A stretch of DNA of 32,000 nucleotides from assembly GCF_001457595.1 (NCBI RefSeq), contig NZ_LN831039.1:3930001-3962000 (forward strand), given 5' to 3'. Under the pieces are notes generated by a model, which made no database searches, was not told the DNA's origin, and saw only the letters and a program-made list of their open reading frames with translations. The position numbers and the translations under genes are program-made. This DNA comes from Mycolicibacterium smegmatis. GTDB lineage: Bacteria; Actinomycetota; Actinomycetes; Mycobacteriales; Mycobacteriaceae. The stretch's first letter is position 1, and each line of letters starts with the position of its first letter. Shown in pieces: positions 1 to 32,000 of this stretch.

Positions 1-702
1 ATCACCAACGGTCCCGACGCCGATGTGGTGGTGGTCTACGCCAAGCTGGACGAGGGTGACGGTGTGGACAAGCGTGACCGCAAGGTACTGACGTTCGTGC
101 TCGACAAGGGCATGGAGGGCTTCGTGCAGTCGAAGCCGTTCCGCAAGATGGGCATCCACTCGTCGCGCACCGGTGAGCTGTTCTTCAACAACGTCCGCCT
201 GGGCCGCGACCGCCTGCTCGGCGAGACCGAGGACCACGGCGCGGGCGACGGCCGCGACAGCGCGCGGTCGAGCTTCTCGGCCGAACGCATCGGCGTCGCG
301 GCCATGGCGCTCGGCGTCATCGAGGAGTGCCTGCGGCTCAGCGTCGACTACGCCAAGAGCCGCAAGCTGTGGGGCCAGGAGATCGGCCAGTTCCAGCTGA
401 TCCAGCTCAAGCTCGCCAACATGGAAGTCGCGCGGATGAACGTGCGCAACATGCTGTTCCGTGTCATCGAGTCGTCACAGGAAGGCAAGCCGATCTCACT
501 TGCCGAGGCCTCGGCGATCAAGTGGTACTGCTCGCAGGCCGCCACCGACGTCGCGATGGACGCCGTGCAGCTGTTCGGCGGCAACGGTTACATGACCGAG
601 TACCGCGTCGAACAGCTCGCACGCGACGCCAAGAGCCTGATGATCTACGCCGGCAGCAACGAGGTGCAGATCACCCACGTGGCGCGGGGTCTGCTCAGCT
701 AG
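1..702 (+). CDS. Acyl-CoA dehydrogenase family protein, C-terminal part (5' end lies outside the window)
   Basis: Frame 1 is open from nt 1 (ITNGPDADVVVVYAK...). The C-terminal ACAD domain is recognisable (...QLFGGNGYMTEYRVEQLARDAKSLMIYAGSNEVQ...). Stop TAG at 700-702. Confidence 0.85.
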   Translation: MTNGPDADVVVVYAKLDEGDGVDKRDRKVLTFVLDKGMEGFVQSKPFRKMGIHSSRTGELFFNNVRLGRDRLLGETEDHGAGDGRDSARSSFSAERIGVAAMALGVIEECLRLSVDYAKSRKLWGQEIGQFQLIQLKLANMEVARMNVRNMLFRVIESSQEGKPISLAEASAIKWYCSQAATDVAMDAVQLFGGNGYMTEYRVEQLARDAKSLMIYAGSNEVQITHVARGLLS

Positions 703-1106
703 TCGGGCACGACCGCGAGGGCGTCGATCTCCACCAGCATCACCTCGTGCGGCAGTCCGACGAAAACGGTTGTGCGGCAAGGCAGCTGGTCGGAGGTCAC
801 GTTCTCGGCGATGAACTCTCCGTACACCTCGTTCATCGCGGCGAAGTCCTCGCGCTTGGTGAGGTAGACGCGGAACATCAACACGTCGTCGACGCCTGCC
901 CCACCCGCGGCGAGAATGGCCTTGACGTTCTCCAGGGTGCGGCGGGTCTGCGCGCGCACGTCTCCTTCGCCGATGTAGGTGTTGGTGGCGGGGTCCATCG
1001 GGCCCTGCCCGGACACCTGCAGCAGGCCGCCCTTCCTGATGCCCTGACTGAAGGTGTGCGCGGGGGCGGGTGCAGCGTCGGTGCGGATGACCTGGGAATC
1101 GGACAC
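699..1106 (-). CDS. RidA/YjgF/L-PSP family reactive-intermediate (enamine/imine) deaminase
   Basis: 135 aa with a typical RidA sequence (QGIRKGGLLQVSGQ...TLENVKAIL...VFVGLP...VEIDALAV). GTG start preceded by GGAGA at 5 nt. Its stop shares the CTAG tetranucleotide with the convergent ACAD gene. Confidence 0.85.
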   Translation of the reverse strand: MSDSQVIRTDAAPAPAHTFSQGIRKGGLLQVSGQGPMDPATNTYIGEGDVRAQTRRTLENVKAILAAGGAGVDDVLMFRVYLTKREDFAAMNEVYGEFIAENVTSDQLPCRTTVFVGLPHEVMLVEIDALAVVPD

Positions 1107-1125
1107 GTGAATCTCCTTTGTTCGC

Positions 1126-1881
1126 TCAGCTTTTGACGGTGGGCAGGTAGCCGCAGTCGCGCGAGATGCGTTCGCCGACCTCCTGCAACGGCCCGAGGAG
1201 GTCGAGCACCTCCTCGAACGGCAGTACGACGTTGGGCACCGAGACGCTCACCGCGGCGACAACCCGCCCCGACGCGCCGCGGATCGGCACGCCGATGCAG
1301 TTGATCGACGGTTCATTCTCCTCGCGGTCCTGCGCCCAACCCTGGGCGCGCACCTTGTCGATCTCGGCGAGGAACGCCTCGGGCGTGGTGATGGTGTTGG
1401 GCGTGCGCCGGGTGAAGTCCATGGTCGCGACGAACGGGCGCAACTCGGCATCGGGCAGATCGGCGAGGATCACCTTGGCGACCGCGGTCGAATTGAGGTT
1501 GGCGCTCAACCCGATTCGCGAGAACATCCGGATCTGGTCGTGGGATTCGAGCTTGTCGATGTAGACGATGTCGTTGCCCTCCATCGCCGCGAGATGGGTG
1601 GTGCGGCCGTACGCACGGTTGAACGCCACCAGATGCGGCGACGCGATCGCGCGGATCTCCCGCTGATCGGTTCCCCGCGCGGCCAATTCGAACACCCGCG
1701 ATCCGAGGTGGTAGCGGTTGCTCTGGTCGCGGAAGGTGAACCGCTCGTCGGCGAGCGTGCGCAGCAACCGCAGCACCGTGGTCTTGTGCACGCCGGTCGA
1801 TTGCGCGAGTTCGTCGAGGGTGGCCGGCCCGTTGCCCAGCTGGATCAACAGGTGAAGCGCTCGTGCGACGCTCTGGCTCAT
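1126..1881 (-). CDS. IclR family transcriptional regulator
   Basis: 251 aa. N-terminal wHTH (ARALHLLIQLGNGPATLDELAQSTGVHKTTVLRLLRTL) plus an IclR effector domain. ATG lies 4 nt after the upstream kinase stop. Confidence 0.9.
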   Translation of the reverse strand: MSQSVARALHLLIQLGNGPATLDELAQSTGVHKTTVLRLLRTLADERFTFRDQSNRYHLGSRVFELAARGTDQREIRAIASPHLVAFNRAYGRTTHLAAMEGNDIVYIDKLESHDQIRMFSRIGLSANLNSTAVAKVILADLPDAELRPFVATMDFTRRTPNTITTPEAFLAEIDKVRAQGWAQDREENEPSINCIGVPIRGASGRVVAAVSVSVPNVVLPFEEVLDLLGPLQEVGERISRDCGYLPTVKS

Positions 1882-1885
1882 CGGC

Positions 1886-2911
1886 TCACATCCCTTCCGG
1901 CAGCGCGAAACCCGCTGTGGTCACGGTAGTCGCCGCCCATTCCGGTGGCGAACATGCGAGCAGGCGTTGCAGCGTGCCGGCGGGCGGTGGCGGCGCCCAG
2001 TCGGTGGCCACGGTCAAGGTGGCGGCCGCACCGATGTGCCCGCGGCGCAGGCACGTCGCGGTGTCGTCGCCACGCACGAGGCCGCTGAGGTAACCGGCGG
2101 CGAACGCGTCACCGGCGCCGACGGGTTCGACGACGTCGACCCGCAACGCGGGCACCTCGGTGGTGACGCCGTCGCGGTCGACCGCGACCGCGCGCCGCGC
2201 ACCGTCTTTGACGACCAGGGTCGCCGGTGAGGGCAGGACCCGTCGCAGGGCGACCGGATCACCCGTTCCCGCGACGCGAGCGGCCTCGTCGGCGCCCACG
2301 AGGACGAGGTCGGCCCGGTCCGCGAGATCGAGCACCACGGCCGGATCGGCGTCGGGCCACAGTTGCTCACGCCAGTTGACGTCGAAGCTGACGAGCCCAG
2401 GGATGCCCGGACGATCGGTGAGCAGCCGGCACATCAGGGCCCGGCACGTGTCCGACAGCGCCGCGGTGATGCCGCTGCAGTGCACGATCGCGGCCGCGCC
2501 GAGGGCAGCCGACACCTCGTCGCGGTCGAGGAAGTCGGGTCCCATCGCCGAGGCGGCCGACCCGGCACGTGCGTATCGGCTCGTGGTGGTGCGCTCCCCC
2601 GCCGCGTCGGTGCCGGTGACCTTCGAGTAGGACCCCGTGGGCCGTGCCGGATCGGTTTCGACCGCGGAATCGTCGATGCCGCGCTGCTGCAGTGCGGCGC
2701 GGATGAGTACCCCGTACTCGTCGGCGCCGAGGCGCCCGAGAAGGCTCGCAGGCACACCGAGCCCCGCGAGACCGACCGCGACGTTGAGTTCGGCGCCCGC
2801 GGGATGCGGATCCCCGGCTTCGGAGACGAGGACCAGCGGTTCACCGAGGCAGGCGACGCGGGCCCTGACCGTTTGCTGCACAACCCTCCTCGGCTTCCCC
2901 CGGTTGGCCAT
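1886..2911 (-). CDS. kdgK: PfkB-family sugar kinase, 2-dehydro-3-deoxygluconokinase-like
   Basis: PfkB signature near the C-terminus (EPVGAGDAFAAGYLSG) and N-terminal ...VACLGEPLVLV. The start is uncertain: ATG 2911, ATG 2935, GTG 2881 or the track's TTG 2956 are all in frame. Confidence 0.8.
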   Translation of the reverse strand: MANRGKPRRVVQQTVRARVACLGEPLVLVSEAGDPHPAGAELNVAVGLAGLGVPASLLGRLGADEYGVLIRAALQQRGIDDSAVETDPARPTGSYSKVTGTDAAGERTTTSRYARAGSAASAMGPDFLDRDEVSAALGAAAIVHCSGITAALSDTCRALMCRLLTDRPGIPGLVSFDVNWREQLWPDADPAVVLDLADRADLVLVGADEAARVAGTGDPVALRRVLPSPATLVVKDGARRAVAVDRDGVTTEVPALRVDVVEPVGAGDAFAAGYLSGLVRGDDTATCLRRGHIGAAATLTVATDWAPPPPAGTLQRLLACSPPEWAATTVTTAGFALPEGM

Positions 2912-2958
2912 CTGTTGACGACGTACCGGCGCCATGTTAGACAAGTCACAGCACAATT

Positions 2959-2974
2959 TGCAACATGCGTTGCA
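2959..2974. promoter_or_regulatory. Inverted repeat TGCAAC-N4-GTTGCA (plus a third GCAAC half-site at 2981-2985) in the divergent intergenic region; candidate IclR operator
   Basis: Read directly: TGCAACATGCGTTGCActatatGCAACc, inside the only AT-rich patch between the divergent kinase and deaminase operons. TATAGT (-10-like) on the minus strand at 2974-2979 overlaps it. Confidence 0.35.
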
Positions 2975-3016
2975 CTATATGCAACCACCCAGGTAGAGAC
3001 CGATTGTGACGGTGAC

Positions 3017-4291
3017 ATGAGAACCACTACGACGCGCGCCGAACACCTGTCGGAGCTGGACAAGGCACTTCCCTCCGAGGCCGACGGCCTGTCGGTCCAG
3101 GAGTTCCTCGCCACCCGCCCACGGCTGTCGTCGTTCAGCACGCCGGTGCTGACGCTCGACGATTCCGCGATCGACCAGAACCTGTCCGCGATGGCCGCGT
3201 GGTGCGCCGACAACGGCATCGACCTCGCGCCGCACGGCAAGACCACCATGTCGCCGACGCTGTGGGAGCGGCAGCTGCGGGCCGGCGCTACCGCGATCAC
3301 GCTCGCGACCTTCAGCCAGGTGCGTGTCGCGGTGCATTTCGGGGTCCGCCGGATCCTGTTGGCCAACGCCCTGGTCGATCCGGGCGCACTTCGTTGGCTC
3401 GTGCAACACATGACCGACGACCCCGAACTGCATGTGGTGGCGTGGGCCGATTCGACGGCCACGGTCGACGCGATGACCGCCGCGCTCGCGGATGTTCCGG
3501 TGGCGCAGCCGGTTCCGGTGCTCGTCGAGCTCGGCGCATCGGGTGGACGGACCGGCGCACGATCGGTCGACGACGCGATGGTGGTCGCCGAACGCATCGC
3601 CGCCTGCGGCGTGCTGCGACTCGCGGGCGTGGCGGGTTACGAGGGCGCACTGGCGCACGACGCGTCCGAACCGTCGCTGGCCCGCGTCCGCGCCTACCTG
3701 CAGGAGATGGCTCGGCTGCACCGGACGATCACCGATCGCGGGCTGTACGACCCCACCATCGACGTGATCGTGACCGCAGGCGGCAGTGCGTATTTCGACG
3801 TGGTGGCCGAGGTTCTCGCACCACTGGCAGGCCCGCGGGTACGCGTCGTCGTCCGCGCGGGCGCCTACGTCATCCACGACGACGGCTTCTACACCGGTAT
3901 CACGCCGTTCGGCCGCACCCCGGGTGGCTACCGGCTGCGGTCGGCCATGCACGCGTGGGCACGGGTGGTGTCCCGCCCGGAACCGGAACTGGCACTGCTG
4001 GACGCGGGCAAGCGCGACGTCCCCTTCGACGAGGGCCTTCCGGTACCGCAACTGGTCGCCGCGCAACTCGGGGCACCCGCGCGCCCGCTCACCGGCACGC
4101 AGATCACCGCAGTCAACGATCAGCACGCGTTCCTGGCTCTGCCCGCCGACAGCGATGTCAAAGTGGGCGATGTTGTACGGCTGGGCCTTTCCCATCCGTG
4201 TACGGCGTTCGACAAATGGCGCTGGATCCCGCTGCTCAACGGCAACGGTGACGATCCGCACGTCGTCGACATGATCCGCACCTACTTCTGA
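3017..4291 (+). CDS. Fold-type III PLP enzyme: alanine racemase N-terminal domain, D-serine dehydratase-like 'amino acid deaminase'
   Basis: 424 aa from M219 of the track ORF. It has the LAPHGKTTMSP PLP-lysine motif and the C-terminal ...HPCTAFDKW... typical of the DSD1/D-threonine-aldolase-like family. The upstream part of the track ORF is Arg/Gly-rich junk. Confidence 0.8.
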   Translation: MRTTTTRAEHLSELDKALPSEADGLSVQEFLATRPRLSSFSTPVLTLDDSAIDQNLSAMAAWCADNGIDLAPHGKTTMSPTLWERQLRAGATAITLATFSQVRVAVHFGVRRILLANALVDPGALRWLVQHMTDDPELHVVAWADSTATVDAMTAALADVPVAQPVPVLVELGASGGRTGARSVDDAMVVAERIAACGVLRLAGVAGYEGALAHDASEPSLARVRAYLQEMARLHRTITDRGLYDPTIDVIVTAGGSAYFDVVAEVLAPLAGPRVRVVVRAGAYVIHDDGFYTGITPFGRTPGGYRLRSAMHAWARVVSRPEPELALLDAGKRDVPFDEGLPVPQLVAAQLGAPARPLTGTQITAVNDQHAFLALPADSDVKVGDVVRLGLSHPCTAFDKWRWIPLLNGNGDDPHVVDMIRTYF

Positions 4292-5892
4292 TGCGCACCC
4301 TGATCCGCTCGGCCACCGTCATCGACGGCACCGAAAAACCGGGCTACATCGCAGATGTCATGGTCGACGGCGACCGCATCGCCGAGATCGGCGTCATCTC
4401 ACCGTCGTCGGCCGACCGCGTGATCGACGCCGACGGTCTGGTACTCGCACCGGGTTTCATCGACATGCACGCGCACTCGGATCTGCAGATTCTGCTCAAC
4501 CCGGCACATCCGTCGCGCATCACGCAGGGCGTCACCACCGAGGTGCTCGGGCAGGACGGACTGTCGTATGCACCGGTCACCGACGACGTACTGGCCGGCG
4601 TGCGCCGCAAGATCGCCGGGTGGAACTCCGATCCACAGGACTTCGAATGGAACTGGCGCTCGGTGAGTGAATACCTCGACCGGTTGGACCGCGGAATCGC
4701 CACCAACGTCGCGTATCTGGTACCGCACGGCGTCGTGCGCGCGCTCGTGGTCGGCTGGGATGAGACTCCCGCGACGGAAACGCAGATCGCCGAGATGCAG
4801 CGCATCGTCGCGCAGGCCATGTCCGAGGGCGCGGTGGGGCTGTCGGCGGGGCTGACCTACACGCCGGGCATGTACGCCGACAACGACGAGCTTGTGGCGT
4901 TGTGCCGCACGGTCGCCGAATACGGCGGCTACTTCTGCCCGCACCACCGCTCCTACGGTGCGGGCGCCATGGAGGCCTATGCCGAGATGATCGATCTCTC
5001 GACCAGGTCGGGATGTGCCCTGCACCTGGCGCACGCGACGCTCAACTTCGGCCCGAACAAGGGCCGCGCGCCGGAACTGCTCGCGCTGCTCGACGCGGCG
5101 ACCGAGGCAGGTGCCGACATCAGTCTCGACACCTACCCGTACCTGCCGGGGGCGACGACGCTGTCGGCGATCCTGCCCAGCTGGGCGTCGGCAGGCAGCG
5201 CCGAGGAGACCATCGCGCGTCTGGCGGATTCCACGGCGCTGCAGCGCATCCGGGAGCAGCTCGAGGTGACCGGATCCGACGGCTGTCACGGTGTGACCGC
5301 GGAATGGCACACGATCGAGATCAGCGGTGTGCTCGATCCGCGCTTCGACGCCTACGTGGGCCGCACCATCGCCGATATCGCGGCAGACGAGAATCGTGAC
5401 CCCTTCGACGTGTGCATCGGCCTGTTGCGCGACGACCGGCTCGGCACCGGCATCCTGCAACACGTGGGCCACGAGGAGAACGTCCGCGCGATCATGCGCC
5501 ACCCGCGGCACACCGGCGGCAGCGACGGGCTGCTGGTGGGGGCGAAACCCCATCCGCGCGGCTGGGGCACGTTCGCACGGTACCTCGGGCACTACTGCCG
5601 TGAGCTCGGCCTGATGTCGCTGGAGGAATGTGTGGGCCACCTGACCGGCCGGGCCGCCACGCGCCTGCGCCTGGCCGATCGCGGGTACATCCGTCCCGGA
5701 TACGCTGCCGACCTGGTGTTGTTCGACCCTCAGACCGTTGCCGACACCGCGACTTTCGAACAACCCCGCCAACCCGCGACGGGCTTCACGCACGTGTTCG
5801 TGCGGGGGCGACCGGCGCTCGACGACGGCGAGCCCACCGGTGCGACCGCGGGACGGGCACTGCGGCGCGGACCGGACGGGAGCGTGCGATGA
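4291..5892 (+). CDS. N-acyl-D-amino-acid deacylase (D-aminoacylase) family amidohydrolase
   Basis: 533 aa. It has the metal-binding GFIDMHAHSD motif and D-aminoacylase-like architecture. Its ATG overlaps the upstream TGA by 1 nt (TGATG). Confidence 0.85.
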   Translation: MRTLIRSATVIDGTEKPGYIADVMVDGDRIAEIGVISPSSADRVIDADGLVLAPGFIDMHAHSDLQILLNPAHPSRITQGVTTEVLGQDGLSYAPVTDDVLAGVRRKIAGWNSDPQDFEWNWRSVSEYLDRLDRGIATNVAYLVPHGVVRALVVGWDETPATETQIAEMQRIVAQAMSEGAVGLSAGLTYTPGMYADNDELVALCRTVAEYGGYFCPHHRSYGAGAMEAYAEMIDLSTRSGCALHLAHATLNFGPNKGRAPELLALLDAATEAGADISLDTYPYLPGATTLSAILPSWASAGSAEETIARLADSTALQRIREQLEVTGSDGCHGVTAEWHTIEISGVLDPRFDAYVGRTIADIAADENRDPFDVCIGLLRDDRLGTGILQHVGHEENVRAIMRHPRHTGGSDGLLVGAKPHPRGWGTFARYLGHYCRELGLMSLEECVGHLTGRAATRLRLADRGYIRPGYAADLVLFDPQTVADTATFEQPRQPATGFTHVFVRGRPALDDGEPTGATAGRALRRGPDGSVR

Positions 5893-6518
5893 CCGCGTTG
5901 GACGTGCTGCGCGCCGACCGGGTGCTCAGCGTCGTGCGGGCCGATAAGATCCCCGACGCCGCCGCGCTGTGCCACGCGCTGGCCGCAGGTGGCATCCGCA
6001 CCGTCGAGCTGACGTTCACCACACCCGGGGTGCTCGACCTGCTCCGCTCGGCCGCCGATGCCGTCGCACAATCGGACGTCGTGCTGGGCGTCGGCACCGT
6101 GCTCACCGCCGATCAGGCCCGTGCGGCGATCGACAACGGCGCGAGTTTCCTTGTCACACCCGCGGTTCGGCCCGGGGTGGCCGAGGTCGCCCTCTCGGCT
6201 GGTGTGCCGGTGTTCCTCGGCGCGCTCACGCCGACCGAGGTCGCCATGGCCGTCGACCTCGGCGCGTCGGCGGTCAAGATCTTCCCGGCAGGGCGATTCG
6301 GCCCGAGATATCTGTCGGATCTGCACGGGCCCTACCCCGACGTCGAACTCCTGCCGTCCGGCGGCATCACCGCCGAGAACGCACGCGCCTACCTCGATGC
6401 GGGTGCCCTCGCGGTGTGCGCAGGCACCGGCGTCGTCCCGCCCGCCCGCGTCGCCGCAGGCGACTGGGACGACATCGCCTCGCGCGCACGCACCTTCGTC
6501 ACCGCTCTCACCTCCTGA
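5889..6518 (+). CDS. eda: 2-dehydro-3-deoxy-phosphogluconate / 4-hydroxy-2-oxoglutarate aldolase
   Basis: 209 aa from M88 of the track ORF. Typical KDPG aldolase sequence (VLSVVRAD...GGIRTVELTFTTPG...GASAVKIFPAG...LPSGGI). ATGA overlap with the upstream stop. Confidence 0.85.
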   Translation: MTALDVLRADRVLSVVRADKIPDAAALCHALAAGGIRTVELTFTTPGVLDLLRSAADAVAQSDVVLGVGTVLTADQARAAIDNGASFLVTPAVRPGVAEVALSAGVPVFLGALTPTEVAMAVDLGASAVKIFPAGRFGPRYLSDLHGPYPDVELLPSGGITAENARAYLDAGALAVCAGTGVVPPARVAAGDWDDIASRARTFVTALTS

Positions 6519-6547
6519 CCCGCCCCGACACAACCGCTGGAGTTCGA

Positions 6548-7939
6548 ATGACGACATTCGTCGACTGGCTGCGCCATGACACCGCCGGGTTGCTCACCCT
6601 GGCCGCGGTGTCCATCGCGGTCCTTCTGCTGCTGATCATCAAGATGAAGGTCGAACCGTTCATCGCGTTGATCGTCGTGAGCGTCGCGGTCGCACTGACC
6701 GCAGGCATCCCGGTCGCCGAACTGGTCGGCACGCCGGCGAAATCCGGGGACTCGCTGCTGGAAACGGGATTCGGCGGGATCCTCGGCCACATCACCGTGA
6801 TCATCGGCCTCGGCACCGTGCTCGGCGCGATGCTCGAACGCTCCGGCGGCGCCGACGTGCTCACCACGAGGCTGTTGAACCTGTTCGGGCCAAAGGGCGC
6901 CCCGCTGGCCATGGGTATCACGGGCGTGATCCTGGGCATCCCGGTGTTCTTCGACATCGGCATCTTCATCCTGGCGCCGCTGGTCTACGTGGCCGCCAAA
7001 CGCGGCGGACGGTCGCTGGTGCTGTATGCGCTGCCGATGCTGGCCGGCCTGTCGATGACGCATGCGTTCCTGCCGCCGCATCCCGGACCGGTGGCCGCCG
7101 CCGGGTTGTTGGGCGTGAGCCTGGGCTGGATCATCATCATGGGCCTGGCGTGCGGCATCCCGGCCTGGTTCGTCAGTGGTGTGGTGTGGGGCGCGTGGAT
7201 CGGCAAGCGCGTACATGTCGAGGTCCCTGAGGAATTCGTGCCCGAGGAGGACGAGGCCGACACCGCCAGTCCGCCGTCGCTGCTGTTGGTGGGATTCATC
7301 ATCGTCGCGCCGATGCTGCTCATCCTCGCCGCCACGCTGGCCGATGTGCTGCTCGACGGCGGCAGGCTGCTGTCGGTACTGACCCTGATCGGCAACCCGG
7401 CGATCGCGTTGACCATCGCGGTCATGCTCGCGCTGTACCTGCTGGGCATCCGCCGCGGCATCACGGCGCCCGAACTCGCCAAGATCTCAGGGGTGTCGCT
7501 GCGCCCGGTCGGCATGATCCTGCTGGTGGTCGGCGCCGGCGCCTTCTTCGGTGCGGTGCTGCGTGCCACCGGAATCGGTGACGCCCTTGCCGATTCGATG
7601 ACCGCGATCGGTCTGCCCGTCATCGTGTCGGCGTATCTGATCAGCTGCGCACTGCGCATCGCGCAGGGTTCGGCGACCGTGGCGATCGTGACCACCGCGG
7701 GCATCATCCAGGCCTCGGTCGCCGACGGCCACCACTCCCCCGCACAGATCGCGCTGATCGTGGTCGCGGTGTCGGCGGGTTCGATCATCGCCAGCCACGT
7801 CAACGACGGCGGCTTTTGGATCGTGTCGCGCTACTTCAACATGTCGGTCAAGGACACCCTGAAGACCTGGACGGTGCTCGAAACCATCCTGTCCGTGGTC
7901 GGTTTCGCGATGGCGGGTCTGCTCTGGCTGGTCGTCTGA
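6548..7939 (+). CDS. GntP family (gluconate:H+ symporter type) permease
   Basis: 463 aa from M194 of the track ORF. It is polytopic and hydrophobic with GntP-like segments (...LGTVLGAMLERSGGAD..., ...GSIIASHVNDGGFWIVS...). Confidence 0.85.
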   Translation: MTTFVDWLRHDTAGLLTLAAVSIAVLLLLIIKMKVEPFIALIVVSVAVALTAGIPVAELVGTPAKSGDSLLETGFGGILGHITVIIGLGTVLGAMLERSGGADVLTTRLLNLFGPKGAPLAMGITGVILGIPVFFDIGIFILAPLVYVAAKRGGRSLVLYALPMLAGLSMTHAFLPPHPGPVAAAGLLGVSLGWIIIMGLACGIPAWFVSGVVWGAWIGKRVHVEVPEEFVPEEDEADTASPPSLLLVGFIIVAPMLLILAATLADVLLDGGRLLSVLTLIGNPAIALTIAVMLALYLLGIRRGITAPELAKISGVSLRPVGMILLVVGAGAFFGAVLRATGIGDALADSMTAIGLPVIVSAYLISCALRIAQGSATVAIVTTAGIIQASVADGHHSPAQIALIVVAVSAGSIIASHVNDGGFWIVSRYFNMSVKDTLKTWTVLETILSVVGFAMAGLLWLVV

Positions 7940-7944
7940 GAGGG

Positions 7945-8703
7945 TCAGCGCCTGCGCTGTGCCCGCGCGCTCTGGTACAGGCAGATCGAGGCGGCCGAGG
8001 CGATGTTGAGGCTCTCGGCGTGACCCGGCATCGGGATCTGCACACGGCGGTGCGCCATGGCGGCCAGATCCGTTGGCAGCCCGTGCGCTTCAGGCCCGAA
8101 CAGCCACGCCGTCGGCTCGGTCAGCTCGGCCTCCAGATCCGGGTCGTCCAGATCGGCCTCGCCGTCGACCGTCGTGGCGAGCACGCGCAGACCGGCGTCG
8201 CGCAGGCGCTGCACCACGCGGGCCTCGTCGGGATCGCTGATAACCGGGATCGAGAAGATGCTGCCCGCCGAGGCCCGCAGGCACTTGCTGTTGTACGGGT
8301 CGACGCTGTTGCCCGCCAACACGACTGCCGCGGCGCCCATGGCGTCGGCGACGCGGATCAGGGTGCCCGCGTTGCCCGGTTCGGACAGCTGTACCGGCAC
8401 CGCGATCAGCCCGGCCGGGCCGGCCAGCACGTCGTCGAGGGACACCTCGGGCAGCCGGCACACCGCGACGAGACCGACCGGGGTCACGGTGTCCGACAAG
8501 GCTTTCGCGGCACGCTCGGTGACCGGCGTGACCGGCGCGTCAGCCAGCAGCGCACCGAAGCGGTCCAGCGCCGCCTCGGTGGCGAACACCTCGGAAACGA
8601 GTCCGCGCCGCAACGCTGCCTCGACGAGGTTGGGTCCCTCGGCAAGGAAGCGTGCGGCGCGGCGGCGCCCGACGTGGCGATGCAGCTTGACCGCCGCCAC
8701 CAC
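7945..8703 (-). CDS. TrmH/SpoU family RNA 2'-O-methyltransferase (TsnR-like; Rv1644 position)
   Basis: 252 aa. SpoU motifs are present (...VQLSEPGNAGTLIRVADAMGA..., ...LFGPEAHGL..., ...IPMPGHAESLNIASAASI...). It is the last gene of the infC-rpmI-rplT string. Confidence 0.8.
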   Translation of the reverse strand: MVAAVKLHRHVGRRRAARFLAEGPNLVEAALRRGLVSEVFATEAALDRFGALLADAPVTPVTERAAKALSDTVTPVGLVAVCRLPEVSLDDVLAGPAGLIAVPVQLSEPGNAGTLIRVADAMGAAAVVLAGNSVDPYNSKCLRASAGSIFSIPVISDPDEARVVQRLRDAGLRVLATTVDGEADLDDPDLEAELTEPTAWLFGPEAHGLPTDLAAMAHRRVQIPMPGHAESLNIASAASICLYQSARAQRRR

Positions 8704-8726
8704 GCGGGCAGAACGCTCGGTGAGCG

Positions 8727-9116
8727 TCAGGCGGCCTCTCCGGAGGGCGCGTTCACGTCCTCGGGCAGCGCGGCGCGGGCGACATCGACCAGCGCGGTGA
8801 ACGCGGCCGGGTCGCTCACGGCGAGCTCGGCGAGGTTCTTGCGGTCAACCTCGACACCAGCGGCCTTGAGGCCCTGGATCAGGCGGTTGTAGGTGATGTC
8901 GTTCGCCCGGGCGGCGGCGTTGATGCGGGAGATCCACAGCTTGCGGAACTCACCCTTGCGGGCACGGCGGTCCCGGTAGGCGTAGGTGAGCGAGTGCAGC
9001 TGCTGCTCTTTGGCCTTGCGGTACAGCCGGGACCGCTGACCGCGGTAACCCTTGGAGGCCTTCAGTACGGTACGCCGCTTCTTCTGGGCGTTGAGTGCGC
9101 GCTTCACGCGTGCCAT
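8727..9116 (-). CDS. rplT: 50S ribosomal protein L20
   Basis: [38 protein letters not shown]... is an unmistakable L20. Confidence 0.97.
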
Positions 9117-9156
9117 TGGATGTTCCTATTCTCGTCGGTGCAGGTAGCGGGCTTGA

Positions 9157-9351
9157 CTAGCCGTTGAGCAGCTTGTTGATGCGGCTGTTGTCGGCGGCCG
9201 AGACGGTGGTACGTCCGTCGAGCCGGCGGGTGCGCTTGGTGGGCTTGTGCTCCAGCAAGTGACGACGGTTGGCCTTCTGCCGGACGATCTTTCCGGTACC
9301 GGTCCGGCGGAACCGCTTGGAGGCACCGCTGTGGGTCTTTGCCTTGGGCAT
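9157..9351 (-). CDS. rpmI: 50S ribosomal protein L35
   Basis: [36 protein letters not shown]... is an unmistakable L35. GAGGA precedes the ATG. Confidence 0.97.
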
Positions 9352-9404
9352 GAGTCCTCAGTTCTGTGTTGATCCCCGTAGGGATCGGATGGATCTAACT
9401 GGAT

Positions 9405-9989
<585 letters not shown>

Positions 9990-10053
9990 GGGGCCTCCTA
10001 TGTTGGGTCTGACGAGGAGACCCAATCCATCCGCACCTCTGCTCGATGAGCAG

Positions 10054-10076
10054 AAAAGCCCTGCTCGAAGCAGGGC
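10054..10076 (-). terminator. Terminator-like hairpin plus U-tract inside the infC 5' leader (candidate attenuator)
   Basis: Minus strand reads GCCCTGC-TTCGA-GCAGGGC followed by TTTTCTGCTC. It sits about 65 nt upstream of the infC start, with no gene upstream on that strand. A second small hairpin (CTGCTC-ATC-GAGCAG, 10039-10053) follows. Confidence 0.4.
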
Positions 10077-10254
10077 CCATGCCGACCGATCAACGGCGTT
10101 CGCCGCCTGCGCCACCGTGACGGCGGGCACAGAACCGACACCCGAGGATGTCGGTGACCGGACCGTTGAACCGGGGTGGCCAACGGTGGGAGTGGGACTC
10201 CACTTACTGTCCCTGGCGTGAGCCGGGACGGTCGCACATGACAGTCTAGCAGGC

Positions 10255-10614
10255 ATGACCGATCAGAACGTAACGCCCGACGCAGCCGAGGCGCAGGTGC
10301 GCGACCTGGCCGAGATCCCGGCGGTGGAGGTGATCACCCGGGCGGCGGTCATGTTGATGAGCGCCGCGGCCGAGAAGATCGGGCTGTCCCACGAGAATCC
10401 CGACGATAGCCCACACCGCGACCTCGATGAGGCGCGGCGCCTGATCACCGCACTGGCCGGCCTCGTGACGGCGTCGGCGGAGTACCTGGGACCGCACGCG
10501 GGGCCGGTGCGCGACGGGCTCAAGGGCCTGCAACTGGCGTTCCGCGAGGCGAGCGCCGCACCCGACGAACCCGGCCAGGGCCCCGGCGAGAAGTACACCG
10601 GTCCGGTGTGGTGA
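10255..10614 (+). CDS. DUF1844 domain-containing protein
   Basis: 119 aa. ...[19 protein letters not shown]...[16 protein letters not shown]... matches my recollection of the DUF1844 family found next to infC in actinobacteria. Confidence 0.75.
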
Positions 10615-10619
10615 ACCGG

Positions 10620-10639
10620 CGCGCCGCCGCGGCGGCGCG
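10620..10639 (+). terminator. 20-nt perfect GC palindrome after the DUF1844 stop, with CTTTTCC 10 nt downstream (weak terminator candidate)
   Basis: Read directly: CGCGCCGCCGCGGCGGCGCG, starting 6 nt after the TGA at 10612-10614. Confidence 0.3.
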
Positions 10640-10681
10640 ACTCCCAGCTTTTCCCGGTCAGAGGGCATATTCTCCCGGCCT

Positions 10682-13600
10682 ATGACCGTAATCAGTCGCG
10701 TCGAGCACCTCCCGGCGCGTCCGGCCTCCCGAGTGGCCTGGGTGCCCGCGGCAGCGGGCTGGACCGTCGGCGTCATCGCGACCCTCTCGTTGATCGCCAG
10801 CGTCTCGCCTCTCGTGCGCTCGCTCATCCGGGTGCCGCGGGAGTTCGTCAACGACTTCATCTTCAACTTCCCGGACACCAGCTTCGCCTGGGCGTTCGTC
10901 CTGGCGCTGCTGGCCGCCGCGCTGGCGGCCCGCAAGCGCATCGCGTGGTGGGTCCTGGTGCTCTACCTGGTGGGTGCCATCGGCTGGAACGTGGGCGATC
11001 TCGCGGCGGGCGGCGACACCGTCGCCGACGACATCGGCGAGCTCATCGGCATCGCCTTCCACGTCGCGGCGATCGTGTTCCTGGTGGTGGCCCGCAAGGA
11101 GTTCTGGGCCAAGGTCCGCCGCGGCGCTCTGCTCAAGTCGGCGGCGGTGCTGGTGGCCGGCAACCTGATCGGCATCGTCGTGGCGTGGGGACTGCTGCAG
11201 GCGTTCCCGGGCACCCTTGACCCCGAGTGGCGGTTGCCGTACGCGGTCAACCGGGTCAGCGGGTTCGCGACCGTGCCCACCGAGGTGTTCGAGGGTTACT
11301 CGCACACGTTCCTCAACGCGATCTTCGGCCTGTTCGGCGCACTGGCTTTGATGGCCGCGGCGATCGTGCTGTTCCAATCGCAGCGCGCGTCGAACGCGCT
11401 CACCGGTGAGGACGAGTCCGCCATCCGGGGGCTGCTCGAGCTCTACGGCAAGAACGACTCCCTCGGCTACTTCGCGACCCGCCGCGACAAGTCGGTGGTG
11501 TTCGCGCCGAACGGACGCGCCGCAATCACCTACCGCGTCGAGGTCGGCGTGTGCCTGGCCAGTGGCGACCCCGTCGGTGACCCCAAGTCGTGGCCGCAGG
11601 CCATCGCGGCGTGGTTGCAGTTGTGCCAGGCCTACGGCTGGGCACCCGGCGTGATGGGCGCGAGCCTGGCGGGCGCCGAGGCCTACCGGGCCGCGGGTCT
11701 CAACGCGCTGCAACTGGGCGACGAGGCGATCCTGCACCCCGACCGCTTCCGGTTGTCGGGACCCGACATGCGCGCCGTGCGCCAGGCCGTGACCCGCGCG
11801 CGCCGGGCAGGCACCTCGGTGCGGATCCGGCGGCACCGCGAACTGTCACCCGAGGAGATGGCCGCGGTGATCCGGCGTGCCGACGCGTGGCGCGACACCG
11901 AGACCGAACGCGGCTTCTCGATGGCGCTGGGCCGGCTGGGCGATCCCGCCGACGACGACTGTCTGCTGGTCGAGGCCGTGCAGGGCGATGAGGTGGTGGC
12001 GATGCTGTCGCTCGTGCCGTGGGGCAGCAACGGTGTGTCGCTCGACGTCATGCGACGCTCACCGCGGTCGCCCAACGGCACCATCGAGCTGATGGTCAGC
12101 GAGCTGTGCATGCAGGCCGAGGACATCGGCATCAGCCGGATCTCATTGAACTTCGCGATGTTCCGCTCGGCGTTCGAGCAGGGCGCGCAGCTGGGTGCCG
12201 GGCCGGTCGCGCGGCTGTGGCGGGCCCTGCTGGTGTTCTTCTCCAAATGGTGGCAGCTGGAGAGCCTGTACCGCTCCAACAGGAAGTACCAGCCCGAGTG
12301 GGTGCCGCGGTACGCGTGTTACGAGGACGCGCGGCTGGTGCCGCGGGTCGGTGTGGCGTCGGTGATTGCGGAAGGCTTTCTGGTGCTTCCGTTCTCGCGA
12401 CGCAACAAGCAACACACCGGCGAGCACATCGCCGCACCCGACACCCTGGTGCAGTCCGGGCGACTGCACCGCGACGGCAGCGCACCCGACGTCACCGGGC
12501 TGCAGGGCGAGCTGCCCGACGCCGACGACGAGCCCCGCCTGCCCGAGCAGGTCCGCGTGCGCATGGCCAAACTCAAGGCGTTGCAGGGCAACGGCGTCGA
12601 CGCCTACCCCGTGGGGCAACCGCCCAGCCACACCGTCGCTCAGGCCCTTGGCGCCACCGATGGCGAGACGCTGTCGGTGGCCGGCCGTGTGATGCGGATC
12701 CGCGACTACGGCGGCGTGCTGTTCGCGCAACTGCGGGACTGGTCGGGTGAGGTCCAATTGCTGTTGGACAACGCCGCACTGACCGAGGGCGAGACCGCGG
12801 ACTTCACCGCGACGATCGACCTGGGCGACCTCGTCGAGGTGACCGGTTCGATGGGCTTCAGCCGCAACGGAACCCGCTCGCTGCTGGTCGAGCGCTGGCG
12901 ACTGATCGGCAAGTGCCTGCGCCCGCTGCCCGACAAGTGGAAGGGCCTCACCGACCAGGAGGCCCGTGTGCGGGCCCGCTATGTCGACCTGGCCGTCAAC
13001 ACCGAGGCGCGCGATCTGATCCGCGCACGCAGCGGCGCGTTGCACGCCATCCGGGAAACCCTGTACTCCAAGGGTTTCCTCGAGGTCGAGACCCCGATCC
13101 TGCAGCAAATCCACGGCGGCGCCAACGCCAGGCCGTTCTTGACCCACATCAACGCCTACGACCTGGACCTGTATCTGCGGATCGCACCCGAGCTGTACCT
13201 CAAGCGGTTGTGCGTGGGCGGTGTCGAGCGGGTCTTCGAACTGGGCCGCGCGTTCCGCAACGAGGGCGTCGACTTCAGCCACAACCCCGAGTTCACACTC
13301 CTGGAGGCCTATCAGGCGCACGCCGACTACAACGTGTGGATCGACGGCTGCCGCGAGCTGATCCAGAACGCGGCACAGGCCGCCAACGGTGCGCAGGTGT
13401 TCCTGCGGCCCCGCCCGAACGATCCGGCCGGGACCCTCGAGCCCGTCGACATCTCCGGGCAGTGGGCCGTCAAGACCGTGCACGACGCGGTCTCCGAGGC
13501 GATCGGCGAGCACATCACGCCCGAGACCGAGCTGGGCGAGCTTCGGCGCCTGTGTGATTCGGCCGGTATTCCCTACCTGACGCACTGGGACGCCGGTGCG

Positions 13601-14002
13601 GTGGTTCTGGAGATGTACGAGCACCTGGTCGAGGACCGCACCACCGAACCCACGTTCTACAAGGACTTCCCGACGTCGGTGTCGCCGCTGACCCGGCCGC
13701 ACCGCAGCATCCCGGGGGTCGCCGAACGCTGGGACCTGGTGGCGTGGGGCGTCGAACTCGGCACGGCCTACAGCGAGCTGACCGATCCGGTCGAGCAGCG
13801 CCGCCGCCTGCAGGAGCAGTCCCTGCTTGCGGCCGGTGGTGATCCCGAGGCGATGGAACTCGACGAGGACTTCCTGCAGGCCATGGAGTACGCCATGCCG
13901 CCGACCGGCGGCCTGGGCATGGGCGTGGACCGCGTGGTCATGATGATCACCGGGCGCAGCATCCGTGAGACGCTGCCGTTCCCGCTCGCCAAACCGCGTT
14001 AG
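10682..14002 (+). CDS. lysX: Bifunctional lysylphosphatidylglycerol synthetase / lysine--tRNA ligase LysX
   Basis: 1106 aa. The N-terminal polytopic MprF-like domain is fused to a class II LysRS (...[22 protein letters not shown]..., ...[16 protein letters not shown]...). Same position as Rv1640c. Confidence 0.95.
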
Positions 14003-14049
14003 CAGGTAACGCACAGCCGACCGTAAGCATCGCCGGTCACGATTGGCCC

Positions 14050-15414
14050 GTGACCTTCACCCACCACCTGTCCCTGATGCACGGCTGGGTACCGACGACA
14101 GTGCAGGTCGTCACGGCCGTGATCCTCATCGCGGCCGTGGGCCGGCGCACGTGGCGCTGGCATCTCATCTGGCTGCCCGCGGCCGCGGCGGTCGGCGCCG
14201 TCCTGGCGCTGGGCACGTTCTGGTACATCCAGAGCGAGGGTCTGGCCGGTAACCCGGCGCCGCGGTCACTGTGGGTGTGGATCGCGATCAGCGGCGCCAC
14301 GGTGGTGGTGCTGGTGGCCGGTTGGCCGCGCAGCCGGTGGTGGCGGCGGGGGGCGTCGGCGCTCGCGATCCCCATGAGCGTGCTGTGCGCCGCACTCGCT
14401 TTGAACCTGTGGGTCGGCTACTTCCCGTGGGTGCAGACCGCGTGGAACCAGTTGACGGCCGGGCCGCTGCCCGACCAGACCGATCAGGTGACGGTGGCCG
14501 CGATGCAGCGCGACGGGGCGGTTCCCGCCAAGGGCACCGTGGTGCCCGTCCAGATCCCGAACACCGCATCGGGTTTCCGGCACCGCCAGGAGTACGTGTA
14601 CCTGCCGCCGGCGTGGTTCGCGGCCAATCCGCCGCCGAAGCTGCCGACTGTGATGATGATCGGCGGCGAGTTCAACACGCCCGCCGACTGGATGCGCGCG
14701 GGCAACGTCATCTCCACCGTGGACGCTTTCGCGGCCTCCCACCACGGCTTCGCACCCGTGCTGGTGTTCGTCGACCCGGGCGGTGCGTTCAACAACGACA
14801 CCGAATGCGTCAACGGCAGCCGCGGCAACGCCGCCGATCACCTCACGAAAGACGTTGTGCCGTACCTGGAAGCGCACTACGGCGTGAGCGCCGCGGCCGC
14901 CAACTGGGGCATCGTGGGCTGGTCGATGGGCGGCACCTGCGCGGTGGATCTGGCCGTCATGCACCCCGACATGTTCAGCGCGTTCGTCGACATCGCCGGT
15001 GACCTCACACCGAACTCGGGCACCAAGGCCCAGACCATCGACCGGCTGTTCGGCGGCAACGCCGCGGCGTGGGACGCGTTCGACCCGACCACGGTGATCA
15101 ACCGGCACGGCCACTATCAGGATGTGGCCGGCTGGTTCGACGTGAACACCGGCGGACCGGGCACCGCGCCCAACGATCAGGCCAAGGCCGCGAACTCGCT
15201 GTGCACGCTGGGTTCGAGCCACGGCATCGCGTGTGCGGTCCAGGCCCAACCCGGCACGCACGACTGGCCGTTCGCGACACAGGCGTTCAAGGCGTCACTG
15301 CCGTGGCTGGCCGGGGCGATCGGCACCCCGGACGTCCCGGTGGTCGGATTGCCCGCCTCCGCGCCGAGCGCGCCGGCGTTCATCGAGAGCGGCAAGACGG
15401 CCGGCCCGAAATAG
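14050..15414 (+). CDS. Membrane-anchored alpha/beta hydrolase, esterase family (Rv1639c-like)
   Basis: 454 aa, GTG start. N-terminal TM helices are followed by an esterase-D/Ag85-like domain with the nucleophile motif GIVGWSMGG. Confidence 0.8.
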   Translation: MTFTHHLSLMHGWVPTTVQVVTAVILIAAVGRRTWRWHLIWLPAAAAVGAVLALGTFWYIQSEGLAGNPAPRSLWVWIAISGATVVVLVAGWPRSRWWRRGASALAIPMSVLCAALALNLWVGYFPWVQTAWNQLTAGPLPDQTDQVTVAAMQRDGAVPAKGTVVPVQIPNTASGFRHRQEYVYLPPAWFAANPPPKLPTVMMIGGEFNTPADWMRAGNVISTVDAFAASHHGFAPVLVFVDPGGAFNNDTECVNGSRGNAADHLTKDVVPYLEAHYGVSAAAANWGIVGWSMGGTCAVDLAVMHPDMFSAFVDIAGDLTPNSGTKAQTIDRLFGGNAAAWDAFDPTTVINRHGHYQDVAGWFDVNTGGPGTAPNDQAKAANSLCTLGSSHGIACAVQAQPGTHDWPFATQAFKASLPWLAGAIGTPDVPVVGLPASAPSAPAFIESGKTAGPK

Positions 15415-15425
15415 CCCCGGCCTGA

Positions 15426-16454
15426 TCAGTAGTCGGATTCTGCGGCCAGGATCTCGGCGAGGTACGCGTCTGCCGTGGGCGCCGCGAGTCGTGCCCTGGC
15501 GAACGCCCGCACGCGGGCCCGGGTCCGGGCGTCCTCGTCTGGTCCGGCGGTGGCGCCCACGTGCACCACGGCCGTGCTCCAGTCCTGGTTCCACGCCTCG
15601 GTTTCCGTCGTCGGGCGCCCGCCGGTGACCATCGGTATCTCGGCGCGCCCGTCGGCAGCGAGCACACCCGCGCCGCCGTGGTCACCACACCGGACGGTCA
15701 CCGGGATGCCGTCGGCGTGACCCGGCCCCGAAAGAGCCACCTGGACAACGACGTCGACGGCTCCACCGTCGCTGCGCACCGACCACTCGACGGTGTCCTC
15801 GGCCGCGTCGAAGATCCCGGGCGGCACGGCCGACCACCGCACGGTTGCCACTCCCCCGGCGATCGCGTCTTGCCGCGAGGTACGTGAGCCTGCTGCCAGG
15901 GCGTAGTCCGCGCGCCGGACGGGGCCGACCGGCACGGTGGCGGTCCAGTCGACGCCGATCTCGGCGGCCAGGTCCCGGCACCGGTCGATGAGCGCGGTGA
16001 CGCGGGGATCACCCTCGGCCGCCAGGGCGTCCAGGCGTGCGGTATGTGGCGCCAACAGGCCCGCCACGTCGGAGTCGAGGGTGTCGTCGGTGAAGAACTC
16101 CTCGGCGGCGACGGTCGAGAGCGCAATCTCGGCGTCGAGCAGCGCGGGATCCAGTTCGGCGATGCCTTCGCGGATACTCGCGGGCCACCAGCGGCGCAGC
16201 CAGTGGCCGAGCGCCAACCGCCGCAGGGCGTCGGTCGAGCCGGGCAGCACCTGGAGGTCTGCCGTGCGTCCCTCAACCACAGCGACATGCGCCTGCTCAC
16301 CGACCACCCGCCAGAGCCAGTCCGCCCGAAGCGGATCGGTGAAACTGATCTCCGGTGCGGTGCTGGGTTCTTCGTCGACGATCCACGACAACACCGCGCC
16401 GCTGACCTCGAGCACCGCAACCGACGGCAGCGGCGGATACCCCGGATCTGTCAT
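15426..16454 (-). CDS. Hypothetical protein (342 aa), no motif recognised
   Basis: Starts at M41 of the track ORF (MTDPGYPPLPS...). This ATG forms an ATGA overlap with the stop of the upstream ORF (16451-16454). The composition is protein-like (acidic, Trp-containing). Convergent with the esterase gene across an 11-nt gap. Confidence 0.6.
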   Translation of the reverse strand: MTDPGYPPLPSVAVLEVSGAVLSWIVDEEPSTAPEISFTDPLRADWLWRVVGEQAHVAVVEGRTADLQVLPGSTDALRRLALGHWLRRWWPASIREGIAELDPALLDAEIALSTVAAEEFFTDDTLDSDVAGLLAPHTARLDALAAEGDPRVTALIDRCRDLAAEIGVDWTATVPVGPVRRADYALAAGSRTSRQDAIAGGVATVRWSAVPPGIFDAAEDTVEWSVRSDGGAVDVVVQVALSGPGHADGIPVTVRCGDHGGAGVLAADGRAEIPMVTGGRPTTETEAWNQDWSTAVVHVGATAGPDEDARTRARVRAFARARLAAPTADAYLAEILAAESDY

Positions 16455-17737
16455 CCCGCCACCTGCACTTCCAGCATCGACTTGATCCGTTGCCGGTGAT
16501 CCAGGCTCACCGAGCGTGCGACACCTTCGAGCAGCGCACGCAGATCGTCGACGTCGCGGCACGATTCCTGCCACACGTCACGGCCGTGCAGCCTGGCCCA
16601 CAGCCGGCTGGTGTACGGCCGCGCGAACGACGCGAGGTCGTCGACCACCTGCTGCTGGCGCGGATGGATCGCCTCGCCGCCTGCGAGGTACCGGCGCGCG
16701 TGCAGCACATAGGCTTCCTTGGCCAGCCGCGACTGGATCCGCGACGACACCTCGTAGCGCGTCGGTGCGGCCTCGGCCAACGGGCGCAGATCGGTCGCGA
16801 CCTCGATCCCGGCGAGCAGCGCGGCCTGGTGGTCCTCGGCCAGCAGCCCCCACGGCGCGCACGCGCGGTCCACCTCCTCGGCGCACAGCAGTGGCACGTC
16901 GGGCAGTTCGTCGCGGGCGAGCGCACGCCGCAGTGTCGCCCGCACCCGGTCGACCACGCTTCGGTCCAGGGGCGGGTCCGGGGTCCGGTTTCCGCCCTCC
17001 GGCGTATCGATCGGCGGAGGTTGTTGCGGCACAGTAGAACACAGCCCGATGTCGGTGACCGACCACGGTCGGTCGGCGGGTGGGTTGGCGCCGGGACGCC
17101 GGATGCCCGCACCGAGGTTGTGCGGCGTGGCGTCGGCGATCAGCGCCGACCACACGCGTTGCCGCGCGGCTTCGGCGTTGTGGGTGGCGGCGGGCCCGAG
17201 CACCGTGGTCAGACCCGAGAAGAACGGGCCCGTGATCGCCTGGGACGGCGTCACATCGGCCCAGCTGCGCTGCAGTTGACGCTGCAACTGCCGCACCACC
17301 TGCGGGCTCTCGATGTGACGGTTGAGCACCTCGACGGCCGTGCGATCCCGGCCGCCGTGAACGTCGGCCAGCGTCCGGCGCGCCACCTCATCCGCGTCGT
17401 GCGCGGGCATGCCGCGTGCGACGGCGAGTTCGAAGCATGCCGGGAAGTAGAGTTCCTGCGCGTTGCCCGTGGTGATGCGCCTGCGCCTGCGTTCCTGTTT
17501 GAGCAGCGTGAACCAGGCCGCGGCGGCACGTAGACGCGGTGCGGCGCCGACGATCTCGGCATGCATCGCGGCAGCGGTGTCCGGGTCGAGCACGGCCGCG
17601 GAGAACTGGGTGTTGCTGCGCAACCGGAGCACCAGAGGATCGATGATGCGTTTGACGGTGCGCCGCAGCGGCGCACCGTCGTCGCCGCTGAGCACCTCGA
17701 CGCCGGATCCGATCGCACGCCAGGCCCGGTCGATCAC
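16451..17737 (-). CDS. Hypothetical protein (about 429 aa), helical, with an internal Pro-rich linker; no motif recognised
   Basis: The C-terminal ~430 codons of track ORF 16451..18229 look protein-like. The first ~150 codons are Ser/Thr/Arg-rich and antisense to a better + strand ORF. GTG 17737 has GAGG 6 nt upstream. Alternative starts are GTG 17803 (7 nt after a TATCCT -10-like hexamer, so possibly leaderless) and GTG 17764. Confidence 0.6.
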   Translation of the reverse strand: MIDRAWRAIGSGVEVLSGDDGAPLRRTVKRIIDPLVLRLRSNTQFSAAVLDPDTAAAMHAEIVGAAPRLRAAAAWFTLLKQERRRRRITTGNAQELYFPACFELAVARGMPAHDADEVARRTLADVHGGRDRTAVEVLNRHIESPQVVRQLQRQLQRSWADVTPSQAITGPFFSGLTTVLGPAATHNAEAARQRVWSALIADATPHNLGAGIRRPGANPPADRPWSVTDIGLCSTVPQQPPPIDTPEGGNRTPDPPLDRSVVDRVRATLRRALARDELPDVPLLCAEEVDRACAPWGLLAEDHQAALLAGIEVATDLRPLAEAAPTRYEVSSRIQSRLAKEAYVLHARRYLAGGEAIHPRQQQVVDDLASFARPYTSRLWARLHGRDVWQESCRDVDDLRALLEGVARSVSLDHRQRIKSMLEVQVAG

Positions 17738-17867
17738 CGCGCGCCTCGGTTGGGCCGCTCGCACCGCCGCGACTGCAGGCGTAGTGTCCGACCCGGTGCT
17801 CACCGGCACCAGGATAGAGGGACAGAACTTGGGTTCGGTAGCCGTCGGCGTCCCGGACGCTGGACCG

Positions 17868-18335
17868 ATGACCGACACCGTGCTGTTCACCGTCCTGTGC
17901 ATCGCGTGCTTCGGCGTCGCGACGGCGTTGCGGGCCGCCGTGGCACGGCGAGGATCCGATGACGTCCCCCCGCGCGACCCAAAAGACACGGAAGCCTCCG
18001 AACGTCTGGTGACCCTTGCCGAACTCGCCGCCGAATTCGACGAGATGCTCATTCGCAAAGGGGTGATGACGAGCACCCAGGTCTCGTTGATGCGTACCGG
18101 CATCCGATCCCGCGGCGTGGTCACCGGGATGCGGACCACGGGCGTGGTGCGTGAGGATTTCCGTGAGGTCGAACTCGATCTCATGGTGAGCCGCACCGGC
18201 GGCGGACAGTTCGCGGCCCGGCAGACCACGCTGATTCCGTTGTCGTCACTGCACAGGGTGTTTCCCGGCAGCGTGGTCGACGCGTACTACCGGCCGGGCG
18301 ACGAGCGCACGGTCGCGGTGTGCGTGTCACCCTGA
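17868..18335 (+). CDS. Small membrane protein (155 aa): N-terminal TM helix plus a beta-rich C-terminal domain (DUF3592-like impression)
   Basis: MTDTVLFTVLCIACFGVATAL... is a TM helix followed by a balanced composition. The antisense frame is junk. Possible alternative TTG start at 17829 (GAGGGA 6 nt upstream). Its stop lies 5 nt from the stop of the convergent CHAT gene. Confidence 0.6.
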   Translation: MTDTVLFTVLCIACFGVATALRAAVARRGSDDVPPRDPKDTEASERLVTLAELAAEFDEMLIRKGVMTSTQVSLMRTGIRSRGVVTGMRTTGVVREDFREVELDLMVSRTGGGQFAARQTTLIPLSSLHRVFPGSVVDAYYRPGDERTVAVCVSP

Positions 18336-18340
18336 CCGGC

Positions 18341-19543
18341 TCAGCGGGCACCGTCGACCGCGAAGGTCGCCAGCGACGCCCAGTACAGCGGGCTCGCGGT
18401 CACCTCACCCTCGCGCCAGCGGCGCATCTGCGCGCGCTGCCACTGGTTCACCGCGATACCTGCCTGTTCCTGGTTGTGGGCGAGGTCGACCCCGATCACG
18501 GTGTCGGCCATGGGATCGGCGTCGTCGGCGGTGAACGTGCGATAGCCGGCGCTGGTGGGCAACGGCCACAACGTGGCGGTGACCAGTTGCGCGCCACCGA
18601 GCACCATGGCCGCCACCAGACCCGTGGCCTCGTCGAACCGGTAGTCACCGCCGGATGCGCAGGCCAGCAGCGCCACTCGTGGCGGTACCGCAAGTGCCTG
18701 TGCGATGACGTCGGCCGCGCTCAGCGGTTCCGGTTCGGCGAGGTGCAGCGCGGCGCGGTCGGCGGTGTCGCCCTCGGCGGCGCTCGCGTGCCCGACGTAA
18801 AGCATGCGCGACGGTTCGTGTTCGCAGGCCCGTGCCAGCCAGCCGCGGTCGGCGTCGGGCCTGCGGAAGAGGTCGACCGGTCCATCGACCCGCGGCAGGA
18901 CCTGCCGCTGCGCCACCGCAGTGGCGAAGTGACGCGACAGCGGTGTGCCGGGTGTGGGCCTGCCGAGGACCGATCCGAGCGCGGAATCGGGGCGCTGCCC
19001 GGGGATTCGGGGGTCCAGCACCAGCAGCGCCGGGTTGTCGCGACGCGTGGTCCAGCTCACCGACCGGCGTGGCGCGTGGACGATGTTGGGCGGCACGGCC
19101 ATCAGTACGTCGACGAGTTCCATGAGCCGGAACTTGTGCAGCCCGGGCATCGCGAGTTGACCCCATGGCACGCGTGCCAGCTTGGGGCTCGGTGTGACGA
19201 ACAGCGTGGCCCGCGGCGCGGACACGCAGTCGATCAACAGATTCCAGGCCGGTTTGGGGATCAGGTGCGAGCCGAGTTCCTTCGCGAACTTGAGTTCCCG
19301 TTTTGGGTCGGCGAACGGTCCTGCGGTCAAGGATCTTTCGACGGCAGCAGCGACGGTTTCGCCACCGCGGGGGTCGGGCAGCGCGTCGTCGAGCGCGCTG
19401 TAGACGGCGGGCAGAGCAGGTTCTTCGAGCACCCATTTGAGCGTGCGTGCCGGCTCCCCCACCACCCGCAGGGTCGCGTAGGTCGCGACGCCCACGTCAG
19501 CGAATCGCAGTACCAGTGTCGCGGTCACGGCCAGGTCGCCCAT
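18341..19543 (-). CDS. CHAT domain-containing protein (caspase-fold cysteine protease)
   Basis: 400 aa. His-Cys dyad context is present (...RMLYVGHASAAEGD..., H252, and ...PRVALLACASGGD..., C295). So are LVTATLWPLP and the C-terminal ...SPLYWASLATFAVDG typical of CHAT domains. The ATG at 19543 overlaps the upstream ORF by 19 nt; an alternative GTG at 19528 gives a GTGA overlap. Confidence 0.8.
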   Translation of the reverse strand: MGDLAVTATLVLRFADVGVATYATLRVVGEPARTLKWVLEEPALPAVYSALDDALPDPRGGETVAAAVERSLTAGPFADPKRELKFAKELGSHLIPKPAWNLLIDCVSAPRATLFVTPSPKLARVPWGQLAMPGLHKFRLMELVDVLMAVPPNIVHAPRRSVSWTTRRDNPALLVLDPRIPGQRPDSALGSVLGRPTPGTPLSRHFATAVAQRQVLPRVDGPVDLFRRPDADRGWLARACEHEPSRMLYVGHASAAEGDTADRAALHLAEPEPLSAADVIAQALAVPPRVALLACASGGDYRFDEATGLVAAMVLGGAQLVTATLWPLPTSAGYRTFTADDADPMADTVIGVDLAHNQEQAGIAVNQWQRAQMRRWREGEVTASPLYWASLATFAVDGAR

Positions 19544-21246
19544 TCGGGCTCAGCCGAGGTGATTTCACGGCCGTAGCGCTGCCAAGCCAGTTCGCGGTAG
19601 CGGCTCAGGATCGGACCCGTCTGCGGATCCATCCGCAGTGGAGGCAACGGGCCGAGACGCGTGAGTCCACCCGATCCCGGGGTGCCCGCGTTCGCCGCGA
19701 CCGCCGGCGCGAGTTCGGCCTCCACCGGGACCGGTGCCGTGGCCGTCGCGGCCCAGTCACCCGCCGTCTGACCGATCGGCTCGGCGCTGAAGGTGCCCCG
19801 CGCGCTGTGGTATTCGACCAGCTCACTGATCAGCTCGGTGTTGTCCCATTCCCACGCCACCGCGAACGCTCCGGCCAGCATCGGCGCCGAGACCCAACTG
19901 GCCCAGCGCATCCGGGCGCCCGCATCGTCGATGGTGTAGCGCACCGAGTCGACCGCGAGCGCGGCGGGCACCTTGAGTTCGGCGGCCTGTTCGAGTTTCG
20001 CGGTGCCCCGAAGCCACTTCCGGCTGCCCGGACGGCACCGGAAAACCCCTTTACCGGATCTGTGTGTGGCCTCGACCTGTTGCCAGGTCTGCTCCGGTGT
20101 GCCGAGGCCGTCGAAGCCCATCTCGGCCAGGGCCTCGGCGCGCAGGATGTTGCCCAGGTGGTCGTCGAGGCGTGCGTACTGCAGCCAGCTGTGCCGCGGT
20201 GAGGAATCCAGGAGTTCTCGCGCCTCGGCGACCAGTTGTGTGGCCTCGTCGAACGCGCCACGGAAGATCGACAACCAGCTGCGCTGCAACAGGATCCGGT
20301 GGATGTACAGAGGCTTCCCGAGCTCGCGCCAGTGCCGCTCGGCGTGCTCCCAGCAGGTGTTCGCCTCCTGCAGCCTGCCGATTCCCAACCGGATCAGGCC
20401 GAAGTACAGCCAGCTCCGGGACACGTCGTGCGCGCGGGCGTGGTCGGCGATCACCGGGTACGCCTCGGTGACGAGGTCCTGGGTCTCGGCGTACTGTCCC
20501 GCAGTCCAGCATGCCGCGGCGCGTTCCAACTGGGTGCGGGCCCGCGGCAACGCCCACCCGCGGGCGTCGGCTCGCGCGCCGGCCCGCCGCAGCCACGGTT
20601 GCGCTTCCTCCAGCCGCCCGGATTCGGCGCAGAACCGGCCGTAACCCAGCGCCCCCGCGATGAACAGGTGATCGTCCTCTGGATCGCCGCCCCCTGAGCG
20701 TGTCACTGATTCGAGGACTGCGTCCCACAGCGGCGCCGAGCGTGCGTACAGGTCGTCGTCACACAGGCCCGTGGCGACGAGGATGCGCGCGTGGATGCCG
20801 AGGCGCCGGTGCTCGGCGTCGAGATCCTCGGGGCCCACCGAATCGATCAGGGTGTCGAGGTGTTCGGCGGCGCGGTCATGGTCACCCCGCGCGGCGGCAA
20901 GACCTGCGGCGAGGAACTCGGCGCGACGGGTGTACCGGCAGATCATGTGGTCGACGTCGGCGTCGGACATGCGCACCTGGGCGGCGGCCTCGGGCATGCG
21001 GCCCGCGCGGATCGCGGTGTAGATGCCCAGGCAGTCCCCGATGCGCCGAATGCATTCGCCGACACCGTCGTAGGCGCTGCGCACCAGATAGATCTCGCCC
21101 AGCAGGGCGAAGACCTCGAGGGCGTAGTCGTCGCGATCGGCCTGCTCGATGCGCGGCATCAGGCTCACCAGGAGATCACGCGCCTGGTCTTCGTCGGCCG
21201 ACAACATGAGGTGACGCGCGCGCTCCAACTCCCCCGCGATGGTCAC
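19525..21246 (-). CDS. TPR-like helical-repeat protein (573 aa) with an uncharacterised C-terminal ~190 aa
   Basis: The N-terminal ~380 aa consist of repeated amphipathic helix pairs with TPR-like spacing (e.g. ALGYGRFCAESGRLEEAQPWLRRA, CWTAGQYAETQDLVTEAY, LGIGRLQEANTCWEHAERHW). GTG start. The TPR assignment is by eye only. Confidence 0.65.
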   Translation of the reverse strand: MTIAGELERARHLMLSADEDQARDLLVSLMPRIEQADRDDYALEVFALLGEIYLVRSAYDGVGECIRRIGDCLGIYTAIRAGRMPEAAAQVRMSDADVDHMICRYTRRAEFLAAGLAAARGDHDRAAEHLDTLIDSVGPEDLDAEHRRLGIHARILVATGLCDDDLYARSAPLWDAVLESVTRSGGGDPEDDHLFIAGALGYGRFCAESGRLEEAQPWLRRAGARADARGWALPRARTQLERAAACWTAGQYAETQDLVTEAYPVIADHARAHDVSRSWLYFGLIRLGIGRLQEANTCWEHAERHWRELGKPLYIHRILLQRSWLSIFRGAFDEATQLVAEARELLDSSPRHSWLQYARLDDHLGNILRAEALAEMGFDGLGTPEQTWQQVEATHRSGKGVFRCRPGSRKWLRGTAKLEQAAELKVPAALAVDSVRYTIDDAGARMRWASWVSAPMLAGAFAVAWEWDNTELISELVEYHSARGTFSAEPIGQTAGDWAATATAPVPVEAELAPAVAANAGTPGSGGLTRLGPLPPLRMDPQTGPILSRYRELAWQRYGREITSAEPEWATWP

Positions 21247-21252
21247 GTTCGC

Positions 21253-21258
21253 ATCATA
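21253..21258 (-). promoter_or_regulatory. -10-like hexamer TATGAT, 6 nt upstream of the GTG of the TPR-like gene (leaderless-transcript geometry)
   Basis: Minus strand reads ccaTATGATgcgaacGTG. TANNNT followed by 6-7 nt and then the start codon is the mycobacterial leaderless pattern. Confidence 0.35.
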
Positions 21259-21264
21259 TGGAAG

Positions 21265-21300
21265 CGGCGGGCGTGCCGGAGGTCTGAGGCACGCCCGCCG
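21265..21300 (-). terminator. 13-bp GC-rich hairpin downstream of the lipoprotein gene (weak U-tract)
   Basis: CGGCGGGCGTGCC (21265-21277) pairs with GGCACGCCCGCCG (21288-21300) around a 10-nt loop. It starts 11 nt after the lipoprotein stop (21312-21314). Confidence 0.5.
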
Positions 21301-21311
21301 CCCGGGAGGGA

Positions 21312-21788
21312 TCAGCTGCAGCTCACCGTGATGGTGAACGGCTTGCTGATCATCCCGGCCATCGGGTTCTGCATGTCGGCGCCGGCGGCCTCGCCCGTGA
21401 TCGTATAGGTGTCGCCGTCGACCTCGACCTTGGCCGAACCGACCTTGACGCCCATGTTCTCGCTGACGGCGAGCGCGCTGCCGTCGTAGACCAGACCCAG
21501 TGATTCGACCTTCGGGCTGGCCTCGTCGGTCATCACCACACCGAGGCCCTGTTGCCCGCCGATCGCGGCACTGCCCACGTTGATCCGCCCGCCCTCCTTG
21601 ACGCAGGTCACCGAGTTCAGGTCCAGACCGGGAAGGTCCTTGCCGTCGACCTTGACCTGGGTGTTCCCGCCCGTCTTCACGTCGGCGGCGGCCGGGCTGG
21701 GTGTGGCCTGCGGTTTGTCGTCCGAGCAGCCGACCAGGATGGTGCCGGCCGCGAGCAGTCCCATGGTTCCTGCGATGACACGATTCAT
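21312..21788 (-). CDS. LpqH (19-kDa antigen) family lipoprotein
   Basis: 158 aa. Signal peptide with lipobox LVGC. The mature part resembles the 19-kDa lipoprotein family (...VTCVKEGGRINVGSAA...YTITGEA...FTITVSC). Confidence 0.85.
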   Translation of the reverse strand: MNRVIAGTMGLLAAGTILVGCSDDKPQATPSPAAADVKTGGNTQVKVDGKDLPGLDLNSVTCVKEGGRINVGSAAIGGQQGLGVVMTDEASPKVESLGLVYDGSALAVSENMGVKVGSAKVEVDGDTYTITGEAAGADMQNPMAGMISKPFTITVSCS

Positions 21789-21907
21789 GTTCGTCCCCTT
21801 ACCTTGCGCGTCGCCCCGATGGCTCCGTCGTGTCCTCAGTCAAAGGCGCGCAGGTCGCTACCGATCCCAAGAAGTGCGGGTCAGCGCAGGTCGGGGCGGT
21901 TCACAGG

Positions 21908-21913
21908 TACGGT
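21908..21913 (+). promoter_or_regulatory. -10-like hexamer TACGGT, 7 nt upstream of the ATG at 21921 (leaderless geometry)
   Basis: Read directly: ggTACGGTggggctcATG. Confidence 0.3.
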
Positions 21914-21920
21914 GGGGCTC

Positions 21921-22175
21921 ATGACCGATCAGCCCGATCCCGGACCCGCACCACAGCCGGAGGAGACCGGATACACCGAGGGTGGTGTGCCGACGTTCGA
22001 CGCGGTGCGGGAGAAGATCGAGACCCGGTACGGCACCGCGATCGGCTCGTCCGAGCTTGCCGGCGAGACCCCGGAGGGCAGGCGGGTCGAGGAGCAGTAC
22101 GAGGAACGCCAACGCGCGGCCGCCGAACGCCTCGAGCAGATCCGCAAATCGATGCGCGAGGACGAGAAGTCCTGA
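21921..22175 (+). CDS. Small acidic hypothetical protein (84 aa)
   Basis: Starts at M124 of the track ORF (MTDQPDPGPAPQPEETGYTEGG...EQYEERQRAAAERLEQIRKSMREDEKS). The upstream part of the ORF is junk. Its stop is 3 nt before the next ATG. Confidence 0.55.
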   Translation: MTDQPDPGPAPQPEETGYTEGGVPTFDAVREKIETRYGTAIGSSELAGETPEGRRVEEQYEERQRAAAERLEQIRKSMREDEKS

Positions 22176-22178
22176 GCG

Positions 22179-23363
22179 ATGCGCGTTTTCACGATCGCGG
22201 AGCGACGGACACGGCTTGCGCGACGCCACTTCCTGAGCCCTGAGAACCCCGCCGCGTCACCCGCCGCCGCCGCGCGCAGCTTCGTCGGACTGCACGCGAC
22301 CGACCCGGCGACACCGTATCTCTCGCTGTGGGCACGCCTTCGGAGGTTCACCGTCGCCGATCTGGACACCGAACTGTACGAGCGGCGTACCGTGGTCAAG
22401 CACCTCGCGATGCGCCGCACACTGTGGCTGGTCGGCGTCGAGGATCTGCCGTTCATCCAGTCCGCGGCCAGTGACCGGGTGGCGGCCAACGAACTGCGCA
22501 AACTGGCCGCGGATGCGCACAACGCCGGGTTGGAACCCGACGGGGAGACCTGGGTCAAGGTGGCACGCGCGGCGGTGCTGCGCCATCTGGAGAAACACGG
22601 CCCCACCGGCGCCCGGGAGTTGCGGGAAGCTCTGCCGGAACTCGCCGGAAGCCACGACCCCGCACCGGGTAAGAGCTATGGCGGCGAGACACCGTTGGCG
22701 CCAAGGGTTCTGACAGTTCTCGGCGTGCACGGTGAGATCATGAGGGGCCCGAACGAGGGTTCGTGGACGGTGTCACGGCCGCGCTGGGCGGCCACGGCCG
22801 ACTGGCTCGGCGCGCCGTACGTGCCCGCGCCCGCCGATGAAGCCCGCGCCGAACTGGTGCGCCGCTGGCTCGCGACATTCGGGCCCGCGACCGTCACCGA
22901 CGTGAAGTGGTGGTTCGGTCACACCCTGACCTGGGCGCGCCACGCGCTGCGCGACATCGGTGCCGTGGAGGTCGAACTCGAAGGCTGCGACGCGCCCGGC
23001 TACGTCCTGCCCGACGACCTCGATCCCGAGCCGGAACCGCAGCCGTGGGTCGCGCTGCTCCCGGGCCTCGACGTCACGACCATGGGTTGGTTCGACCGCG
23101 ACTGGTACCTCGACGGTCTCCGGGATCAGGTGTTCGACCGCAACGGCAACGCCGGGCCCACCGTGTGGTGCGACGGGCGTGTCGTGGGCGCCTGGGCACA
23201 CGACGCCGACGGGCGCGTCGACGTGCGACTGTGCACCGATATCGGCCGCGCTGCACGGAAGCTGCTGCAGCGCAAGGCCGATGACCTCACCGAGTGGCTC
23301 AACGGCACTCGCGTCAAACCGCGCTTCCCCTCACCGCTGTCGAAAGGCCAGTTCACAGGCTGA
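22179..23363 (+). CDS. Winged-helix DNA-binding domain protein, DUF1006/HTH_42 (YcaQ/AlkZ-like) family
   Basis: 394 aa. The N-terminal ...RRTRLARRHFL...GLHATDPATPYLSLWARL...VKHLAMRRTLWLV... resembles the YcaQ/AlkZ family as I remember it. Confidence 0.7.
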   Translation: MRVFTIAERRTRLARRHFLSPENPAASPAAAARSFVGLHATDPATPYLSLWARLRRFTVADLDTELYERRTVVKHLAMRRTLWLVGVEDLPFIQSAASDRVAANELRKLAADAHNAGLEPDGETWVKVARAAVLRHLEKHGPTGARELREALPELAGSHDPAPGKSYGGETPLAPRVLTVLGVHGEIMRGPNEGSWTVSRPRWAATADWLGAPYVPAPADEARAELVRRWLATFGPATVTDVKWWFGHTLTWARHALRDIGAVEVELEGCDAPGYVLPDDLDPEPEPQPWVALLPGLDVTTMGWFDRDWYLDGLRDQVFDRNGNAGPTVWCDGRVVGAWAHDADGRVDVRLCTDIGRAARKLLQRKADDLTEWLNGTRVKPRFPSPLSKGQFTG

Positions 23364-24066
23364 GCGTGACCGGCGGGCCGGCCAGAGCAGCTTTCGCGTC
23401 CACGCTCATCCGATCGATGATCTCGACCTCACCGGCTTCGAGCCCGTCGAGGGCCATCCGGGCGAGGTCGGCGGGTTCGTTCATGTGTTCCTCGGGCAGT
23501 TCGATCCCGTTGCCGCGGGCGAACTCGAGCAGCGTGTCGGTGCGGATCAGCCCGGGTACCAGAGCGGCGACGTGGGTGCCCTGGCGCGCGAGTTCCACGC
23601 GAACACCGTTGGTCAACCCCCATTCCGCGGATTTCGCGGCGGCATAGGACGTGTTGCCGTCGACGGTTCTCCACGCCGCAACGGACAGCACGTTGAGAAT
23701 GGCTCCCCCGCCGTTGCGGGCCAGGATCGGCGCGAACGCGCGGATCATGGCCAGCGTGCCGTAGTAGTTCGAATCCATCGTCGCCCGGATCTTGGCGAGG
23801 TCACCCGTGACGAGGTTGCCGCCGTCGGTGAATGCCGCGTTGTTGATCAGCACGTCGACGTCATCGGCCGCCGCGGCGGCGGCTTCGACGGACCACTGAT
23901 CGGTGATGTCGAGCCGCAGCACGTGCGCACCCGGGACATCGACGAGTTCAGGGCGCCGCGCGGTGGCGTACACCTTGGCACCGCGGCGGATCAGTTCGAC
24001 CGCGAGGTGGTGCCCGAGGCCCCGGTTGGCACCCGTGACGAGTGCGGTGGCGCCGTGCAGTTTCAT
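23353..24066 (-). CDS. SDR family oxidoreductase
   Basis: 237 aa. It has the TGANRGLG cofactor motif, NNAA, and a YxxxK context (SYAAAKSA). Confidence 0.9.
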   Translation of the reverse strand: MKLHGATALVTGANRGLGHHLAVELIRRGAKVYATARRPELVDVPGAHVLRLDITDQWSVEAAAAAADDVDVLINNAAFTDGGNLVTGDLAKIRATMDSNYYGTLAMIRAFAPILARNGGGAILNVLSVAAWRTVDGNTSYAAAKSAEWGLTNGVRVELARQGTHVAALVPGLIRTDTLLEFARGNGIELPEEHMNEPADLARMALDGLEAGEVEIIDRMSVDAKAALAGPPVTLSL

Positions 24067-24209
24067 GATCTCCCCTTCGAAGCCGACGAAGATGACCGAG
24101 TGGTTGTGGCAGCGCTACCTCGGAATCCTGTTCGACGGCTTGAGGCCCGAGGGTGCCCATCCGTTGCCGCAACCGCCGCCGCGGTTGACCTGAACCTTGG
24201 TTGCGGTCC

Positions 24210-24215
24210 TACGGT
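24210..24215 (+). promoter_or_regulatory. -10-like hexamer TACGGT, 6 nt upstream of the ATG at 24222 (leaderless geometry)
   Basis: Read directly: cCTACGGTggccgcATG. Confidence 0.3.
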
Positions 24216-24221
24216 GGCCGC

Positions 24222-25021
24222 ATGGTTCACATCGACCTCGGCACCTTCGGACTCACCGTCACCCCCGGCACCCCGGGGGCTGAAGAGATCGAAGCCCTCG
24301 GCTTCGGCGCTCTGTGGGTCAACGGCGGGCAACTCGACCGGTTGGAACGCCTCACGGATCTGCTGGCGACGACGCGGCGGGCCGCCGTCGCGCCGGCGAT
24401 CATCCCGCCCGATGTCTACGGGCCCGACGCCGTCGTCGACCTCTTCGGCCGCGCGGAGGTTGCCGCGCCCGGGCGGCTCATGATCGGACTCGGTTCGTCG
24501 TCACAGCCCCGTCCGAGGGCCGCACTGGGCGCCTACGTCGACGAACTCGGCGCAATCCCCCGCGAGCGTCGCCTGCTGGCCGCGTTCGGTCCACGCATGC
24601 TCGACACCGCCCGCGACCGTTTCGGCGGTGCGATGCCAGGGATGGTGACACCGGAGTACACAGCAATCGCGCGCGAACGCCTCGGCCCCGACCGGCTTCT
24701 CGTCGTCGGTCTGTATGCGGTTCTGGACACCGACGCGGACGCGGCCCGGGAGACGGCACGGGTGCCGCTTCGGTTCCTGATGGGCATGCGCAGCTACGTG
24801 AACTCGGCGCTGCGCCAAGGCTTCTCTGAAACCGACATCGCGACGGTCAGCGATGACCTGGTGGATCGACTGGTCGCTTGGGGCAGCGCCGACGACATCG
24901 CGAAACAGGCCCGACGGCACCGGGAGGCCGGCGCGGACCATGTCTATCTCAGTGTGCTGCACAACGATACGCAGCCGAGCGGTGTCGCGGCTGCCCGGCT
25001 CCTGGCCCCGGTGTTGTTCGG

Positions 25022-25025
<4 letters not shown>
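24222..25025 (+). CDS. LLM-class (luciferase-like) F420-dependent oxidoreductase
   Basis: 267 aa from M8 of the track ORF ([13 protein letters not shown]...GFGALWV...). Typical of small mycobacterial LLM/F420 family members. Its stop overlaps the uvrA stop (TTAG). Confidence 0.8.
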
Positions 25026-27916
<2,891 letters not shown>

Positions 27917-27995
27917 CGGTTTCCTTCCTGGTCGGCGAGGGTCCAGACATGCGGTCCGGACATGCTCTGTACCCCGCATGACGCAGTTCATGCCC

Positions 27996-28018
27996 ATGCT
28001 ATGCGCCACCACCGACAA
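27996..28018 (-). promoter_or_regulatory. RecA-NDp / PafBC-type DNA-damage promoter motif upstream of uvrA
   Basis: Minus strand reads TTGTCGGTG-gtggcgca-TAGCAT. This is an exact fit to the published tTGTCRgtg-N8-TAnnnT motif. The -10 ends 79 nt upstream of the uvrA TTG. Confidence 0.7.
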
Positions 28019-28036
28019 GCCCGATACGGTGGCGCT

Positions 28037-28741
28037 ATGACCCCATCTGAGACGCCATCCAGCATCACGGTCGACGACACCTACACCGGACACGTCGAGC
28101 CAGGAACCGCAGCGCGGCGCACCCTCGCCGACGCCACGATCGTCAAGGCGTCGGTGGGTCCCATGGACAACAACTGCTACCTGGTGACCTGCAGATCTAC
28201 CGGCGAGACGCTGCTGATCGACGCGGCCAACGACGCCGAGGTGATCATCGGACTCGTCGAGCAGCACGCGCCGAAGGTGTCACTGATCGTCACCACCCAT
28301 CAACATCAGGACCACTGGCTCGCGCTGCAGGCCGTGACAGAAGCCACAGGAGCCCCGACCGCCGCGCATGCGCTCGACGCCGGCGCGTTGCCCGTCAAGC
28401 CGGACCGGATCCTGTCCGACGGCGACAAGATCACCGTCGGCAACCTCACTTTCGACGCCATCCACCTACAGGGCCACACGCCCGGTTCGGTGGCACTGGC
28501 CCTCGCGGGTGCCGATGGCGCCGACGGGCCCACGCACCTGTTCACCGGCGACTGCCTGTTCCCGGGCGGCGTCGGCAAGACGTGGAAGCCGGGCGACTTC
28601 GAGACGCTGCTGGGCGACGTCACCACCAAGGTGTTCGACGTCTACGACGACCGCACGGTCGTCTACCCCGGGCACGGTGACGACACCACTCTCGGCGCGG
28701 AGCGTCCGAGCCTGGCCGAGTGGCGTGAACGGGGCTGGTGA
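28037..28741 (+). CDS. MBL-fold metallo-hydrolase (Rv1637c-like)
   Basis: 234 aa. It has the THQHQDHW metal motif plus ...HLQGHTPGS... and ...[12 protein letters not shown].... The rest of the huge track ORF (25868-28036) is antisense to uvrA. Confidence 0.85.
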
Positions 28742-28744
28742 GCC

Positions 28745-29188
28745 CTAGCTGGTGTGGACGATGAGCACGTCGGTCTTGGACCGGCGTGCCACGTTCGCGG
28801 GCACCGAGCCGAGCAGCCGGCCGGCGATGGTGCTCAGGCCGACGTTGCCGACGACCAGCAGATCGGCCTTGACCTCGTCGGCGAGCTCGACGAGCGCGTC
28901 GACCGGGGCGCCGACGACGGGGCGCTCCTCGATGTCGGTCGCACCGGCGGCCTTGGCGCGGTCGTTGGCCTCACGCAGAATGGCGTAGATCGGGGCGTTG
29001 CCTGCCATCTTGTAGCCCTCGTCCTTGAGGACGTCGGCCGCACGCGAGTCCTCGCTCTGGGGGAAGTAGGCGGTGGCGATGATCAACTTCGCGTTCGATG
29101 CGGCGGCAATCTGACCGGCGCGGTCCACGGCACGCAACGACGAATCGGATCCGTCCGTGCCGACCACCACGGTTTGATATGCGCTCAT
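28745..29188 (-). CDS. Universal stress protein (Rv1636/TB15.3-like)
   Basis: 147 aa from M83 of the track ORF (MSAYQTVVVGTDGSDSS...LLVVGNVGLSTIAGRLLGSVPANVARRSKTDVLIVHT). GGGAGGG SD lies 5 nt upstream. Confidence 0.9.
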   Translation of the reverse strand: MSAYQTVVVGTDGSDSSLRAVDRAGQIAAASNAKLIIATAYFPQSEDSRAADVLKDEGYKMAGNAPIYAILREANDRAKAAGATDIEERPVVGAPVDALVELADEVKADLLVVGNVGLSTIAGRLLGSVPANVARRSKTDVLIVHTS

Positions 29189-29485
29189 CCATACCCTCCC
29201 ACTGTCAGTTGCAACGCCACCCGAGACAGTAACCGGTGCCGGCTGCGATGGGGCGCGAATCACGACACCCGCACGCACAGCAGGCAAACCGCACACGGTT
29301 GATGCCACGTGACGCCTGTTGGCCCTGATGTTAACCACAGGAAGCGCGAATCGGGGCGCACCGTGACGCAGGTGACGCTGCCAGCCGCGAAGTTGCCGGG
29401 TTCCCGACGCCGGTGCGCGAGTGATCGAGCTCATCGAGACCGCGCCCGTGTTGTAATGCGGCTCACACGATTTCGCGCTACTTCC

Positions 29486-30337
29486 TCAGATACGGCCGCG
29501 GCCGAAGTAGATCTCCTGCGTGGCAGAACACACCAGTTCGCCCGACCGGTTGTACATCGTGCCCGAGGCAAGGCCGCGCCCGTGAATACCGCTGGGCGAC
29601 ACCTGGTCTGACAGAACCCAATCCGACAGGTCCGCGGGCCGCTGGAACCACACCGTGTGGTCGATCAGCGCCGAGAACGCCGTGGCCTGCGTCGTGCGCC
29701 GCATCGTCACCGTGGTCTCCAGCAACGACGTACCCGATGCGTAGGTGAGCACACAGCAGTTGAGCACCGGATCGTTCGGAATCGATTCGGCTGGGCGCCA
29801 CCACATCCGGGTGCGTTCCGGAGGTTCGGGCTGATCGAGCGCCAGGCGCGGCGGCGCATCCACGTAGCGCCGCTCGATCCACTGCGGTTTCACCCAGAAG
29901 CCGTCGAGTTCGTCGGCGTAGTCGCTCAGCAACTCACCGACCGACGGCAGGTCCTCGGGTGCGGGGACGTCGGGCATCGGCTGGTGGTAGTCGACCGTGT
30001 CCGCCGTGTCGCTCAGCGAGACCAGGGCCTCGAGCAGCACCTCATCCCCTTGCCGGGCAATCACGCGACGGGTCGACAGCATCCCGCCGTCGCGCATGTT
30101 CATCACCTGCATCTCCACCGGGTACCGCGCGTCGCCGGCCCGTAGCAGATAGACGTGCAGGCTGTTGGGAACCCGCCCGGCCGCGGTGCGGCTCGCCGCC
30201 ATCAGGGCCTGGGCAGATATGTGGCCACCGATGATGTGGTGCGCCTCGTTGTCGATCTGGGTCGCGACGAACATGTCGTGACCACAGTCGGTGATGTCGA
30301 GCGTCGCCAGGACGTCAGCTAATTGCGGCAAGGGCAC
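29486..30337 (-). CDS. tesB: Acyl-CoA thioesterase II (double hot-dog, TesB-like)
   Basis: Similar along its length to E. coli TesB as I remember it (...GGHISAQALMAA..., ...LHVYLLRAGD..., ...IDHTVWFQRP..., ...GRGLASGTMYNRSGELVCSATQE). The start is GTG 30337 or TTG 30331; the upstream 93 codons of the track ORF are Arg/Pro junk. Confidence 0.85.
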   Translation of the reverse strand: MPLPQLADVLATLDITDCGHDMFVATQIDNEAHHIIGGHISAQALMAASRTAAGRVPNSLHVYLLRAGDARYPVEMQVMNMRDGGMLSTRRVIARQGDEVLLEALVSLSDTADTVDYHQPMPDVPAPEDLPSVGELLSDYADELDGFWVKPQWIERRYVDAPPRLALDQPEPPERTRMWWRPAESIPNDPVLNCCVLTYASGTSLLETTVTMRRTTQATAFSALIDHTVWFQRPADLSDWVLSDQVSPSGIHGRGLASGTMYNRSGELVCSATQEIYFGRGRI

Positions 30338-30700
30338 TGCAGCATTATTCGGGTCATGCCCGCGTGGTGCGCGGCGGGGTCTCCGTGCGCTCGATCGTCC
30401 AGCAATCGCAGCATGGTCAGGGCCATGCCGTCGCGCACCAGCCGGCGCGGTTCGGTCAGGTCGAAGCCCAGCTTTGCGCCGAGGTGTTCGACCCGGCGCG
30501 CGACGCTGCGCGGGGCGTTTCGGCTGTTTCTGCCTGACGAGCAGACCGGTGTGTCGGAGGATCCGGTACCGGTGCACTCGGGAACGGCTGCGGTCATCCC
30601 GCGGGGTCGGCGGCATCGGATCGAAGTCGACGAACCCTGCGAGATCCTGGCCTTCACGGCCAGACCGGGAACGCGGTTGGCGAAGCTCGGGGCATGAATG

Positions 30701-30741
30701 ACGAACGCTCTCCTGCGAGCATGCCGCAGGAGAGCGTTCGT
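30701..30741 (-). terminator. 17-bp perfect hairpin immediately 3' of tRNA-Cys (no U-tract)
   Basis: ACGAACGCTCTCCTGCG (30701-30717) pairs with CGCAGGAGAGCGTTCGT (30725-30741) around a 7-nt loop. It begins 6 nt after the tRNA 3' end. Confidence 0.6.
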
Positions 30742-30747
30742 CTGTCG

Positions 30748-30818
30748 AGCGAGTGACGGGACTCGAACCCGTGTAGACGGCTTTGCAGGCCGCTGCCTAG
30801 CCACTCAGCCACACCCGC
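30748..30818 (-). tRNA. tRNA-Cys (anticodon GCA)
   Basis: Folded by hand from the minus strand. Acceptor GCGGGTG/CACTCGC (one G-U). Anticodon stem GCGGC/GCCGT with loop CTGCAAA. T arm ACGGG-TTCGAGT-CCCGT. Discriminator U73, as expected for tRNA-Cys. CCA is not encoded. Confidence 0.9.
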
Positions 30819-31000
30819 AGCATGTCTCACCTTGCCTGTGAACGTTCAAGTGCTCCAGCGTTTGGATCGCCGTGATTGCATCTCGCGCCGGTGACTGGCG
30901 CACGCTCGCGGTCGCCGAGCGTTCGCCGAGTGCTGACGAAATGCGGTGTGTCGGGGTGCAGACGCGCACGGTCGCGGTGCAGAGTGACGCTTCGCACTTG

Positions 31001-31032
31001 CTCGCTCACTCAGTCACTCACTCACTTACTCA
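31001..31032. repeat. Imperfect tetranucleotide tandem repeat (CTCA)n, 8 units
   Basis: Read directly: CTCG CTCA CTCA GTCA CTCA CTCA CTTA CTCA. The last unit contains the MFS gene stop codon (minus-strand TGA at 31032-31030). Confidence 0.85.
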
Positions 31033-32000
31033 GCGGACGGCGCGGATCGAGGCGAGGGTGCCTGCGACGGCGAGGACGGCGAAGGCCGCGAACAGCCAGG
31101 TGGCGGACGAGGGGTTGCCGACGTTGACGAGATTGACCACCACACCGGCCAATCCGGCGCCGAAGGCACCGCAGATCAACTGGACCGTGTTGATCGCGGC
31201 GGCGGCAGCGGGGCCCTCGGCGGGATCGTCGACGCTGCTCATCGCCCACGCCGACAGGTGTGGCCAGGCGATGCCGATGCCTGCGCCGGTGACCAGCAGC
31301 GCGAGGGCCCACAGCACCACGAGCCAGACCGGCATGCCGTTGCGCACCAGCACGGCACCCGCCGCCAGGCCCAGCGCCATCACCAGCGGGGCGACGGCGA
31401 CCATGCGCCGGATGACCTTGCGGTTCTGCAGTGAGGCGCTTGCGATCTCGCCGAACGTCCACCCGACCGAGAGCACCGCGCCGAAGAACCCGGCCACCAC
31501 GGGCGTCATGTGCGCCAGCCGCTGACCGAACAACGGCACGTACATGTCGACCATCGTGGCGGCCATCAGCACACCCAGGCTCATGTAGATCCACTTGAGT
31601 GGGCCAGGCCCGAATGTGCTGGGCGGCAGGACCGATGCGCCCGCGCGCCGGTCGACGACGATGAATGCCACCACGAGAGCGACACCGACGAGCAGCAGGG
31701 CGGCCGTGCCGCGCGGATCGTGCGGGATGCCCGCGACACTGACCGCCATGGCCGCGGATCCGAGCAGTACCAGCGACCACACCGGAATCCCCGGCGGCAC
31801 AAGGGTATCGCTCCCCCGCCCGGGCAGTGCGAGGGGAACCAGCACGGCCATCGCCGCGGTGAGGATCACCAGCACGCCGAACGCCCACCGCCACGAACCG
31901 TACTGCGCGAACAGACCGCCGGATGCCGGGCCGACCACGGTGCCGACACCCCACATCGCGGACACCAGCGCAGATGCCTTGGTCCACAACGTGTTCGGCA
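31030..32000 (-). CDS. MFS transporter, C-terminal part (5' end outside the window; Rv1634-like position)
   Basis: The polytopic hydrophobic sequence contains an MFS-like motif (...GVGTVVGPASGGLFAQYGSWRWAF...). The frame stays open to the window edge. Confidence 0.8.
   Translation of the reverse strand, partial: PNTLWTKASALVSAMWGVGTVVGPASGGLFAQYGSWRWAFGVLVILTAAMAVLVPLALPGRGSDTLVPPGIPVWSLVLLGSAAMAVSVAGIPHDPRGTAALLLVGVALVVAFIVVDRRAGASVLPPSTFGPGPLKWIYMSLGVLMAATMVDMYVPLFGQRLAHMTPVVAGFFGAVLSVGWTFGEIASASLQNRKVIRRMVAVAPLVMALGLAAGAVLVRNGMPVWLVVLWALALLVTGAGIGIAWPHLSAWAMSSVDDPAEGPAAAAAINTVQLICGAFGAGLAGVVVNLVNVGNPSSATWLFAAFAVLAVAGTLASIRAVR

Follow-up and report, generated by a model that had tools for sequence, protein, structure and literature searches.

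What is understood of CHAT proteases so far stems, to our knowledge, almost entirely from defence systems, either CRISPR-linked or acting by cell death. A pair of overlapping genes in Mycolicibacterium smegmatis, located within the window of 32,000 nucleotides that was analysed here, raises the question of what such a protease might act on, and with which partners, when no system of this kind is encoded nearby. A sequence-only reading had described the pair as a split TPR plus CHAT module without a recognisable partner system and with an unknown substrate, and had considered it the best candidate in the window for an undescribed proteolytic signalling or defence system. Through the comparative data presented below, this orphan pair becomes part of a defined module of six genes, and a specific substrate hypothesis emerges.

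A protein of the CHAT family with invariant His and Cys residues

The downstream gene of the pair (MSMEG_3801, minus strand, 18341..19543) encodes a caspase-like, clan CD protein of 400 aa when read from ATG 19543. This protein matched Pfam CHAT (PF12770) with 46.5 bits and an E value of 4.4e-12, above the family cut-off of 24 bits, and the match covered nearly the complete profile (positions 3-284 of 289). Homology searches retrieved 1266 homologues, and PF12770 was found in 120/120 among the matches listed. The CHAT hallmarks that had been quoted from the translation were all present, namely YVGH252ASA, LLAC295ASG, TATLWPLPT, and PLYWASLATFAVDGAR. A His followed by a Cys, each of them behind a hydrophobic strand (LYVGH252 and VALLAC295ASG), corresponds to the CHAT-type pattern. 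The codons of the putative catalytic His252 (YVGHASA) and Cys295 (LLACASG) are located on the minus strand at 18788..18790 and 18659..18661, and both residues, previously proposed as a pair, were invariant in alignments of 26 orthologues, 11 fused forms, and 53 diverse representatives down to 26% identity. No match was obtained against PDB sequences, even at E 10. Judged by profile and alignment, the product of MSMEG_3801 belongs to the CHAT family and carries an invariant His and an invariant Cys, for which catalytic roles are putative.

TPR and CHAT as parts of one polypeptide in other orders

The upstream gene (MSMEG_3802, minus strand, 19525..21246) encodes a TPR-like protein of 573 aa with TPR repeats and a conserved C-terminal linker domain of ~190 aa that ends in W-x-T-W-P. 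Both open reading frames were recovered on the minus strand as originally delimited, and both are coding by a third-position GC of 0.8-0.9. TPR character is weak in MSMEG_3802 itself, where TPR_12 scored 23.5 bits and thereby remained under its cut-off of 30.1, and clear for its family, with TPR_12 matching 18/24 orthologues and reaching 57.5 bits in the Nocardia counterpart. In other Actinomycetota, represented by Cumulibacter, Amycolatopsis, Nocardiopsis, Occultella, and Cellulomonas, the TPR and CHAT halves are carried on fused polypeptides of 800-1010 aa. The 573-aa protein was aligned over its full length by hhalign to the fused protein of Cumulibacter soli (P0242) with a probability of 100% (E 1e-107) and to a second one (P0255) with 97% (E 8e-11). 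These alignments to the N-terminal half of the fused proteins include the ~190-aa tail that had been called unknown. TPR repeats positioned N-terminal to CHAT, fused homologues, and overlapping genes are all in line with a TPR-CHAT architecture. The notion of a split module is thus upheld, and homology shows that MSMEG_3802 and MSMEG_3801 correspond to the N- and C-terminal halves of a single polypeptide in other orders.

The junction of the two reading frames (GAATGGGCGACCTGGCCGTGA) comprises an overlap of 19 nt if the CHAT gene starts with ATG 19543, or a GTGA overlap if it starts with GTG 19528, which by coordinate arithmetic is the annotated start of MSMEG_3801. Overlapping frames were found in 81/82 orthologous loci. 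An in-frame [A/G/T]TGA start across the TPR stop was kept in 69/82 loci, compared to only 53/82 with a start codon at the position of the upstream ATG, and GTG 19528 is therefore the better-conserved CHAT start. The coupled translation that had been read from the overlap is backed by this conservation, and the two frames are probably translationally coupled in Mycobacteriaceae. One might argue that the split is only apparent and that a programmed -1 frameshift within the overlap yields a single TPR-CHAT fusion, since the CHAT frame lies at -1 with respect to that of TPR, the overlap is conserved, and fused homologues exist. However, no slippery heptamer of the type X-XXY-YYZ occurs in the overlap (CCCGAATGGGCGACCTGGCCGTGA), and the start-stop overlap in 69/82 loci is the classic signature of termination-reinitiation, which makes a frameshift product very improbable.

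Membership and distribution of a six-gene module

The gene pair turned out not to be without partners. It belongs to a module of six genes, in which it is joined by the genes for two apparently cytoplasmic orphan proteins, here called unkA and unkB, and by those for a lipoprotein of the LpqH type and for a small protein of the membrane. unkA (MSMEG_3799, minus strand, 16451..17764, 437 aa) encodes an all-helical orphan protein and is the most conserved module member (83/84 loci), while unkB (MSMEG_3798, minus strand, 15426..16454, 342 aa) overlaps the unkA stop with its start (ATGA). This 4-nt overlap was present in 81/83 loci, and unkA adjoined unkB at all loci examined. The lipoprotein gene (MSMEG_3803, minus strand, 21312..21788) encodes a 19-kDa lipoprotein with a signal peptide with the lipobox LVGC and a match to Pfam Myco_19_kDa (E 2.4e-31). 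The small membrane protein (MSMEG_3800, plus strand, 17868..18335, 155 aa) consists of one N-terminal TM helix and a beta-rich DUF3592-like domain. Its gene is convergent with the CHAT gene and divergent from unkA, and the assignment to the plus strand fits the GC3 pattern. Relatives of this protein in other Actinomycetota showed sub-threshold DUF3592 matches (E ~1e-3) and also matched the 'small' HMM.

In a tblastn search of 84 genome loci the TPR and CHAT genes were both detected in all 84, unkA and unkB in 83 each, the lipoprotein in 79, and the small protein in 76, where misses among the four core genes (TPR, CHAT, unkA, and unkB) lie at contig ends and those of the small protein include several fully covered loci. 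The pair was accompanied by unkA and unkB in more than 30 metagenome loci as well. The flanks of the module differ in Mycobacteroides and M. marinum. Outside of Mycobacteriaceae, including Nocardia farcinica, the gene order is changed to [small, lip] unkA unkB TPR-CHAT with membership being kept. The lipoprotein also adjoins the module in two non-mycobacterial loci (L102, E 1.5e-19, and L096) and in a Nocardia locus (L166), while neither lipoprotein nor membrane protein was seen in the covered region of loci L085-L092. Overall, the two genes supply the protease core of a multi-gene module of Actinomycetota that is chromosomal and inherited vertically, and they do not form a stand-alone orphan. 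The six-gene cluster is previously undescribed and conserved across mycobacteria and other Actinomycetota, which places a core TPR-CHAT module with conserved, unannotated partners across a medically important family.

This distribution also bears on a possible role in defence. The module was present in 401 species-level genomes and, in a syntenic position, at practically all Mycobacteriaceae loci examined, and M. abscessus, M. marinum, and Nocardia farcinica were among the organisms matched. In M. smegmatis it lies between lysX and uvrA amid housekeeping genes and has a host-like GC content. Orthologues are 51-80% identical across genera and show no sign of rapid diversification. Searches of PADLOC-DB 2.0 at E 0.1 with TPR, CHAT, unkA, and unkB gave no match, and no phage copies of the module were found. 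An anti-phage or abortive-infection system, in which the TPR protein senses an invader and CHAT activates a toxic unkA or unkB in the manner of Craspase-Csx30 or of protease-gasdermin pairs, would agree with CHAT proteases being best known from defence systems, with the orphan nature of the partners, which is often seen in effectors of defence systems, and with the occurrence of distant TPR/CHAT relatives on Rhodococcus plasmids including the conjugative pYYL1.1. The plasmid relative, however, comes without unkA, unkB, and the YALAAG motif described below, and the syntenic position in the core genome and the lack of a PADLOC call argue against a typical mobile phage-defence system. We therefore consider a defence function unlikely, and the earlier reading as a defence system is weakened.

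unkB as a candidate substrate

Searches with unkA against Pfam, NCBIfam, PADLOC, and PDB gave no match, and its AF2 model was poor (pLDDT 48.8), with a long low-confidence central region that contains conserved patches. The unkB model was of better quality (pLDDT 86.6, pTM 0.82) and shows a beta-hairpin/helical N-domain, a flexible linker, an Ig-like beta-sandwich, and C-terminal helices. Foldseek searches with this model found no PDB match at E <0.1 and none in BFVD, and there was no Pfam match for the unkB sequence.

The linker between the unkB domains carries the motif D183-YALAAG189 (minus strand, 15888..15908), a candidate cryptic SsrA-like degron and CHAT cleavage site (YALAA|G). All of the unkB proteins retrieved (91/91) contain [DE][YFH]ALAAG, and [Y/H/F]ALAAG was found in all divergent non-mycobacterial homologues with variable flanks. 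Residues 178-192 have pLDDT values <50, and the length of the linker varies. The mycobacterial SsrA tags AADSHQRDYALAA and ADSNQRDYALAA (...RDYALAA) end with five residues that are identical to YALAA of unkB. YALAA|G presents an internal ...LAA in a segment of a partner protein that is predicted to be exposed and unstructured, as would be expected for a cryptic C-degron. A second conserved feature is the acidic C-terminus of unkB (ESDY-COOH, minus strand, 15429..15440) with its aromatic last residue, which we propose as a docking peptide for the TPR domain. ESDY ends 87/91 unkB proteins, and distant homologues, otherwise only ~25-30% identical, end in DEDY, DTDF, DSDF, DEEF, or ETDY. With an invariant YALAAG in a low-confidence, length-variable linker, unkB provides a concrete candidate for the substrate that had been left unnamed.

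Based on these features, the TPR half would recruit unkB, perhaps via its acidic ...ESDY-COOH tail, and the CHAT half would cut the flexible linker after the invariant YALAA and before the invariant Gly. Since the new C-terminus would mimic an SsrA tag, the N-terminal fragment might be removed by ClpXP or ClpC1P, and its loss would free or activate unkA, the presumed output protein. We assign a probability of roughly 40% to this reading, that is, to TPR-CHAT being the core of a proteolytic-signalling module that cuts unkB, has the fragment degraded by Clp, and thereby frees unkA. A more far-reaching proposal, in which these steps make up an undescribed housekeeping signalling pathway of Actinomycetota, among them M. 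abscessus, M. marinum, Nocardia farcinica, and M. smegmatis, with a separase/craspase-like TPR-CHAT protease cutting unkB at YALAA|G, a copy of the SsrA tag being unmasked, Clp destroying the fragment, and unkA being released as an effector of a new kind, is speculative and in our view rather doubtful.

The proposed cut would place Ala at P1, an unusual choice for a protease of clan CD, given that Leu or Met is accepted by Craspase. Furthermore, the model shows YALAAG as a short helix of low confidence, and the motif might mediate binding instead of being cut. In that case YALAAG and ESDY would provide contacts, e.g. to unkA, to the TPR protein, or to a Clp adaptor, and the target of CHAT would be unkA, the membrane protein MSMEG_3800, CHAT itself, or a protein encoded at an unlinked site. 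Separase and craspase relatives are known to be regulated by bound pseudosubstrates, and the central region of unkA, equally of low confidence and with conserved patches, might offer a different target. On the other hand, a generic contact would hardly account for an invariant block of six residues that is an exact match to the universal C-terminal degron, precedes an invariant Gly, and lies within a length-variable linker, and the CalpT precedent described below shares the same anatomy. We regard this alternative, with a real module but unkB not being the substrate, as rather doubtful. The proposed cascade, if true, would represent a new regulated-proteolysis pathway in mycobacterial physiology and provide the first caspase-family protease wired into tmRNA-tag degradation outside phage defence, and two sizeable orphan families, unkA and unkB, would gain functional context.

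Comparison with known systems

A close architectural parallel is found in Craspase (Csx29 and Csx30, type III-E CRISPR-Cas), which likewise combines an N-terminal TPR scaffold with a C-terminal CHAT domain and a His/Cys dyad, and in which cleavage of a dedicated substrate encoded next door is the signal, a feature that is only predicted here. Unlike Craspase, the module has no Cas7-11/gRAMP, crRNA, Csx31, or RpoE. In Mycobacteriaceae its protease is encoded by two genes, unkA and unkB form orphan families that are not related to the Craspase partners, and its location is the core chromosome instead of a defence island. Genes of cas families were detected neither in the window (Pfam, PADLOC) nor among the examined flanking genes of related loci, where HMM scans covered the six module families, and sequence comparison detected no match to solved Csx29 chains.

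CalpL-CalpT-CalpS (SAVED-Lon, a type III CRISPR ancillary system) follows exactly the logic proposed here, with a site-specific cut, a ...LAA C-degron, and the release of an effector. CalpL cuts an unstructured region of CalpT and thereby exposes a ...LAA degron, and removal of the fragment by housekeeping proteases frees CalpS. Here, however, the protease is a clan CD CHAT protein and not Lon, a SAVED or cOA sensor is absent, unkA is no recognisable sigma factor, and cleavage is only predicted. If true, the logic of cutting to expose an LAA degron arose independently with a caspase-fold protease. The CalpL paper cites RseA (...VAA) as a cryptic-degron precedent. In RseA/sigma-E as well as in LexA, the degron recognised by ClpXP, a C-terminal Ala-Ala (VAA), arises through endoproteolysis. 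The LexA cut at Ala84|Gly85 yields such a degron, and this Ala|Gly bond is of the same type as the one proposed in unkB. In contrast, RseA is cut by DegS and RseP and LexA by S24 self-cleavage, whereas unkB has no significant PDB match and no invariant Ser/Lys pair.

As proposed here for unkB, gasdermin/caspase-like protease and STAND-NTPase-CHAT systems pair a caspase-fold protease with a neighbouring target, but the distribution of the module is not patchy. As had been observed before, the window contains no cas, STAND NTPase, or gasdermin genes (Pfam, PADLOC). No P-loop NTPase domain was found in module proteins or fused forms, and with respect to a gasdermin partner, unkA and unkB had no Pfam match and the confident unkB model no PDB match at E <0.1.

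Transcription and envelope-associated genes

A hexamer resembling a -10 element (TATGAT, minus strand, 21253..21258) is located 6 nt upstream of the GTG start (21246) of the TPR gene. The promoter that had been noticed here, TATGAT-N6-GTG, is present and predicts a leaderless TPR transcript from its sequence. The pattern TANNNT-N5-7-[A/G]TG was kept in 73/77 orthologous loci, far above chance level in DNA of 70% GC. Between this promoter and the lipoprotein gene lies a GC-rich hairpin with a perfect 16-bp stem (minus strand, 21266..21299; MFE -35.9 kcal/mol, z -5.7), which was not equalled in stability by any of 200 shuffled sequences (0/200) and whose sequence was found again in most orthologous loci. 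Apart from the missing U-tract, it resembles an intrinsic terminator.

The lipoprotein and the membrane protein suggest that the module could be tethered to, or report on, the cell envelope, and this pair may control the proposed cutting of unkB. As a side observation, no signal peptide or TM segment was visible in TPR, CHAT, unkA, and unkB when the translations were read by eye. MSMEG_3800 of M. smegmatis has almost no extracytoplasmic part and therefore cannot easily relay an outside signal. A known membrane-linked case is DdvA, a transmembrane anti-sigma factor of Myxococcus that also uses a TPR-CHAT architecture for signalling; its TPR-CHAT part is reportedly periplasmic with an incomplete His-Cys site, whereas the dyad described here is invariant, a TM segment is not visible, and an ECF sigma factor is not linked. 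Alternatively, the module might function in envelope or lipoprotein biology itself, e.g. in quality control or in signalling linked to the lipoprotein of the LpqH type, with a cytoplasmic protease adjusting envelope functions and no degron cascade being involved. The linkage of lipoprotein and DUF3592-like protein to the module in Mycobacteriaceae, Nocardia, and other Actinomycetota despite shuffled gene order speaks for such a role. Against it stand the strong hairpin that separates the lipoprotein gene from a TPR gene with its own promoter, the four other proteins being devoid of visible export or membrane signals, and loci L085-L092, and we regard a purely envelope-related function as quite unlikely.

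Published transcription data are available for parts of the module. The 5' ends listed in the accessible part of the TSS data of PMC6448022 differ from the predicted leaderless TPR start and are internal ends, namely 125 nt ahead of the TPR start and within the TPR gene. In Table S6 of the same source, MSMEG_3799-3798 (unkA and unkB) are given as an operon.

Identity of the protease pair

Our comparative analysis established a conserved module in which an apparently active TPR-CHAT protease is accompanied by two coupled orphan proteins, one of them with a cryptic SsrA-like motif. The window is from Mycolicibacterium smegmatis, and database entries 100% identical to either protein of the pair exist. 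The two ORFs of the protease pair were present with the motifs and the overlap quoted by the sequence-only reading, and codon-position GC showed that both are coding. Its assignment of the 400 aa protein (18341-19543, minus strand) to CHAT was confirmed by a Pfam CHAT hit of 46.5 bits against a cut-off of 24 that covered nearly the full model. The residues proposed as CHAT hallmarks, H252 and C295, were invariant in 26 orthologues, 11 fused relatives and 53 representatives (down to 26% identity). The TPR-like character of the 573 aa protein (19525-21246, minus strand) was weak for this protein alone (TPR_12, 23.5 bits) but clear for the family, with TPR_12 found in 18 of 24 orthologues and a score of 57.5 bits for the counterpart in Nocardia.

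A profile search of 1.8 billion representatives identified 446 relatives. About ten of them, found in Cumulibacter, Amycolatopsis, Nocardiopsis, Occultella and Cellulomonas, are 800-1010 aa long and have CHAT as their C-terminal part. The whole 573 aa protein matched the N-terminal halves of these fused forms in hhalign (100%, E 1e-107; 97%, E 8e-11), including the terminal W-x-T-W-P and the tail of about 190 aa that had previously been called unknown. The tail is thus the linker domain that this clade's TPR-CHAT proteins conserve, and the mycobacterial pair results from a gene fission. One non-mycobacterial locus (L102) also has split TPR and CHAT genes with overlapping ORFs. The fused proteins P0258, P0255, P0272 and P0354 are clear family members, yet miss E 0.01 against Pfam CHAT, so that the current Pfam model under-detects this CHAT subfamily, whose members are often annotated merely as "hypothetical" or "TPR protein". 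The CHAT protein of M. marinum (L003:11815-13188, 457 aa) contains about 50 residues of insertions in all when compared to that of M. smegmatis, the largest around residues 133-134 of the latter.

Gene overlap and transcription

Of 82 orthologous loci, 81 have overlapping TPR and CHAT frames, 69 retain an [A/G/T]TGA start-stop overlap and 53 have a start codon where the upstream ATG lies. The higher count for the start-stop overlap favours GTG 19528 as the predicted CHAT start. Programmed frameshifting into a TPR-CHAT fusion was rejected, given the conserved start-stop overlap and the lack of a slippery site. A leaderless promoter had been suggested in front of the TPR gene. In 73 of 77 loci, the TPR start codon has a TANNNT hexamer 5-7 nt to its 5′ side. 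Ahead of the hexamer lies a conserved GC hairpin of 16 bp (-35.9 kcal/mol, z -5.7) that closes the lipoprotein gene. Together they support a predicted promoter of the leaderless type.

Genome positions in Table S7 of Martini et al. 2019 (PMC6448022) equal window positions plus 3,852,325, which puts the predicted leaderless start at 3873571 (minus strand). Based on the coordinates in its entries for this region and on gene order, the locus tags are MSMEG_3796 (lysX), MSMEG_3798 (unkB), MSMEG_3799 (unkA), MSMEG_3800 (small protein), MSMEG_3801 (CHAT), MSMEG_3802 (TPR), MSMEG_3803 (lipoprotein) and MSMEG_3808 (uvrA). The same entries list mapped 5′ ends at 3872750, 3873696 and 3874156, corresponding to window positions 20425, 21371 and 21831 (all minus strand). 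The first is internal to the TPR gene and precedes CHAT by 897 nt, the second is in the 3′-terminal part of the lipoprotein gene and precedes TPR by 125 nt, and the third precedes the lipoprotein gene by 43 nt. Since the first two bear the "codon-bias" motif 3 of these entries, CHAT may additionally be transcribed from an internal start.

Composition and distribution of the module

The pair had been described as lacking a recognisable partner system, a view that the gene neighborhoods overturned. In Mycobacteroides salmoniphilum and M. marinum the flanks are wholly different and the six module genes are the same, namely, with sizes and coordinates as in the window, an LpqH-like (Myco_19_kDa) lipoprotein (21312-21788, minus strand), TPR, CHAT, an oppositely oriented small gene (17868-18335, plus strand) for a DUF3592-like membrane protein of 155 aa, and two Pfam-less proteins, unkA (437 aa, 16451-17764, minus strand) and unkB (342 aa, 15426-16454, minus strand). 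A scan with one genome per species found a relative in 401 genomes, the best 80 of which were Mycobacteriaceae or Actinomycetota MAGs. On 84 loci, tblastn with the window proteins detected TPR and CHAT 84 times each, unkA and unkB 83 times each, the lipoprotein 79 times and the small protein 76 times; misses of the four core proteins fall at contig ends, and several fully covered loci gave no tblastn match for the small protein. In metagenome loci that were retrieved using the fused TPR-CHAT forms, the unkA and unkB HMMs matched two adjoining ORFs that lie directly upstream of the fusion gene on the same strand. The Myco_19_kDa lipoprotein and the DUF3592-like membrane protein divergently adjoin unkA in several metagenome loci and in Nocardia farcinica. 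Membership thus stays constant while order, orientation, fusion state and flanks vary, a pattern typical of functionally linked genes, and we put the probability at about 0.9 that the six genes make up a single conserved unit centred on a split TPR-CHAT.

An insertion of about 5 kb (L006:9218-14398) parts the CHAT gene from the small-protein gene in Mycobacterium sp. 21AC1; besides unassigned ORFs it encodes an MFS transporter, an SDR and a LacI-family regulator. The module therefore tolerates separation into a TPR-CHAT half and a half with the small protein, unkA and unkB. The small neighbor in M. marinum, a protein of 147 aa for which two TM helices are predicted, has diverged beyond the reach of tblastn and was assumed to belong to the same family by position and sequence pattern. 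The module may be absent from M. tuberculosis, judging from the gene order at the M. marinum insertion point (around Rv3723-Rv3724).

The orphan proteins unkA and unkB

Homologues of both orphans were collected with a single chimeric query (unkB plus unkA residues 1-260) that had been calibrated beforehand. Their genes share a 4-nt overlap in 81 of 83 loci, and the entries of PMC6448022 for this locus call MSMEG_3799-3798 an operon from RNA data. Searches of unkA and unkB against Pfam, NCBIfam and PADLOC, including every alignment member at E 10, returned noise only, and no usable match emerged when CHAT, TPR, unkA and unkB profiles were searched by sequence against PDB chains. For unkA, AF2 gave a poor model (pLDDT 48.8) that found no meaningful match in Foldseek; for the confident unkB model, Foldseek searches of PDB and BFVD returned nothing below E 0.07. 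An 835 aa metagenome protein from ENA (P0403) was considered as an unkA-unkB fusion and rejected as a frameshifted read-through, since residues ~343-466 look out-of-frame, most probably through a frameshift, a pseudogene or misassembly. A divergent intergenic region of 103 nt (17765-17867) separates unkA from the small-protein gene. Literature searches found no paper on the module, and the only match for these locus tags was a predicted TetR (Ms4022) site upstream of MSMEG_3799, where a motif search had predicted three binding motifs for this regulator in the promoter (PMC4895335).

All 91 unkB proteins retrieved contain the motif [D/E][Y/F/H]ALAAG (81 DYALAAG, 8 DFALAAG, 1 EYALAAG and 1 DHALAAG). 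The [Y/H/F]ALAAG core persists in the same position in all divergent non-mycobacterial homologues, only ~25-30% identical overall, where the flanking sequence differs and its length changes by more than 20 residues. In the AF2 model the motif lies within a low-confidence linker. Mycobacterial SsrA tags are AADSHQRDYALAA (M. tuberculosis) and ADSNQRDYALAA (M. smegmatis), and because the unkB motif matches the tag end, a cut between Ala188 and Gly189 would yield a fragment ending in a canonical Clp degron. Self-cleavage of unkB in the manner of S24/LexA, a candidate prompted by the Ala|Gly bond, was rejected, as unkB shows neither an invariant Ser/Lys pair nor a significant structural match. At its C-terminus, unkB has a conserved acidic stretch whose last residue is aromatic, ESDY in 87 of 91 proteins and DEDY, DTDF, DSDF, DEEF or ETDY elsewhere. 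TPR clamps bind such acidic C-terminal peptides, in analogy with the EEVD of Hsp70/Hsp90.

Potential function

Conserved motifs and analogy suggest a mechanism that we put forward tentatively, at somewhat less than even odds. TPR would dock unkB, CHAT would cut it at YALAA|G, Clp proteases would remove the N-fragment, and unkA might thereby be released or activated. By further extension, the lipoprotein and the membrane protein could tie the module to the envelope. The Ala|Gly bond at the proposed cut resembles that of LexA, where cleavage exposes ...VAA. The combination of TPR-CHAT with a dedicated neighboring substrate, here a candidate only, is reminiscent of Craspase-Csx30. The proposed downstream step resembles CalpL-CalpT-CalpS, for which a cut in an unstructured region was demonstrated to expose ...QLAA, whose removal frees a sigma factor, as well as RseA, a parallel drawn in the CalpL-CalpT-CalpS paper. 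The module is not a member of any of these systems and has no cas genes, SAVED/Lon, sigma or anti-sigma factor. It is also without gasdermin and NTPase, in agreement with the sequence-only reading, which had seen no cas genes, STAND NTPase or gasdermin, and its partner proteins are new families.

Of the suggestion that the pair serves proteolytic signalling or defence, the signalling part stands as a candidate and the defence part, now weakened, is kept as an unlikely rival reading. A typical mobile defence system appears improbable, given that the module is near-universal and syntenic in Mycobacteriaceae, occupies a core-genome site, is host-like in composition and conserved at ordinary levels, and that PADLOC gave no match and no phage-borne copies were found. 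Rhodococcus plasmids do carry distant TPR/CHAT relatives, but their neighbors are unrelated and the YALAAG motif is missing. One such locus is on the Rhodococcus ruber conjugative plasmid pYYL1.1 (L165, 121978-141156), where a remote CHAT relative (33% identity) and a TPR protein in divergent orientation lie among four hypothetical proteins (479, 480, 340 and 461 aa), with NYN and DUF87 genes nearby. It was rejected as a distant full analogue, its neighbors having hhalign probabilities below 1% against unkA and unkB and lacking the motif, and may represent a mobile TPR/CHAT system of its own.

Housekeeping genes make up the remainder of the window (acyl-CoA dehydrogenase, IclR, PfkB, amidohydrolase, SpoU methylase, L20, LysX, esterase, AlkZ-like glycosylase, SDR, luciferase-like oxidoreductase, UvrA and MFS), and GC content is even (0.65-0.73). 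Preceding the AlkZ-like gene (probably MSMEG_3804), the stretch at 21830-22175 (plus strand) had no match in Pfam. Candidate ORFs overlap there in two frames (21552-22175 and 21830-22243), and the frame beginning near 21915 would encode the plausible product (MTDQPDPGP...IRKSMREDEKS).
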